64,000 bases of DNA from a virus. Position 1 is the first letter of the stretch, and each line of letters starts with the position of its first letter. The stretch lies in the IMG/VR virus record IMGVR_UViG_3300030333_004027, positions 4,087 through 68,086 of that record, one strand, 5' to 3'. Below the pieces are notes generated by a model. That model was given only the letters and a program-made list of their open reading frames with translations, made no database searches and was not told where the DNA came from. Positions 1-64,000 of the stretch are shown here, piece after piece. Both the position numbers and the translations under genes were made by a program.

Positions 1-648
1 ACCGTAGGTCTTTCTGCCCCTGTTGTCAACAAACCAATTGCTTCGTGAGTCAATCTTGATATGTAGTATCTCACTTGCGGGTATCTCACGCGCGTTAAGT
101 TTCATCTCACGTAGCATATACTTGCTAGGGCGTATAATAGGGTTGTCCTCAGTAGCATCGAAGGTGCTATCAAGCCCGCCTCGCTCATCGACTATGGTGA
201 TTTGCTTGACAGGTAGGCTTTGAAGGTCAGTTATCCCTTCTCCTTCCCTGCCGACAATCTTGTTTATGTCGTTTCCGTAAACCATGAGGTTTCTCATAGC
301 CGTAATTAGTATGTCATCAAAGTCTAGCGTATCTTCGACTAATTCTTTGATAGTGTCACGGATAGTTGCATTTTTACCCTTAGAGTAGTTTATTTCATAA
401 TTGTTAGCCGTTAGGCTGACTGCACGAACCGCCCCATTCAATTCGGGGTCAAGTTTCAACATAAGGTCATACATATCAAACTCGTTGTCATAATTACTAT
501 CTTTGTTGAGTCTTTCTGTATCTCGCACCAAATCAGGCACGCCTGCAACCGCCTTAAATCCTTCTCTCTTCATTCCTACTCTTGTTAGAGAAGGCTCTTC
601 CTCTTTGGCCGTGCCTCTCCAAACCTGATACCACTTACGCTCGGACAT
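1..648 (-). CDS. Portal protein, N-terminal part (runs off the left edge)
   Basis: Not in the ORF track. Manual translation from ATG 648 is open to position 1: MSERKWYQVWRG...FDMYDLMLKLDPELNGAVRAVSLTA...AMRNLMVYGND...EIPASEILHIK. The 'D..L..AV', 'L.VYGN' and 'IP..EILHIK' motifs are typical of portals. TATA box TTAATAAA starts 29 nt upstream. Confidence 0.8.
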   Translation of the reverse strand, partial: MSERKWYQVWRGTAKEEEPSLTRVGMKREGFKAVAGVPDLVRDTERLNKDSNYDNEFDMYDLMLKLDPELNGAVRAVSLTANNYEINYSKGKNATIRDTIKELVEDTLDFDDILITAMRNLMVYGNDINKIVGREGEGITDLQSLPVKQITIVDERGGLDSTFDATEDNPIIRPSKYMLREMKLNAREIPASEILHIKIDSRSNWFVDNRGRKTYG

Positions 649-985
649 ATTTCTTGCTAATATTGAGTGTTTATTAACATTTTGCCTTATTTTTTCTTTT
701 TTTTCGATAATTTACTGAAAAATTAAAAAGGCAGACTGCGCCAATGTTCGCTAATTGTTTTATTCTTTCTATAGTATAGACCAAAATACTTTAACTATTC
801 TAAAATACTTACTGTAATTACTTAGGGAAAGGCCGGCCGACATCTAAAAATACTATTGAAATAAAAAAAGAATTAAAATGTTGCACCGCAGTATCACGTT
901 TAATTCTTTTAGTAATCAACTAAATGATTAAAATAAATCATGCTCACCGTAGCATTTAAGTATGTCTTGTAAATAGGTTAGATTA
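649..985. promoter_or_regulatory. AT-rich divergent promoter region between the portal and the metallophosphoesterase-terminase operon
   Basis: TATA-like TTAATAAA at 677-670 (-) and TTTAAGTA at 955-962 (+). Inverted repeat AAAAGAATTAAA...TTTAATTCTTTT at about 866-910. Confidence 0.65.
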
Positions 986-2494
986 ATGGCAGGGGGGCGT
1001 GAACACAAAGGCCGCGTCAAAATGCGAGGCGGCCAAGACCTGATAACAAAGTATGCTAATGCGGAAGCATTTGAGAGTGAGAGTGCGTTTGCTCGATTTT
1101 TGAACAAGATTGAGCCAACACGGTCGGTGAATGGATGGCGTAGCGCGATAAAGCGTTGGAAATCCGGTGGTGGACAAATAATTTACACCAAATGGAACGG
1201 ACACAAGTATTCTAAGGATAAACCAAAGGATATTGCTGTTCCTCACGCGATTAAAGCACCTACTAACTATAAAAAGTATTATGATGAGGCACGCGATGTC
1301 TATTTGACTTTCATTGAGCAAGCCAATCAAATTATAGAGATTGACGGTGACACGCATAGGGAAATGAAGAAAAGGTATTCTGACGAAGGTGGTAGGTTTA
1401 CAGTAGCGCAGATGGCGCAGCACTTTGGTTTCCCTATCTTGTGGATGCAAGATTACATCAGGGTAAATCATTGGAAGCACCCAATGTCACCATATACTGA
1501 CGAACAAATGATTGAAATGAGCGAGGATGAGTTGGTAGTTGATTTCCTTGAGATGAAAAGGACTGCTGCTTTGGAAACGGCAAAAAGAGCGCACTACGCC
1601 GCTATGTCTAAGGACGCTAACAGATGGCGCAACCTAGATGATACATTCTATAATGAGTTTATGAAGGCAATTGGCAACAAGCATTTGCCACCTAAAAGCG
1701 TTAAGAAGATAAAGATGAAAGATGCGGGTCCGTATGCTTTGGTTATATCTCCTACTGACCTACACTTTGGGTCATCGTGTTGGATTGACGAAACGGGTAA
1801 TCATTACGATACAAAGGAAGCACGCAAAAGACTTATGGATAGAACGCAGAATCTAATCTCTCGTATGCCTAGCCGACCTGAAAAGATATACTTGGCTACC
1901 GGTAGTGATTGGTTCCATGTCGATAACGATACGGGTGGCACGACAAAAGGCACACCACAGGATATGTCCGTGAGTCCGTCTGAAATGTTTATGGATGGTT
2001 GTATGCTTGCACAGGAGCATATTGAAATGCTTAGGACTGTTTGCCCTGTTGAAGTAGTGTTTGCGCGTGGTAATCACGATAGGCATCTTGCTATTGCTTT
2101 GATGATGTATCTCAAGGCATCTTACGATAAAATAGACGATGTTAACGTGACTGTTGACCCGAATATAAGGCAGTATGTTTCTTATGGTAATACTCTATTA
2201 GGGTTTACTCACGGCGATGGGGTCAAGGGTATGGATTTGCCTTCTCTTATGGCTAAGGAAGAGTGGAAACAATGGGGTAATTGCGAACACAAGATATGGT
2301 TCCACGGTCATCTTCATCATCAATCTGTAATAGAAAAGGGTGGTGCTATGGTAGTGCAGTTGCCTAGTTTGGCCGGTGCTGATAGATGGCATCACCGTAA
2401 GGGTTATATTCTAAGTAGGCCGGGTTTGTCTGCACACTTGATAGACAAGGATTTGGGTCTGATAGGAAACCTGTTTGCTCCGGTGGTGGAATGA
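986..2494 (+). CDS. Calcineurin-like metallophosphoesterase with a long helical N-terminal region
   Basis: Complete motif set DLHFG, GSDWFH, GNHD, THGD, GHLHH. Stop overlaps the terminase start (ATGA). Confidence 0.85.
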   Translation: MAGGREHKGRVKMRGGQDLITKYANAEAFESESAFARFLNKIEPTRSVNGWRSAIKRWKSGGGQIIYTKWNGHKYSKDKPKDIAVPHAIKAPTNYKKYYDEARDVYLTFIEQANQIIEIDGDTHREMKKRYSDEGGRFTVAQMAQHFGFPILWMQDYIRVNHWKHPMSPYTDEQMIEMSEDELVVDFLEMKRTAALETAKRAHYAAMSKDANRWRNLDDTFYNEFMKAIGNKHLPPKSVKKIKMKDAGPYALVISPTDLHFGSSCWIDETGNHYDTKEARKRLMDRTQNLISRMPSRPEKIYLATGSDWFHVDNDTGGTTKGTPQDMSVSPSEMFMDGCMLAQEHIEMLRTVCPVEVVFARGNHDRHLAIALMMYLKASYDKIDDVNVTVDPNIRQYVSYGNTLLGFTHGDGVKGMDLPSLMAKEEWKQWGNCEHKIWFHGHLHHQSVIEKGGAMVVQLPSLAGADRWHHRKGYILSRPGLSAHLIDKDLGLIGNLFAPVVE

Positions 2495-3993
2495 GTAATT
2501 TTGGTATAGACTTCTCGATGGAACGCTCTAGGAAAGATGTCTCCTACTTTTACAAATGGTTGGGGTATACTTGGGGCGACCATATTGGCGAATGGATGGA
2601 TATGTATGGCGAGAGGGGTGACGCACAGGTTCATCGAGTTTGTGTGATTGCACCGAGGGACCATAGTAAGTCCACTACTTTAAGGATAAAACTATTGCAT
2701 AGTGCGTTGTTTGAAAGATGGCGCAACAAGCCGTTTACCTGTTGGTTGTTCTCAGCAAGCAAGGATTTGGCCGTTAGAAGACTTGAAGAAATTAGAGAGG
2801 ATATGAAGAGGCATCCGCAGTTGTCTAAGTATCTCCATAAAAAGAGGGGCAATAAGTTGGAGTTGCATTTTACTAACGGGGCATGGATAAGGGCTACTTC
2901 TGTTGGGGCTGCAATTCGTGGTGAGCATCCGGCTTGTATTGCTTTCGATGACGTTATTGACGATAGCGGTGATATGGATTGGACTAAGATAAGACAATGG
3001 TTCAGGAAAAAGATTACTCCGATGTTGAGTCCCGGCACTTCTATATATTGCGTAGGCACGCCTATGAGTATGGTTGACTTGTATCACACGGAAATGATAA
3101 ACAATGATACGTGGAAAACGGGTATATGGTCTGCCTTGCCTAATTGGGAAGAGTATAGGGCTGACCCTGATAACGTCACACCGATAGAGTTGTGGCCTGA
3201 GTTTAGACCACTTGCGTTTCTTTTAGAGCAAAAGCAAGCGATGGGTGAGTTGTCTTTCATACAGGAGTATCTATGTAAGGTGATTGACGATGAGGCTTCT
3301 GTGTATCCACGTAATCTGACTCGTAAGAATATGAACCTAGATACTGTTTTTGACAAGGGCAAGATGGAAGGATATAAATACGCAATAGGGTTTGACCCTG
3401 CACACGGCTTGGGACAGGACTACTCGGTAATGGTGGTTCTGAAACAGGATTCTGATGGATATATACACTTGGCTGATATGTGGCGTAGGAATGACTTTCC
3501 CCCTGCGAAGCAAGCAGATGTAATGATAGAGTGGAGCAAGAAGTATGGCACGCCGGCATTTGCTGTTGAGGCCGTAGGTTTCCAACAGATGTTTGAGAGT
3601 TTGATTAGTCAGAAGGGCGCAGTAGTGGATTATCGTGAAAGCAAGGTTAGCAACAAGACTTTGAAGCAGGGATTGTTAAATAGAATGAGAGTATGGTTTG
3701 AGAGGGAGTTAGTATGCTTCCCCTATGGTGATGACTTTACTCGTAAACAAGTTAATATACTATTAGAAGAGTTGGAGAGTCATGCGTGGCGCGAGGGTGA
3801 AATCATGGACTTAGGCCGACACAACGACTGTGCTATGGCTATGGCGCACGCACTAGACCAATTCTCTTATAAATCGCCCGATATGCCCGTAGTAATGGGA
3901 ACCATGAGAAAGAGTGAGTGGACAGGGGGAGTTAGTAGTGGAATACAACGCCGAGACACAGGCGGTCTTGGCGGCAAAGTAGTGAGAAGGTGA
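2491..3993 (+). CDS. terL: Terminase large subunit
   Basis: Walker A APRDHSKST, 'IRGEHP', Walker B IAFDDVID, coupling motif VGTP, RNase H-like nuclease GFDPA...DYSV and C-terminal HNDCAMAMA. Confidence 0.95.
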   Translation: MSNFGIDFSMERSRKDVSYFYKWLGYTWGDHIGEWMDMYGERGDAQVHRVCVIAPRDHSKSTTLRIKLLHSALFERWRNKPFTCWLFSASKDLAVRRLEEIREDMKRHPQLSKYLHKKRGNKLELHFTNGAWIRATSVGAAIRGEHPACIAFDDVIDDSGDMDWTKIRQWFRKKITPMLSPGTSIYCVGTPMSMVDLYHTEMINNDTWKTGIWSALPNWEEYRADPDNVTPIELWPEFRPLAFLLEQKQAMGELSFIQEYLCKVIDDEASVYPRNLTRKNMNLDTVFDKGKMEGYKYAIGFDPAHGLGQDYSVMVVLKQDSDGYIHLADMWRRNDFPPAKQADVMIEWSKKYGTPAFAVEAVGFQQMFESLISQKGAVVDYRESKVSNKTLKQGLLNRMRVWFERELVCFPYGDDFTRKQVNILLEELESHAWREGEIMDLGRHNDCAMAMAHALDQFSYKSPDMPVVMGTMRKSEWTGGVSSGIQRRDTGGLGGKVVRR

Positions 3994-3997
3994 GTGA

Positions 3998-4489
3998 ATG
4001 GCAGGTATAAAACCAAAGAATGATGCAACAAAGAAGAGAAGTAAGGTGACGGGTAAGAAGTTTAATCGACAAGACCCTAATGGGCGTAGGCACGGTCCTA
4101 TGTCTAGGCGAAAGGTATATGGTTTAGCGATAGAGAAGGTTCTGTGTAGTCATTGGGCTAAAAACCCGTTGACAAGCAGCGAGATTGCATATCACGCAAA
4201 CGAGCATATTAGCAACCATTGGACACAGTTGAATGGCTATAGCGTGGGTGCTATTCTCCGTAAGTATGAGAAACAGGGTCTTGTGGTTGGCGGCAAGAAG
4301 TATGAGAACGGACAGGGCATAAAGACTTGGACTAGAAATTGGGACATCCCATTGGAAAACGACTATGAGTATCACGGCGGCAATTGGAAAGGCAACCCGC
4401 GAGTATGGTTCAAGGATAATAGTGGCAAGTGGAGAGGCATAACGGCCACCGATGAAAATTTGAAAAAAATTTCTGAAAAAAAATTATAA
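3998..4489 (+). CDS. Putative winged-helix DNA-binding protein
   Basis: Basic N-terminus; PLTSSEIA...LNGYSVGAILRKYEKQGLV...KTW pattern; GGTGA SD. Confidence 0.55.
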   Translation: MAGIKPKNDATKKRSKVTGKKFNRQDPNGRRHGPMSRRKVYGLAIEKVLCSHWAKNPLTSSEIAYHANEHISNHWTQLNGYSVGAILRKYEKQGLVVGGKKYENGQGIKTWTRNWDIPLENDYEYHGGNWKGNPRVWFKDNSGKWRGITATDENLKKISEKKL

Positions 4490-4570
4490 AAATCGATTGA
4501 GGTGGTTAGCGGTGTTGCCGGCGCACATAGATACTTTTTGGCGGATTACAAATCCAAATTGAGGGGCGGC

Positions 4571-4864
4571 TCATGCGGAACCACCCCCCAAGTTATCATC
4601 GACTGTGATTACTTCATCTAGCAACTCACGGTTGTCCTCGGTGAAGTTTTCAATGTCATACATGGACACCTTCTCCACTTCATACATAACATCGAAGTGT
4701 GCGTCCTCATCCAATGGTTCTCGCTGCTCGCATCGGTCAGTTTGCAATACTGCCCATGCCTCAGCCACTTCACGGTCTGTGAACACCTCAGTCCATGCCC
4801 TGACGTATAGGCCGTCATACATGGCTACTGTGGCCTTGTATATGGTGTGGGGGTGGCCGGTCAT
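4571..4864 (-). CDS. Hypothetical acidic early protein
   Basis: 97-aa ORF with G-rich SD and protein-like composition. Confidence 0.6.
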   Translation of the reverse strand: MTGHPHTIYKATVAMYDGLYVRAWTEVFTDREVAEAWAVLQTDRCEQREPLDEDAHFDVMYEVEKVSMYDIENFTEDNRELLDEVITVDDNLGGGSA

Positions 4865-5449
4865 ATTACCACCCCCTGTTGCTGGCGCAGGCAGGGCAGG
4901 CCCCTATGCATGAGTCCTCGCATGGGGTGTCGTTCGTTCTTGTTGCTTCTTGGGTCGCTTGTGTGCTTGCCATACCCCCCCGTCTTCATGCTTGCTCTTA
5001 TACTTATGGGTGGTCCTATACACATAGTCTATATACTAGGTTCAATATCAGCCCATACAGGGCGCACCCCTGCCAGCCCCTATTTTTTCCATTTTTGAGC
5101 GATTTTTGAGTTGAGCGGACACGGAATCTCTATATACTAGGTTTCTCAACCGGACAGGGGGCCGGCGGCCCCTATTTTGCGCCACATGGTAAACAACGGA
5201 TAGTCAAGACTATAAGCCCCCATCTCATGGATGAGGTGGTGCGGGGGGGCCGAGGGGGGCGGCCCACAAGGTATATATACCGACAGCCCCTCTCATCATG
5301 GGCGCGGGTTTTCGCAACCCTATATATACCTTACGGTGAGAGAGAGAGAGAGGGAGAGAAAGACTATATACTACCGTGGGTAGGACACCATCGGGGGCCG
5401 GCGGCCCCCAATGGCTTACGTCTATCTGACTAGAGAGAGAGAATTAATC

Positions 5450-5944
5450 TCAATCCCAAAGAATGGTTTCGCCCTTCTCATTCTTGTATCCGATGTATTT
5501 TCCCTCATCGCCCAAAACTCTTGAATCATCGAAGTGCAATTTGAAGGAAACATGAGGTTCCATGTGGCTCCAATGACTGACCTCGATTTCATACCGAACG
5601 TTGCTCATAAATCGGTCCCTATCTTTCTTCAATTCCTCGACCTTGCTTTCTAGGGTCTTGAGGATGCCATTCAGGTGATTCCTACCTAGAGGTAGTCTCA
5701 GGGTTGGTGCAAATATCTGATAGCACTCAGTAGGTAGTTCAACCACTAGTCTAGGCCACTCAGCATTTTTCATGGCTGCTCGGAAGTTTGCTACTGTGTT
5801 GAATCTGCTCTTAGGGTAGGCATCGTCCCCACCATCTCTTTGCATTATCAAGGCGCTCATCTTAGCGTTCTCAATGGCGTTCAGGTTGCGGTTGTCGGTA
5901 TAGGCTTCGCCGCCGACCTCGGCTTCTGATGTGTGTGTCATCAT
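5450..5944 (-). CDS. Hypothetical early protein
   Basis: 164-aa ORF; TTTATA about 30 nt upstream (leaderless-type spacing). Confidence 0.7.
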   Translation of the reverse strand: MMTHTSEAEVGGEAYTDNRNLNAIENAKMSALIMQRDGGDDAYPKSRFNTVANFRAAMKNAEWPRLVVELPTECYQIFAPTLRLPLGRNHLNGILKTLESKVEELKKDRDRFMSNVRYEIEVSHWSHMEPHVSFKLHFDDSRVLGDEGKYIGYKNEKGETILWD

Positions 5945-6215
5945 GTTCCCGCCGTGTTAGTATAAGGGTATAAAGGCTCGCCTAGATGCTCATCTCTTGC
6001 ATCATACAATAAATAACAACCATTATAAGCCTACATCTCTAGGTGTATCGGCCGCCGAGCGAGGCGAAGCCGAGCGAGGGTATCACTTCGGAAAGACTAT
6101 ATACTGCCTGCCTTATGGATAAACGGGTGCGGTGCGGTGCTGTGCATTATAGGCTCCCCCCTTTGAGAGAGAGAGAGAGAAAGAGAGAGAGATAACTATA
6201 TATACCCCCACCCAC

Positions 6216-6443
6216 TCACGGCCAAGTGGACTCATCAATAAGTTTATATACCCCCTCTAGTCCGATTTCATCGACCACATAGGATTGCTCGACAATCAAT
6301 TCCAAAACTGCATTAAGTGCAGTTTCTACACCGAATTGCACTTGGTCGGTGTAAATTGCACAGTTAGTGCGGATTTTCTCTTCAATGTCTCGGATGTCAG
6401 TTGTTGTTATTGGGGCTGCTCTCATATTATACCCTAGCAGCAT
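6216..6443 (-). CDS. Hypothetical protein
   Basis: 75-aa ORF followed by a (CT)n tract; start uncertain. Confidence 0.5.
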   Translation of the reverse strand: MLLGYNMRAAPITTTDIRDIEEKIRTNCAIYTDQVQFGVETALNAVLELIVEQSYVVDEIGLEGVYKLIDESTWP

Positions 6444-6606
6444 CTCGCTTATAGTCTTTGTGGTTAAGGGTAAAATTCGGAAGGTTTATAGGGTGTCTGC
6501 CTGATGGATAAACAGGCCGGACCGTGCGCCCCCCCCCGAAGGGGTAATTTGAGAGAGAGAGAGAAGTCATATACTTTTCACAATCCTTATCGCAAGGTTT
6601 ATAGGC

Positions 6607-6861
6607 TTACCACTTATGCGGGTGCGCCAATAGCAATAGGGCGGGGATTTTCAATTTCAATTTCTCCACTTCTTCTCGGTGTTCGACTATTGCGGGTGGT
6701 AGCGTGCATCCGTGGTCCGGCATTCTATTAGGGTGGTTAACTCCCCAATGTAGGCTCTCTTCACACATCTCAAACCCCATTATGAAGGCATTTCTCTCTC
6801 CATCGGTCATTCCGTCTGTTGGGCATCTCTTGTTCTTCTTTTCGTCAGTCATTTCATTCAC
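6607..6861 (-). CDS. Hypothetical protein
   Basis: 84-aa ORF, co-oriented with neighbours and followed by a (CT)n tract. Confidence 0.5.
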   Translation of the reverse strand: MNEMTDEKKNKRCPTDGMTDGERNAFIMGFEMCEESLHWGVNHPNRMPDHGCTLPPAIVEHREEVEKLKLKIPALLLLAHPHKW

Positions 6862-7042
6862 ATCATGTAGGGCTATACCCTACGGGGCTAACACACGCAC
6901 CTTCCCTTATTAACCTGCCGGTCATCCATAACGCTTATATATGATGGGATGACTTTTTATTTTCGGCCTTCTCTATATTTTGCTAATCATAAGGTTTATA
7001 GGCTGTCAGCCCTATGTATGAGCGGGCCGGACCCCATTTTTA

Positions 7043-7355
7043 GGGGTATATAACCTTTTCGATATGCTTATATATGGTTTTTATGGGTATATAACCTTTT
7101 CGCAACACTTATAACCTTTTTTTAAGCATATATAACCTTTTCGGTCATTTTTAGGGGGTTATAAGTCTTTCGCAAGGGTTATAAGGGGTTTTTTCAAGTA
7201 TATTAACCTTTTCGCAAGGATTATATACTATAACTAACTTGCTTATAGTCTTTTCGCAAGGCTTATATACTCTTTTTTTTAGGTTATAAGTCTTTCGATA
7301 AGTATATATAGGGGGTTTTTAGGGGTATATAACCTTTGCGAAAGGTTTATAGGGT
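7043..7355. repeat. Degenerate array of 8 quasi-palindromic TATA-BRE/BRE-TATA units, period about 41-42 bp
   Basis: Units approximate TATATAACCTTTTCGCAAGGnTTATA. Central CG at 7060, 7101, 7142, 7171, 7213, 7255, 7296 and 7339. Non-coding. Confidence 0.85.
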
Positions 7356-7451
7356 ATTTATTTTTTTGCGCGTGGCAAAGTATATATACTAGGTTTCGCA
7401 TCGCTAAGGCGCGGCGGACGCTTGCGAACATCAATAGCCAAAGTTAATATA

Positions 7452-7820
7452 CTAGTTTTCCCAATGCCACACCGCCGAGCCATCGCGGGCCATGTAATCG
7501 AATAACTCAGATTTCGCGCGAGCCATTGAGGGAAACGGATTTGATATTCTATCCCAAACAACCCGAAACGGTGAAACCGGACGGCTCAAAACCACCCACT
7601 CGGCGCGCTTGCGGTAATTCACATTAACGGCTTGAATCCTGATTTCGGCCCCTTCTAGCCGTGTTCGATAATCGCCGGCTTCATGCTTCTCAAATTCGAT
7701 ATGGTCGAATTTTCCGAGGTGGTCTTTAAACTCGCTCGGCTTATGGCCGTTGGCCCTTGCATATGCTAGGGCGATTCGGTTCAATCTTCGGGTGTGTTGG
7801 TCCGACTCCATCACCACCAC
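7452..7820 (-). CDS. Hypothetical early protein
   Basis: 122-aa ORF overlapping the upstream ORF; start may be ATG 7811. Confidence 0.6.
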   Translation of the reverse strand: MVVMESDQHTRRLNRIALAYARANGHKPSEFKDHLGKFDHIEFEKHEAGDYRTRLEGAEIRIQAVNVNYRKRAEWVVLSRPVSPFRVVWDRISNPFPSMARAKSELFDYMARDGSAVWHWEN

Positions 7821-8041
7821 CCCGCATTGATGGCGACAATTTCGCCACTATCATCAATGAACCCCTCGATAAATTCAAGGGCTAAGGCGAAGGACACGAA
7901 ATTTGAAGTCCACGTGTTGCCGAGGGTATCGGCCCATAGAAGGTGGACTCTTTGGTTTACCTCATAGGCGGGGGGGTTCGTTCTTAGTTGGTGTATTTTT
8001 TGCACCGCTTCTTCATTGTTGGCTCGCGTGTATCTGACCAT
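7811..8041 (-). CDS. Hypothetical early protein
   Basis: ATG 8041 lies 28 nt after TTATATAC (8069), so the start is revised from GTG 8053. Confidence 0.6.
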   Translation of the reverse strand: MVRYTRANNEEAVQKIHQLRTNPPAYEVNQRVHLLWADTLGNTWTSNFVSFALALEFIEGFIDDSGEIVAINAGWW

Positions 8042-8437
8042 GATACTACACACGCAACCAAGTATATAACACTTGCGAATTTTCCCCCTAATAATAACCT
8101 TTATAGGCTGACCGCCCTTCTCACTATGGGCTAAGGATACGCGGACGCTTGCGAAAAGAAAAGACTATAAACCGTCAGCCCTTGCCGGTGCAGTTTACTT
8201 TTTGCACTAAGTGTCGTAAGATATATAAGGCCCGCATGAGATTTCAAGAGATAAAGATTTCTGAAATGAAAACCGTTATACTGCGAGCAAGTCCGATTAA
8301 ATTGGCGTTTAGGCCGGCCCTAGAGGGTCAAATAGGCATTTTACGAAAAACGCTTGACTGCGGCGGTGTAGTTTTTACACCAACTATATGAACCTTTCGG
8401 TCAAGGAAAAGTTGTGCGGAGAATATAAAGTTATCGT

Positions 8438-8574
8438 CACTAAGTGTTGAGAATAACACCGAGTGTGATTAATGCACCAAGTGTTTTAACCTCATTTAGT
8501 GCAAAGGTAAAACCTGATTTCATTATGTGACTTAATAACAAAATGCACATTAAGTGTATTTTTTACACTAAGTA
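8438..8574. repeat. Array of 9-bp CAY-N3-GTG boxes in AT-rich non-coding DNA
   Basis: Copies at 8438, 8457, 8475, 8493, 8521, 8548 and 8566 (last ends GTA); one isolated copy at 8205. Confidence 0.7.
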
Positions 8575-8734
8575 TCCTACATTCCCATAGGTGCATAAAA
8601 AGCACCGATTCGCGCCGGCCGGAACATTAGTCACGAATGTTGACCCCTTATATACTTTGGGGGTTCATGTTTTGGTCATGCGTCAGAATGCCCGAACGAT
8701 AAGTATATATGCCTCACTCGCTAAGACCCAATTA

Positions 8735-9406
8735 ATGAAGATAACTGAGAACAACGCGAAAACCGGCATTGACTTTGAAAAGTGGGGGGATAAATGCGAC
8801 CCCGCAAAAACCGAACCGCATTATCTAGGGCGCGTTTTGTGTTTGGGTGGATACGACCACACATTCAAAAAACACGGCCGCCCGCCCGTATGGAAAATGG
8901 AAACCATCGAGGAATTAATGCTCGCGGTTTCACAACCATATTACCCACCCGCCGAAGAAGCGAAAAAGCGCGGATGTGCTGAGGCATTATGTTTTGATGC
9001 ACCTTCAAAAAGCCCATTCAAAAACGGGATAACCGACCGCGACCGCGCCCGCCGGAAACTTCAACACCGACTCAAGCAACAGGCCGCCGAGATGGAGCGA
9101 GAAGCCTTAGTTATCAAAAATAAGGGGTTCAAGCCGTGCCGTTATAAAGCGTGTAAAGGTCGCGCTCATGGTGCTTACGGTGAAAAATGCCCGATTGCAT
9201 CGGGAAGGGGCAAAACCGGCGGGAAAAATGGAACCGGTGCGAGCAAGGCCCGAAAAGGTGCGAAGAATGGCCGTTCAAAGGGTGGCCCAAAAAAGCGGAC
9301 ACAAACCGCCGCCCGACTCAAGGCCGGAGAAATCAAAATCAAGACCAACGAAATTCAAACCGTTGACCCATTCGCTTATTATCAGCATAAAATAAACAAG
9401 AGGTGA
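8735..9406 (+). CDS. Very basic hypothetical protein with a Cys/His cluster and a NUMOD3-like K/G-rich tail
   Basis: ATG 8735 follows CGATAAGTATATAT (BRE-TATA). Contains CRYKAC...H...C and KGAKNGRSKGG. Confidence 0.65.
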   Translation: MKITENNAKTGIDFEKWGDKCDPAKTEPHYLGRVLCLGGYDHTFKKHGRPPVWKMETIEELMLAVSQPYYPPAEEAKKRGCAEALCFDAPSKSPFKNGITDRDRARRKLQHRLKQQAAEMEREALVIKNKGFKPCRYKACKGRAHGAYGEKCPIASGRGKTGGKNGTGASKARKGAKNGRSKGGPKKRTQTAARLKAGEIKIKTNEIQTVDPFAYYQHKINKR

Positions 9407-9410
9407 AAAA

Positions 9411-11000
9411 ATGAAAAAAATTGTAAAATGGACCATAGAAAACGAAGGAACGCAAGAAGTAAATAACGCATGGGAAGCCGTGCGACAAGTCGAAGAGCGA
9501 ATGATGGATGAAAAATTTATCAATGAATTGCTAGAATTTATTGATGATTACGACTTTGAAAAAATAATGTCTCCCTTAAGAGGTGTTTGAATGAGTGAAG
9601 TTGCTTTAATCATAAAAGAAATGCAAGAAGCCCGCGCCGATTGGCAAAGAATACTTGATAGGCGAAACGCCGAAGTCGCAAAGATGAATTTGACGCTTGC
9701 GAACAACGAAAGAAAGAAGTTATATACTAGTAAGATAACCCGAATACAGAACCAAAACAGGAGATGAAAAACAATGACAAGAATACAACATATGAGAACC
9801 AACGCCGGAAACCAAGCAAAAAACCAATTTGAGGTTTATGATGATGCGGGAAAGCATTTTCTATCATATAACTCAAAGATTGCGACCATTAAAGGAGATA
9901 CAGTTTTACTCTATGAACCATATTGGAATATGTTTTCACAGACTACAAACGGATATTTGCTCAAATTCCTTAACGAAGATAGCATTCAAGATATTCGCGC
10001 AAAGGTCAAGAGCGGAGACTATAAGGTGATTCAATGAGCGATTTCCATTTGAAATTTTACCAATGTCACGGATGCAACGGATTTGATAGATACGAAGAAA
10101 TCAAGATATGGGATTCAAAAAATCGGGGTTTTTGCACTAGAGAATGTCAAGAGGTGGTAGCATGAAAAAGACAATTCGCCGATGGTCGCCACACTTTGAA
10201 GAGTGGGAATATACGACTTTTTCTAACCTAAAAGAATATTGCGGGTGGTTGTTAGACGAATTGAACGCCCATACTAATTTTGATGAGAGATATGAAGAGG
10301 TGATTCAATGAGCGAAACTAAAACATGGGAGCGTGAAGAATTTATTTGGTTCCTAGAAAATACACTTATTCCCGACCTAAAAGAAAGTGGCCGACACGCC
10401 ACCGCCGAAGATTTTGAAACGGCGGTTTTCTTTATGAAGGGTGAAACCGTGTATGATAAGGTTTTATGCTCCCACGTTTTGGAGTATCCCGATGTTAGAA
10501 TTTTTGAGAGGTCGGAAGAATGACCCGCGAAAAAACCATAAATTCTCTAATGAGACTTGAAGCATCAGATTGGATTAAGGTCGCAACGACCGCGCTTGAG
10601 ATGGTGAACGAAAGACACAGAAAATATGAGGACTTGAAAGAAGCACTTGTCGGAGATAGTGACAATTTCACACATGACGAATTGATTGAAAAAATTCATC
10701 ATCTAGTGGATTTTGAAAGTCTAATAATAAATATGAGGTCGAAAGCATGAAGGCGAGAGTGACGATAGATGAATGGGATAAGAGTGGCCCATGTGTTACG
10801 GTCTATTACGAAGGATGCGAGTATGTTGGTTGCTTGAGCCTTTACAAAGATGCAAATGGAGAGGTGATTGAATGAGAGATGTTCGACAAGATATTGATTG
10901 GGCCATGAATTTTACATGGCAAGAGTTAGAAGAGTTTCTTTTGACTCAAAACAAAAATGATTTAGCGCACACACTCACAAATATTTTTAGGGGGTGCTAA
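9411..11000 (+). other. Operon of nine translationally coupled micro-ORFs
   Basis: ORFs 9411-9590, 9591-9767, 9774-10037, 10034-10165, 10162-10311, 10308-10523, 10520-10750, 10747-10875 and 10872-11000. Most have (G)AGGTG SD sites and ATGA overlaps; six are below the ORF-track length cutoff. Confidence 0.75.
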
Positions 11001-11256
11001 TTCAAAAATTATACTCGTAAGGGGCAGGGTTGAAAGCAAAATATACGCTTTCATTTATCGGATAACGGTGTTTACCTTCATTTTTTTCCGTTTGCTTTGG
11101 TTTTTTGTTCGTTGTTTCCCAACGCACCGGACCTGCCCCTATATTTTGAGCGTAAAAGTAATTTTTTTTATTTTTAGCATCAACACAAAGTATATATACC
11201 GCCAACCCTAGTCATATCGGTCGCGGGGTGCGCGGCGAAACGCTAAAGGATAATAT

Positions 11257-11291
11257 GACGCTTGCGAACAGGTAATAGAAGTATTAATATA
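11257..11291 (+). promoter_or_regulatory. GACGCTTGCG box plus TATA promoter
   Basis: Box at 11257, TTAATATA at 11284, ATG at 11313. Confidence 0.75.
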
Positions 11292-11312
11292 CTTGTAAAA
11301 GAACCCAACCTT

Positions 11313-12338
11313 ATGAGCAGTAATACAAATGGTTCAGTAGGCTTAACAACGGGATTGATTAGTGCGTTCAACCGCATTGGTCAAGAAGCAAAGGGCGAAA
11401 CAGGGCAAGAAATCCTAGAAAATGCAGGTATGGATTTCACGGTCGTAAAGTCACCCCTCTTTGATAGTAATGGAAACGCGATTAAGAATTGCGGATATTC
11501 AAGACTTTCAAGAGATGACACCGGCCAAACTCTAGGAGTCGTATCAAACAAGTATCAGGTTTATCAAAATCAGCAAATGATGGATTTGTTTGAAACAGTA
11601 TGCCAAAGCACCGGTGCAAAAATCGACCGCATCGGTATGGTAAACGGTGGACAGAAGGTTTTCATGTCATTTAGACAGCCCGAAGGATTTTCATTCGGCA
11701 ACGGTGAAGAAATTGACGCATATTGGTATATGATGAGTAGCCATGACGCTTCAAGCGGACTCAAACTTTTCCCTTCGCCGGTTAGATTGGCCTGTTCCAA
11801 TCAATTCGGGATGCTTAACTCATTCCTACAACGCAACGGAATTGACCCAAAGACTCTAACCATCAGGCATTCAAACCTCATGGATGTTAGAGTGGACCAA
11901 ATGCTTGACAATCTAAACATTATCAACCACCTAACCGAGAATTTCGTTAAAGAGGCATCGGGACTTATCAACATTGAAATGAATCAGGATGAGCGAATTT
12001 CCTACTACATAGATGTTCTAGGACTCAATCAGAATCCTGACATCATGGACCCAAAGAGCAAGGACTACGATGCAACGAATCCTTACGGACTCGGAACAAG
12101 AGCGAACAACACGATTGACGTTCTCATGGACCTAGAGCAGTCAGAAACTAACAACGTGGGCGACATGGCCGGCACAAGATGGGGCGCATTTAACGCCGTT
12201 ACCGAGTATATCGACCACCGATGGACTATGGACAAGGCCGGCAAGGAATTAGTCGCCAACGACAAGAGGGTTGAGTCGGCCGTTCTCGGTTCGGGCATGA
12301 GAATGAAGAACAGGGCATATGAGTTGCTAACGGTGTGA
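11313..12338 (+). CDS. DUF932 (LGT_TIGR03299) phage/plasmid-like protein
   Basis: AGMDFTV, LGVVSNKYQVYQN, SHDASS, SPVRLACSNQ, IRHS, GTRWGAFNAVTEYIDH and MKNRAYELL motifs. Start revised to the ATG 29 nt after TATA. Confidence 0.9.
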   Translation: MSSNTNGSVGLTTGLISAFNRIGQEAKGETGQEILENAGMDFTVVKSPLFDSNGNAIKNCGYSRLSRDDTGQTLGVVSNKYQVYQNQQMMDLFETVCQSTGAKIDRIGMVNGGQKVFMSFRQPEGFSFGNGEEIDAYWYMMSSHDASSGLKLFPSPVRLACSNQFGMLNSFLQRNGIDPKTLTIRHSNLMDVRVDQMLDNLNIINHLTENFVKEASGLINIEMNQDERISYYIDVLGLNQNPDIMDPKSKDYDATNPYGLGTRANNTIDVLMDLEQSETNNVGDMAGTRWGAFNAVTEYIDHRWTMDKAGKELVANDKRVESAVLGSGMRMKNRAYELLTV

Positions 12339-12345
12339 TATAATT

Positions 12346-12453
12346 ATGCCAAAACTAAACTGCGAGAAATGCGGTTATGGGATTCCCGCCGGCTCTATCC
12401 ACAAGGATAGGCCGTGCGCCCATTGTCGCAAATATGAATCGAAACTCCGATGA
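12346..12453 (+). CDS. Micro zinc-finger protein (35 aa)
   Basis: Manual translation: CEKCG...CAHC. Confidence 0.45.
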   Translation: MPKLNCEKCGYGIPAGSIHKDRPCAHCRKYESKLR

Positions 12454-12507
12454 CGAGTTTCGTAAGTAATTTAAGCACGAAGGCACGTTATAGAAGGAGA
12501 TGAAAAT

Positions 12508-12720
12508 ATGGAAATGTCAGAAAAACTAAGAAAGAAAGCACATGAAACAATGAAAGCCGGAGCGGAACACCGGAACCTATGGAACGAAGCAATAGAGCAA
12601 TTAGAAAGCGAGGGTTGGTATGAATTTTATGATGAGCATGAGATACCTGTGCCGCTCGATGAGTTGGCTTTGGCGGTCGCTTCCGTATGGGAAGAATGGC
12701 GCGATGAGGTGATTGAATGA
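12508..12720 (+). CDS. Hypothetical protein
   Basis: 70-aa ORF with SD, coupled to the next ORF. Confidence 0.65.
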   Translation: MEMSEKLRKKAHETMKAGAEHRNLWNEAIEQLESEGWYEFYDEHEIPVPLDELALAVASVWEEWRDEVIE

Positions 12721-13016
12721 GAGCGGGTTTTGGTATTCCGTGGGGTAATTACAGTCGTGAAGGCCGCAAGAGAAAGATAGAGGAAATACTTGTCAAGGGC
12801 TTTCAAGGAGTTTACACTCCCGAAGATGTAGCCAACATGATTTCTTCACAGAAGATGTTAATGTCAGGCGACCAATTGATGAGATACGGCGACCTAACGG
12901 GTGATATTCTCGCTTTTAGTTTAGGCGTAAAAAGACGCGAAATAGAGTTGGAAGAAGATAATGACGCTTGCGACCACGAAGAAGATAACTTAATAAAGGA
13001 GAATACCGAGGGGTAA
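12717..13016 (+). CDS. Hypothetical protein
   Basis: GAGGTGA SD; ATGA overlap. Confidence 0.65.
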   Translation: MRAGFGIPWGNYSREGRKRKIEEILVKGFQGVYTPEDVANMISSQKMLMSGDQLMRYGDLTGDILAFSLGVKRREIELEEDNDACDHEEDNLIKENTEG

Positions 13017-13018
13017 AT

Positions 13019-13366
13019 ATGGCAGTAAAAATAACCAAACTAGAAAAACAATTGCTACGTGATATTGCTTTGACTTGTCATTCAAGTGACGGACACGGCT
13101 ATACCATGTGGGTCGGGATAGGCTACGAAACCATGCCGATGAGACAAGCACGCGCACTTATTACTACGCTAAAAGAAAAGGGTGTAATTTGGCACGAACC
13201 CGCCGACCCTAGAGCCGGCTTCGACCATGCTTGCATAGGACCGACTAAAGATTTCGTGACAGGAGACAATTACAAACCTACCGAAAAGTATTACAACGAT
13301 TGGCCGTCTTGCCCGTTTGAAGATGGGGTTCACGGATTCAAGTATCAAAATTTGGAGTGGGATTAA
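13019..13366 (+). CDS. Hypothetical protein, possible winged helix
   Basis: ATG 29 nt after a TATA preceded by a GACGCTTGCG box (12963); contains 'RALITTLKEKGVI'. Confidence 0.65.
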   Translation: MAVKITKLEKQLLRDIALTCHSSDGHGYTMWVGIGYETMPMRQARALITTLKEKGVIWHEPADPRAGFDHACIGPTKDFVTGDNYKPTEKYYNDWPSCPFEDGVHGFKYQNLEWD

Positions 13367-13367
13367 G

Positions 13368-13628
13368 ATGGAACAATTACCTAATAGTGGAAACAGTCAG
13401 ATTGAATTAGATTTCGATAACAAGTATGATACATTCGATACAGGCGAACCTAGAGAATATGAAATCGTCAAGACGGTGACATTCACGACATACGTTCAAG
13501 CACATTCAGAAGACGAGGCCGAACAACTCGCATGGGATTGGGATGAAGTTGCCGGAACACTCAACGGTAAGAGACAAACCGCTACGGATTATAGTGTTTA
13601 TGAGATAGAGGTGTTTGAAGATGAATGA
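13368..13628 (+). CDS. Hypothetical acidic protein
   Basis: ATG 13368; the 'VQAHSEDEAEQLA' motif is common in small viral proteins. Confidence 0.65.
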   Translation: MEQLPNSGNSQIELDFDNKYDTFDTGEPREYEIVKTVTFTTYVQAHSEDEAEQLAWDWDEVAGTLNGKRQTATDYSVYEIEVFEDE

Positions 13629-13995
13629 AATCACAGACAAAGTTAGGATTCATTATTTGAGTTCAAATGCATTGGATAACATTAGTAATATGCTAAAACA
13701 ACAAGATGCAATTATCGAAGCGCAAAACGAACACATCAAAATCTTACAAGACCTTGTTGTTTCGCTAGGGGGGTTGCTACCATGAGTTTCCCTAAAGAAA
13801 TAAAGCACGATGGAATCGACTATTATGTTGTTGAATATTTAGGCGCAATAGGAGTGTATCATACTGATGATGAAGAAGCACCCGACCAAGTATTACATTT
13901 CTTTTTAGAAGAGGCTATGGAGAAGATACTATGAGTTTTATTTTTACCACAGAAATAATGTGGGAGACTTTTTACAATCAGGGGGAAATATATCA

Positions 13996-14421
13996 ATGAA
14001 TGATTGGCGTGACGAAATGGGTTTAATTCCCCGTAAAACTAAAGCCATGTGGGAATTGAATGGCTACTGTGCAAAGTGTGAGAAACCACACCCTAAGCAT
14101 AGCCAAGCCCAAAGAAGGAGACTAACTAATCATACCGTTAAATATTGGATAAACTTCTATGAGAATTTGATGGATAACGATGATGTGATTCGGTGTGCCT
14201 TTGGCTTCATGCCTTTTATTGACTCGGTGGCAGAAGGAGAATTGATTGATATGCCGGAGTCACCTTACGCCGCCGCACGACTGTATAGACAATCAGAAGG
14301 ATTACTTAGAGCAATCTATGGGTATTTCGGTATGGGTGGACTTGAAGAATCACTCAGAAAGTTGCAGTCTAATCCTATCTTCGACCCCGATGACGAATGG
14401 TGGTTTGAAAATGATTTTTGA
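13996..14421 (+). CDS. Hypothetical protein with a CxxC-H motif
   Basis: ORF-track 13960-14421, first ATG at 13996; contains CAKCEKPH. Confidence 0.6.
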   Translation: MNDWRDEMGLIPRKTKAMWELNGYCAKCEKPHPKHSQAQRRRLTNHTVKYWINFYENLMDNDDVIRCAFGFMPFIDSVAEGELIDMPESPYAAARLYRQSEGLLRAIYGYFGMGGLEESLRKLQSNPIFDPDDEWWFENDF

Positions 14422-14618
14422 GTTGATAAAGTGGTTTTCTTTTTGGGTAATATTTTTTTATATTTTTGATTGAGGTGAAATAAATGGTTGAAACTTTAGT
14501 GGCAATACTAATCCTGTTTGGGATATGGGTGTGGTTAGAAGATTCGTGGGCAAGACTCTAATGACGCTTGCGAGCAGTCAAACGACAGGTATATATAGTA
14601 GGAACGAGTAGTGATATT

Positions 14619-14972
14619 ATGGCAAAAACCAAGCAGACATTTAGAGTAGGACACACCTACTCAAACAAGCATAACAAGAGAGTGGCTACGGTGATAACAC
14701 ACGTAGTTTCCGATAGCGGAACCGACCTATACGAGTTGGGTCAAGGAGTGGACGGAACAAAGTTAGCAACGTGGTTTCACGATGGCGACTTTGTGGATTG
14801 GGATTATGTAGGTCTTTCTTTTCTGACAAAAGAAAGTGTGGACAGAAGAGGCCGACCCACCATTATCGCTGATACAGAAAGCATTAGACTGAACACCAAG
14901 ATAGCAATGTGGGCATCATTGACAGGGGGCGAAGGCGCAATAACATCATTGACAGGGGGCGAAGAAGAATGA
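14619..14972 (+). CDS. Hypothetical protein
   Basis: ATG 29 nt after TATATATA (14590), which follows a GACGCTTGCG box (14563). Confidence 0.7.
   Translation: MAKTKQTFRVGHTYSNKHNKRVATVITHVVSDSGTDLYELGQGVDGTKLATWFHDGDFVDWDYVGLSFLTKESVDRRGRPTIIADTESIRLNTKIAMWASLTGGEGAITSLTGGEEE
14914..14964 (+). repeat. 21-bp direct repeat, 30-bp period
   Basis: CATCATTGACAGGGGGCGAAG at 14914 and 14944. Confidence 0.9.
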
Positions 14973-15178
14973 GTTATAACCCTGAGTGGAATGATTACTA
15001 CATTTACCTAGAGGGCTTGAGACAATCAGGCGTAGTAAATATGTTTGGCGCAAGACCTTATCTAGCGAGTTATATGGAGATGGATGACGACCCACCCAAC
15101 CCTTCAACAGTATTGGCTTCATGGATGAAGAATTATGACGCATTAGTGGAAGACGGGGTGATAAGCCGTGACGAGTAA
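14969..15178 (+). CDS. Conserved small viral protein (DUF5049-like)
   Basis: YLEGLRQSGVVNMFGA motif. Confidence 0.65.
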   Translation: MSYNPEWNDYYIYLEGLRQSGVVNMFGARPYLASYMEMDDDPPNPSTVLASWMKNYDALVEDGVISRDE

Positions 15179-15389
15179 AGAAAAAATACTCGCGGTGGCG
15201 GCTCGCTACGAAGAATTAGAATTATGGCAAAATAAACTACTAGACGCAATTCATTATGTGCAAGAGGCCGAGCAAACGACCCCAACGGGTTTCGCATTCA
15301 GCCATCACGCTGAGATGGAAATAAGTGATTGCCTTTGTGAAGTCGAAGAGGCCATGCAAGAAATTGCAGATAAAATAGGGGCTTTGTAA
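15168..15389 (+). CDS. Hypothetical helical protein
   Basis: GTG start with GGGGTGA SD. Confidence 0.6.
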   Translation: MTSKEKILAVAARYEELELWQNKLLDAIHYVQEAEQTTPTGFAFSHHAEMEISDCLCEVEEAMQEIADKIGAL

Positions 15390-15770
15390 ATGGCAGACTC
15401 TAGGGTTAGAGTCACTAAAGGTGGCTTAAAAGTAAAGCAACACAGGGCGTTGGCTTCAGTCGCACGTTATATTAATGACAAAAGAAACAAGTTGCGATAT
15501 TATCCTTCGACACAGGAAATTTGGCACTCGGTCACATTTCGCAACGGCAAACCAATCAAGGACAGAATGAAAAGCATTCATCAATTGGCTAGTCTAATGC
15601 GAGTCCACCCACATTTTGAGAGCGTAAGACAGAACAATGAAACACTATGGCGTTTACGAGATGACGACTCCTACCTACTAGGAGATGGCAACGCATATCC
15701 GCCCGAATACTACAGACAAAATTTAGGACAAAACAAAAAGGGTCAGAAGATTAAGAGGGATGTAGCATGA
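15390..15770 (+). CDS. DUF3860-like winged-helix protein
   Basis: PSTQEIW...SIHQLASLMRVHPHFESV...TLW pattern. Confidence 0.55.
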   Translation: MADSRVRVTKGGLKVKQHRALASVARYINDKRNKLRYYPSTQEIWHSVTFRNGKPIKDRMKSIHQLASLMRVHPHFESVRQNNETLWRLRDDDSYLLGDGNAYPPEYYRQNLGQNKKGQKIKRDVA

Positions 15771-15866
15771 GTGATGCGAATTGGCTTTATATCAAGATAG
15801 CCATTGTTTCTCTCGGTTCAATGAGTTGTTTCTTTTTGGCGGCTTACATTTCGGGGGCTTAGTATT

Positions 15867-16130
15867 ATGTCAAAAGAAATTAGTAAGAAACTTTACGGCA
15901 TACGCGATTACATCGTGCGAGGTAGTCAACCGTTCAACCCCGCATGGTATAACGAAGTCATGGATGACATAGATTCGATTTTCTTTTGGCTTGAAAATAT
16001 TGTCGAAGTCGAGGCGGGAAGGGAAGAAACAAACCCACTATTGACGGAGATTGGAAAACGCTTGCGTGAGGACAATAACAACATTAATATAGCAGAAACA
16101 TTTGAAAAGAACGCTAACAAAGGTGAGTAA
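15867..16130 (+). CDS. Hypothetical protein
   Basis: 87-aa ORF; its 3' part contains an AACGCTTGCG box plus TATA. Confidence 0.55.
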   Translation: MSKEISKKLYGIRDYIVRGSQPFNPAWYNEVMDDIDSIFFWLENIVEVEAGREETNPLLTEIGKRLREDNNNINIAETFEKNANKGE

Positions 16131-16132
16131 TA

Positions 16133-16360
16133 ATGGATAAAAACCGTGATACTGAGAAGAATAAATTAAGAACGTGGGTGCAGATTAACACCTCATCCGG
16201 CCTATCACATTTGAATGTGAATCACATCATCGCCATCTCGGATGGGTATGACAAATTCGGAGATAGATGTTGTGATTTGCACCTTGTGTCCGGCACAATC
16301 TTTACCATCAAGGGCAAGGATTTGGACAAGATAACCACACACATACAGGGGTGGAGATGA
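16133..16360 (+). CDS. Hypothetical small beta-rich protein
   Basis: AGGTGA SD; contains 'HLNVNHIIAI'. Confidence 0.65.
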   Translation: MDKNRDTEKNKLRTWVQINTSSGLSHLNVNHIIAISDGYDKFGDRCCDLHLVSGTIFTIKGKDLDKITTHIQGWR

Positions 16361-16659
16361 TGAGAAGAATACGAGCAAGAAGAGCAATCGCAAAGGTGCT
16401 ATTGGCTAACCCCAATGGCATGACCGCGCACGAAATCATAACTAAATTAGACCCAAAAATAACTTTGCATTCTATCGTGGATGCGAGGCACGTAAGCAAC
16501 CTGCTTCGTGGTGCTAAGGGAGTCCACAAGGAACCGAAGGGTGGGAAGATAAACAACACCCACGCACAACAGTCATGGAAGATAGACCACACAAGTTCAT
16601 ACAAGGTCGCACTATATAGTGTGAGCGATGCAAACGCATTGAAGGAGTGGGTAGCATGA
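16357..16659 (+). CDS. Winged-helix protein
   Basis: RRAIAKVL...GMTAHEII...DARHVSNLLRG...LY pattern. Confidence 0.6.
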   Translation: MMRRIRARRAIAKVLLANPNGMTAHEIITKLDPKITLHSIVDARHVSNLLRGAKGVHKEPKGGKINNTHAQQSWKIDHTSSYKVALYSVSDANALKEWVA

Positions 16660-16805
16660 AGGCTTGCTATTTCTGTGGAGAACATGGGCCGAGTGACGGC
16701 ACTATAGCCTTGCAGTCCACCCCTTTTGGCTCAATCTGTAATTCTTGCTTACAAGAGGCAATATCCTTTTGGAAGCATCACTATGATTTGGGGTTGCTAG
16801 AATGA
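16656..16805 (+). CDS. Micro zinc-finger protein (49 aa)
   Basis: Manual translation: CYFCG...ICNSC; ATGA overlap. Confidence 0.6.
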   Translation: MKACYFCGEHGPSDGTIALQSTPFGSICNSCLQEAISFWKHHYDLGLLE

Positions 16806-16923
16806 AACTACCGCTAGATAATGAGGCAAAAATAATTACTTGTCATCAAACTTCTAAATATGAGATTAGATTAAGGGTTAAAATAAATGGCAAATTTTAT
16901 ACAGGGACTTTGGAGATGAGCGA

Positions 16924-17103
16924 ATGAATCCGACCTGCGTGCTATGTCAGAAAGAATGTGAGAATGAGTGGGGGAACAATCCCGCACCTATACTTCACAG
17001 GGATTTAGGTGTTTGTTGTGATGTTTGTAATATGACAAAAGTAATTCCCGCAAGATTATATGGATTAAGCAGAATCAAGATGAGAGTGGAAGAAGATGAG
17101 TGA
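16924..17103 (+). CDS. Micro zinc-finger protein (59 aa)
   Basis: Manual translation: CVLC...WGNNPAP...CCDVCN...VIPARL, a recurrent small viral protein motif. Confidence 0.7.
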   Translation: MNPTCVLCQKECENEWGNNPAPILHRDLGVCCDVCNMTKVIPARLYGLSRIKMRVEEDE

Positions 17104-17329
17104 GATAGAAGAAAAAGTTATAGAGAAAATAAGAATGAGAGCCGAAGTGGGTGAGAAGAAATACAACACCACGATGGAGAGGACTGACCTAACATACGAG
17201 GAATGGCTTCAACATTTGCAGGAAGAATTACTTGACGCTTGCGTATATTTGGAAAAGTTGATGCATTTGACGAAGTATGTTGGCATATCCCGCAAGATAG
17301 ATGACAGGGGGAATTTTCCATTACTATAG
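17096..17329 (+). CDS. All-alpha NTP pyrophosphohydrolase-like (MazG superfamily) small protein
   Basis: RAEVGEKKYNTTM...WLQHLQEELLDACVY contains an EExxD motif. Confidence 0.6.
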   Translation: MSEIEEKVIEKIRMRAEVGEKKYNTTMERTDLTYEEWLQHLQEELLDACVYLEKLMHLTKYVGISRKIDDRGNFPLL

Positions 17330-17355
17330 AGTATCACGAATATAGAAATGCCGAT

Positions 17356-17676
17356 TTGGGTGCGGTTTCATTAGATGAATTACATGAAATGTTTGAGGAT
17401 TTAGAGGCACTTTTTGATAAATTTGAAATAAGTCCTAGATATACCGGACCTTTTGACACAATGAGTGAAAGAATCAAGCATTTCGGGTTGCATGACAGTA
17501 GTTATGAGGTAAAAATAAATCGCTTGCGAACGCTAATTGAAAACAGTTATAAGTATATGACTCTAAACACGTTTAAGCAGAAGGTTCCTAGAGAAACACT
17601 ATTGCATTTCAAGGAAACTATGGCTGATGTGACTGCGGTTGTAAGAAACAACAAGGTGGAAAGAGAAGATGGCTAA
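17356..17676 (+). CDS. Hypothetical protein
   Basis: 106-aa ORF; TTG start uncertain. Confidence 0.5.
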   Translation: MGAVSLDELHEMFEDLEALFDKFEISPRYTGPFDTMSERIKHFGLHDSSYEVKINRLRTLIENSYKYMTLNTFKQKVPRETLLHFKETMADVTAVVRNNKVEREDG

Positions 17677-18400
17677 TTTTTTCGCTAAAGATTTAGAGTT
17701 AAAGTATGCCATGCCGGTGACACGGAGTAAAAATACTAATCAAGTTATAAATGCACCGGAAGTGCTATTCAGACTACGTGATGATTTTATTCTAATATCG
17801 GTTCATAGACATCTGTTTAAACTTTTGAAAGTAATAAATCCTGATAGTGAGTTTAATTTCAGCGATTATCTGAAAATTAAGAACGGAAGTGACCCCGAAA
17901 CACACGAAAGCAATTTGAGTGTTATGATACAGGACCACCTTGAGAATTTTCCAAATTCATTCATAGATACTGTTATGCTAAATAAAAGTCAGGTGACTTA
18001 TGTTCCGGCTTCGACATCATTGAAGAAAGACCTTAATTATTGGGATTGGGATAAGTCAGCATACGAAAATCAAATTGGAAAAGTGGTAAATTTTAGTAAG
18101 AACAACCATATTATTGAGGTAATAGTAAAGAATACCGCAAGTATTATAACTCACCGCTATTGCGATGAGGATGGTTTTACCTTGCAGTTGCAGCAACCGA
18201 GAATAGTGAACCAACACATTAATAAGTTAGACCTAAACAAAGAATTAAATTCACCGGCGGCGCAACAGAACGCAAGATTATGCAGGGAAAGTTTGCGTGA
18301 TAACAAACCAAGAAAGTTTAGCGACCTAGCAACTCTATCATTTAACGACAGAAATCTATTGGAAGAAGAAAGATTGAGAATGTTTTTAATGATTCAGTAG
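17669..18400 (+). CDS. Hypothetical protein
   Basis: 243-aa ORF with AGGTGG SD. Confidence 0.7.
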   Translation: MANFFAKDLELKYAMPVTRSKNTNQVINAPEVLFRLRDDFILISVHRHLFKLLKVINPDSEFNFSDYLKIKNGSDPETHESNLSVMIQDHLENFPNSFIDTVMLNKSQVTYVPASTSLKKDLNYWDWDKSAYENQIGKVVNFSKNNHIIEVIVKNTASIITHRYCDEDGFTLQLQQPRIVNQHINKLDLNKELNSPAAQQNARLCRESLRDNKPRKFSDLATLSFNDRNLLEEERLRMFLMIQ

Positions 18401-18615
18401 GCCACAAAATAAATTAATGGGGGGCAGTATAACGTTTTTTGTAATTCTTTATTTAGTTCATTAGTGTTTTTGTTAATCCCTTATCTAAAAATGTCTTTGA
18501 AGAAATAAAATAAATAGGAAACATTAGAGCAGTCAAGCGATTAATTAATTCTGAGAGCGACAAAAGGAATAGAAAAATAGATACCATTATAAGCGTGAAA
18601 GGTAAAGGTGATTGT

Positions 18616-19044
18616 ATGGGCAACGGAGCAAATGGAAATTATAGATTAGCAGATAGACTACACGCACGTATGTTAGATGTAGGGCCACAGACGGTAGCGG
18701 AATTGAAAGAGTGGTATAACAATGGTTTTCAAGAAGAGCAACGCAAGAGGGTAGCAGAACGCCGAAAGACAATATATAATTCGGCAAGTAGCAATCAAAT
18801 TACGGGCGTATTGATAAGAAGTCCACTATTTGCTAAAGCCGGTGAAACAATGATGGCTTACCCTTCGTGGACTCGTAAAGCAGCAAATATGCAAAAGACC
18901 AATGTGACTCTATGGGAAGCACTACCCGTTGCGATGGTCGTTGATAAGATGTTAGATGAGAACGGACAACTAAAGCAACACAGAATTAGAAAGAGTTTCC
19001 CGACAACTATTAAGATTGAGTTAAAAGAAAGGGGGTTGCTATGA
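18616..19044 (+). CDS. DUF3860-like winged-helix protein
   Basis: ATG 29 nt after TTATAAGC; GPQTVAEL...SSNQITGVLIRSPLFAKAG...TLWEA pattern. Confidence 0.6.
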   Translation: MGNGANGNYRLADRLHARMLDVGPQTVAELKEWYNNGFQEEQRKRVAERRKTIYNSASSNQITGVLIRSPLFAKAGETMMAYPSWTRKAANMQKTNVTLWEALPVAMVVDKMLDENGQLKQHRIRKSFPTTIKIELKERGLL

Positions 19045-19901
19045 TGGTATTGCATTTGACAGAAGGAGAAACAGATTTCATTTGGCATCAGGAAAATCGC
19101 AAGTATGCTACTGCCCCCGAACCAACAACACTAATAGTCTTTCAACAGAATGAAAGAGGGTTCGCAGCATTTCAGGCGGCTATGGGTATTATTGGCACAA
19201 AAAAACCTGTGTGTAGCATCTTTAACAAACTATTCGATGTTTCCTGTTTCAATAGCGCACCCGAACCTTCGTTTCCTGAGTGGAGACTGTATGAAACATA
19301 CAACGCAGATGGTAAGAGAATGTGGCTACTTAGACTAACTAACACGCACCCCATACCCAAGATGAACCACCAAGACAATACATGGTTGTATACCTATCCC
19401 GTAGTTAGGGATGTTCTCAAACATCTGACACCAAGAGGTATCGACAGTCTAGTTTACATGACTGCCAATCAGATTCAGACTTCGTTGGGTTATGAGAAAG
19501 AAACATACATAAGTCTATACGAGCAACAACTAGCCATCTATGATTATTCTTCTGAAAGGGATGAAGTCACAGACCAAACGTGGACTCCATTTACTAAAGA
19601 CCTAATAACTACCGCGCCATCATGGATATTCTGTCATTTGTTCAAGATTTTTAACCCTAAAGCAAAAATTAATGAATTAGTATTCTGTTCCTGTTCGCAA
19701 ATGGAGTTTGTTGATATGCGAGCAAGAAATACTTTGTTAGATTACCTAGTGGATACCTATAAAGTCGTCATAGATGAAGATGGTAAAGAGCAGATGGATG
19801 AGGTTCAAGATATTCTGTCTGACATAGAGGGTTTGACACAGGCAAAAATACTTGACAGATTGGGACAGACCGAAGGGGGATTTAGTAATGAGTGGGTTTG
19901 A
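19041..19901 (+). CDS. Divergent PAC2-family (PbaA/PbaB-like proteasome chaperone) protein
   Basis: Order and spacing of motifs follow PAC2: TLIV....GFAAFQAA, CSIFNKLF, PEWRLYE, VRDVLKHL..RGIDSLVYM, VDMRARNTLLDYL (compare PDPRAAAAVLEVL) and an acidic C-terminal helix. Recognised by eye only. Confidence 0.55.
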   Translation: MMVLHLTEGETDFIWHQENRKYATAPEPTTLIVFQQNERGFAAFQAAMGIIGTKKPVCSIFNKLFDVSCFNSAPEPSFPEWRLYETYNADGKRMWLLRLTNTHPIPKMNHQDNTWLYTYPVVRDVLKHLTPRGIDSLVYMTANQIQTSLGYEKETYISLYEQQLAIYDYSSERDEVTDQTWTPFTKDLITTAPSWIFCHLFKIFNPKAKINELVFCSCSQMEFVDMRARNTLLDYLVDTYKVVIDEDGKEQMDEVQDILSDIEGLTQAKILDRLGQTEGGFSNEWV

Positions 19902-21201
19902 TGTATTCGATAAGACGCTAGAGTTTGCACAACGCAACTATTATATTGACATAGAGGATAAACTACCTATCTTCCTTTGTTCTATTGGCGGTCATATCTT
20001 TAATGCTATTAATAAGTGTAGCAGATGTGACTTCGACCCCGACAGTCCGTTGGTCGATGAGGAAAATGACTTTATTATTCCTAACTGCCCGTTGCGTCAC
20101 CCGAACCTACCCGTTTATACTCCACATTCACGACTCGCTGACACTCGCATTCACATCATGCTTCGTGGACCAAAAGGTTCAGGTAAATCTATCCTAATAC
20201 TAATGTTCCTAGCCGAAGGTGCTGGACTACTAGAAAGTTCTAATTCTGACATGGGTGTGGGTTTCCGCACTATGTTAGGCCCAAACTCCGTGACCGAGGC
20301 CGGTATGTTTGGTAGCGTTGATGAAGAAGGCAACATTATGGGTCGCCCTCTCGCTAGAGAGTTATGTGGTGGCTTTCTTGGCTTTGAGGAATTTTCCTCA
20401 ATGTCAGATGCTTCCAAGAAAGACCACAGTATGGATATGAAGAACCAACTGCTGACATCTCTTGACAACGGTAGGGTGCAAAAGTCGATGCGAGCAGGGT
20501 GGGTCACATACACTACACGCTACACAGTATGGGCGGGAACACAACCCGCTCGGTTTGAGTTGGATTCCGGTCTTGACCGCCGATTCTTTATCATCGATAT
20601 TGACATGACACCACAGAAAGAAAGGCTATACAAGCAAGCACAACACCGTGCATCAAACATGGCAGTCGATGAAAGAGTAGCGTTGGCTAATTTAGGCATA
20701 GAAATAAAAAATTGGCTTCGCGCTCGCATGGAAACCGCAATCGCAAATCCACCATCGGGTGTTATCTTTGATGATGACATAGGAGAATGGTTAGACCATC
20801 CTACTGTGCGGTCGTTTGAGAGCGACTTGTTCCGCCGTCTTGCTATCGGGTATCACATGATGCAACCGGATTATCACGGTGGGCTGCCTTTGTTGGTGAC
20901 ACTAGACGATAGGCTTAAGTCACTCTTAGACCAATCACTAGCCATGAGAAGGAACGTCATGGATGCAGACATGGAGTTGATACGCTCAACATTTTGGAAG
21001 CAAGACCTACCTAAGTCACAGGTCGTCAAAGAAGTCTCTCGTATGGTGACAAACGGCGATTATCAGTCAGCAAAGAGGTGGATTATGGAAAACCTTGAAG
21101 GACAGTCATGGTATTGGGAGTATGAGCCAAACACAAGCCGAAGAGGTAGGAAGGGAGTATTATGCAGATTTGGACCGGATGCGGGAGATGAGTTAGCATG
21201 A
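19888..21201 (+). CDS. mcm: MCM-like AAA+ ATPase/helicase core lacking the N-terminal domain
   Basis: IHIMLRGPKGSGKS (Walker A), SVTEAGMFG, GGFLGFEEF (Walker B), LDNGRVQKSMRAG (PS1 hairpin), VWAGTQP (sensor 1) and GLDRRF (Arg finger). First ATG at 19888. Confidence 0.8.
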   Translation: MSGFDVFDKTLEFAQRNYYIDIEDKLPIFLCSIGGHIFNAINKCSRCDFDPDSPLVDEENDFIIPNCPLRHPNLPVYTPHSRLADTRIHIMLRGPKGSGKSILILMFLAEGAGLLESSNSDMGVGFRTMLGPNSVTEAGMFGSVDEEGNIMGRPLARELCGGFLGFEEFSSMSDASKKDHSMDMKNQLLTSLDNGRVQKSMRAGWVTYTTRYTVWAGTQPARFELDSGLDRRFFIIDIDMTPQKERLYKQAQHRASNMAVDERVALANLGIEIKNWLRARMETAIANPPSGVIFDDDIGEWLDHPTVRSFESDLFRRLAIGYHMMQPDYHGGLPLLVTLDDRLKSLLDQSLAMRRNVMDADMELIRSTFWKQDLPKSQVVKEVSRMVTNGDYQSAKRWIMENLEGQSWYWEYEPNTSRRGRKGVLCRFGPDAGDELA

Positions 21202-21294
21202 CACCACCATATATTCTCAGGTGTTATATTTGTAATAAAAGACTGTCTTGTTATGAAGATGGAATGGACATTAAAGTAATGAAGTGTGATTGTG

Positions 21295-21642
21295 ATGACT
21301 AATAGGCGGGCAAAGTTTTTCAAGGGCGGAAATAAAATTTGGTGGCCCGCAGTTCGTAATTTTCTAAAGAATAATATCGGTCAATCTTTTACGGCAAAAG
21401 AAATTATAGACCAAGCAACACTAACTACCAAGACTTATTGCACTTACAAGGGAGATAGAGCCAAGTATAACGGCAAACACGTTAGAGAAGATAAAACTAT
21501 GATAAAACTAGTTGATTCTAAAGCGTGTCCGTCAACCGCCGCTTTATCACAGTCTCTTAGGGGGAAGAAAGAAGTTGGTAAGTGGTTTGACGAGCAAAAT
21601 AGATTAACACAGTATTTTTGGAGAGTTGTCGATGAGAAGTGA
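21295..21642 (+). CDS. Winged-helix protein
   Basis: WWPAVRNFL...FTAKEII...CPSTAALSQSLRG...YFW; resembles 31285-31593. Confidence 0.6.
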   Translation: MTNRRAKFFKGGNKIWWPAVRNFLKNNIGQSFTAKEIIDQATLTTKTYCTYKGDRAKYNGKHVREDKTMIKLVDSKACPSTAALSQSLRGKKEVGKWFDEQNRLTQYFWRVVDEK

Positions 21643-22264
21643 GCGTGAGATACTAGAGCGTCTTGCATCAACAAACGATGCCTTTGTTATAGAGGTTCTT
21701 CGATGGGTTCTTGATGGTGATTGCCCGATGTGCAGTCACGGTAAGAGGCGTGAGTTTGAATTAGCGATATACAAAGAAGAATATGGACCTGAGTATCTTG
21801 AGGCTAAATATAATTGGCCGGAAGGAACCGTGACTAACCACATGAACAACCACATTGATTATGACATTACCGAAGCGACCCATATTGAAAACGCACGTTC
21901 CCAATCTATTGACACTCTTGATGCGGCAGAAGATATAGTAAATAGGATTCGCGGCTATCTTGATGAGTTAGAAGAGCAGAAAGAAATTGTAGGGATGAAT
22001 AGTGAGTTTGTTGCAGATGCCGCTAAACTTATCGGTCAAGCAAATAATAGCCTAAAACTAATAGGCCACTTGAAGAAGGAGATAGGAGTTGATTCTCAGT
22101 TGCTTCTAGCACAGGCGCAGATAAACGACATGAGCCGATTACTTGTTGAGGTTCTAGGCAATCACCCCGATTTGCTAGACCAAGTGGAGTTGCGTATGGC
22201 TACTCTAAAGGAACCGATTCTAATACAGGATGCTGATTTCGTAGCAGTCGAAAAATTAGAGTGA
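21632..22264 (+). CDS. Zn-finger/HTH protein with coiled coil (possibly terminase small subunit-like)
   Basis: CPMCSH...LEAKYNWPEGTVTNHMNNH followed by long heptad helices. Confidence 0.55.
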   Translation: MRSEREILERLASTNDAFVIEVLRWVLDGDCPMCSHGKRREFELAIYKEEYGPEYLEAKYNWPEGTVTNHMNNHIDYDITEATHIENARSQSIDTLDAAEDIVNRIRGYLDELEEQKEIVGMNSEFVADAAKLIGQANNSLKLIGHLKKEIGVDSQLLLAQAQINDMSRLLVEVLGNHPDLLDQVELRMATLKEPILIQDADFVAVEKLE

Positions 22265-22304
22265 TTTATAAAGGTAAAAGTAAAAAAAATTTGGGGGAAA
22301 AATT

Positions 22305-22574
22305 TTGTCAAAGACATGGCGTAGTGGACCGAGGCGTTATCTTCACGCACGACCAATATATGAGAAGGACTTTCCTAAACTGATAGATGCTATGAAGCAA
22401 GATAATTTAATGGCAATAATAACTCCGGGCGGTGTGCTATGGTATAGTGGCGGCTACGAAGTGAAGCCATCTTCCGTGCGTGAGGTATGGGGTCTATCCA
22501 AGAATCAGATTACACGACTTAACAACTACATTTATATAAACGACCCATTTATTCAGGATGATAACGATGAGTGA
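22305..22574 (+). CDS. Hypothetical protein
   Basis: 89-aa ORF with TTG start, downstream of TTTATAAA. Confidence 0.55.
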   Translation: MSKTWRSGPRRYLHARPIYEKDFPKLIDAMKQDNLMAIITPGGVLWYSGGYEVKPSSVREVWGLSKNQITRLNNYIYINDPFIQDDNDE

Positions 22575-22980
22575 GGTATATCATAACATAACTCCTATCT
22601 TCATGTGGACTGATAGGAAAAGACTTTTCCGCCATCTATGCAAGACCAAGCCACCACTACCACTCATTCTTAGTTTCTTAGTAGCAAATAGGAAGGATAT
22701 GGAACAAAGTAAGTGGCGTAAGTTAAATGGCATTCTTGATTTGCCTGATGAAATTGCTTACGGTTTGTTATGTGCTATTGTTGAGCCACGCAGACAAAGA
22801 ATAAATTGGCCTAAAAAAAAGTCACAAGCGCCGATTGTTCCTTTGCCGTTTCGTCACGATGATTTTTATTATCGACAAATTATGGAAAATGATATGACAG
22901 TTAGGAACGAGGTAAGACTTAAGAATGAAGAATTACCCAAGTGGCTTAAGAAAACTATGGAAAAGGGTGAGTGGTTGTGA
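22567..22980 (+). CDS. Hypothetical protein
   Basis: Coupled ORF in the replication region. Confidence 0.65.
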   Translation: MSEVYHNITPIFMWTDRKRLFRHLCKTKPPLPLILSFLVANRKDMEQSKWRKLNGILDLPDEIAYGLLCAIVEPRRQRINWPKKKSQAPIVPLPFRHDDFYYRQIMENDMTVRNEVRLKNEELPKWLKKTMEKGEWL

Positions 22981-23171
22981 TGTATATAATTAACACAATA
23001 ATACTTCTTCTTTGTTGGTGGTGGATTGGAAAGGTAATGGATTTATTCACAATACCTATGGCGCATGAAGTGGCATCGCAAGCAGACGGCGATGATACCT
23101 TTGTCAATTCCGCTATGTTCCTTTCAATAGGAACCGAATGACTTATAAACACAAGGGTTATCTTCTTAAGT

Positions 23172-23576
23172 ATGAGCGCCAACAATAAAAGAATCAGAAG
23201 AATCATTGTTGATTTGTTGTTTGAGTTTGGCCCATCGACAAAGGAACGCATGGCTGAATTATTAAATCAAAAGAAAAGTGTCAGAAGCATACCTTCGCCA
23301 CACACTTTATCAGCATTGTTATCAAAGAATCCACAAATAGTAGCAGTAGGTAGTGAGGAAGTTGAAAACGTGGTTGGTATAAAGGCTAAACATCTTATCT
23401 ATGACATTAATCGTAAGTTAATAAAAACTAAGGATGATATAATATACACACGCACGCCTACTATAATGACACCCGCACAAAAAAGGATTTCACAGAAATG
23501 TTCTTGTGGCAGACACAGGGTTTTTCCCGAAGGACACGATAAATGTCTGATATGTATAAGGTCGGAATGTTTATAG
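23172..23576 (+). CDS. DUF3860-like winged-helix protein with a C-terminal zinc ribbon
   Basis: RIRRIIVDLL..GPSTKE...PSPHTLSALLSKNPQIVAVG; CSCG...CLIC. ATG 29 nt after TTATAAAC. Confidence 0.7.
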   Translation: MSANNKRIRRIIVDLLFEFGPSTKERMAELLNQKKSVRSIPSPHTLSALLSKNPQIVAVGSEEVENVVGIKAKHLIYDINRKLIKTKDDIIYTRTPTIMTPAQKRISQKCSCGRHRVFPEGHDKCLICIRSECL

Positions 23577-23598
23577 GCGTGGTTGTGTTAGATACAAC

Positions 23599-23835
23599 AT
23601 GGCAAGTAGGGCAGCAAGCACAACTCATGTTGAGTATGAGTTATTGAATTACATAGGAACGAACATCTATTTAGATGACTTAATGCATCAGATGATACCG
23701 GAAGGCGATGCAGTAGCAGAAAAGCGTTTTATCAAGGGCGCACAGAACATCACTAAGTATCTTCAGAACATGGCAAACCGAAGACTACACAAACTACCTA
23801 AGAACCACCCCGACTTTAGAGGGAAGGATGAGTAA
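23599..23835 (+). CDS. Hypothetical protein
   Basis: ATG 29 nt after TTTATAGGCGTG. Confidence 0.7.
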   Translation: MASRAASTTHVEYELLNYIGTNIYLDDLMHQMIPEGDAVAEKRFIKGAQNITKYLQNMANRRLHKLPKNHPDFRGKDE

Positions 23836-24010
23836 ATTGGGTTATTGGGGAGATTTATTTGAGGCACAGCGTATCGGAGAGGAAAATAAGATGAGTGAAA
23901 AGTGGTATCTTGACCACATGGGAGTCATGGCTTTTTGGCGCACGGTTATGGGTGTAATTAACCTCGCAATTGCAGGTTTAATTGCGCTAAAAGTATTTGA
24001 AGTGATTTAA
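23828..24010 (+). CDS. Small membrane protein
   Basis: C-terminal hydrophobic helix VMGVINLAIAGLIAL. Confidence 0.55.
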   Translation: MSKLGYWGDLFEAQRIGEENKMSEKWYLDHMGVMAFWRTVMGVINLAIAGLIALKVFEVI

Positions 24011-24309
24011 TGTTAACACCAAAGAGCATCAAATGTAAGATGTGCAACACTAGATTCCCTAACCCTATTAGGAAAAAGTCAGGCATAGTGATAGTCACTT
24101 GCGACCCATGCAGACAAAGTATGTTTTCTGCTAAAACTATTCGTAGGCAGAAAAGACAAGCGGCCGCACAGAAGAAAAAGCCGGTTAAGACTACTAAACA
24201 AGCACCAAAGACACGTAAAGTTAAGGTAAAAGAAAGCAAGCCAAAGGAAACCGTGAAGAAAAACCCACAACGAAAGGCTAAAATAACATTAGATTCATTT
24301 AGGAGTTGA
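24010..24309 (+). CDS. Zinc-finger protein with a lysine-rich (histone H1-like) tail
   Basis: CKMC...CDPC followed by a K/P/T-rich tail. Confidence 0.65.
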   Translation: MLTPKSIKCKMCNTRFPNPIRKKSGIVIVTCDPCRQSMFSAKTIRRQKRQAAAQKKKPVKTTKQAPKTRKVKVKESKPKETVKKNPQRKAKITLDSFRS

Positions 24310-24318
24310 GGAAAGTAT

Positions 24319-24672
24319 ATGCTACCCGGAGTTGAAATATCTAATATAATAGAAATGGTGCTAAATACTGACAGAAGTGAGGAAATAAATAGGGTTCTGA
24401 CCGATGCTAATATACAAGAAGCCACTTTCATAAAGAATCTTCTGTGGGTCGCTGCCGACCCCGACTATCAAGAAGGTCAAGACGAAAAGTTAGACGGTAT
24501 TATAGCCGAAAATCCGTTAGACAATCGTTTCTTACAGGGAATAATGACTGCTATTGTTATGATTCTTGCGGCAGAACGACCGTTTTACGTTAACAACCCT
24601 AATCATCTCATACTTGCGAAACTATATGAGGCCGCTAATGCGTTGATGTTAGAGCAATCAACAGGTTTATAG
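24319..24672 (+). CDS. Hypothetical helical protein
   Basis: 117-aa ORF with SD. Confidence 0.65.
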   Translation: MLPGVEISNIIEMVLNTDRSEEINRVLTDANIQEATFIKNLLWVAADPDYQEGQDEKLDGIIAENPLDNRFLQGIMTAIVMILAAERPFYVNNPNHLILAKLYEAANALMLEQSTGL

Positions 24673-24694
24673 GCGTGATATACTACTATATGCT

Positions 24695-25609
24695 ATGGTA
24701 GTATGGAGTGTTAGTCTTAGACCCAAGTTAGATGAGATTATAGGACAAGATGAAGCAAAGGGCTTTCTTACGGATTGCTTGTCAACAGGTGGTGACATTC
24801 CACATCTATTGTTTCATGGTCCCGCAGGCGTAGGTAAGACAAGCATGGCTTACGCTCTTTCTTCTGAAATGGAACAACCGTTGCATATATTCAATGCAAG
24901 TAGCAAGGACACAAGAGGGATAGAGTTTATCGAGCGTGATGTGACACCGATAGCAAGAAGCGGTGTGAATGCTATCATAGTGTTGGATGAAGCAGACCAA
25001 ATAACCAAGTCAGCACAGATGGCACTCAAAGGCGTGTTGGAAAACTGCTCTTGTATCTTTGTTCTAACGTCTAACAACCCAACCGGAATCATAGAGCCGT
25101 TGAAGTCACGTTGTATTTCATTCTCATTCAAACCTATTGGTGATGCAGATGCAAAGCAAGCACTTAATAACATTCTATCCATAGACCCTATGCACCTAAA
25201 GGTTCCTGAATTTATACTTGATAATATAATCGCAAGCCACAAAGGAGACTTGCGTGCTATGGTTAACGCACTACAAGCGTATGTTACTATAGCACAAAAT
25301 CAAGGTAATGCAGAAGCGTTAAAGTTTGTCGAAACCACATTGAACGACCATGTATTTGACACCGATAAGTTTTACAATTATCTTAACGACAAAGATTTTT
25401 CTAGCGCATACAAAACAATGTATGATTTTGGCCGACTTAGAATTGTGCTAAAACAAATTATGAGACATTCCATTGACAATGATGCTGACATGAGGGTTGT
25501 TTCTCATGTCGTCACGGCATTCCGAGACTTACAATTTGGTATGCCTGAAGATGTCGTAGTCGCCGGTTTCTGTAAGAATATGGTGCAGGCGACACCTTTA
25601 TATGCGTGA
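24695..25609 (+). CDS. rfcS: Replication factor C small subunit (clamp loader)
   Basis: W....RP, HLLFHGPAGVGKTS, NAS..TRGI, IVLDEAD, LKSRC and GDLRAMVNALQ motifs. Confidence 0.93.
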   Translation: MVVWSVSLRPKLDEIIGQDEAKGFLTDCLSTGGDIPHLLFHGPAGVGKTSMAYALSSEMEQPLHIFNASSKDTRGIEFIERDVTPIARSGVNAIIVLDEADQITKSAQMALKGVLENCSCIFVLTSNNPTGIIEPLKSRCISFSFKPIGDADAKQALNNILSIDPMHLKVPEFILDNIIASHKGDLRAMVNALQAYVTIAQNQGNAEALKFVETTLNDHVFDTDKFYNYLNDKDFSSAYKTMYDFGRLRIVLKQIMRHSIDNDADMRVVSHVVTAFRDLQFGMPEDVVVAGFCKNMVQATPLYA

Positions 25610-25627
25610 TTGACAAGGAAGTTTTAG

Positions 25628-26806
25628 GTGGCAAGAATGAAAGACACTATGGTTAACAATATGGCAAAGTCGCTCAATGTGAGCGTTGAAGCACTACAAG
25701 AGAAGGCGCAAGAAGTCCTAACACAACAGGGTTCAGCGTGGGAAAAAGCAGGTAAGTCAGCAGACGACTGTGACATCCTAGCACTTAGGGTTGCCGCAAG
25801 GCAAATCAACACGGCTAACGCCGCACTTAGAAGAGCAGGTGCGGAAAGTGTAGCAGGTATGTTCGTTTCCTGTCCACGACCGAAGGAGTGGGGCAAGATA
25901 CTTTACAACAAGATGAAGAATCAACTGACCGGCGCTGACGGTAATGCGGTTCATGCACTAGTCAATAGCGGTGCTATCGTTGTGTTTGAGGACAACCACG
26001 ATGGAACCTACGCTAGAATGGCTATGGAAGAGTTTGGTGGCGATGGCACAGTATCAGAATTGCCTAGACACACTATGCGACTAGATGAGAACACTCACTT
26101 CTATGTAGTGTGGGACAAGAGCAACCCCACCTTCCCATCCGGTGACGCTAACTTCAAGTATGGTAAGCCGCGACCACAGGATGAGAGGGAACGCACTTCA
26201 CTATTCCTTACGACAGAAGGTAAACTACTAACTGTCAAGGCACAGGGTAATGCTGCTGACATTCAGCACGATACTTTTACGCCGGGAACCATACCACTTA
26301 AGTTGGGTGCTAATGGAACGACTGCTTATTGCAGACCAAATGTTTCGGTGCTAACGGCCGATGACAGTCTCACAAGCAAATTCCCACAGTCACCGCTTGA
26401 TATGGTGAAGGGAGATACACTACCATTTGATTACCTAGATAGTGTTGATGCTCTAGTCGCTTACTATGATGAACACAATGGTAAAGACGGTTGGTGGGAT
26501 AGAATGGTTGCCGTATCAACGGAAGTCATTCACATTGACCCACGCGATAACGGTGGTATGGTGCTAGTCTGTGCAGACCTAGACATGGCATCCGCCGCAC
26601 CAACCATTGACGTTTACGTTGACGGTTCGGTTGACTTCGCCGTAGGAACAAAGTGCCTACTTGTCGGACAGACATGGAGAACACAAGAGGATGAGCAAAG
26701 ACTTAGCGTTGCGGGTTGGTGGGCTTACGATGTTATCGAAGCAGAAAAGACTCAGCAACCGTTGTTTGACGATGATATGACTATCGAACAGGAGTATGGA
26801 TACTGA
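25628..26806 (+). CDS. Putative RPA-like ssDNA-binding protein
   Basis: Helical N-terminus, predicted OB-like beta domains, acidic C-terminal tail; lies between RFC and a recombinase-like ATPase. Confidence 0.55.
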   Translation: MARMKDTMVNNMAKSLNVSVEALQEKAQEVLTQQGSAWEKAGKSADDCDILALRVAARQINTANAALRRAGAESVAGMFVSCPRPKEWGKILYNKMKNQLTGADGNAVHALVNSGAIVVFEDNHDGTYARMAMEEFGGDGTVSELPRHTMRLDENTHFYVVWDKSNPTFPSGDANFKYGKPRPQDERERTSLFLTTEGKLLTVKAQGNAADIQHDTFTPGTIPLKLGANGTTAYCRPNVSVLTADDSLTSKFPQSPLDMVKGDTLPFDYLDSVDALVAYYDEHNGKDGWWDRMVAVSTEVIHIDPRDNGGMVLVCADLDMASAAPTIDVYVDGSVDFAVGTKCLLVGQTWRTQEDEQRLSVAGWWAYDVIEAEKTQQPLFDDDMTIEQEYGY

Positions 26807-27783
26807 TGTCAGCGTGGGGAAAGGTGGATAATTCCACGGTAAAAGAAACTGCACCCGCAGTCCCTAAGATTGTATACAACAGGGATTACTACGCTAATCT
26901 GTTCAACAGTCAAAGGGCTACCCATAACGAAGGCCGCTACGCTTTAGTGGGGCATGAGAACACCTGCAAGACAGGACTCGCTTGCTATCTGCTTGAGCCT
27001 GAGATAGAATCAGGTAAGACTATCTATGTTTTAGATGTGGATAACTCCGCTATGTCAACTATTGGCGACCTGTATCCTGACAAGGAGAACATCATTGTTC
27101 TTCCCCTGCTTGATGAGATGGATGACTCTATCTTCAATGAAGACAATAGCGTAAACTACCTACAACTGATTGAGAAGACAAAGTATTTCATCAATGTGAT
27201 TGCAGATTCCATCAAGGAAGGTGCAGAAGTAGGCGGTGTTATCTTTGACGGCGGTTCGACTTTCCTAAAGTGGTGCGAGTTTGCTATGAGAGCGGCACTA
27301 CTACGCAAGGGCGTTATCGAGGAAGAGTCTGACACCTTCAATCAGAAGGAGTGGCGAGAGCGCAACAAGTTAAACCGTGACGTTCTTGATAGACTTCACG
27401 CACTACCCGTTGGTAAGATATTCAACACCTTCCACTTGAAGGCCGTTCAACAGTATATGAACGATGGAACCGGTAAGAAGGTTCTAATGACTGTGGGCGA
27501 AAGACCTGATTGGGAGAAGGGAACGATGCGCCGATTCTCTCAGCAGATATTCCTATCTCGCTTTATGAAGAAGGCAGACGAAGCCGCCGGAGTCAAGGGC
27601 GACCGAACCCTACAAGACGGCGAGTGGTGTGTCAAGGCTACCATCGAAGAGATGAAGGGCAAATACATCGAGTTTGTAGGACAGACACATACGATTCTAA
27701 CAGTAAAAGACGGGAAGGCTACATGGTTTGGTCTTCCGTTCTTGCGGAGTGATTTAGATGACACTAAGAATACAAAAGAATGA
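26806..27783 (+). CDS. RecA-superfamily (Sak4/AAA_24-like) ATPase
   Basis: ALVGHENTCKTG (Walker A variant), YVLDVD, VIFDGGS (Walker B), IFNTFH. Confidence 0.75.
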   Translation: MSAWGKVDNSTVKETAPAVPKIVYNRDYYANLFNSQRATHNEGRYALVGHENTCKTGLACYLLEPEIESGKTIYVLDVDNSAMSTIGDLYPDKENIIVLPLLDEMDDSIFNEDNSVNYLQLIEKTKYFINVIADSIKEGAEVGGVIFDGGSTFLKWCEFAMRAALLRKGVIEEESDTFNQKEWRERNKLNRDVLDRLHALPVGKIFNTFHLKAVQQYMNDGTGKKVLMTVGERPDWEKGTMRRFSQQIFLSRFMKKADEAAGVKGDRTLQDGEWCVKATIEEMKGKYIEFVGQTHTILTVKDGKATWFGLPFLRSDLDDTKNTKE

Positions 27784-28564
27784 GTTAACAGACCTACTAA
27801 AGAAGGCGCAGCGAAAGACCGTTCATGGTCCTTTGGTTGAGTCTTGTATTCTAAGTCACAATGGCGAGCAAACTTTGGATATTGTATCCCTTGTTAAAGA
27901 CGGCGTTTCAAGTGTCGCAAAGTTTACGGTAAAAGTAAATGGCAACGCGCAAGAAATACCGATACCAAACATAACTGATTTGTTAGGTGTGTTAAAGTAT
28001 CACGGTCAGACAGTAATTTTAGACTATGACGATAATAATAGGCTAAAAGTAAAGTCAGGCAGTAAGACTACTACTATCACCGCAAGCCGTGATGCTATCG
28101 CTTATTCTTCTTCACCCGAAAGTATAGATGTATGGCATAGTCATTCTATCAAGATAGCACACAAGATAAATACAGAAACAATGTCATATGAGAGCGCAAA
28201 TGGAACGATAGCATCCTACTTTGTAATAGTAGCAGACTCCACGGATTTGTTTGAGGCTTTGCGTTGCGATGGTATGAACGGCAAGAAGACAGGAAAGTAT
28301 AAGTTTATCTTCGATGCTGATGGCTTCCATATAGAAACAGGCACGGAATTGAAAGGGCTGACTAGGGCTACAATCAATGAGTATGACGTTGGTAAACACA
28401 CAATGTGCTTTGAGGGCGGTCTTGAGGAATTGATGAAAGTAGTGATGGGAGAAGTTGAATTGGGTTTCCTACACTTTACTGAAAGAAAGGGGGCCGCAGG
28501 TGAATGGGGTCTTATCATCTCTATGGATGAAGATTTCGTATTCCAAACATCGGTGATAGCATGA
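27758..28564 (+). CDS. Divergent PCNA-like sliding clamp
   Basis: 268 aa with a two-domain beta-alpha-beta repeat pattern; directly before PolB and near RFC. Confidence 0.6.
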   Translation: MTLRIQKNELTDLLKKAQRKTVHGPLVESCILSHNGEQTLDIVSLVKDGVSSVAKFTVKVNGNAQEIPIPNITDLLGVLKYHGQTVILDYDDNNRLKVKSGSKTTTITASRDAIAYSSSPESIDVWHSHSIKIAHKINTETMSYESANGTIASYFVIVADSTDLFEALRCDGMNGKKTGKYKFIFDADGFHIETGTELKGLTRATINEYDVGKHTMCFEGGLEELMKVVMGEVELGFLHFTERKGAAGEWGLIISMDEDFVFQTSVIA

Positions 28565-30801
28565 TTGTCGATAGAGGAAGAGGAACCGCCGTTCACATTC
28601 GTTATCGTGATGACGAAGGCAACAGACAGATGTTGATAGAGAGGGACATCAATCCCTATTGCTTTGTGGAAACACAACACAAAGACCACTTCCCTGCTGC
28701 AAGAAAACAAGATGGTTTTGAGGGATTATACGGAGAGTCGTTAACTAAACTAACCGTGTATGACCCACAACAGATTCTTGAGATACAAGACATGGCTAAA
28801 TCAGCAGGTTATAAGACATGGGAAGCAAAGATACCATTCTTAAACCGCGTGCTTGTTGACCGCTTGAAGCGCAAGATGAGTCCTATACCTAACTACGACC
28901 ACAGGATATGGTATCTTGACTGTGAGTGGAACCCCGAAACCAAAGCGATGCGTGTGATGGTATTCCACGATAACTTCACAGGCAAGACCGAATGCCTTTA
29001 CGTTAATCCTAACTACGATGCTACCGAAGCAAGCAACAGAACGCCGGGTCGCCGTGATGCGAAAGGAAGGCTTGAGTTTCCCAACGAGGAATCAATGCTA
29101 CGCAATTTCTTAACCCGCATAGGTGAGGCAGACCCCGATGTAATTACAGGGTGGTTCGTAGTTGGTGCTGATATTAAAACGATAATAGAAAGATGCAACG
29201 CCAAAGGTATAACTGCCGGCTCTCTATCTCCTTACAATAGGATTCGCTATCAGTTTGGTGATTGGGCGCAACCAATTCCGGGCCGCAACTGTATAGATTT
29301 GATGGTCGGCTTCTCTAAATTATGGGAATTGAAGAACGGGAAACTTCCGGGCTACAAATTGGATGACGTTGCTGAGATAGCATTAGGGGAAAAGAAAGTA
29401 GCCCTACCGGATGGACACAACACTTACCACACGGACTTAGAATTATACTTAGATTATTCTATTCAAGATGTGGAATTGCTACCTAAATTAGATGCAAAAG
29501 TAAATGTGATAGGATATTACACCGGATTACAACACTTGGTTCAATGTGACATTAGGGCAACACCATACATTACTAGGATGTTTACCAATCTAGTCTTGTC
29601 TGATACTGAGTTTGAAAAGCGAATACCTACAGAAGCACAATTCGATAAGATAGATTATCAAGGTGCAGACGTAATGGCAGTCGAACCCGGAGTCCATGAG
29701 AAAGTAGGTATCTTAGATGTCAAGGCTATGTATCATAGCAACGCCGCATTACATAACATCAGTTGGGAAACGCTGAGTGAAGATGGTGAAGATTGTGGTA
29801 ATGGAGTTAAGTTTCATAAGGCTCACAAAGGACTACTTGTTCGACAGATGGATTTGATGACGAAACTTAGAAACCGATACAAGAATCTGATGGCGCAAGA
29901 CCCCGATAACAAAGCGAGGTGGGATGCTATGCAGTATGCGTGTAAATCTCTTGTTGCTTCTATGTATGGGGTATGTGGTGATGCTAAGTATGGAATGTAT
30001 CACCCGAAGGTTGCAGATGCAATCACATTTACTTCACGGCAGACACTAAAGAAGTTGCGTGACGAAGCATTTCAGGTCGGTTGGAAAACTATCTATGGAC
30101 ACACGGACAGTATTTTCGTGACCGGTGTTGATATGCGTAAATGGTCCGAAACACCCGATGCTCTTGAGAGACTAGAAACTATTAACACAAGAATGTATCC
30201 CATCGAAGTGCAGTTTGAAAGATACTGTGACCGTATGCTTCTCATGGCAAAGAACCGCTATGCGGGAAATGTGGTATGGACTGACGGAGAGTGGCATGAA
30301 CCTACTCTTTATGTCAAAGGGATAGAGATGAAGCAATCTCGTATGCCGCCTGTGATGAAAGAAGCGATGCGGGAAGTCATCGGTGGAATACTTGCCAATA
30401 AAGAGGAAAAACAAATACAAGAAAACATCAATAATTTAATTGTAAAAGTAATTAATGGTGAGTCGGAACCTATAAACCTTTGCATGAAAGGTAAACTGAC
30501 AAAGAACGTCAGCGCATATCGAACCCTATCCGGTCCTAGTGCGGGGGCGGCTTGGGCCAATGAATATCTCGGTAAGAGGTATAGAGGTGGCGACTTCTTC
30601 TTGACTACCATAGATAACAACGGTAAGTATATTGCTTTCGATGACCCACAGGAAATAGAGGGTAAGTATTCTATAGGATACAAGCACTTGGCTGAAAGGT
30701 TTATCGTAAAGAAAATAGAGCCATATTGGGAAATGATGGGTTGGTCTATGCGGCCACTTCTCAACGCGCTTAACGGCAAGGGGGGATTGACTTGGCTATA
30801 A
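28561..30801 (+). CDS. polB: Family B DNA polymerase
   Basis: Exo I YLDCEW, Exo II DVITGWF...DI, Exo III YSIQD; polymerase motifs LDVKAMY, KSLVASMYG, YGHTDSIF, KNRYAG and KGIE. Confidence 0.95.
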   Translation: MIVDRGRGTAVHIRYRDDEGNRQMLIERDINPYCFVETQHKDHFPAARKQDGFEGLYGESLTKLTVYDPQQILEIQDMAKSAGYKTWEAKIPFLNRVLVDRLKRKMSPIPNYDHRIWYLDCEWNPETKAMRVMVFHDNFTGKTECLYVNPNYDATEASNRTPGRRDAKGRLEFPNEESMLRNFLTRIGEADPDVITGWFVVGADIKTIIERCNAKGITAGSLSPYNRIRYQFGDWAQPIPGRNCIDLMVGFSKLWELKNGKLPGYKLDDVAEIALGEKKVALPDGHNTYHTDLELYLDYSIQDVELLPKLDAKVNVIGYYTGLQHLVQCDIRATPYITRMFTNLVLSDTEFEKRIPTEAQFDKIDYQGADVMAVEPGVHEKVGILDVKAMYHSNAALHNISWETLSEDGEDCGNGVKFHKAHKGLLVRQMDLMTKLRNRYKNLMAQDPDNKARWDAMQYACKSLVASMYGVCGDAKYGMYHPKVADAITFTSRQTLKKLRDEAFQVGWKTIYGHTDSIFVTGVDMRKWSETPDALERLETINTRMYPIEVQFERYCDRMLLMAKNRYAGNVVWTDGEWHEPTLYVKGIEMKQSRMPPVMKEAMREVIGGILANKEEKQIQENINNLIVKVINGESEPINLCMKGKLTKNVSAYRTLSGPSAGAAWANEYLGKRYRGGDFFLTTIDNNGKYIAFDDPQEIEGKYSIGYKHLAERFIVKKIEPYWEMMGWSMRPLLNALNGKGGLTWL

Positions 30802-30949
30802 GATGTAATTTTTGTAAGGTAAAAGTAAATGATACGGCAGATGGACTGTGTAAGTTTTGCGTTGTTTATCATCCGAATTGGGGAGAGTAATTGACGCTTG
30901 CGAATAAATAAAGAGTAATGTTTATAACCGTGAAAATGTAGTGATATAT

Positions 30950-31282
30950 ATGACGAGAAGTAGGAAGATGAGTGGTAAGTTAACCACCAAGCAAATACAA
31001 GGTGAAGTGACCGAACTAAAGAATGAGTTATCGCAGTTTGCTAATGCGTTGGTGCAAGAAGTAATGAAACATAATACTTTAATTTATGCGTTGTTGAATG
31101 ACATGGGTAAGATGGAAAAGATTATCTGTGAGAATTGTGGCGAGGAAGTAGCAAGACCTGTGCTTAAAGACTTGGAGAATAACGATGATTGTCCTTCTTG
31201 TGGTAAGAGTTTGTTTATCACTAAGCAAGCAGACTTAGAGGACTTGAGTTATATCGCAGACTTGAATGATGATGAGGAATAG
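30950..31282 (+). CDS. Coiled-coil plus zinc-ribbon protein
   Basis: CENCG...CPSCG. ATG 29 nt after TTTATAAC, with a GACGCTTGCG box at 30893. Confidence 0.7.
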   Translation: MTRSRKMSGKLTTKQIQGEVTELKNELSQFANALVQEVMKHNTLIYALLNDMGKMEKIICENCGEEVARPVLKDLENNDDCPSCGKSLFITKQADLEDLSYIADLNDDEE

Positions 31283-31284
31283 AC

Positions 31285-31593
31285 ATGGCAAGAAAGTTTC
31301 GTAGGAATTACGCTTGGATGCCCATAGTATGGGAGTATCTAAAGACAAGACCTAGAGATACTTTGTGGAGTTATGAGGAAATTATCAACGGCGCTACACT
31401 ACAGGGAATTGAGAGATACGGAACACCATTAAAAGATTCATCTATCTGTCCTAACAAACTACAGTTTTCTAAAGTTATGGGCGGACAAGAAGGTATAGTT
31501 AAGGTAAAAGAAAACTACTACACACCCTACAGATGGGGAATGAATGACAAATATAGAACATCGAGGTTTGAACGTGGAAGAGTCATCATATAA
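31285..31593 (+). CDS. Winged-helix protein
   Basis: WMPIVWEYL...SYEEIINGATL...CPNKLQFSKVM; resembles 21295-21642. Confidence 0.55.
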   Translation: MARKFRRNYAWMPIVWEYLKTRPRDTLWSYEEIINGATLQGIERYGTPLKDSSICPNKLQFSKVMGGQEGIVKVKENYYTPYRWGMNDKYRTSRFERGRVII

Positions 31594-32404
31594 CCCTTCC
31601 TTTGACGGACCACTACGTGTGAGTAAGTCATCTTTGATGACCTACATGATGTGTCCAAGACAATTCTATTGGAAGTATGTTGCTGACATACCAAGAACCC
31701 CGCCAACAGAAGAGGCTATTCGTGGTGGTTTGGTTCACGAAGTGATGGAGTTTGGTTTACTTGAAGGCCCGGAGTCCGCTACTATTAAGGCAAAAGAACT
31801 TGGTGTTGAAGATGACCCTGCGGTTGATGCTCTCACTTTGATGATACATCAGATAGCGCACGATATGGGTGGCTTTGAGGTCATAGAAGCGGAAGTCAAA
31901 CACATGATACCGGAAACATATGAGGATGGTGAGATTATTTGGGTCGGTCTAATAGATGGTTTAGTCAAATTTGAGAGTGGGGAAATCGCCATTGTCGAAT
32001 TAAAGACAGGTAAGATGAATACCGGTAAGTTAGGTAGGACTAGAAAAGAATTACTTTACTATCGTAGGATGTTGACTCTCATGGATGGATACGAAGAACC
32101 CACTCACTTTTTATATATTTCTCCTGACTATGAATACAACGAGGGCGACCCACTTTTAAAGGAAGCAGATAAGAGAGGAAAGCGTCTGTGGCTCGGCCCT
32201 GAGCAGGGAATCGCAATAATGGAACCGATTGGTAAGCGTAGTATAAATGCTTTCTCGGAAGGTTTAAGTAGCACTATAGCACAGTTGCGACTCCAACAAT
32301 GGCCTATGAATTGGAGTGAATATTTCTGTCCTTTATGGTGTGAATTTTGCTTGAGTTGTGAGGCCGAATTGACGGGAGATATTACGGAAGGTGAATGGTT
32401 ATGA
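31544..32404 (+). CDS. Cas4-like PD-(D/E)xK exonuclease
   Basis: SKSSL..Y..CPRQF, G..VH, GLIDG, IVELKTG and C-terminal CPLWCEFCLSC (four-cysteine Fe-S set). Confidence 0.85.
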   Translation: MTNIEHRGLNVEESSYNPSFDGPLRVSKSSLMTYMMCPRQFYWKYVADIPRTPPTEEAIRGGLVHEVMEFGLLEGPESATIKAKELGVEDDPAVDALTLMIHQIAHDMGGFEVIEAEVKHMIPETYEDGEIIWVGLIDGLVKFESGEIAIVELKTGKMNTGKLGRTRKELLYYRRMLTLMDGYEEPTHFLYISPDYEYNEGDPLLKEADKRGKRLWLGPEQGIAIMEPIGKRSINAFSEGLSSTIAQLRLQQWPMNWSEYFCPLWCEFCLSCEAELTGDITEGEWL

Positions 32405-32556
32405 ATAAGATAATAGTATGTGCTTCGTGTGGAGCAGAAGATAAATGGGAAGGCTTTGAGGATGTATATAGAGTCACAGGCAAAGAAGGGGAAGCACCGG
32501 AATTGGTGACTATCGCTGCCTGTGAGTGTGGCTATCAGCAAGAGGTGATAATGTAA
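32401..32556 (+). CDS. Micro zinc-ribbon protein
   Basis: Manual translation: CASCG...CECGY; ATGA overlap. Confidence 0.6.
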   Translation: MNKIIVCASCGAEDKWEGFEDVYRVTGKEGEAPELVTIAACECGYQQEVIM

Positions 32557-32717
32557 TGATTCATATTGGCAGCATGGATTGGGATATAGACATCTCATGG
32601 TCTGATGTAGCACCGCTTCTTGCTATAATGATAGGAAGCATGGGTGTCGGTGTAGCAATTTACATTAAGTATCTGAAACTAAACCGATGTTTTGTTGTTC
32701 AACTTCCAAAGGAATGA
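32556..32717 (+). CDS. Small membrane protein
   Basis: Single TM helix; GAGGTGA SD. Confidence 0.55.
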   Translation: MIHIGSMDWDIDISWSDVAPLLAIMIGSMGVGVAIYIKYLKLNRCFVVQLPKE

Positions 32718-33706
32718 GTTATATGTTGTTGAATTTTCCAAGAGAGATAGGGCTTCGCCGTAATGTGTGTGCGAACCGTGGTGATTTTAATAATTATGTT
32801 AATAAATTAAACGGTAAAGCATCTTGTTATACGAGCCTATATTCCTTTGAGAGATTACACCCTGTATACTCTTGGAAAATGGATACCGAATCCGCTATCA
32901 TAGACCGCGCATGGTGGGACTTTGATACCGAAGAGGGGGGTAGCCTATCTGACGTAAAAGAGTCCGTCAGAACGCTTCTAAATAGGCTTAACGGGGATGT
33001 TCGTCTAGTGTTTACAGGTAGGGGGTTTCATGTGCATCAAATGTTTGAGAAACCTGTCTATGGAACACTAGTAGCAAAACACATTGAGCGCTATCAAAAG
33101 CAGATGGCAGGTGATTTGCCTACGTTAGATGGTGTGGGTCATCCACAAAAACTTACACGCATTCCTGATACCTTTAATCCTAAAAGAAAGTCGTGGGCGG
33201 TCAACCTTCCGGCGGATGAGTTTGCACAAGACCCACATGGTTTTGACATACCCGAAACGCCTGTCGATGAGTATAAGGTTCTTGACCCCTTTAGAGGCAT
33301 GGTCGTTGAATCTGATTTCGACATTACACAATGGATTGCAGATAATCCACAGAAAGAGATAGTATTAGAGCGGGGGGAGTTTACGGGAGAAATTAGCACG
33401 GCCGATTTAGTGCCTATCCCACCGTGCCTAGAATCTCTTATTTACCATGAGAATCCAAAACACAAAGCGCGGTTGGCATTGGCTCAACATCTTGCTGAAA
33501 ACCTACGCAATTTTGCACACCCATCAACGGTGTCAGCAGAACAAAGACATGAGATAACAGGTAAGATAGTTGACTTTATGGCTACGTTGGGTTGGAGAGA
33601 TTTTAACCCACATATAACTCGTAGTCACGTAAATAGTATCATGGGGTATGAGTATGCACCGTCAAAGTGTTTGGTGGATGTAGGCCCTTGTTGGGCGCAT
33701 AATTAA
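32714..33706 (+). CDS. Archaeo-eukaryotic primase, PriS catalytic domain fused to a PriL C-terminal-like domain
   Basis: WWDFD, FTGRGFHVH, LTRIP; then PPCL...H.ARL.LA...DFN...T...V..I...PSKC...C. Start is ATG 32714 or 32723. Confidence 0.85.
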   Translation: MSYMLLNFPREIGLRRNVCANRGDFNNYVNKLNGKASCYTSLYSFERLHPVYSWKMDTESAIIDRAWWDFDTEEGGSLSDVKESVRTLLNRLNGDVRLVFTGRGFHVHQMFEKPVYGTLVAKHIERYQKQMAGDLPTLDGVGHPQKLTRIPDTFNPKRKSWAVNLPADEFAQDPHGFDIPETPVDEYKVLDPFRGMVVESDFDITQWIADNPQKEIVLERGEFTGEISTADLVPIPPCLESLIYHENPKHKARLALAQHLAENLRNFAHPSTVSAEQRHEITGKIVDFMATLGWRDFNPHITRSHVNSIMGYEYAPSKCLVDVGPCWAHN

Positions 33707-33722
33707 TCAAGGGGGTAAGTAA

Positions 33723-33863
33723 ATGGCAATAGCAAAGAAAAAGGTAAGATGCCCACTATGTTTCAGCGATAAAGGATTCGTAGAGGTTCACGGTTCATCC
33801 GCTTGTCTTAACTGTAAAAATAAAATTATATCTTGTTGTGGCGATGACGGATGCATAATTTAA
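33723..33863 (+). CDS. Cys-rich micro protein
   Basis: Manual translation: CPLC...VHG...CLNC...CC...C. Confidence 0.6.
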   Translation: MAIAKKKVRCPLCFSDKGFVEVHGSSACLNCKNKIISCCGDDGCII

Positions 33864-33899
33864 GGTAAAACTTAAATAGACTACTATGGTAGTAGTTTT

Positions 33900-34616
33900 A
33901 TGTTATTGATAGACGACAGGGAAAACCCCAAAGTTATCAACAAAATTCTCATGCGTATGGGAGATGCTTCACATGATAAGAAAGGAGAGGCAAGAGTCCT
34001 ACGCATGAAATCATCTGACTACCGCATGGGAACGTGGGGCATAGAAGCCAAAGAAATAAACGACTTGTATCGTTCAATCATGGGCTTTGGGAGAACAAGA
34101 ACAATAGTGGACCAACTGAGAGATTTGGAGAGAGAGTTTGAAACTCCAATGCTAGTTGTTTATGGGACAAAAATAAAACCGTATGTTCCGGGCAGACCAA
34201 CGGCTAGAACAATGGCGATTGAGATTGCTCGGACTAAGAAAGTAATACAACAATTCAAGATGAATTTCTATCAGCGTTTTCCTAAAATTAGATACATGGA
34301 ACTTGCTACTATGGATGAGTTTGTAAACTTTTTAGTGACAAACCACCATCAAATTAATGTTAAAAGTAAAATAGGCGTATCAAAATTGCCGTTGGATATA
34401 CAGAAAGATTTAATTAAGGCAAAACTAGACCCACGTATCAAAGTGTTGTCATCATTAGAGGGGATTACACCTAAGCACGCAGAAGATTTACTGCAAAAGT
34501 TTGGTAGTATTTCTAAGTTGCTATCAACCCGCACGACTCAGAAATCTATCATGGAGATTGAAGGTCTAGGGAGAGAGAAGGCTAAGAGAATCCTAAGCCT
34601 AAGAGATAACTATTGA
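33900..34616 (+). CDS. ERCC4/XPF-family structure-specific nuclease with HhH2
   Basis: LLIDDRE, SDY, IEAKEINDL..SI and tandem HhH (LEGIT.K.A..LL..FGS; IEGLG..KA..I). Confidence 0.9.
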   Translation: MLLIDDRENPKVINKILMRMGDASHDKKGEARVLRMKSSDYRMGTWGIEAKEINDLYRSIMGFGRTRTIVDQLRDLEREFETPMLVVYGTKIKPYVPGRPTARTMAIEIARTKKVIQQFKMNFYQRFPKIRYMELATMDEFVNFLVTNHHQINVKSKIGVSKLPLDIQKDLIKAKLDPRIKVLSSLEGITPKHAEDLLQKFGSISKLLSTRTTQKSIMEIEGLGREKAKRILSLRDNY

Positions 34617-37600
34617 GTTATCTGTGATGATGCGAAGGACAAATCTGCTGATGTATTCGGTGTGCTGACTGCTGACGTAGTTTGTTTTATGCCTAAATTA
34701 GTTAGAGAAACAGAAGCATAGTTGGCCGTATCGTTACCCGACCCTGCGTTTCTACTTATCTCTACCTCTATAGTTGTGTTAGGAGAACTTGAGCCTGCAA
34801 CCCTATTATGGAAAAGAGTTATTTGTTCATTTACTATGTTGGGTTGTATAAGCGCAGTCTGTGTATATGTTGCACCGTTGACAGTCACTACGGTTGTTAG
34901 TTGTGCAATCCCGCCGTTACTGAGATTGGTAGCGTTTGCTACTATATGCAAATCATCGGACATAGCATTGGGTAAAGAAGTTAATGTTGTGATAAAAGAA
35001 CTTGAAAAGGATGGAGTGCCGCCATCTTCTTCAAAGCCCACTCCGGGGAAAGTCATGCCGTTTGAACTATCCACAGCGTTTCCGCCGGATACATCACCTG
35101 TTGAGCCTGACCCTGCATTTTGGTTAGTCGTTGCTGTGGTTGATGTTCTGTCTGCCCCCAATATTCTAGTTTCACCAAAGCCCATGTTGTGTTGAAAGTT
35201 ATCCATCCTTCTTCTTATCCTTGCGAAGAATCCTGTGGATAGGTCGTTCCCACTAATATTCTGTTGAAGGCTGCCGCTTCCCAATCCCCAACCCCAACCA
35301 CCACCATATCCGGGCGGCGGGCCTTGAGAAAGAGGGGGTGTTGTCAACTCTTCTACACCGGGGCTTGCAGGCGGCACATATACGGGCGGTGGGTTGTCGT
35401 GGAACGTGGCCGGATAAATCGCATTAGATGGCAAGAAAGCAGTAATATTATCTGCTCTCATAGATTCATCAAGAGATAGAGTTAGATTGAGATTTTCTTT
35501 GCCTGCTCCTGATAACGACCATTCAATATTTTTTATGACAAAAGTTTCATCATTGTATCCCAATCCCGCATCCGTGAGTTTTATAAATGTAGCGGGGGTG
35601 TAAGACAAATCCTTTACCATGTGTATACGAGGTGCATTCCAAATAGCGCGAGAGGCCGCACCATGAAACATATAAAACTCTTCGTGCATTCTGCCACCGA
35701 GAGGGAATATAGAGTCTGTGTTTCCTGTGGTAATATTACCGTTGGCCGTGCCTGCGGTAATACCCGGAAGAGTGTTAGCAGATTTAAATATGTTAGCAGA
35801 TGTCGGGTCGCCGCACCTGTGCCTTAGCAAATCCCTACAGTAATCTGCATTAAAAGAGACTATGATTTTTCTTGTAGGGTTAAAAGCAGAACCACCATTG
35901 TTCCAATATGATAACGGTAAAACTAATTCATAGAAGCCGTTTTCTTTTACTACTGCACGACTATATCGAGAAGCGCCCGTCATAGAATGAGTGCCGCCGG
36001 AATCACTAATATCTGCGGCCTTTACTTTACCACTACTAGCACCAAAGGCATAGTCAACTACCCATATACAAAATTCTGCATCATCTATCTTAGTAGCGTT
36101 TGTTTGGTTTTCTTTGGGTGTGACGAAAATTCTCAATTCGTTTCCGGTTTCCTCACTAACAAGAGGACAATGGTTTGGCACATGAACTAACTGCACCGCG
36201 TGGCTAACCGAGTGAGAACCATACCAATAGAAGTTATTGTTCCATGCAATATCAGTTGCGCTTGTGTTGGCCTGTGAGTAGCCGGATTTACCCCACCTGT
36301 TAAAAGCGGTTCCGTTAGTTCCAAGATTACCGTCAAGTGCGTTACTCATGCCTGTAAAGAGAGAGCCACCTGTTCCTAATCGAGTCCAACTATGAGGTTT
36401 TATAGATGTATCGGCTTTACCTTGTAGTGCTATGTATGGGTCAGCGATGTATCCATACCTACCGGTCTGTATCAATTTAGAATCTATCAAACTAGTAGCA
36501 CTATCTTCTACATAAGCAGTATCGATGGGTTCTATAGAAATAATCGCATTAGTCTTTCTGCTTGCATTGTATTCTTTTTGTGCTAATCTATACGCTTCTT
36601 TTTCTAATTTAATTGTTGGGAACTCTAAGGTTTTCCATCTTGTGGTCGAACTAATTGTTCCCTTTGGATAATCCACAAAGTTTTTATTATCGTTATAATA
36701 AACCCTTACGTTTGTCACTACCCCCGACACATTAGTTTTAAGACTGTTTACTTTCATGTTATTTCTATCAAACACCATACCGCTATTATACTTTGGTCTT
36801 AATTCTATTCTGCTATCTCTTCCCGAAAGCCAAGAGAAAGAGGTGTGGTGATTATTGAGAGTTCCAAAACCCGCACTTCTTTGTATATTCTTGAGACTAT
36901 TCAAAAGATTGCCGGTTCCAATATTTAACACACCGCCATACAAATCATTATTAGTTGTTCCGCCATCAGAAGTCATTAAATTAGTATTCGGTATATTATT
37001 AATGTCATAAAGAGAAGCGAGCCTAGTTCTAGGGTTCCAATTTTTCGTTAGTCCCGCGTTCCATAGTGTTCTAACTTTATCGCTATCAGCGTAAGTTCCA
37101 GAATTTTCTGATTCGGCTACACCTTCTATATGCATTAGCATTCTTGTAATAACATTTGCGCCGGTCCATATAGTGCTACTAACAGTCACAGTTTCCCAAT
37201 CGTAATCTCCATCACCGTCAGTTCCATCTTTTACACTTATATTATGTTGTGCGCCGACATAACCACCCGTTGCGGTGTGGTAGGCTCGCAAATATGCTAA
37301 TCTATCATCTACAGTATCGCTGGTTGCTTCTTCCCATGTAGAATTACTATGAGTCCATAAGCCACCTAGTTGCACAGGTATAGTCCAATCATCGTTTACA
37401 TTCCACGTTCCTGATGCCAAAAACCCTCTATCAACAATTAACTCCTTTACTTCGTAACCGCCTTCTGATGTTTCACCATCTCCTACCTCTATAATCTTAT
37501 GTTTAACTCCCGTAGTATCGTTTATTATCATCATACCGGCTTGTATACCTAATTCTTCCCAATTTGTTGCAGAACCATCAAAATTATCTAATGTTAGTTT

Positions 37601-40600
37601 ATAATTAGTATTATTATTAATTAAAGTTGCACTAGTCCAAGCATCATCACTTGTTCTTTCTGTTGTGTTTTTACTAGTCCAAACAAAATATAACGTAAAT
37701 ATGCTTACGTCATTTGACCCTTCTACGTTTTCTGACATTTGCATTCTTCCGACACCACTATTAGCAAAAATGTTAATATCTGCAACTCTTAAACCTGCAT
37801 CATTCATTCCCACATCGTGTGTTAATGAGGTCACATCGCTAATAACTTTGTAAGCATTAGGATTAGTTGCTTGGTTTTTACCTTTGTTTCCATCTGACGT
37901 AATTGCTTCTGCCCAATAATTATCAAGTAGCGCAGGGAATCCCTTTGTTTCTACTTCATAATCTGTTAAGTTAGTATTACCACCGCTTATCTGATAAACG
38001 CCGCCTTGATTTACAGGAGTATTAAGGTTAAAGAAAGGTGATGTATCAACAATACACATAGCACCACCCTTATCTTCCCAATCTTTAAATCTGCTATCTG
38101 TGGATTCATCACAGGGAATAATCTCAATCGGGCCAATTGCTTCATCTCCTGTATCAGCAGATATAAATGGTGTATCAACAAGTATTTGAGTTGAATTAGT
38201 ATCTAATACCTTATACACACCATCATGTAAATTTGAGCCGGATATATTTACATAGGTTGATGTAAGCCCATGTGAAACTGATGTTGTTATTTTTAGTCTA
38301 TCTGTAGCATAACTACCAAAAGTTCCTGTGTTTGCTGCTAGTGAAGTTGCAAGTTTAGCCGTTTTTGCGGTTCCATTACCGTAATTTACAGGTTTTGAAA
38401 ATCCTGCGTTTGTGCATGGGTCTATAGAACTTATATCAGACAATACTAAATCTTCGTTTATTTTTAATTCTGTAAATCTATCGGGGCTTCCATCTGCCTT
38501 TAGTTTGTCTAAGTAATACAAATTAACTTTATGTTTTTCTGTTGTCGGAAATTGTAAACCAAATTTAGTCTTACGTGTTCCCCCGTCTGCATCAGCGTTT
38601 CCGTCTATTCTCATGTCTGCCCATAGAATCCACAAGTGCTTATAATCTTCTTGAAATTTTAATGGAAATACCCACACTTGATTCTTATAAGTATAATTAT
38701 TACCGTCTTTCCACTTTTTATATTTACTTGAAAACCATGTAAATTCTTTATCTATATATTTACAACCCGTCATATAATATCGGCTATTTACCGTATCTTC
38801 ATAAAGACCTTGATAAATAAATTTCCCTGAAGTATTTGGTTGTGAACCTGCATCACTATATATTCGCGGTCCTGTTCCTGTGCCATCTAGGGTTCCACTT
38901 GTCCACCACCCCCTTGCCTCAATTTGACAAACTCCCGACCATTGTTGTTGTTCTACTAATCTATTGTAAAGGCCCGCACTTATTGGGACTGATTTAGTTG
39001 TTGGTCCTATACCATATATTGCACTACCTGTCGCCCATAGTGGGTGGTTATTAAGAGTAAAATTGCCGGTGTTTTCACCCACATTTCCTGTTCCTCTAAA
39101 TCTATTACTGTTTAATTCTTCGGCATATACGCCGGGACTACCAAAAGGCGCTTGAGTGCCATCACCATGAGGATAATAGTCAATTACCCCGAAATGATAC
39201 TTAAACCACAATGATTTAGGTAGGTCGCGCATCCACCGCGCGTGTATGGGCCTGTGATAAGCATTACCTAAATCACCATCTATTATTGCTAACTGTCCCT
39301 TGTCCTTACTCCATTCATATCTATTATCTCCGGTAAGAGTTAATCCTACGTTTCTTATATTTCCATAGCGGTTTTCCCACCAAGAATCACCATAATCACT
39401 ACCCGGCTCTCCACTAGGTATGGGTATATCAGTCACCACAGAATATATGTTAGGGCAGGCTGTATGAGTAGTTCCCCATCTATTAGTAGTATATATATCT
39501 TTACCTATTCTTACTTCTGTAACTGTAGCCTTTCTGCATAAACGAACAACACATGGGCTTGCATTCTTTTTTGGAATCCCTGACCCATACCCATTAGTCA
39601 AAACCTTTCCTTTATTAACATGATTGATGTAAAATGTATCTCCTACTTTTAAACCGGGGTTAGCATCAAACGTAATTGAAATTGTGCTTCCTTGACTAAT
39701 CCCTATGCTTGTGTTATCTGTTGGTGTGTTATTATAATTAGAAAGATAGTTATTCCACCATACGCTACTATCTACACCTATTATATTTGCAATTTCATTA
39801 ATATATCCACTAGTAAGGGTATTTGTCCTAAACCTACCCATGTAAATAATGTGGGCGCTAGTTTCAGGCGTGTAAGTTGCATCAGTAATAACTTTTTGAG
39901 CATAATTCGGGTCATACATATTTCCCACATGAAGTATATCAACATCATTTTCATTATGGCTATCGGCATTAACTATATTAATATTAGAAGAAGTCGCAAG
40001 AAGAGAAGTAAAACCATCCATATGTAAACAAGTTTTAATAGCACTTGTGCTTACATCAGTATTGGTAATAGTGTTACGAAGAGCATTGTTTGCACTAAAT
40101 ACTTTTCTTTGTTGAAATCCACCAATACCAAAACCAAAATATTCGTGTTCTATAGAATTAGGTCCGTGTGTATCTTCATTGTTATACATTTGTATAGGCA
40201 TTCCTGAACCTAACTGCAAACGCTGATTAGCATTTTGTTGAAAATTATTCTTTTGCCCAAACCCTAACTTATGGTCTAGCAATTTAAGTGGGCGAGTTCC
40301 CATATTCATTATACTTTGAAAGCCGTTGTTTTCAGCAGTCCAATATGGCACAGGGTCTTCATTTTCTGTGTTTCCTAATTGACCTACATCCCACAAGGGT
40401 ATTTGTTTACCTAACAAAGATGCACGATGATTTGCAGTAATTACTATTTTCCTATCTTTATTCTGTTGGTTAATTCTCATAGTGTCAATAATGCCTCTCC
40501 ATACGGGTCTATCTATTCTCTTGTCTTCTTCCGATGCAAAGACAATTAAATCACAGTCAACAGGGTCGGTGTTAGAAAATAAATCTTTTAAGTTATAAGT

Positions 40601-42172
40601 ATAGTTGCTTGCTGCTGTTCCCGGCTGTCCGTCATCAGCAGGGTCAAATATTTCGATTGTTCCTGAAGAAAATGCGTTGTTAGGCATTGATAATTTAAAA
40701 TTAGTGACGGGTGTTTCTGCGTGCCTGTCTTTGTTTGTGAGTGGTGATGTAAGGTATCTTACTAATCCAACCCTGTCTAGCATTAGATATGCTACCCCTA
40801 CAGTTGAAGTGCTTGCGTTTGTAGTTTCAGGTCTATGATATAACTCGTAGCCATACAATTCGTCTGCTGTCACAGATGAGCCAAAAGCGGTATTATCTAA
40901 GGAATAGCCGCTTGAGTTTCCTATCTGCGTGCCATCTATATAGACGTAGTATTTTTGATTGGTATAATCAATACGGAAATCCACATCTATCCATGTGTGG
41001 TCTAACCAATCTGCGTTGATGTTAGATTGAAGACTACCGATATGTGATGCTCCCAAGCAATCATAAGTAGAATAGTGTGCGTAGTTTCCACCTAAATTAC
41101 CGCTACTAGTGCCTAAACCCAACCTAAAATTAATCGCAGGGTTTCCTGAATAAGCAGTCGTGTCACTAATACCTGCTTGTGATACGGGATAACCAACCTT
41201 AAAATCAATTAGCATAGGGTATTCTCCGTTAGTAAAAGACTGCCCCCTAATATTACTGTTTGTTGATGAAGTATCTCCGTGATGACATCTTGCGGCTAGT
41301 CTAACGTGGAATACATCGTTATCCAATCTGCTATTTAAAGCACCATCGTAGGATATAGAAGGTATAGCATCAGTATTATTGATGCCCTTTATTACTAAAA
41401 ACGGTTTACCACCCGGAGATTTTAACGTCTTAAACAAATTTTCCGGCGTAGCGTTAGTAGCACTACCCGTAGTATAACTTAGACACTCTCCGGTCCATAT
41501 ACCTGTTAGGTTTGACATGGCTATGTTTCTATTGGGTTCAGATGATGTATACCAAGAGTCAAACATCCCTGCTTTTTTATTGACGTATTCTGTGCTTGTA
41601 ATGTTATCAGTAGAACCATCGGTCTTTGTATGATATGGTTCCATCGCACTTCTGCGAAATGTTGCATCTTCATTTCCACAATTTAGTAGGTAAATTCCGT
41701 TTGTATCATACCCATTGACTATTAACTGATAACCATTATTGCTTCCTAGCCCTGTGTCTTTGTAGTCGGTGTTGCTTGTTCCATCACCGTATTTAAATCT
41801 GTTAGGTGCAAGCCCGTTAGGATACTGCAACTGCGCTCTCCCTGCCCAATTGCTATTACTGTTTCGTATAGTATCGTGTGATAGCCATTCATACATTCCG
41901 TTATTTTTAAGTTTAGATAAAAGGTCTATACTCACACCGTCAATACTGTTAAGCGTAGTGGAGTATTGTTCTCTATCTATAATAGACCATCTGTATCTAG
42001 GATTCGATATTGCCTCACCGTTCAAGGGGTTTCCATGATGGCTTTTAAGTGACGAGTATGGAACTGTAAAACTAGGGGTATTTTCATCGTCTGCTATACC
42101 TCTAGCGTTTGTAAAATCATCGTAGTAACCCGCAAGCCAAAACGAATATTTGTCTTTTACTTCTCTTACCAT
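34610..42172 (-). CDS. Giant tail-tip/hub-central fibre protein
   Basis: 2520 aa, N/G/T/S-rich, directly after the tape measure; hub-like 'VWRGIIDT' and 'TFVIKNIEWSL...LTL' segments. Confidence 0.75.
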   Translation of the reverse strand: MVREVKDKYSFWLAGYYDDFTNARGIADDENTPSFTVPYSSLKSHHGNPLNGEAISNPRYRWSIIDREQYSTTLNSIDGVSIDLLSKLKNNGMYEWLSHDTIRNSNSNWAGRAQLQYPNGLAPNRFKYGDGTSNTDYKDTGLGSNNGYQLIVNGYDTNGIYLLNCGNEDATFRRSAMEPYHTKTDGSTDNITSTEYVNKKAGMFDSWYTSSEPNRNIAMSNLTGIWTGECLSYTTGSATNATPENLFKTLKSPGGKPFLVIKGINNTDAIPSISYDGALNSRLDNDVFHVRLAARCHHGDTSSTNSNIRGQSFTNGEYPMLIDFKVGYPVSQAGISDTTAYSGNPAINFRLGLGTSSGNLGGNYAHYSTYDCLGASHIGSLQSNINADWLDHTWIDVDFRIDYTNQKYYVYIDGTQIGNSSGYSLDNTAFGSSVTADELYGYELYHRPETTNASTSTVGVAYLMLDRVGLVRYLTSPLTNKDRHAETPVTNFKLSMPNNAFSSGTIEIFDPADDGQPGTAASNYTYNLKDLFSNTDPVDCDLIVFASEEDKRIDRPVWRGIIDTMRINQQNKDRKIVITANHRASLLGKQIPLWDVGQLGNTENEDPVPYWTAENNGFQSIMNMGTRPLKLLDHKLGFGQKNNFQQNANQRLQLGSGMPIQMYNNEDTHGPNSIEHEYFGFGIGGFQQRKVFSANNALRNTITNTDVSTSAIKTCLHMDGFTSLLATSSNINIVNADSHNENDVDILHVGNMYDPNYAQKVITDATYTPETSAHIIYMGRFRTNTLTSGYINEIANIIGVDSSVWWNNYLSNYNNTPTDNTSIGISQGSTISITFDANPGLKVGDTFYINHVNKGKVLTNGYGSGIPKKNASPCVVRLCRKATVTEVRIGKDIYTTNRWGTTHTACPNIYSVVTDIPIPSGEPGSDYGDSWWENRYGNIRNVGLTLTGDNRYEWSKDKGQLAIIDGDLGNAYHRPIHARWMRDLPKSLWFKYHFGVIDYYPHGDGTQAPFGSPGVYAEELNSNRFRGTGNVGENTGNFTLNNHPLWATGSAIYGIGPTTKSVPISAGLYNRLVEQQQWSGVCQIEARGWWTSGTLDGTGTGPRIYSDAGSQPNTSGKFIYQGLYEDTVNSRYYMTGCKYIDKEFTWFSSKYKKWKDGNNYTYKNQVWVFPLKFQEDYKHLWILWADMRIDGNADADGGTRKTKFGLQFPTTEKHKVNLYYLDKLKADGSPDRFTELKINEDLVLSDISSIDPCTNAGFSKPVNYGNGTAKTAKLATSLAANTGTFGSYATDRLKITTSVSHGLTSTYVNISGSNLHDGVYKVLDTNSTQILVDTPFISADTGDEAIGPIEIIPCDESTDSRFKDWEDKGGAMCIVDTSPFFNLNTPVNQGGVYQISGGNTNLTDYEVETKGFPALLDNYWAEAITSDGNKGKNQATNPNAYKVISDVTSLTHDVGMNDAGLRVADINIFANSGVGRMQMSENVEGSNDVSIFTLYFVWTSKNTTERTSDDAWTSATLINNNTNYKLTLDNFDGSATNWEELGIQAGMMIINDTTGVKHKIIEVGDGETSEGGYEVKELIVDRGFLASGTWNVNDDWTIPVQLGGLWTHSNSTWEEATSDTVDDRLAYLRAYHTATGGYVGAQHNISVKDGTDGDGDYDWETVTVSSTIWTGANVITRMLMHIEGVAESENSGTYADSDKVRTLWNAGLTKNWNPRTRLASLYDINNIPNTNLMTSDGGTTNNDLYGGVLNIGTGNLLNSLKNIQRSAGFGTLNNHHTSFSWLSGRDSRIELRPKYNSGMVFDRNNMKVNSLKTNVSGVVTNVRVYYNDNKNFVDYPKGTISSTTRWKTLEFPTIKLEKEAYRLAQKEYNASRKTNAIISIEPIDTAYVEDSATSLIDSKLIQTGRYGYIADPYIALQGKADTSIKPHSWTRLGTGGSLFTGMSNALDGNLGTNGTAFNRWGKSGYSQANTSATDIAWNNNFYWYGSHSVSHAVQLVHVPNHCPLVSEETGNELRIFVTPKENQTNATKIDDAEFCIWVVDYAFGASSGKVKAADISDSGGTHSMTGASRYSRAVVKENGFYELVLPLSYWNNGGSAFNPTRKIIVSFNADYCRDLLRHRCGDPTSANIFKSANTLPGITAGTANGNITTGNTDSIFPLGGRMHEEFYMFHGAASRAIWNAPRIHMVKDLSYTPATFIKLTDAGLGYNDETFVIKNIEWSLSGAGKENLNLTLSLDESMRADNITAFLPSNAIYPATFHDNPPPVYVPPASPGVEELTTPPLSQGPPPGYGGGWGWGLGSGSLQQNISGNDLSTGFFARIRRRMDNFQHNMGFGETRILGADRTSTTATTNQNAGSGSTGDVSGGNAVDSSNGMTFPGVGFEEDGGTPSFSSSFITTLTSLPNAMSDDLHIVANATNLSNGGIAQLTTVVTVNGATYTQTALIQPNIVNEQITLFHNRVAGSSSPNTTIEVEISRNAGSGNDTANYASVSLTNLGIKQTTSAVSTPNTSADLSFASSQITQ

Positions 42173-42184
42173 ACTTATCTCTCT

Positions 42185-45100
42185 CTATATAGTCTGACTC
42201 ATTGATGATGTCAAATTAACTCCCCTCATGGTTGCCCCTCTCTCAACGTGGTCTAATATCTCTTGCGCTACTTGTTCGGTTGTCATTCCATTAAAGTTGT
42301 TAGTCATTATGACTTCTGTGTTTACTAATAAATGTTCCACTCCACGATTAACAACCTGCCTTACTAGGTCGCCTGTCACGTTGGATTGGTTCATACCGTA
42401 AAACAACTCTTCTCTAGCATTATTAAACTCTAATAGAGAACGAGTAGCCGATTCCATACTACCTGCAACCATCGCAGCATCATTTTCCAAAGCACCCGCA
42501 AAGTCGCCCATAGACCTAGCGTTTGCTTGTATCGCCTCATAGATTGCTTCCACACCTTCTTTTCCGCTTATCTCTATAAATCTTACTAAGTCGGCATATT
42601 CTTCTATTGTGGCTTCAGCATCATCTATAGCCTTTTGCGTCATATTCTCTCCTGTCAGGATATTAAATTCATCAAATAACCAACCTCTTTTTCTTGCCCC
42701 GGCCCCATGTTCCAATTCGTGTATTGCATTAAGAACTTTTTGCACATCCTCTTCCATTATTTCTGCTGCATTTATTTCTGAGAATTTAGTCTCAAACGCA
42801 TCTCCGTAGGTTTCTGCTAAGTTTGCTTGCTCTTCTGCCAACTTCTTAGATTCTGCGGTGGTTCCGGCAGCAAACTCACTTGCTTTTTCTCTCGCCGTGT
42901 CATACATATTTGCTAAGTCTGCAAGACTCAACTCTTCATTTTTAATAGTCTCTAAGAATAATTCGCTATCTGTCTGAGCGTAATCAAAAATTGTCTGACT
43001 TAAATCTTCTATAGATTCTTTTCTCTTCTTTTCTTGTCTATTTAACATATAGTAAATTCCGCCCAATACCGCAAGTGTTACTCCGGCTGTTGCTATTGCT
43101 GCTAACGCCGTCCCTGTCGCAGCGCTTTGGGCGGCAGCCTGCGCCGTTAACGCTGTTGTTTTTCCTTGTATTACTTTTGTTTCTGCCGCTTCAACAGTTG
43201 CTTTTGTTGCGCTTGCTCCCGTTGCGGCTTTAGTTTGAGTTATAGATGCTATATTAGCAAAAATACCTGCCCACAGTTGACGATTTTTTTCAAGCATAAC
43301 TTTTATTCCGCCCATCTCAGCAATATTTTTCTTAACAGTCGCCGCCGCTAAGTGTAGTTGTTTAAGAGTTAACGCTCCCGTTGCTGCTATATTCAACGTC
43401 ATACCAAGCCTATTCAATTTTTCATTCTGAGTTAGAGTCATCATCGCGGTTCCCAAAGCAAACGCAGCACCCGCGCCTGCATACAACATCTTTGCTCGTT
43501 CTGCTGACTTTCTATTGAGGTCGTCCGTTTCTTCTTTTTCTGCTATAAGTGCCGCAAGTCTTTGTTCTGCTAACTCTCCTGATAGTCCTTCCGTAGCGTG
43601 TTTGTTTTGCTCTAATAAATAACCCTGTGCTTGTAAAGTCTCATTAAATTCGTCATATTGTGTCTCTAACATCTCTATAGTATTCTCAAGTTCTTTATAT
43701 TCTGCGGTATTTTCTTGGGTTGCTGCTAACTCCATTTTTCTTACACTTAGTTGCCTTCGATTTTCTGTTATGAAGTCCTTTGTGGTGTGAACATGACCTT
43801 CCATTGCTTTTTGTCTTTCCATGTATGTGTCTAATAACTCTTCTGCGTCAAGTAGTTCTTGGTCTGACCATTTTGTAATTTCTTTCCCTGCTTGTCTTGC
43901 TCCTATTAGATAAGATTGTTGGATTTGAGTTAAATTTCTTGTGTTTTCTAAAGCCACTACAAACTGTCCGTTGGCATTACCAAATGCTCCTTCTAGCATT
44001 AGTTGGTCGCCGGCCATAGCCCTAGTGACTGCTCTTTGGGCTTGGAAAGCAACAGTCAGCGCAGCAACATTAGTCACAACACTAAACAAAGGTGCTACTA
44101 TATTTTTCATATTCAAGCCTATAGTTGCTATACCTGTTCCAAACGGACCAATAGCGCCCAATGCATTAATAATTTCGTTTGTAAATGTGCTTTGTGCTTT
44201 AGCAGCATTAGTCATAGCGGGTAAGAAAGCCTCACCCAATTCAGCCCTGTAGTTTGACAATTCAGCAGTTGCGGCCCTATATTTTGTAATTGGTGCTTCA
44301 GTCCTGTTTGCTACTTCTTCAAGAGCAGGGAACATAGCCATCTGCGCTTCTGTAGCCAACTGCACAGACCTTTCATAGTTATTCATCAGTTTAATAAATC
44401 GTGTATAGTGTCTGTTGCCGGCAACGCTTTGCGCTATAGCCTGTTTTTCATTGGCTGCCATTGTCGCCCATTGTGGTGCTAAGTCTTCCATAATCTTTGA
44501 AAGAGGTCTTAGATTTTCATTAGAATCTAATACTGCTATGTTGTATGATTCTAACTCTCTTCTAGCACCATTTATATCAGCACCTAGTCTAGCATACACC
44601 ATCTTTAAAGCACGACCGGCTTTACCTTGTTCCTCACCCGTTTCAATTAGAACGGCTGACTGCGCTGCCATCATCGCTATACTTTCGTTTGTTAGTTTTG
44701 CCTGAGAAGCAAATTGATTCATAACGAAGGTGACTTGTTCCATTGTGGAAGCCGACCGGTTTTCAACGGTGTTGAGTTGGTCCATAACTCTTAGGGTGTT
44801 TTCCCTAATGGCTAATCCCTTTTCTTCCGCATCTGTTAAATGTTCGGTATTCTCAGTCATAAAGAATAACTGTTGGTTTAGGTTGATGAGTCTTTGCATG
44901 GCTTGTTCTGTTTCCATACCGCTTATCAGACCAAACTCCATACCCAATTGCGTTCCTACTTCTGTCTGTCCTTTACCTAATACAGAAGCCAACTGAGCCA
45001 TCTTTGCTGCTGCTGATAGTGCTTCTTCACCCGTAAAACCAAATTCTATACCTACTTCCCTTACGCCGTCTGCTATGGAATCTAAATCTTCGCCTGCTGC

Positions 45101-45418
45101 TAAGAACTTTTGAAGTTCGATTTCAGCATCGGCCATTGCCTCAGTCATAGGTAAAACTTCATTTATAACAGACTGAAAACCTGTGCCTATTACATCTATA
45201 GAATCTTGCATATTAGCAAAGGTGTCTAACATTATAGCGTTAAACACAGTCATAGATGTGTCTGCATCTTTGATAAGTTTGGCGGCTTGGAAACGACCGA
45301 CCACATCGAAGAAGACCATTGATGCGCCCGCTCGATTAACAAGCATGGCAATCGTCATTGCCATTATAGCAAGAATACTCCACGGTCCTGAAAGGACAAT
45401 CCCGCTTTCAACTATCAA
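42185..45418 (-). CDS. Tail tape measure protein
   Basis: 1077 aa, Ala-rich and helical, with a TP901-type core (GEEQGKAGRALKMVYARL; LRPLSKIMEDL). Exact start uncertain. Confidence 0.9.
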   Translation of the reverse strand: MIVESGIVLSGPWSILAIMAMTIAMLVNRAGASMVFFDVVGRFQAAKLIKDADTSMTVFNAIMLDTFANMQDSIDVIGTGFQSVINEVLPMTEAMADAEIELQKFLAAGEDLDSIADGVREVGIEFGFTGEEALSAAAKMAQLASVLGKGQTEVGTQLGMEFGLISGMETEQAMQRLINLNQQLFFMTENTEHLTDAEEKGLAIRENTLRVMDQLNTVENRSASTMEQVTFVMNQFASQAKLTNESIAMMAAQSAVLIETGEEQGKAGRALKMVYARLGADINGARRELESYNIAVLDSNENLRPLSKIMEDLAPQWATMAANEKQAIAQSVAGNRHYTRFIKLMNNYERSVQLATEAQMAMFPALEEVANRTEAPITKYRAATAELSNYRAELGEAFLPAMTNAAKAQSTFTNEIINALGAIGPFGTGIATIGLNMKNIVAPLFSVVTNVAALTVAFQAQRAVTRAMAGDQLMLEGAFGNANGQFVVALENTRNLTQIQQSYLIGARQAGKEITKWSDQELLDAEELLDTYMERQKAMEGHVHTTKDFITENRRQLSVRKMELAATQENTAEYKELENTIEMLETQYDEFNETLQAQGYLLEQNKHATEGLSGELAEQRLAALIAEKEETDDLNRKSAERAKMLYAGAGAAFALGTAMMTLTQNEKLNRLGMTLNIAATGALTLKQLHLAAATVKKNIAEMGGIKVMLEKNRQLWAGIFANIASITQTKAATGASATKATVEAAETKVIQGKTTALTAQAAAQSAATGTALAAIATAGVTLAVLGGIYYMLNRQEKKRKESIEDLSQTIFDYAQTDSELFLETIKNEELSLADLANMYDTAREKASEFAAGTTAESKKLAEEQANLAETYGDAFETKFSEINAAEIMEEDVQKVLNAIHELEHGAGARKRGWLFDEFNILTGENMTQKAIDDAEATIEEYADLVRFIEISGKEGVEAIYEAIQANARSMGDFAGALENDAAMVAGSMESATRSLLEFNNAREELFYGMNQSNVTGDLVRQVVNRGVEHLLVNTEVIMTNNFNGMTTEQVAQEILDHVERGATMRGVNLTSSMSQTI

Positions 45419-45470
45419 ACTGCATCCACTCCACCTACTGCCTTACGGCCCACTACATATTACGCTAATA

Positions 45471-45755
45471 CTAAGTGTCTGATAAATCTTGTTGCTGACG
45501 CTTTCTTGCCTCACGCCTAGCGTTTCTTCGCGCTATTACATCACTTGCATCATTGGCGGTTAGTGTTTTCAGGCCACCCGCCCCTTCTTTTACCTTAGCG
45601 GAGTTATGTATTTCTGCTAATTTATCATTGATGTCCATAGCAATATGTATATCTAATTCCATTAGATACCTACCGCCTTCTTGGTTGTATTTCAACCATA
45701 ATTCAGAAGGGGTTGTGCCTTTGAAGGTCATGCATAGTGAGGGAGCCACCCTCAC
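45471..45755 (-). CDS. Tail assembly chaperone, frameshifted T segment
   Basis: In the -1 frame relative to the upstream chaperone, between it and the tape measure. Confidence 0.75.
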   Translation of the reverse strand: MRVAPSLCMTFKGTTPSELWLKYNQEGGRYLMELDIHIAMDINDKLAEIHNSAKVKEGAGGLKTLTANDASDVIARRNARREARKRQQQDLSDT

Positions 45756-46102
45756 GAACTCAAAAAATTTACTGCACCTTCCTCATCGTCACCACGAACG
45801 AAGGATAGCACAGGCATTAACTCGTCAACTGTAAATAGATTTACGTCAAAAGTTTCATCTAGGCAACAAGGCACTAGCCATTGTTCTATCTGAGCCATAA
45901 TACCGGCTCCCGCATCATCAAGAGCATCACCAAACTCTATGTTAGTATCCTCATCCCACTTTTCGGGTTCGCCCTTATCAGCAAACTTTCTGAATACCTT
46001 TGCTTGGGCGTTGCTTATCTTCAACTTCTCGATACCGGATGCTTGTCGCACCCATATTTTTGTTCCATCATCTAACTCAAATTCTTTCTTCTTTATTGGC
46101 AT
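45752..46102 (-). CDS. Tail assembly chaperone (gpG-like)
   Basis: Acidic 116-aa ORF between the tail tube and the tape measure, with a slippery site at its 3' end. Confidence 0.8.
   Translation of the reverse strand: MPIKKKEFELDDGTKIWVRQASGIEKLKISNAQAKVFRKFADKGEPEKWDEDTNIEFGDALDDAGAGIMAQIEQWLVPCCLDETFDVNLFTVDELMPVLSFVRGDDEEGAVNFLSS
45761..45770 (-). other. -1 ribosomal frameshift slippery site
   Basis: Minus strand reads GTA AAT TTT TTG, giving A AAT TTT and T TTT TTG heptamers three codons before the stop. The -1 frame is open into FEFVRVAPSL. Confidence 0.75.
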
Positions 46103-46255
46103 TCTTTCTCCACTTCCTTCTCTCTTTTACATATTGCGGTTGTTTCGCTTCTCTAATAAGACGGACTGTCCCATCTTCTCTAAGTTCCCATGTGCCTAAT
46201 GAGTTATTAAAGGTTTTGGATGCGCCGACCTTCGCCATAGCGCAAACCTACTATA

Positions 46256-46480
46256 TTACTCTTTCTTAGCAGCCTTTTTCTTAGGAGCCGCCTTTTTCTT
46301 AGGTGCGGCTTTCTTTGGCTTTTGTAATTCTTTGAAAGCATCTTCGTATTGTGGCATCTCACCGCATGGAAGGTTTTGAACCGCTCTAATGGCCTCATCT
46401 CTATCCATAGCCAACAATTCTTCCATCATGGCATCGGGAATTAATCTTCCTAATCTGTAAAGAAAGTTTGCTTCAACCAT
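46256..46480 (-). CDS. Small protein with a KKKAAP repeat tail
   Basis: AGGTGA SD; directly after the tail tube gene. Confidence 0.65.
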   Translation of the reverse strand: MVEANFLYRLGRLIPDAMMEELLAMDRDEAIRAVQNLPCGEMPQYEDAFKELQKPKKAAPKKKAAPKKKAAKKE

Positions 46481-46488
46481 TCAATCAC

Positions 46489-48189
46489 CTAATAAGTGCT
46501 TGTCTGTAATTGTGCGCCCTTCATCTTAACTTCAATGGCTTTGTTTGCTCCGTCTGCTCTTGAATCATAGAAGGCTTGGAATCCTACAGACATTCGGGCA
46601 GGGTCACGGCCGCTAACCGAGGCAGTAGGGGCTTCAAATCGCACGTTAAAGAGATTAATCTCCAAGTAATCAGAATCATCCCTGTCACCATCTTGGAACT
46701 TAAACTTTAGAGCAGGCTTACCCTTACCACTATGAATCTTGTGAACCGCAGTTGCGGTAGCCAATTCTTCGTAGGTAGGCTCGCCTACAGATGTAGCATC
46801 ATTGTTGTAAAGAATTTCGTTAAACTCCATTGTTCCTGTAATCTCTCTAGTCCTTGAGGGTGGGATTCTCGTAATACTGTTAGAACCTACTGCGTAAGCA
46901 GAATCAAGGTCACGGTTAATGTTAATCTCAAGACTGACCGACTGAATCTTGGTAGTGGTAGCCTCTTGGCCGTCAACATACAACTCCGCGCCGGAGAAGT
47001 GAAGTGCATCTACATCATTACCGGAATAAGAAACATTCTCATTAATTCCGGTTGGTGCTTGTTCTGCTTGTCCGAGGAAGTCCACGGAAGCCATAACATA
47101 CTCGTTTAGGTTTGCGCTGAGAGAAAGTCTTGTAGTCACCATACCTGTAAATGTGTGTTCCTTAGATTCTCTACCAATTCTGATTGTGTAAGATGGGTAA
47201 AACTCATCTTTAGTAGTTGGCTCAAGGAAAATGTGTTGTGTGTCTACACCAAGAGCAGCCTTAGCACCTTCAGGAAGAGCATGGCCCGCATTCTCAAGAG
47301 CGGCTGCTCCGGTAAAGTCTTTGTCCTGCGTTGTAGTAGGCTCTTCCAAATCAAGGTCGCCCGAAAGTCCTGTATGGAATGGGTTAGTAATAAATCCATA
47401 GAATCGACCCGGCTCAATACCATGTAGTTTTGTCCCATTGAAATATTGAATAACGACTATACCTGCCGTGACTGAGGAATTAGGTGTGACTCTATCAGTA
47501 AAGTTTCCATTTGAGTAAGCCTTAGCGCCGGTCAACTTGTTGGCAGCATGGTCTACACCCGAATAACTGAAATAAAACCCGGCATTAGTTGTCCCATCAG
47601 TAGGCGCACCTACAATACCATAGCCCAAGTTAGATGAACTAACGGCCGCACCGTTAACAGTTTCCCAAGCAGAACCGTTGTCGATTGATGCCAATACAAG
47701 GTCGCCGCCGTTATTGCTTGAGGCCAATGGTGTGCCGTAATCGTATCCGCTTCCTGAAGGAACGGCTCCCATTATACCATTCTTAATTTCGTAATATCCT
47801 ATTTCAAGGTTGCTATCAGAAGCATCCTTTATCAGATTAGCAGATACGGTGGAAGATGCTCCCCATCCATATCCCCTGTTTGTGAAAGTAATCTTATCAT
47901 AGAAAGCCTTGTGGATTCTCTTTGGGAAAAACGATGCTATGATGTTCCCCATAAAGTTGTCAGGTTGAACGGCAAAGTTAATTGAACCCTCGGTGTATCG
48001 AGTGTTCGTGACGGCCTTTGAAGCCACCTGCCTTGCCATATCCGACCTTACCAACAAATCGAAAGTTGCTTTAAACGATTCGTCATCAACTTCTCCAAAT
48101 ACCTGTGTTCCTGTAGCCTTTTCTCCATAGGTGTTTTGTCCTTCTTTGTCGATGGAAACATACCTATTTAACCATTCTGCGCCTGCCAT
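46489..48189 (-). CDS. Major tail tube protein with an inserted domain
   Basis: NRYVSI.KE, EGSINF, SYTIRIG, LSLSA, SLEININRDL, REITGTMEF and final GFQAFYD; about 200-aa G/S/N-rich insertion. Confidence 0.85.
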   Translation of the reverse strand: MAGAEWLNRYVSIDKEGQNTYGEKATGTQVFGEVDDESFKATFDLLVRSDMARQVASKAVTNTRYTEGSINFAVQPDNFMGNIIASFFPKRIHKAFYDKITFTNRGYGWGASSTVSANLIKDASDSNLEIGYYEIKNGIMGAVPSGSGYDYGTPLASSNNGGDLVLASIDNGSAWETVNGAAVSSSNLGYGIVGAPTDGTTNAGFYFSYSGVDHAANKLTGAKAYSNGNFTDRVTPNSSVTAGIVVIQYFNGTKLHGIEPGRFYGFITNPFHTGLSGDLDLEEPTTTQDKDFTGAAALENAGHALPEGAKAALGVDTQHIFLEPTTKDEFYPSYTIRIGRESKEHTFTGMVTTRLSLSANLNEYVMASVDFLGQAEQAPTGINENVSYSGNDVDALHFSGAELYVDGQEATTTKIQSVSLEININRDLDSAYAVGSNSITRIPPSRTREITGTMEFNEILYNNDATSVGEPTYEELATATAVHKIHSGKGKPALKFKFQDGDRDDSDYLEINLFNVRFEAPTASVSGRDPARMSVGFQAFYDSRADGANKAIEVKMKGAQLQTSTY

Positions 48190-48236
48190 GATGATACCTC
48201 TATGCTACAGGCTAGACCGACAATGACGTATAAATA

Positions 48237-49301
48237 TTACCGCCTTGTCATCTTTATTCTGCGTCTGTATGTTAGGTTTAATTGATGCACGCAGACGGTT
48301 TCATCGTCATCCATTTTGCTATCAAGAATCATATTATAACTTTCTATATTGTCTGTAGTAGCCGCCAAACCGGTCGTTGTGTATAATTCGTCAAACGCCT
48401 CTCCCATTATATTTAAGCCTAATCTAAATGCCTCTTCATAATTTGTTCCTTTCGTAGTGACATAGATTGCTATTTCATACAGTTGCTCTATAGATGAGCC
48501 GCCTAGTGTATCAAACTGCGGTGAAGATACATTTTGAAATAACACATGAATAGAAGGAGTCATTAATCTGTTAATCATCTGAGAAGATAAATCATACCCA
48601 TATATAATAGATGAATCTTTAACGTATTTCTTAATGTATGGCCTAGAGCAAGCCTTCAAAGTATCGACAACGGAAATACCCATTCTTGCTAATGTGTCCT
48701 GTGCAAAATCTGAAAGCATTAACTCTTCAGGGTTGAATGCGCCAAACTTACTATAGTATATAGCAAACCAATTTACTGAACCACTTGTGTTTCCTATAGA
48801 GCAATTACCTGCGCTTGTATTAGAGCCGACAACCGAATAAAAAGCATCGTTGCCATCGGTATCTCTAAGAATCTCATGTATGTATAAGTTGGCCCTGCCC
48901 GCAGAATCCATAGTTAGTCTTAGCATTAAAGGAACTGCATTGTCTTCTGCCATAGCCAAATCCAAATCGGATATTGTGACTGTAGTTGCGCCTACTAAAT
49001 CCAATTGCGTATTATTACCTTTAGATTTTACCTGCACCCTCTTAACCCCGTTGTCTAGTGTCATTAAGACTGCATCTGCTTCAGGAGCAGTATTGTAAGA
49101 AATCATACTTACTAGTGTCATAGAAGTAGCAAACTCAATATTATAAGTAGCGGCAGTATTTACCCATGCGCCATTTGATGCTGAACCGCCACTACCTGTT
49201 TTACTCCATGAGTCATTCGTATTTGTGGTGTCAGGAGAAGTAGGCTGCTCGCCTCTTACTCTTGAGTTCCAATATTGTGTTTTGTTTGCTACTGCCATCA
49301 A
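48237..49301 (-). CDS. Tail terminator/completion protein with an N-terminal lectin-like beta domain
   Basis: Located before the tail tube; C-terminal about 150 aa are terminator-like (PSIHV...YEIAIYV...LNLTY). Confidence 0.6.
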   Translation of the reverse strand: MMAVANKTQYWNSRVRGEQPTSPDTTNTNDSWSKTGSGGSASNGAWVNTAATYNIEFATSMTLVSMISYNTAPEADAVLMTLDNGVKRVQVKSKGNNTQLDLVGATTVTISDLDLAMAEDNAVPLMLRLTMDSAGRANLYIHEILRDTDGNDAFYSVVGSNTSAGNCSIGNTSGSVNWFAIYYSKFGAFNPEELMLSDFAQDTLARMGISVVDTLKACSRPYIKKYVKDSSIIYGYDLSSQMINRLMTPSIHVLFQNVSSPQFDTLGGSSIEQLYEIAIYVTTKGTNYEEAFRLGLNIMGEAFDELYTTTGLAATTDNIESYNMILDSKMDDDETVCVHQLNLTYRRRIKMTRR

Positions 49302-50107
49302 AATTCCCCCAACGTAGTTTGTCTCCCGCCCGATTCCGGTATTGTGATATTTTCTATTTTTCTTTTTAACATTTCGGCGGTCCCATTAAGATTGTTTCTA
49401 AAATTTCGTTCATATCGAGAAATACTATTAAGCCCCTTCCATCCCTTTCTCATAACTTTTGGTGGTGATTTATCTTTTCTTTTTTGGTTTTTACCATAAC
49501 CCTTCATAGCATAAAAGGCCGCACCTCTCCAATCTAATATATTTTTTTGTTTCCACTTGGCATTTAATTCTCCGGGTCTAACAAAACCCGTATCTTTTGC
49601 ATCGGATATAATACCTGTCACTTCAAACGGACCACTAGTTCTTTCATAAATAGCAGTTAATGATGGGTCTGATTTTTTCATGCCCTTTGCTCTAATACCT
49701 GTAGGGTCGCCTCTCATTGATGATTTTCTTTCAACCATATTTAGACCCTCATCGCGGTCGTAAGACCCTGCACCCAATTGATACCTGTCTTTTGTTGCGT
49801 GCTTAAAATGATAACCCAAAGAATTACCAACCATAACAGCAGCAGAACTTTTGCTACCCCCACCAAAAAGACGACTTCTCCCGGCTCTTTCTCTTACAGA
49901 TTGATTAGCAATATCGTTTCCTGTTTTATGTGCTGCTGCCGCTAATTGTTGTTTAATATGCTCTCTTGCGGTTCTATTTACTTCATCTCTTATGGCTTTT
50001 ATTTTTTGATTTACTTCTTCTTTATCAAATTTAATAGTAGTGCTAAGAGGACCATCACTAAGGATACTAACCTCGCCTGCCCCACCCATTATTCTTGCGC
50101 TTACCAT
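49298..50107 (-). CDS. Neck/tail completion protein (HK97 gp10-like)
   Basis: Basic 269-aa ORF between the adaptor and the terminator. Confidence 0.5.
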   Translation of the reverse strand: MVSARIMGGAGEVSILSDGPLSTTIKFDKEEVNQKIKAIRDEVNRTAREHIKQQLAAAAHKTGNDIANQSVRERAGRSRLFGGGSKSSAAVMVGNSLGYHFKHATKDRYQLGAGSYDRDEGLNMVERKSSMRGDPTGIRAKGMKKSDPSLTAIYERTSGPFEVTGIISDAKDTGFVRPGELNAKWKQKNILDWRGAAFYAMKGYGKNQKRKDKSPPKVMRKGWKGLNSISRYERNFRNNLNGTAEMLKRKIENITIPESGGRQTTLGEF

Positions 50108-50116
50108 GCTTTCACC

Positions 50117-51331
50117 TTAATATACAGAACCAAGATGTGCAAGCCTTCGTAAATTCATAGTGCCTCTTTCTCTCAATACTCCGCCTCTCAAACTCTCGCC
50201 GCCTGTAAAGAACGTGCCTTCATCTTCCATGTAGTAGGCCGCAGCAAGGTCAGCACATATCTCTCGGAGAACGTGTGCCATTTCTGAATCTTGTATATTG
50301 ACTCCGCTTGCGTGGTCTGCGGATATGTTTGTCACGCCTGTCAAACGATTAAAGGTAAAAGTAGGAGTAATAGAGGCTGAACCATTACCTGAATGTGAAA
50401 TAACAATAGCCGTTGGTGCTACTGTGTATTCACCACCATTAGTTATATTTGTGCTAGAAATAACACCGTTATTATTTAGGACTGCGGCTACTGTTGCGTT
50501 GCCAAAGGAAGAAGAAGAAGTCACGGTAGGAGTTGAAGCATACTTGGTAGTATCGCTAACTGAAATGGATTGTATTTGTCCTGTGCTTGCCAATACCGCA
50601 GTTAGAGTGTTATCACCAAAGTCTGTGCTATTACTTGCTGCTACTGTGGGCGCAGAAGCAAAGTAAGCGGTGCTTGTGACTTGAATGTTAGATATTACAC
50701 CGTCAGCAACCGTAAATGTCCCGCCTGTTCCACCGTTTAAGGTAAAAGTGCCGGGGCCGTGAAGACCGCCGCTTTGGTCCCTTGCGTTTTGGTTAGAGCC
50801 ACCTAGAGAAATAGAAGCCACCTGAAAATGAACGGGATAAGCACCCTTGCTTACACCATTAACCAAAAGGTTCCCTGCTTGGGCGGTAGTGTTGGTTCCA
50901 CCTACTGTGTAAGAAGCAGTCGTAGCACTTATTCCATACGTGCCTGTAAAGCCGCTTCCTGTGCCGCCTGTGGCCGTCAAAGACCCTGCTTGGTAGGTAT
51001 CCCCCCCTGCCGCAATAGACAGGCTAGAAACGGCTCCATCTTTGCCTGTCCATTTGAACGAGTCGCCGTCTATACTTCCGCTTCCTGACGTAGCAAAATC
51101 ATTTGCGTTGACTACACCGATAGTAGTATCCTCAACATTGACTGCGCCGCTTGTGGTGGATTCTCCCTGTTCCCTACTAGGCACGTTGCGCCCGTAATCA
51201 CGAAACTCTTGGTCTATATCAATACTAGCCCTGCGAATAGCAGAAGACAATTTAGATGCTGCTGATGTGCGTTGTGCGCTATTTAAACCCAATCTTTGAC
51301 CTACATCACTAGACGAACAATAAGATACCAT
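50117..51331 (-). CDS. Head-tail adaptor with a large beta-rich insertion
   Basis: N-terminal YCSSSDV..RL...AI.RAS.DID and C-terminal LREICADLAAAYY flank about 290 aa of G/S/T-rich sequence. Confidence 0.75.
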   Translation of the reverse strand: MVSYCSSSDVGQRLGLNSAQRTSAASKLSSAIRRASIDIDQEFRDYGRNVPSREQGESTTSGAVNVEDTTIGVVNANDFATSGSGSIDGDSFKWTGKDGAVSSLSIAAGGDTYQAGSLTATGGTGSGFTGTYGISATTASYTVGGTNTTAQAGNLLVNGVSKGAYPVHFQVASISLGGSNQNARDQSGGLHGPGTFTLNGGTGGTFTVADGVISNIQVTSTAYFASAPTVAASNSTDFGDNTLTAVLASTGQIQSISVSDTTKYASTPTVTSSSSFGNATVAAVLNNNGVISSTNITNGGEYTVAPTAIVISHSGNGSASITPTFTFNRLTGVTNISADHASGVNIQDSEMAHVLREICADLAAAYYMEDEGTFFTGGESLRGGVLRERGTMNLRRLAHLGSVY

Positions 51332-51485
51332 TTATTACCACCAACACTCCTATAGCGTAAAGCATACGCTTCTGCATTCGCTTGTAGCCATTAAGTGATT
51401 CTTCAAGGTTTTGAATAGAGTGTTCAAGCCTTGTCACTTTTGCTTCGACCCATTTGAACCAAGCAGCCGCCATGCGCCCACTCAT
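51309..51485 (-). CDS. Small coiled-coil protein with a C-terminal TM helix
   Basis: Manual translation: MSGRMAAAW...VTRLEHSIQNLEE...MLYAIGVLVVINGILLFV; ATGA overlap. Confidence 0.6.
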   Translation of the reverse strand: MSGRMAAAWFKWVEAKVTRLEHSIQNLEESLNGYKRMQKRMLYAIGVLVVINGILLFV

Positions 51486-51844
51486 TGTGCTTCCTCAAGG
51501 CGAGCAACTAGGTCGGCTTTCTTACCACCAACAGGAAGTCCCTTCTCCTTGAGCATAGCCTTCAACTCGGCCACATTATACTTGTCGTAAGCCTCTTCAA
51601 GAACTTCTATGTGTTCCTCGGCTTCTTCTACCTTGTCCTTTGCTTCATCAACTGCGTCAAGCAATTCATCAAGAGTAATTTTCCCATCTGCCATCATTGA
51701 TTTGTATTTTTGGTATCCCCATGCAGCAAGAGCAAGAAGCGCACCGCCCGCTACTAGAACCATTTCTATGTCTTCTAGTAGGCCGGAAGAAGCCTCAACA
51801 CAATCTGCTACACAATCTGCTACTGTTGTATTATTTTCACTCAT
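51482..51844 (-). CDS. Membrane protein with an EF-hand-like loop and a C-terminal SAP domain
   Basis: TM MVLVAGGALLALAAWGY; ADGKITLDEL; SAP motif YNVAELKAMLKEKGLPVGGKKADLVARL. Start set by the AGGTGA SD. Confidence 0.75.
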   Translation of the reverse strand: MSENNTTVADCVADCVEASSGLLEDIEMVLVAGGALLALAAWGYQKYKSMMADGKITLDELLDAVDEAKDKVEEAEEHIEVLEEAYDKYNVAELKAMLKEKGLPVGGKKADLVARLEEAQ

Positions 51845-51849
51845 ATTTC

Positions 51850-52017
51850 TCACCTTTCATATATTATTTGTTTGACTGCGGACATTGGTATTACTGTAAA
51901 GTGTCTATCATCTCCGGGTCGGTAAAGTTTGTAGCCATGAGGTGTTTCTTCAATGTTTACCTTTGTATACGACTTTTCGGGGGGAGAATATACTATTTTT
52001 CCTAATCTTCCCACCAT
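51850..52017 (-). CDS. Hypothetical 55-aa protein
   Basis: Manual translation: MVGRLGKIVYSPP...IPMSAVKQIIYER. Confidence 0.55.
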   Translation of the reverse strand: MVGRLGKIVYSPPEKSYTKVNIEETPHGYKLYRPGDDRHFTVIPMSAVKQIIYER

Positions 52018-52097
52018 CTTATCACATTCCCGCTATGGTTTAAGGGCGAATTATCGCTCCGATTTTTTCTAAAATCCATCGTGCAAACCCATCCACA

Positions 52098-52316
52098 TCA
52101 GTCATCAGATTCATCCTCGGCCTCATCTTCACTTGGCTCAAGATTCATCTCTTCGTTGCGGCTTGCTACTTGTTGAGAAATTTCCATAATGTCTTGCTTT
52201 AATGCTCTTAGCACCATATCAATATCATTCACGGCTTTCTCCATTAGTCGCATATAAACCAGCCTGTCCGAAGCAACCTGTCTTATCATGTCTAACTCAC
52301 TCATCTCTTCACTCAT
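52098..52316 (-). CDS. Hypothetical coiled-coil protein with an acidic tail
   Basis: ATG 28 nt after TTAAATAG. Confidence 0.65.
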   Translation of the reverse strand: MSEEMSELDMIRQVASDRLVYMRLMEKAVNDIDMVLRALKQDIMEISQQVASRNEEMNLEPSEDEAEDESDD

Positions 52317-52347
52317 ATATACGACTCGCATATACTCTATTTAAGGG

Positions 52348-52530
52348 TTATGTCTCTTCACAAGAGCATTCTTGTTCCATTACAGTATATACATCTCCAT
52401 CACCTATGTTTTCTTCGACAATAAATAACTTACAAACAGGACATTCTGCATACGCTTTGATATGAGAAACATCTGCCATAATATTATGTTTTTGTTGTTC
52501 TGTTAAATTCTTATGGACTACCGCCATCAA
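52348..52530 (-). CDS. Small Cys-containing protein
   Basis: CPVC...CSC; overlaps the fibre gene stop. Confidence 0.55.
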   Translation of the reverse strand: MMAVVHKNLTEQQKHNIMADVSHIKAYAECPVCKLFIVEENIGDGDVYTVMEQECSCEET

Positions 52531-54503
52531 TTACCACCTTCCAATTCTTTTACTCTTGCACTCAATTCTTGCACCGCCTTAACAAGATAGCCCACTACCC
52601 CTGCGGTCTTGATTGTTTTCTCTCCTTCTTCCCCTCTAACCAAATCAGGCAATACTTCCTCGACTTCCTGTGCTATAAACCCTGCGCTTGGTTGGTTATT
52701 TTCCTCAACATTCCAATTAAAAGTGACAGGATTGAGTTTTTCAATCATACCTAAACCATTTGGTATAGTTTTAATATTAGATTTTAATGCTACATCGGAT
52801 GTATCATTGAAATTACCGTCAATCTCTAAATCATTCTTAATTACCATAGCAGTTGATACATCTTGATTTGAAGATACGGAACCATATACCTTGAATACCA
52901 TTTTGTGTTTCATACTCCAAGCACTTTGAGAAACAACGGCAATAGATGAGAACTTCCTTCCTTCGGTTGTAGTTCCCCAACCACTCAGTTTGAATTTCAA
53001 ACCTACGCCAGCATAGTTAGCAGAAGAGTTTGTGTTTGTTCCATTAACTAATTGAAGGGGGAATGTTGTGCCATTTCCTGTGGCTTGCGCCCCTACTGAA
53101 AAACACCTACCGAAATCTTGTTGATTCATCTGCGCTCCGCCATCGTTCAAGACATATAGTGAGGCTTGGTCTGAATCGGCGTCATGTTCTCGTATTCGGA
53201 ATAAATCTTGGTCGGAGTTGGCATCGTCTTTATCTCTAACAAGATACAAACCTACACCGCTTGTTGATGTGACAGTCCATTCGGGATTGCTTGCCAAGTT
53301 AGCATCAGCATCTATGCTACCGCCACCACCGCTTTCATCGGCCCATTCTAAGACTGTTCCACTTGAAGGCCATTTGAGAACTTGGCCCGAAGTTCCTGCT
53401 GTTCCGGGTATAACATAAGCGTTGTTGTTCGTTATTCCGCTTCCATCTGATAGAATTTCAAATCTTTCGACTGCCGAACCGCTTGAAATATCACTTCTTC
53501 CTGAGTAAAATTTCAAATGGTTATCATCTTCTATTCTCCAATCTGTATAGCCGTCACCACTACCCCATGTATCATGCGTGCCTCTCATCAACTCAATTCT
53601 TGGTAATGGACCTGAGTTAGTATCAGAATGAACGGTAATAGTTGGATGAGCGGCGTTTTGTCGCATAATGAGATGACCATCCTTGTCAATCCGAACTGCT
53701 TCGGTAAGAGTTCCATCCTTTGAAGTTTGGAATGTCATGTAGCCATCTTCTGAATTGTTTGTGGAATCTTGTATATTTCCTGTTATCCTAGCATACTCAT
53801 GTCCTGATGATGCACTAACCGAATCACCAAATTCCCATTTGATTGCCGCACCATAATTTGCACCTGTAGCATCTCTTCTCAATACTAGATGTGCCTCATT
53901 AGTAGTATCGTATATCGTAGTGTCACCGGAAACATGAAGTTTTGAAACCGGAGAGGTATTCCCTATTCCTACCTTACCTTCAAAGAAGGCTGCATATCCA
54001 TATTGGTCTGCCCTATCTGTTTTTACATGAAGAACAGCACTATCGTTGTATGCATGGTCATCATGGAAATATACCAATGGAGTGCTAGTAGAATCATCGT
54101 TTCTGTAAACTTTCAACCCATGTGCTGAACCATCGCTTTGTGTAATTTCCACTTTACCATCTGCTAAAGTTAAATCACTCAATGTAGCGACCCCTGCTGA
54201 TGATACAGTCCAATTAGGAGAATCAATAATAATGTCATTTCCACCAAGAGAAGATTTTCCTATTGTTAAATCTTGAGCAGCCACCGAGTATATCCTACTA
54301 CCATAGTCAAATACCAAATCAACGGCTTGCGTTCCATCTCCAATGTGTATATCCTCACTTGTATCCCCAATACCAATTAGCCCTGTGGAAGTAATCTGAA
54401 GATTGCCTGACCCATCTAACTCTATTTTACCGTCAATGTTTCCATTACTATCTTTAAACTCAATCTTCCGTGAGGCCGGAGTAATCAACACATCATCTGA
54501 CAT
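52527..54503 (-). CDS. Tail fibre with a C-terminal peptidase S74 intramolecular chaperone
   Basis: GKVGIGNTSP..KLHV repeat; TSD..LK.NI...L.PV.F.W...GFIAQEV...LVKAVQEL. Confidence 0.88.
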   Translation of the reverse strand: MSDDVLITPASRKIEFKDSNGNIDGKIELDGSGNLQITSTGLIGIGDTSEDIHIGDGTQAVDLVFDYGSRIYSVAAQDLTIGKSSLGGNDIIIDSPNWTVSSAGVATLSDLTLADGKVEITQSDGSAHGLKVYRNDDSTSTPLVYFHDDHAYNDSAVLHVKTDRADQYGYAAFFEGKVGIGNTSPVSKLHVSGDTTIYDTTNEAHLVLRRDATGANYGAAIKWEFGDSVSASSGHEYARITGNIQDSTNNSEDGYMTFQTSKDGTLTEAVRIDKDGHLIMRQNAAHPTITVHSDTNSGPLPRIELMRGTHDTWGSGDGYTDWRIEDDNHLKFYSGRSDISSGSAVERFEILSDGSGITNNNAYVIPGTAGTSGQVLKWPSSGTVLEWADESGGGGSIDADANLASNPEWTVTSTSGVGLYLVRDKDDANSDQDLFRIREHDADSDQASLYVLNDGGAQMNQQDFGRCFSVGAQATGNGTTFPLQLVNGTNTNSSANYAGVGLKFKLSGWGTTTEGRKFSSIAVVSQSAWSMKHKMVFKVYGSVSSNQDVSTAMVIKNDLEIDGNFNDTSDVALKSNIKTIPNGLGMIEKLNPVTFNWNVEENNQPSAGFIAQEVEEVLPDLVRGEEGEKTIKTAGVVGYLVKAVQELSARVKELEGGN

Positions 54504-57103
54504 TAGTTAATTCCCCCCCATCTTCGTTGTAGCGCACCGTGACTTGTTCCATACCTAGCAACTGTTAAGTTAGTTTCGCTTGAATTTCCTAGCATCATGT
54601 CTCTATGAACCGGCATATTATCTAACCATACCTGTATCGGTTTGAGATAAAAACCTTCTGCGGCATCAGTATCATTAGTATTTACACCGGCTTGAATAAA
54701 CCTTGAGAATGGAACTGCTGGAACTGTCAAGTCTTTATCTTGCCAGCCGGTGTTGCTTTCAAAAGAATCAAACTGCACACCTTCTGTATGTGGTGACACC
54801 ATACTCAATCCTTCATTCGCCGTTCCGGTCCACGGGTCGCTTGCATCAGTAGTCCAATCACCAAGAATACCGTGTGCCGTTGAAACATAGGCATAAGGTT
54901 CAGTTCCACTAAAACCACTTACAGGCTTACAACTTACTCTTAGCCTTAAAGTAGCATTGGCGGGAACATGAATAAACTCACGCAAAGCAGTTCTTTCACT
55001 ATCATCGTGAAAAGTTCTTTGGACTAAGTAAGCCTGTTCGCTCTCAACCCAATACCAACGCAGATAGTATGAGTAATTAACAACCTTATCATATTCAAAG
55101 TCTGCTTCAAACACCCTACAAATTGCGCTACCGCTAGAATATCCTTGCCTACCACCATAAGAAGAACCCGATGTTCTGTGATTTCCGGGGTTAGCACTAT
55201 CTATTCCCCTAAACCTAGAGTTGAAAATTACGAAATCTCCATGTCCTACTTCACTCATATATGGTCCTTCGTATAAAGCATCCTTTACATCTATTTTCCA
55301 CATACTACCTGTATATCCGGTATGACGATTTATTCTGATTGGGTCATTATCCACACAATTCATTATAATATTATGAACTCCCCTACCGGGATTGTAAGTA
55401 GGGTCTATGTAAATACCTCTAGTCCCTACTCTATTAAGATAACAATAAGCAACTTCGTGTTGGTAATGCGTTCCTTGAATCCTCAGTCCTCTATACTCAT
55501 TTTGTTGGGCTATGCAATTATAGATTCTTTGTCCGGGGTCCCAATGGGTTGTAAATCCATCCCTGCCATTTACCGTCACGCAAGCCCTAGCAGTTCCATT
55601 CCTATAATCGTAAAGCCACATACCGGAATAGTCCCTTACTGCACCATTACGATTTATCATTGTCGTGCAGCCTTCAATCCAACCTTCTGTAGTCATAGAT
55701 TGATATTCAGAAGCAGAAGTGACAGGAGTGACAGGCATATCATTAGTGCTATAATAGCCTCTTATTGTCACGCCACCATATACGTTGCTTGCAGTATTAG
55801 TGCCTATATTCTTGAACCAAACATCTTTTAGGAACAAAGTTCTATTATAATTACCGCTATAATGTTCACAATATACATAGGCTTCGTTTGTGGAAGTCGC
55901 CACATCATTAGCACCTGTATTCACAGTCCCTACAACACAGTCTCTAGTTAAGCGAGTGACAATAGCCCCTGCCGGAGCATTGTAGCCTATTGCGGCAGTT
56001 AAAGTTAGGTTATTACTACTTCTGCTTTGCACTATATGTCTAGTCTCATGCACATTCCAATCTCTATTGCTGGTGCTTCCAGCAACCTGCAAAGGACATT
56101 CAATAGTAATTACATCGCCAGCCTCAAATTCTTCATCCTGAGCCACCGTAATAATAGTATCTGTTGAAGTCTTAGCGGTAGTTAGAACCGTAGCAATTTT
56201 TCTAACCCTACTATTATCTCTATGTGGCTTTTCAAACCCTGTTTTATAGACCATAGTTCCAGCCGCATTTGTCCCTGCAATAGAGTAAGCGTTAGAAGCA
56301 TGGTCGTGAACTATCAAAGTCATTACATGAGTATCATAATTTATGGTTCCTATTTTAGCGACATTCATATTCTGTCCTGTTCCCCAAATAATTTTTTCAC
56401 CTACCCTGAAAACTTTAGAGTTAGTCACTACTATAGCGTTAGCACTAGTTACTTGTGCTACTGCTAAACTTACATCATCAGGCCCAACAAAATGTCGGAA
56501 ATAAATATCATTATTAGAAATATTATGAATCCACATTCCTTCGTCTTCATATCTTGAACCATCATAGTCTCCCGTAGTGCTTGTGTTATCTAACGCATAA
56601 ACGCCTATCCATTCACCTGCCGCAAACTTACTAGCATCAACAGCATCTATTTTTATATCTCCTATATTTGAGGCTGAGTCTGTTTTAGTGACGGGCATAC
56701 CTGTTGTGCCTTCTGCTATCCAATGTGCATTTTGTTGATTCTCCATAAATAATCCTCTTGCGCTACTTTCACCACCAACAAATAGTATTCTTGAGCCGGA
56801 TTTTTGATGTAGGGTTCCATTGATTAACATTTTACCTGACATTTCCATCTTGCCGTTTCCACTATCCGCTAACCCGTTTCCATCACCTGCACCATGCACT
56901 AAAATACCCCCCGTATTTATTGTGACATTTCCTATGGTATTTACTAAATTAGTAGTATAAGTCACCGTGTGGCCGTTTGCTATGGTTGCATTATCTCCTG
57001 TGCCTGTGGGAGTGCCGCCCCCACCCCAAGTAGATGCGCTAGTCCAAGACCCGCTTTGAGTGCTTGTATAACTAGCCATTATATTCCACCACCATTTTAT
57101 CAA
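54503..57103 (-). CDS. Tailspike-like protein with a parallel beta-helix
   Basis: SGSWT.ASTWGG...P...D.ATI..GHTVT (G8-like start) and a repetitive N/G/I beta-helix segment. True start is probably the downstream MASYTS. Confidence 0.7.
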   Translation of the reverse strand: MIKWWWNIMASYTSTQSGSWTSASTWGGGGTPTGTGDNATIANGHTVTYTTNLVNTIGNVTINTGGILVHGAGDGNGLADSGNGKMEMSGKMLINGTLHQKSGSRILFVGGESSARGLFMENQQNAHWIAEGTTGMPVTKTDSASNIGDIKIDAVDASKFAAGEWIGVYALDNTSTTGDYDGSRYEDEGMWIHNISNNDIYFRHFVGPDDVSLAVAQVTSANAIVVTNSKVFRVGEKIIWGTGQNMNVAKIGTINYDTHVMTLIVHDHASNAYSIAGTNAAGTMVYKTGFEKPHRDNSRVRKIATVLTTAKTSTDTIITVAQDEEFEAGDVITIECPLQVAGSTSNRDWNVHETRHIVQSRSSNNLTLTAAIGYNAPAGAIVTRLTRDCVVGTVNTGANDVATSTNEAYVYCEHYSGNYNRTLFLKDVWFKNIGTNTASNVYGGVTIRGYYSTNDMPVTPVTSASEYQSMTTEGWIEGCTTMINRNGAVRDYSGMWLYDYRNGTARACVTVNGRDGFTTHWDPGQRIYNCIAQQNEYRGLRIQGTHYQHEVAYCYLNRVGTRGIYIDPTYNPGRGVHNIIMNCVDNDPIRINRHTGYTGSMWKIDVKDALYEGPYMSEVGHGDFVIFNSRFRGIDSANPGNHRTSGSSYGGRQGYSSGSAICRVFEADFEYDKVVNYSYYLRWYWVESEQAYLVQRTFHDDSERTALREFIHVPANATLRLRVSCKPVSGFSGTEPYAYVSTAHGILGDWTTDASDPWTGTANEGLSMVSPHTEGVQFDSFESNTGWQDKDLTVPAVPFSRFIQAGVNTNDTDAAEGFYLKPIQVWLDNMPVHRDMMLGNSSETNLTVARYGTSHGALQRRWGGIN

Positions 57104-59813
57104 CGTCTTTTCTCTCGGCCTGTATGAAATAGAAATAATTCAAATAATTACCACGAACTTTAGCGGCTACACGCACCTTCCCATTTTTAATCTCACGCAC
57201 ATAAAGTTCTTGAGGCTTTCCGATTGCAGTTAATTGCACCGTAATACTATCTTCATCAACAAGACCCTGCCAATAGTCCGGCAAGTGTATAGTGCCTGAG
57301 TTATTTTTACCCCTAATATATACTGCGTGTTCCGGCCCTTCAAGAGAACCGTGATGCAATCTCTTGCCTTCTTTTGTTGGATGTTCTATATCGAAAGACT
57401 TTGTGGTTGCGGTTAAAGCGCCGGTAATTGCTACTGCTCCTGTTGCCGATATTGCATTACCCGACCCATCTTGCGTAATTTTTAACACATCTTGGTCATC
57501 ACCCGCCGCATCGTTGTGCATCTCGACCATAGGTTGAGCCGTGTAGTCTGCGTGTATGTTTCGATAGAACAGGGCCGTTCTCCTGTTTCCTGAATGTCTA
57601 TTCACCATTCCAATATAGTTGTCATTTCCTTCTTCTGCATAGATGGCATAGTCACCCGAATCATCGGGTGGACTAGCAACGTGGAGTTTGTGACCGGGAG
57701 TTGTGTGGCCTATTCCTACGTTACCAGCAGGTGTGATTCTCATTCTTTCAACGGCATTTGCATAACCCGCAGTTGTGCCTGTCTTGAATATCATTCCCGC
57801 CTGAATACCGCTTGAAGAAACCGAGTTGGATAAAATTAAAGCATTGTTGTCGGTATCTCCACCTGAATGACTACCAATCGCTGAGTGTTGAACTCCACCA
57901 TCTTGCTCAAAGATAATGTAAGGTTGGTCGTCTTCTCCGCTATTGTCAGTATCAGCCTCTATGATTAGGACACCATCTCCTGTTTTACCCGATATGTGCA
58001 GGTTGGCCTGTGGACTCGTAGTGCCTATTCCGACCTTGCCATCGGATTTGATTGTCATCTTCTCTTGACGGTTTGTTCCCGCATCGGTGGTATAGAAATG
58101 GAGACTACCTGTTCTTGTGTCTGCACCGTCAGTAAGACCGGAATCAATTGTAGCACCAAAACCACCGATTTCCTGTGCGCTACCATCGTTTGCCTTTGCC
58201 CTAAAGTGAATGTTAGAACCTGCTCCGTCTGCATCCATGTTCATTCTTGTAATATGTAGTGGGCCATAGTTTGCTGCGTTGCTGTTAGCAGACGATGACT
58301 CACGGATGTCCCACGGAACAGGTGTTCCCGCACCCGAATGGTTAGCAAGAATAGTTTGCGTTGTCCCTGTGTTGTCAATAATTACGTTTCCGCCGTGGTC
58401 GCCCGATGCTTGGAATGTTCCGTGAACATCGAGTTTGAAGCCGGGATTTGTATTCCCTATACCGACATTACCCCCATCTTTCACCGTAAATCTTGGATTG
58501 TTAGAAGAAGCGTCTTCAAAAATATGGAAGTCTGCACCGGACAGTCCTGCATTCTTAGATAATCCCATAGACCACCTAGATGTTCCTTCGTCAGACACTT
58601 TGAACCAACCAACACCGCTACCGTTTGTAGCAGCATTGGCTTCTACAATCGCATTAGTAGTGCCTACTTCTAACTTTGAACCGGGCGCATCAACTCCTAT
58701 TCCAACATTACCATTACCCAAAATAGTCATCTTGTTTATAGCCGGATTAGCAGTCGAATTGCTAGAACCACCAACGTCAGCAGTTTGGAAGAATATTGAC
58801 CCACCTGAGCCGGTTCCGGTTCCTCGCCCTGCTTGTAGGGTTAAATTTTTTCCGGTATCATCAGTTCCGGTCATAGTATCGACTTTAATAAAAGCGTCAA
58901 TTGCTCTATTGAAAGTAATATTGGAACTAGTAGTTCCTTCTCCATCCACTACTAAATCTCCGGTGACAACAATTGCACCTGAAGCAGTATAGAGTTCTTC
59001 GTTTCCACCATGATACAATCTTATTCTTGAAGAATCAATTTTTAAGTCGCCTGTTCCGGTATCATTAATCCATGAATGGTTTCCATCGTGATAAATTTGT
59101 AAGTCTTTGCCACCACCGAAATACAATTTCTTATTGTCAGTCATTTTAGTGCTTAGACCTAATTCAATACCATCAGTCACGGCGGTTTGGGTAGTGTTAG
59201 TAGGTGCGCTGGCTTGCCAAGCCGAGTTCATGTGGTAAGTCAAACCTGTAATGTAATTAGTTCTCATTGATATTTCATAAAAGTTAAAGCCCGACCAAGT
59301 GGAAGCCTTATTAACCCATAATTCCATCGTGCTAACACAGTTATTACCTGCACCACCATCACTAAATATCTTGAATGAGTCTTCATCTAATTCGACACCA
59401 CCCGTTTTTGCTATGTATGCTACATCCATATTATATGCGTTTTGATGTGCATTTGTCCTAAATTTAACACTAATAATAGCGGAAGCGGGGTTAGAACTGT
59501 TAAAATTAGTCACTCCTAATATAATATTCGCATCTTTGTATTGTCCACCGCCGGGGTCAAAAGTGCAAACCTTAGCCCATGTATTAGCACCATCAGAAGC
59601 ATTAGTGTTTCCAGCCGCAGTTGAAGCCACATATTGAGATTGGGCAACGAAGTTTCCCTTAACGTTTAGTTTGGTAGCAACACTTGAATGTAATTCACCT
59701 ACTCCGACCTGACCGTTTCTATTAATCATAAAAATATTTTGATTGTCATACGATGCCGCCGTATCAACAAGTGAGTTAAAAGACATATATTCATCAGCAT
59801 ACATTATATCCAT
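57072..59813 (-). CDS. Tail fibre-like protein (C-terminal portion)
   Basis: Multiple GNVGIG repeats; conserved C-terminal TKSFDIEHP...LHHGSLEGPE..VY.RG domain. Confidence 0.8.
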   Translation of the reverse strand: MDIMYADEYMSFNSLVDTAASYDNQNIFMINRNGQVGVGELHSSVATKLNVKGNFVAQSQYVASTAAGNTNASDGANTWAKVCTFDPGGGQYKDANIILGVTNFNSSNPASAIISVKFRTNAHQNAYNMDVAYIAKTGGVELDEDSFKIFSDGGAGNNCVSTMELWVNKASTWSGFNFYEISMRTNYITGLTYHMNSAWQASAPTNTTQTAVTDGIELGLSTKMTDNKKLYFGGGKDLQIYHDGNHSWINDTGTGDLKIDSSRIRLYHGGNEELYTASGAIVVTGDLVVDGEGTTSSNITFNRAIDAFIKVDTMTGTDDTGKNLTLQAGRGTGTGSGGSIFFQTADVGGSSNSTANPAINKMTILGNGNVGIGVDAPGSKLEVGTTNAIVEANAATNGSGVGWFKVSDEGTSRWSMGLSKNAGLSGADFHIFEDASSNNPRFTVKDGGNVGIGNTNPGFKLDVHGTFQASGDHGGNVIIDNTGTTQTILANHSGAGTPVPWDIRESSSANSNAANYGPLHITRMNMDADGAGSNIHFRAKANDGSAQEIGGFGATIDSGLTDGADTRTGSLHFYTTDAGTNRQEKMTIKSDGKVGIGTTSPQANLHISGKTGDGVLIIEADTDNSGEDDQPYIIFEQDGGVQHSAIGSHSGGDTDNNALILSNSVSSSGIQAGMIFKTGTTAGYANAVERMRITPAGNVGIGHTTPGHKLHVASPPDDSGDYAIYAEEGNDNYIGMVNRHSGNRRTALFYRNIHADYTAQPMVEMHNDAAGDDQDVLKITQDGSGNAISATGAVAITGALTATTKSFDIEHPTKEGKRLHHGSLEGPEHAVYIRGKNNSGTIHLPDYWQGLVDEDSITVQLTAIGKPQELYVREIKNGKVRVAAKVRGNYLNYFYFIQAERKDVDKMVVEYNG

Positions 59814-59817
59814 TACT

Positions 59818-60675
59818 TTATCGTTTAGTAGTGCCTAAACCCAATCTTTCGTTAGTGCCGTCAAATGTTGCATAAGTAGTCGTGCCACATTGTATAAACA
59901 CGTTATCATCAGGTCTTAGGAATAAATCTTCATCTGCCGCTATGAATAGGTCTTCGGGATTATCCGTTCCCGCCTTTATGTAAGTATCAGTTGAATCAAA
60001 ATAAATTGATTTATTTTCTGCTAAAAATACATCTCCTGTTGCCCTGATGCTACCTGCTACATCTAATTTGTAGTCGGGAGTTGCAGTTCCAATTCCAACC
60101 CTACCATTTCTAAACAAAGCCGCATAGTTATTATCTGCTCCTGTCACATCTATATCAAGACCGATATTAGTCAAAGTTCCTGTATCATTTGCAGAATCTA
60201 TATCCACTATTAATCCTGTCATATTAACAGTAGCGTTAGCATGGTTGGTAGCAGAATCATTTATCCTAATTCTTGCGCCGGCTTGGAAGGTAAATGTAGC
60301 ACCATCAGCAGTTATGCCTGTTTTATCCATATCAATATCAAAAACAGTAGGGTGAGATACGGCAGTTGTATGGTTAGAATCAAGATTTAATATTAATGAA
60401 GTTCCGTTATAGGTTGCATTAGACTCAACAGTAATCTCATCTGCATCTTTGTAAGTCAATAATCCATTAGACGTTGAACCATCATAAGCAAGACCGCCAC
60501 TACCGCCTAAGTTGCTACTTACATTGGTCCATGTGATTTTCTTGAAAGCGTTAGCACTCACATCGTAAAGAAGGAAATAGTCAGCAGTATCACCATTAGT
60601 CAAATCATCTAATTCATTTAAATCGCTATTAGGACCATTAGCGTTTAAAAAGTGCTTCTCAGTTATTGCTCCCAT
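59818..60675 (-). CDS. Tail fibre-like protein (N-terminal portion, appears truncated)
   Basis: AGGTGA SD; GRVGIGTATP repeat; ends abruptly within a repeat (ERLGLGTTKR*). Confidence 0.7.
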   Translation of the reverse strand: MGAITEKHFLNANGPNSDLNELDDLTNGDTADYFLLYDVSANAFKKITWTNVSSNLGGSGGLAYDGSTSNGLLTYKDADEITVESNATYNGTSLILNLDSNHTTAVSHPTVFDIDMDKTGITADGATFTFQAGARIRINDSATNHANATVNMTGLIVDIDSANDTGTLTNIGLDIDVTGADNNYAALFRNGRVGIGTATPDYKLDVAGSIRATGDVFLAENKSIYFDSTDTYIKAGTDNPEDLFIAADEDLFLRPDDNVFIQCGTTTYATFDGTNERLGLGTTKR

Positions 60676-60684
60676 ATTTTCACC

Positions 60685-63600
60685 TCAACCTGTATGCGCC
60701 TGTCCCTTTAATAAATTAAGGGAGCCTGTGATTAATAAACCTGTATCATTTCTATCCAAAGTAGCCCCGGTAGCATTTTTAACATTCATAACTAAATAGT
60801 ATTTACTACTTATTTGTTCGACAGCAAAAGCAATGTCAAACATATCGTTTCCTTCTGTTTCATCTCCTTTTCTGCCAAGTGTATTTTCTATACTAAAATC
60901 AACTTTAGTATTGGCATTAAAATTACCACCACCCAACGCAACAAAATTTACTGTTTGCGACCAAATAGAATCTAGGGTATGATGGTCGGAATTGTCTTTA
61001 TTTATGGAAATTGATAATGTAATGGTTCCACCATGAAACACATCTGCATGGTTTGTGCCGCCTGTATTTCCAACATTTATTGTTAAAACAGTTAAGCCAG
61101 CCCCGGTATTCCAATCATTAACTCCATCACTAGTATTTACTGATGTTAGCCAACTTTGGTCGAACTCAAAACCCGCTTGGAAATTGCCCGGAGATTTAGT
61201 GCCAAGTATTGCGCCTAGAGTTCCATTAGTTGCCTGTTTTTGCATAATAACTCCATCGGTTCCTCTCATTTGATAGGTATCAAATCCTAATGATGTTGCT
61301 GCTCTTACGTCAGTTCCCTTTACAGTCCCATCAACGTCAAGTTTGTGAGAAGGCGTTGAATCTCCTATACCAACATTACCGTTATTTTGTTGTATTACCA
61401 TGTGGACATTGCTACCTTCAACAATGCGTAGTTTATCTGAATCACCGCCCCTGTTTTGTATTTTCCAATGAGCCGCATCGTTCTTTATCTCAACCGCAGG
61501 GTTGCTATTTGTTCCTGAGTCTTCGACAAGAAGTGCCGTTCCCCCATCGCTTCCTTTTACATGGATAGTATCATCAGGACTCGCAATTCCTACTCCTAAC
61601 CTGCCGTTGATGTATGCGCTATTGAATGCCTGATTACTGTCCGAATCAGAACTCCCGCCTCTAAGTCTTAGAACCTCTTCAAGAGTATATACTGCATCAG
61701 GACTTCCGCCATCTGTGTCATTGGTATCTAAGAAGAATGACATTTGCCCTTCGTTATTGAGGCCCGACCCTACTGATTGGTATGCTATCCTAGCATCGGC
61801 AGTATCGGTTCTGAATGAAATGCTCGCATAAGAGCCATCTGTCGTTGAGGCATTCTCGATATACAAACCGCCGCCTTCTGCGCTTGCACCGACTGTTCCC
61901 GAACCCGAAGTATGTCCACCTTCCGGTGCAGTATCATTGTCTGTGTATTTTAGATGAAGGGGAAAGTTAGGACTAGTATTTCCTATACCGACTTTTCCAC
62001 CACCTGTTAGTGTCATTGTTTCGGAAGCAGTTGCGCCATCAGAATACGTTATGAAGTGCATATCTCCATGATTGTCACTATGGTCGGTGACTCGACCTAC
62101 GATTGCACCAAGATTATTGACTAGGTTATCTCCTGCTGCATTGTCATCTCGATTTTGTAGTTTTATCATAGCAGTATTAGCAGTAGTGCTGGCGTTTCTA
62201 GCACCCTCGACTGCTAATACCGCATCTCGACTGTTTGTATCAACAGGTCTAACTTTTAATATTGCCTCTTCATTACTTTTATTTCCTTTAACTGTTAATG
62301 TCCCACCTGTAAATGTCATATTAGATTCTGCAACGATAGCGTTGGTTCCATTACCTGTCAAAACTGCATTACTTGTCAGCGATGTTGCGCCCGTTCCACC
62401 ACTCGCTACTGCCAATGTCGAGGAAAGCCCGGAAGCATTTCCTGTTAAAGTCCCTGTAAATCCAGCAGCAGTTAGCATACCTGTGGATGGGTTATATGTT
62501 AATCCACTATCGACTTTATGGGGTTTGTTGCCACTTGTTCCATTCACAAAGGAAGGATAGAAAGAAGCATCGGTGCTATTATCTTCGACTATACCAACAT
62601 TGGAAGCGTTAGAAGCATTAGTAGCAGTATCAGCATTACCTGTTAAATCACCTGTCACATCTCCTGTAATGGTTCCTGTTGCTTCTAAGTTCAATAGTTT
62701 AAGGCTATCTAATACGAAACCATGATTAGCATTATCTGTGCTTACAGTAGTCGTAGGTTCTTGTGTAAGACCTGTAAATAATTTCCATTTACTACCTGAT
62801 TTATCATAATAAAACCCTCGCCATTTCTGAGTATTAGAATCGCTACCGTCATTGTATGTCCCATAGAACCCTATATCAAGTGCGTCAGCCCCGTTTGCGG
62901 TTTGGCCGGTAGCAAGGGAAATCAAACAATCTGCCGTAGTTAGTGTAGTGGAATTAACAGTAGTAGTAGTCCCACTTACAGTTAAGTCGCCACTCACTAC
63001 TAGTTTATTACCAATAGTCACTACATCATCTGAATCCCCAATCTGAACTGCGTTGCTACCGAATCCACCTGCTAGTTTTGTTTTTAGATTAGCAATAGAC
63101 ACATCATCGTTAGCAGTTCCAGCAATAGAAATTGAGCCTGAGCCATTCGTAATAGTAATATTACTACCAGCAGTTAATGTGGCTTTGGCTAAGGTATTGC
63201 CTGTGGTATTACCAATAAGTAATTGTCCATCAGTATAGGAAGTTTGTCCTGTTCCACCTTTAGCAACGGGGATAGTATTTCCATCCCAAGTGCCGACAAT
63301 ACCACTAGCAGTTATTGATGCTGCGCTTGAACCACCTATTTCAAAGACAAATCTATCTGAGGCATGAAGATAATTTAATCTCCCTGCGGCAGAAGCATCA
63401 GGGTCACTAAATACTAATTGATTTAATGCGCTTGCGTGTCCTGTTTTCATTTCAAGAACAGTATCGCTACTATTGCTACTATTGTTGGTATCAGTCGAAG
63501 TTAATTTTACGATAGCCTTTGCGTTTCTTTGAAACTCAGCGATGCTAGTAATATCAGGGGAAGAGATTCCGAATCCACTTGTGACAGCGTTTGCTACAAT

Positions 63601-64000
63601 AAGACCATAGTTTTTATCTGCTCCCGAACTTAAAATTTCAATTCCCCTATTTTCGCTTGTTCCGGCGGCAGTTCCCGTCATCTCTATTTTTATGCCGTGT
63701 TGATAGACTTCTCCTGAATGACTAGCACTTCCAGATTGATTGTTAATATAAATTCCTTGTAATCTGCTAATACCTGTGACGGTTGAACTATTATGTTGTG
63801 ATACATTAGCCCTGATAGCATAAGTAGTATTATCTCCTGAAGTATTAGTGGAAGCCTTAGTGGACCTTAACCCATTCAGACCATCAATATATCCAGCAGT
63901 AATGGGACCGCTAAATGTGGCCGTATCTGCTACATCAGTCCCAAAAGTTTTGTTGCCGCCCCAATCTGCGTTAAGCGCAGAAAGAACATCAGCAGTAGTA
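60685..64000 (-). CDS. Long tail fibre-like protein (5'-partial)
   Basis: Frame stays open from 63681 to the window end (TTADVLSALNADWGG...). Contains IPVAKGGTG, LAVASGGTG and VGIG fibre motifs. Confidence 0.85.
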   Translation of the reverse strand, partial: TTADVLSALNADWGGNKTFGTDVADTATFSGPITAGYIDGLNGLRSTKASTNTSGDNTTYAIRANVSQHNSSTVTGISRLQGIYINNQSGSASHSGEVYQHGIKIEMTGTAAGTSENRGIEILSSGADKNYGLIVANAVTSGFGISSPDITSIAEFQRNAKAIVKLTSTDTNNSSNSSDTVLEMKTGHASALNQLVFSDPDASAAGRLNYLHASDRFVFEIGGSSAASITASGIVGTWDGNTIPVAKGGTGQTSYTDGQLLIGNTTGNTLAKATLTAGSNITITNGSGSISIAGTANDDVSIANLKTKLAGGFGSNAVQIGDSDDVVTIGNKLVVSGDLTVSGTTTTVNSTTLTTADCLISLATGQTANGADALDIGFYGTYNDGSDSNTQKWRGFYYDKSGSKWKLFTGLTQEPTTTVSTDNANHGFVLDSLKLLNLEATGTITGDVTGDLTGNADTATNASNASNVGIVEDNSTDASFYPSFVNGTSGNKPHKVDSGLTYNPSTGMLTAAGFTGTLTGNASGLSSTLAVASGGTGATSLTSNAVLTGNGTNAIVAESNMTFTGGTLTVKGNKSNEEAILKVRPVDTNSRDAVLAVEGARNASTTANTAMIKLQNRDDNAAGDNLVNNLGAIVGRVTDHSDNHGDMHFITYSDGATASETMTLTGGGKVGIGNTSPNFPLHLKYTDNDTAPEGGHTSGSGTVGASAEGGGLYIENASTTDGSYASISFRTDTADARIAYQSVGSGLNNEGQMSFFLDTNDTDGGSPDAVYTLEEVLRLRGGSSDSDSNQAFNSAYINGRLGVGIASPDDTIHVKGSDGGTALLVEDSGTNSNPAVEIKNDAAHWKIQNRGGDSDKLRIVEGSNVHMVIQQNNGNVGIGDSTPSHKLDVDGTVKGTDVRAATSLGFDTYQMRGTDGVIMQKQATNGTLGAILGTKSPGNFQAGFEFDQSWLTSVNTSDGVNDWNTGAGLTVLTINVGNTGGTNHADVFHGGTITLSISINKDNSDHHTLDSIWSQTVNFVALGGGNFNANTKVDFSIENTLGRKGDETEGNDMFDIAFAVEQISSKYYLVMNVKNATGATLDRNDTGLLITGSLNLLKGQAHTG

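Follow-up and report, generated by a model that had tools for sequence, protein, structure and literature searches.

A Tandem Array of Back-to-Back BRE/TATA-Like Modules with T-Runs on One Strand in a Marine Magrovirus-Like Genome

A 313-bp stretch without genes in the genome of a marine archaeal tailed virus is a real, conserved, fast-evolving, and unusual regulatory array composed of ordinary archaeal promoter and terminator elements. Its units are pairs of divergent promoter-like half-sites that resemble the virus's own promoters, vary in number among close relatives, and are accompanied by T-runs that lie on the plus strand. From these features, the array could well be a tandem bank of minimal bidirectional promoter/terminator modules that acts as a polar landing pad and insulator, a reading that we hold tentatively.

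Genome setting and architecture of the array

The window, meaning the whole 64,000-base stretch that was analyzed, comprises bases 4087 to 68086 of a linear 68,086-bp virus record with a CheckV completeness of 100%. The genes that define its context are as follows.

986-2494, + strand: Mre11-like exonuclease gene
2491-3993, + strand: large terminase (TerL) gene
11262-12338, + strand: DUF932 protein gene
24695-25609, + strand: RFC-like AAA+ ATPase gene
28561-30801, + strand: family-B DNA polymerase (PolB) gene
33900-34616, + strand: ERCC4/HhH nuclease gene

The virus also encodes a PD-(D/E)XK nuclease. No TBP or TFIIB genes were found in the viral genome, and any such factors binding its DNA would therefore be those of the host. 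PolB has hundreds of relatives in marine metagenomes, and its best full-length named relatives, at 22 to 23% identity, belong to haloarchaeal tailed viruses. Magroviruses are reported to have genomes of 65 to 100 kb, their own replication apparatus, and polymerases that cluster with those of haloviruses (PMC5434244). The virus studied here shares with them a marine metagenome source, and it is like them in its size of ~68 kb, its tailed-virus packaging gene, its own replication genes (PolB, RFC-like ATPase, and nucleases), and a PolB nearest to those of haloarchaeal tailed viruses (PMC5434244). We call it “magrovirus-like,” a term used as a description and not as a statement of membership.

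Database comparisons of the region around the array gave little. Positions 6000 to 9500 of the window had no DNA similarity match in a phage collection, and an Rfam scan of 5800 to 8800 returned a single small RNA match at chance level (E 0.23). The neighboring small proteins had no Pfam or PHROG matches, the PHROG search among them covering P0001 and P0003. P0003 gave no Atlas lead (best score 0.79, chance level).

The array itself repeats a back-to-back BRE/TATA module, seven times in full and once as a half unit.

7043-7355 (313 bp): whole array
7047-7075: unit 1, left TATA 7047-7053, CG 7060-7061, right TATA 7068-7075
7088-7114: unit 2, left TATA 7088-7094, CG 7101-7102, right TATA-like box 7109-7114
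7129-7143: unit 3, half unit, left TATA 7129-7135, CG 7142-7143, without a right half
7159-7184: unit 4, left TATA-like box 7159-7164, CG 7171-7172, right TATA-like box 7179-7184
7199-7227: unit 5, left TATA-like box 7199-7204, CG 7213-7214, right TATA 7221-7227
7242-7269: unit 6, left TATA-like box 7242-7248, CG 7255-7256, right TATA 7263-7269
7284-7309: unit 7, left TATA-like box 7284-7289, CG 7296-7297, right TATA 7303-7309
7326-7351: unit 8, left TATA 7326-7332, CG 7339-7340, right TATA 7346-7351

A full unit is made up of two divergent half-sites, each reading CG-n-W-A-nnn-TTATA, with one central CpG in common. A preliminary description of this DNA had reported eight such units with center spacings of 41, 41, 29, 42, 42, 41, and 43 bp. 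The spacings agree exactly with those recomputed from the central CG dinucleotides (7060, 7101, 7142, 7171, 7213, 7255, 7296, and 7339); the third of the eight units, at 7142, is a half unit. A half unit with the same 29-bp spacing is also found in two relatives, L031 and L092. Tandem Repeats Finder reported periods of 41 (2.6 copies, 80% matches) and 42 (3.3 copies, 63% matches). The 15 TATA-like boxes start 19 to 23 bp apart, with one 30-bp step at the half unit. Being about two helical turns apart, they would face one side of the helix.

Several further points of the preliminary description were borne out. It had proposed over a dozen binding sites, and the array contains, over its two strands, 13 matches to the strict half-site CG-N-W-A-NNN-[TA]TATA. 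It had noted that no ORF is directly served, and indeed none begins within promoter range of the half-sites at either end. Linkers with T/G runs are present as described, with a single linker, 7228-7241 after unit 5, lacking a T-run. The concern that the array might be an assembly artifact can be dismissed, since an independent metagenome contig (L064) matches window positions 4001 to 8274 at 99.74% over 4,274 bp and carries all eight units. The units are also concentrated well beyond expectation: with up to 2 mismatches, TATAACCTTTTCG matches the 64-kb window 12 times, 9 of them in the array, against 2.08 expected, and none of 100 shuffles reached 12 matches. CGAAANNNTTATATA, with up to 1 mismatch, matches 9 times, 7 of them in the array (0.79 expected). 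A CRISPR array was considered and rejected; the units abut through T/G linkers of 12 to 15 bp, without unique spacers.

The half-sites resemble the virus's own promoters. At least 16 ORF starts are preceded, 19 to 25 nt upstream, by a TATA-like core, which on sequence is the archaeal leaderless layout. Single gene-proximal promoters with the same layout as the half-sites include 8696-8712, before the ATG at 8735, and, on the minus strand, 8063-8077, before the ATG at 8041. We trained a weight matrix on 16 gene-proximal promoters, none of them in the array, and scanned both strands of the 64,000-base window. Because the matrix was trained outside the array, this is a noncircular test of promoter likeness. 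Fifteen of the top 45 matches fell inside the 313-bp array, with unit 8 as the array's best (15.3 bits), and most of the other untrained top matches lay in the surrounding region from 5100 to 8700. The 15 TATA-like boxes correspond to the AT-rich TATA element of ~8 bp that characterizes archaeal promoters, and an upstream element like the factor-B recognition element lies at a fixed distance from them, matching the virus's own promoters. The earlier assignment of the half-sites as BRE/TATA-type elements is thus well supported at the sequence level, as judged against the virus's own promoters. The half-sites are probably bound by host TBP and TFB.

Base composition bears on a different proposal of the preliminary description, that the array might be a replication origin dependent on transcription factors. 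In an origin reading, the repeats would be AT-rich phased iterons, possibly activated by transcription. The GC content of the array is 0.316, versus 0.421 for the genome; the array ranks third lowest in GC genome-wide and is the second least stable 300 bp (-1.171, versus a mean of -1.319 and a standard deviation of 0.051). Phased repeats of 40 to 43 bp within such AT-rich, unstable DNA are what an iteron origin would look like, and the RFC-like and PolB genes belong to a rightward block downstream of the array. However, the least stable and lowest-GC 300 bp of the genome lie elsewhere, at 645-985, where the cumulative GC skew also has its minimum; across the array the skew stays level, although gene direction confounds this measure. 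A six-frame search of the genome gave no Pfam match to Cdc6_C (Cdc6/Orc1) or MCM, and many ORFs of the replication block match no family. Moreover, the array is missing from close relatives that share the replication genes, and its repeat motif is the general promoter motif. We therefore regard an origin at the array as quite unlikely, and 645-985 is the better candidate for a classical origin. This latter region, with a GC content of 0.267, is the intergenic region from which the leftward structural block and the rightward exonuclease/terminase block diverge, and it contains a 26-nt inverted repeat whose arms are 85% complementary and 72 nt apart.

Conservation and distribution among relatives

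Units were aligned across eight sources, the window and seven relatives, giving 35 units (28 distinct) anchored only on the TTT(T/G)CG center. Units are related by descent, and counts over them are therefore not independent. A second logo, from units selected with a regular expression, is circular at the positions that the expression requires, and the anchored logo was used instead. Invariant or nearly so, in 24 to 28 of the 28 distinct units, are TATA at -11 to -8, TTT at -3 to -1, C at 0, G at +1, A at +4, and TTATA at +8 to +12; positions -7 to -5 and +5 to +7 are nearly random. The BRE-like and TATA positions are selectively conserved.

The units of the window show an apparent palindrome, AACCTT/AAGGTT. 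Many relatives read AAGG on both sides, the left arm having gone from AACC to AAGG without a compensating change in the right arm, and the variable positions are complementary across the dyad in only 6 to 11 of the 28 units. This low complementarity indicates that the constraint is on two half-sites and not on a hairpin. A hairpin or palindromic operator was accordingly rejected, as the dyad symmetry is not kept in relatives.

The spacing of the units is also conserved. Among 24 distinct adjacent pairs of full units, the spacing was 40 bp in 1, 41 bp in 8, 42 bp in 7, and 43 bp in 8, so that the period noted in the window holds in related genomes at 40 to 43 bp. T-run length is inversely correlated with the length of the remaining linker (r = -0.83), and the variance was smaller than in every permutation; border substitutions alone would yield this correlation, which makes it weak evidence for a constraint on phasing.

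The array is confined to part of the virus's kin. The 38 viral loci related through TerL include 7 with a cluster of at least seven half-sites 2.1 to 2.9 kb downstream of that gene, and the start of an array is visible at the contig end of a further locus, L013. Among loci with at least 3 kb of sequence downstream of TerL, the array is present in 6 of the 8 with a TerL identity of at least 83% and in 0 of the 13 with an identity of 80% or less. Two close relatives, L004 and L005 (TerL identity, 89%), have no array, which implies that it is dispensable. The complete sister genomes G001 and G002, as well as L027, also lack it and have instead 33 to 50 copies of another motif, CTACAAAT, in the corresponding hypervariable region. 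An equivalent array, in the same position and with 4 to 8 units, is thus shared by one sub-lineage and is missing from the sister lineages. A search by way of the 223-amino-acid downstream protein retrieved no related loci.

Pattern searches extended this picture. The exact two-unit pattern of the window's own unit was found in no stretch of the viral contigs. A degenerate two-unit pattern was found in nine stretches of the viral contigs, seven from this lineage and two unrelated, and in 49 stretches of the metagenome contigs, 18 of which belong to this lineage and have matching flanks. Of the other metagenome stretches, 28 were chance or unrelated matches, and 3 (L067, L069, and L079) contained two back-to-back units. 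These unit pairs lie at ~2300-2460 in L069 (the same as in L079) and at ~2710-2760 in L067, in unrelated and very AT-rich contigs; hence, the back-to-back module is not unique to this virus lineage. Scanning genome contigs with a single unit gave at least 120 stretches. Among the 80 matches listed, most were chance matches in bacteria, about a dozen were archaeal, and none was from Poseidoniales, a result that is uninformative about the host.

Copy number differs among arrays. In a census in which 24 of 27 loci could be analyzed (L013, L055, and L094 dropped out), the 18 complete arrays had 4 to 8 units each, with 22 distinct sequences. With a TerL protein 100% identical to that of the window, one strain has 5 units instead of 8, indicating that copy number changes fast. 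Eight contigs (L003, L007, L008, L009, L010, L012, L013, and L017) end 2 to 4.4 kb downstream of TerL, L013 and L017 of them inside the array or a (GA)n tract. These ends near the array are likely assembly breaks caused by repeats and strain variation.

T-runs, flanking cassettes, and possible functions

A feature overlooked in the preliminary description is the strand bias of the T-runs in the linkers. All full units but one are followed on the plus strand by a run of 5 to 8 T, and the region 6985-7470 contains eight runs of at least 5 T, all on the plus strand, and no run of at least 5 A.

7078-7082, 7117-7123, 7148-7152, 7189-7194, 7273-7280, 7316-7320, and 7361-7367, + strand: seven oligo-T linkers, candidate oligo-T terminators or phased A-tracts

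The T-runs are conserved at unit positions +18 to +23 in the 28 distinct units. With seven runs of 5 to 8 T on the plus strand and none on the minus strand, they look like archaeal oligo-T terminators by sequence. Their centers are spaced by near-integer numbers of helical turns; the corresponding A-tracts are thus in phase and may curve the DNA.

Taken together with the half-sites, this polarity suggests how the array could work. Host TBP and TFB would bind at up to ~15 sites, whose TATA boxes, about two helical turns apart, would lie on one face of the DNA. Using the TATA-to-start distance of the genes, the predicted starts fall at center +36 for rightward and center -35 for leftward transcription. 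A rightward RNA polymerase would start 5 to 7 nt before the CG of the next unit and would reach the T-run of that unit after ~30 nt, so that rightward transcription would be short and futile. A leftward polymerase would start ~6 nt to the right of the CG of the previous unit, would meet no T-run, and would run on. This would make the array polar, with futile transcription to the right and free passage to the left. Placed in the hyperplastic early control region, with a rightward mini-unit on one side and a convergent leftward gene on the other, it could serve the host basal machinery as an insulator and a high-density landing pad. Unequal recombination between units would shift the copy number.

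Several observations count against this reading. In the units of the window, the predicted rightward start falls in a pyrimidine-rich stretch (CC at -6/-5), a poor initiator context that argues against efficient rightward initiation there; many relatives have purines at the predicted rightward start positions. In addition, none of the 16 gene-proximal promoters has a T-run between its TATA box and start site. The lack of the array in L004 and L005, the different motif of the sister lineages, and the constant company of the P0001 gene, both described below, also speak against it.

The same elements could instead form a DNA decoy written in the promoter grammar of the host, in which ~15 phased sites with built-in terminators would drain TBP and TFB, as well as RNA polymerase through futile 30-nt cycles, away from host promoters. 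After genome amplification, such a sponge would bring about host shut-off or an early-to-late switch. The array offers 13 to 15 strong promoter-like sites and no gene for them to serve, its candidate terminators are predicted to keep rightward transcription futile, its half-sites are under selective constraint, and neither TBP nor TFIIB was found among the viral genes. On the other hand, the copy number is low (4 to 8 units) and variable, and L004, L005, and all 13 evaluable distant relatives do without the array. A literature search for DNA decoys of archaeal TBP or TFB found no precedent. Titration of host factors, which the preliminary description had put forward, seems unlikely to us. Its further suggestion, a platform that loads RNA polymerase for transcription-driven entry of the genome, is a hypothetical role.

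The flanks of the array are conserved as well, and the gene to its right belongs to a lineage-specific family.

6988-7041, + strand: upstream mini transcription unit, with a promoter-like site at 6988-7003 (13.1 bits), GGCCGGAC at 7025-7032, and a T-run at 7037-7041
7374-7452, + strand: conserved right flank, with a promoter-like site at 7374-7389 (11.5 bits), GCTTGCGA at 7420-7427, and a second promoter-like site at ~7437-7452
7452-7811, - strand: P0001-family gene encoding a 119-amino-acid lineage-specific protein, its 3' end facing the array

In relatives, the array is always preceded by a cassette homologous to the upstream mini-unit, in most cases with a (GA)n tract at its end. The window has three copies of the mini-unit (6085-6200, 6480-6570, and 6988-7041), which share a plan of a promoter-like site, a GGCCGGAC-type motif near the predicted start, a variable GC-rich stretch, and a T-run. 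The motif is exact in two copies and degenerate in that at 6085-6200, and two of the three copies have a (GA)n tract. The predicted RNAs would be only ~20 to 45 nt long. A conserved RNA in the upstream cassette was judged improbable; the GC-rich part is too variable and is nearly missing in the window copy.

The presence of these cassettes raises the question of whether the array is adaptive at all. Unequal recombination among the promoter/terminator cassettes of the hyperplastic early region could have piled up empty ones as a by-product. Similar mini-units fill the region 5950-8720, the number of units differs between near-identical strains, the contigs of many relatives end in the array region, and L004 and L005 dispense with the array. 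Nevertheless, the functional positions are invariant while the spacers randomize, the unit length is held at 40 to 43 bp despite T-runs of 5 to 8 nt, and the same flanks are kept in 18 complete arrays from diverged strains. A nonadaptive origin is consequently very unlikely in our estimation.

On the right side, the two rightward promoter-like sites (7374-7476) aim into the 3' end of the leftward P0001 gene, and antisense or convergent transcription is possible there. GCTTGCGA has 10 copies in the window, versus 1.19 expected: on the plus strand at 7420, 8147, 9695, 11260, 12966, 14566, 17522, and 30896 and on the minus strand at 23076 and 25230. Of the eight plus-strand copies, at least seven, namely all but that at 17522, are followed roughly 10 to 20 nt downstream by a TATA-type promoter. 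The motif is retained in relatives and may mark, as an upstream site, a class of promoters or a regulon.

The P0001 gene is linked to the array throughout the lineage. All 12 array-bearing loci whose right flank extends for at least 764 bp have a homolog; none is present in the 11 whose right flank is 589 bp or shorter, or in any TerL locus that lacks an array. The family comprises 24 clusters, all from marine metagenomes, only one of which has a Pfam domain on record. The Atlas gave no lead (best score 0.83, chance level). The predicted structural model (mean pLDDT 70.9, pTM 0.61) has a core of four beta strands followed by a helix. A Pur-alpha-like fold was considered for it and rejected: the best Foldseek matches, to Pur-alpha repeats, had E values of 0.17 to 0.9 and were not reproduced by VIA-align, whose best Z score, 5.5, is within the noise range. 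Profile and structure comparisons identified neither a family nor a recognizable DNA-binding fold.

Sister lineages carry a different repeat in the corresponding region. In three loci whose TerL proteins are 78 to 80% identical, CTACAAAT fills a hypervariable region (42 copies at 12870-18700 in L038, 50 at 13030-20100 in L039, and 33 at 8040-12450 in L027), with at most one copy outside it. These copies form tandem arrays with a period of 14 to 26, together with 16-bp palindromes or half-palindromes 34 to 78 nt upstream of small ORFs. The window has only three scattered copies.

These observations lead to another alternative, in which the array serves a DNA-binding protein of the virus itself, such as one of the co-occurring P0001 family, as an operator or assembly array. 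Such a protein would load cooperatively at intervals of four helical turns, always on one DNA face, and would switch the convergent and divergent early promoters. The strict co-occurrence of P0001 with the array and the tight spacing of 40 to 43 bp are as expected for this arrangement, and the half-palindromic CTACAAAT motif, arrayed in the same region of sister lineages, is also placed upstream of small ORFs in the manner of an operator. That the sister lineages use a different motif fits a lineage-specific DNA-binding protein at least as well as it fits general factors. However, conservation in the array falls precisely on the general promoter elements, with free variation in between and without preservation of dyad symmetry; P0001 has no family or recognizable DNA-binding fold and only a moderate model, and its co-occurrence with the array is seen within one lineage only. 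We doubt that a viral protein is the main ligand of the array, and favor, as above, a bank of bidirectional promoter/terminator modules loaded by host factors.

Comparison with known systems

For the viruses of the abundant, uncultivated marine Euryarchaeota, metagenomes are the only source of knowledge, and we know of no information on how transcription is controlled in them. The locus described here offers a clear promoter grammar for such a virus, with leaderless genes and a TATA core 19 to 25 nt before the start codon, and the array is a selectively maintained element built purely of that grammar. If TBP and TFB bind it, the array would serve as a small natural system for studying how archaeal basal factors load, cooperatively or in competition, and would allow a direct test of host manipulation by decoy DNA instead of protein; a true sponge would be a DNA transcription factor sponge of a kind so far undescribed for archaeal viruses. 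If they do not bind it, the four-turn phasing and the co-occurring orphan gene would point to a new DNA-binding system.

Clustered strong promoters and mobile promoter/stem-loop cassettes are familiar from the early regions of tailed phages, including the T7 early promoters, the SPO1 host-takeover module, and T4-type cassettes. The array resembles these in that promoters are packed into a hypervariable region as repeated, recombination-prone cassettes. Early promoters of the T7, SPO1, and T4 types each serve genes and are codirectional, whereas the array is gene-less, bidirectional, phased at four helical turns, and composed of archaeal basal-factor elements. Plasmid iterons, the E. coli datA locus, and the family of repeats of EBV bind a dedicated initiator or maintenance protein. 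They share with the array phased tandem candidate protein-binding sites, the absence of a coding function, and a variable copy number. The array differs from them in that its conserved positions are general transcription factor sites and in that no initiator gene was found.

Term searches in the main texts of papers on related marine archaeal viruses, among them PMC5434244, found no mention of promoters or TATA elements, and those in the papers other than PMC5434244 found none of tandem arrays. For the back-to-back, phased, gene-less, and polar arrangement, we found no described counterpart.

The closest parallel for a single unit comes from Pyrococcus furiosus, in which transcription start site mapping by dRNA-seq and in vitro transcription demonstrated bidirectional transcription from symmetric promoter elements (PMC6640164). 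As in those promoters, the half-sites of the array have an AT-rich TATA element with a purine-rich element directly upstream, and the distance of ~23 nt from the TATA core to the start in P. furiosus is also that at the leaderless genes of this virus (PMC6640164). Both have symmetric elements, which permit divergent initiation in P. furiosus and would do so in the array (PMC6640164). The geometry differs: the P. furiosus case is BRE-TATA-BRE, with one shared TATA box, whereas an array unit has two TATA boxes flanking two abutting BRE-like elements (PMC6640164). Unlike the P. furiosus case, the module of the array is repeated eight times head to tail, is combined with terminator-like T-runs, and stands apart from any gene (PMC6640164).
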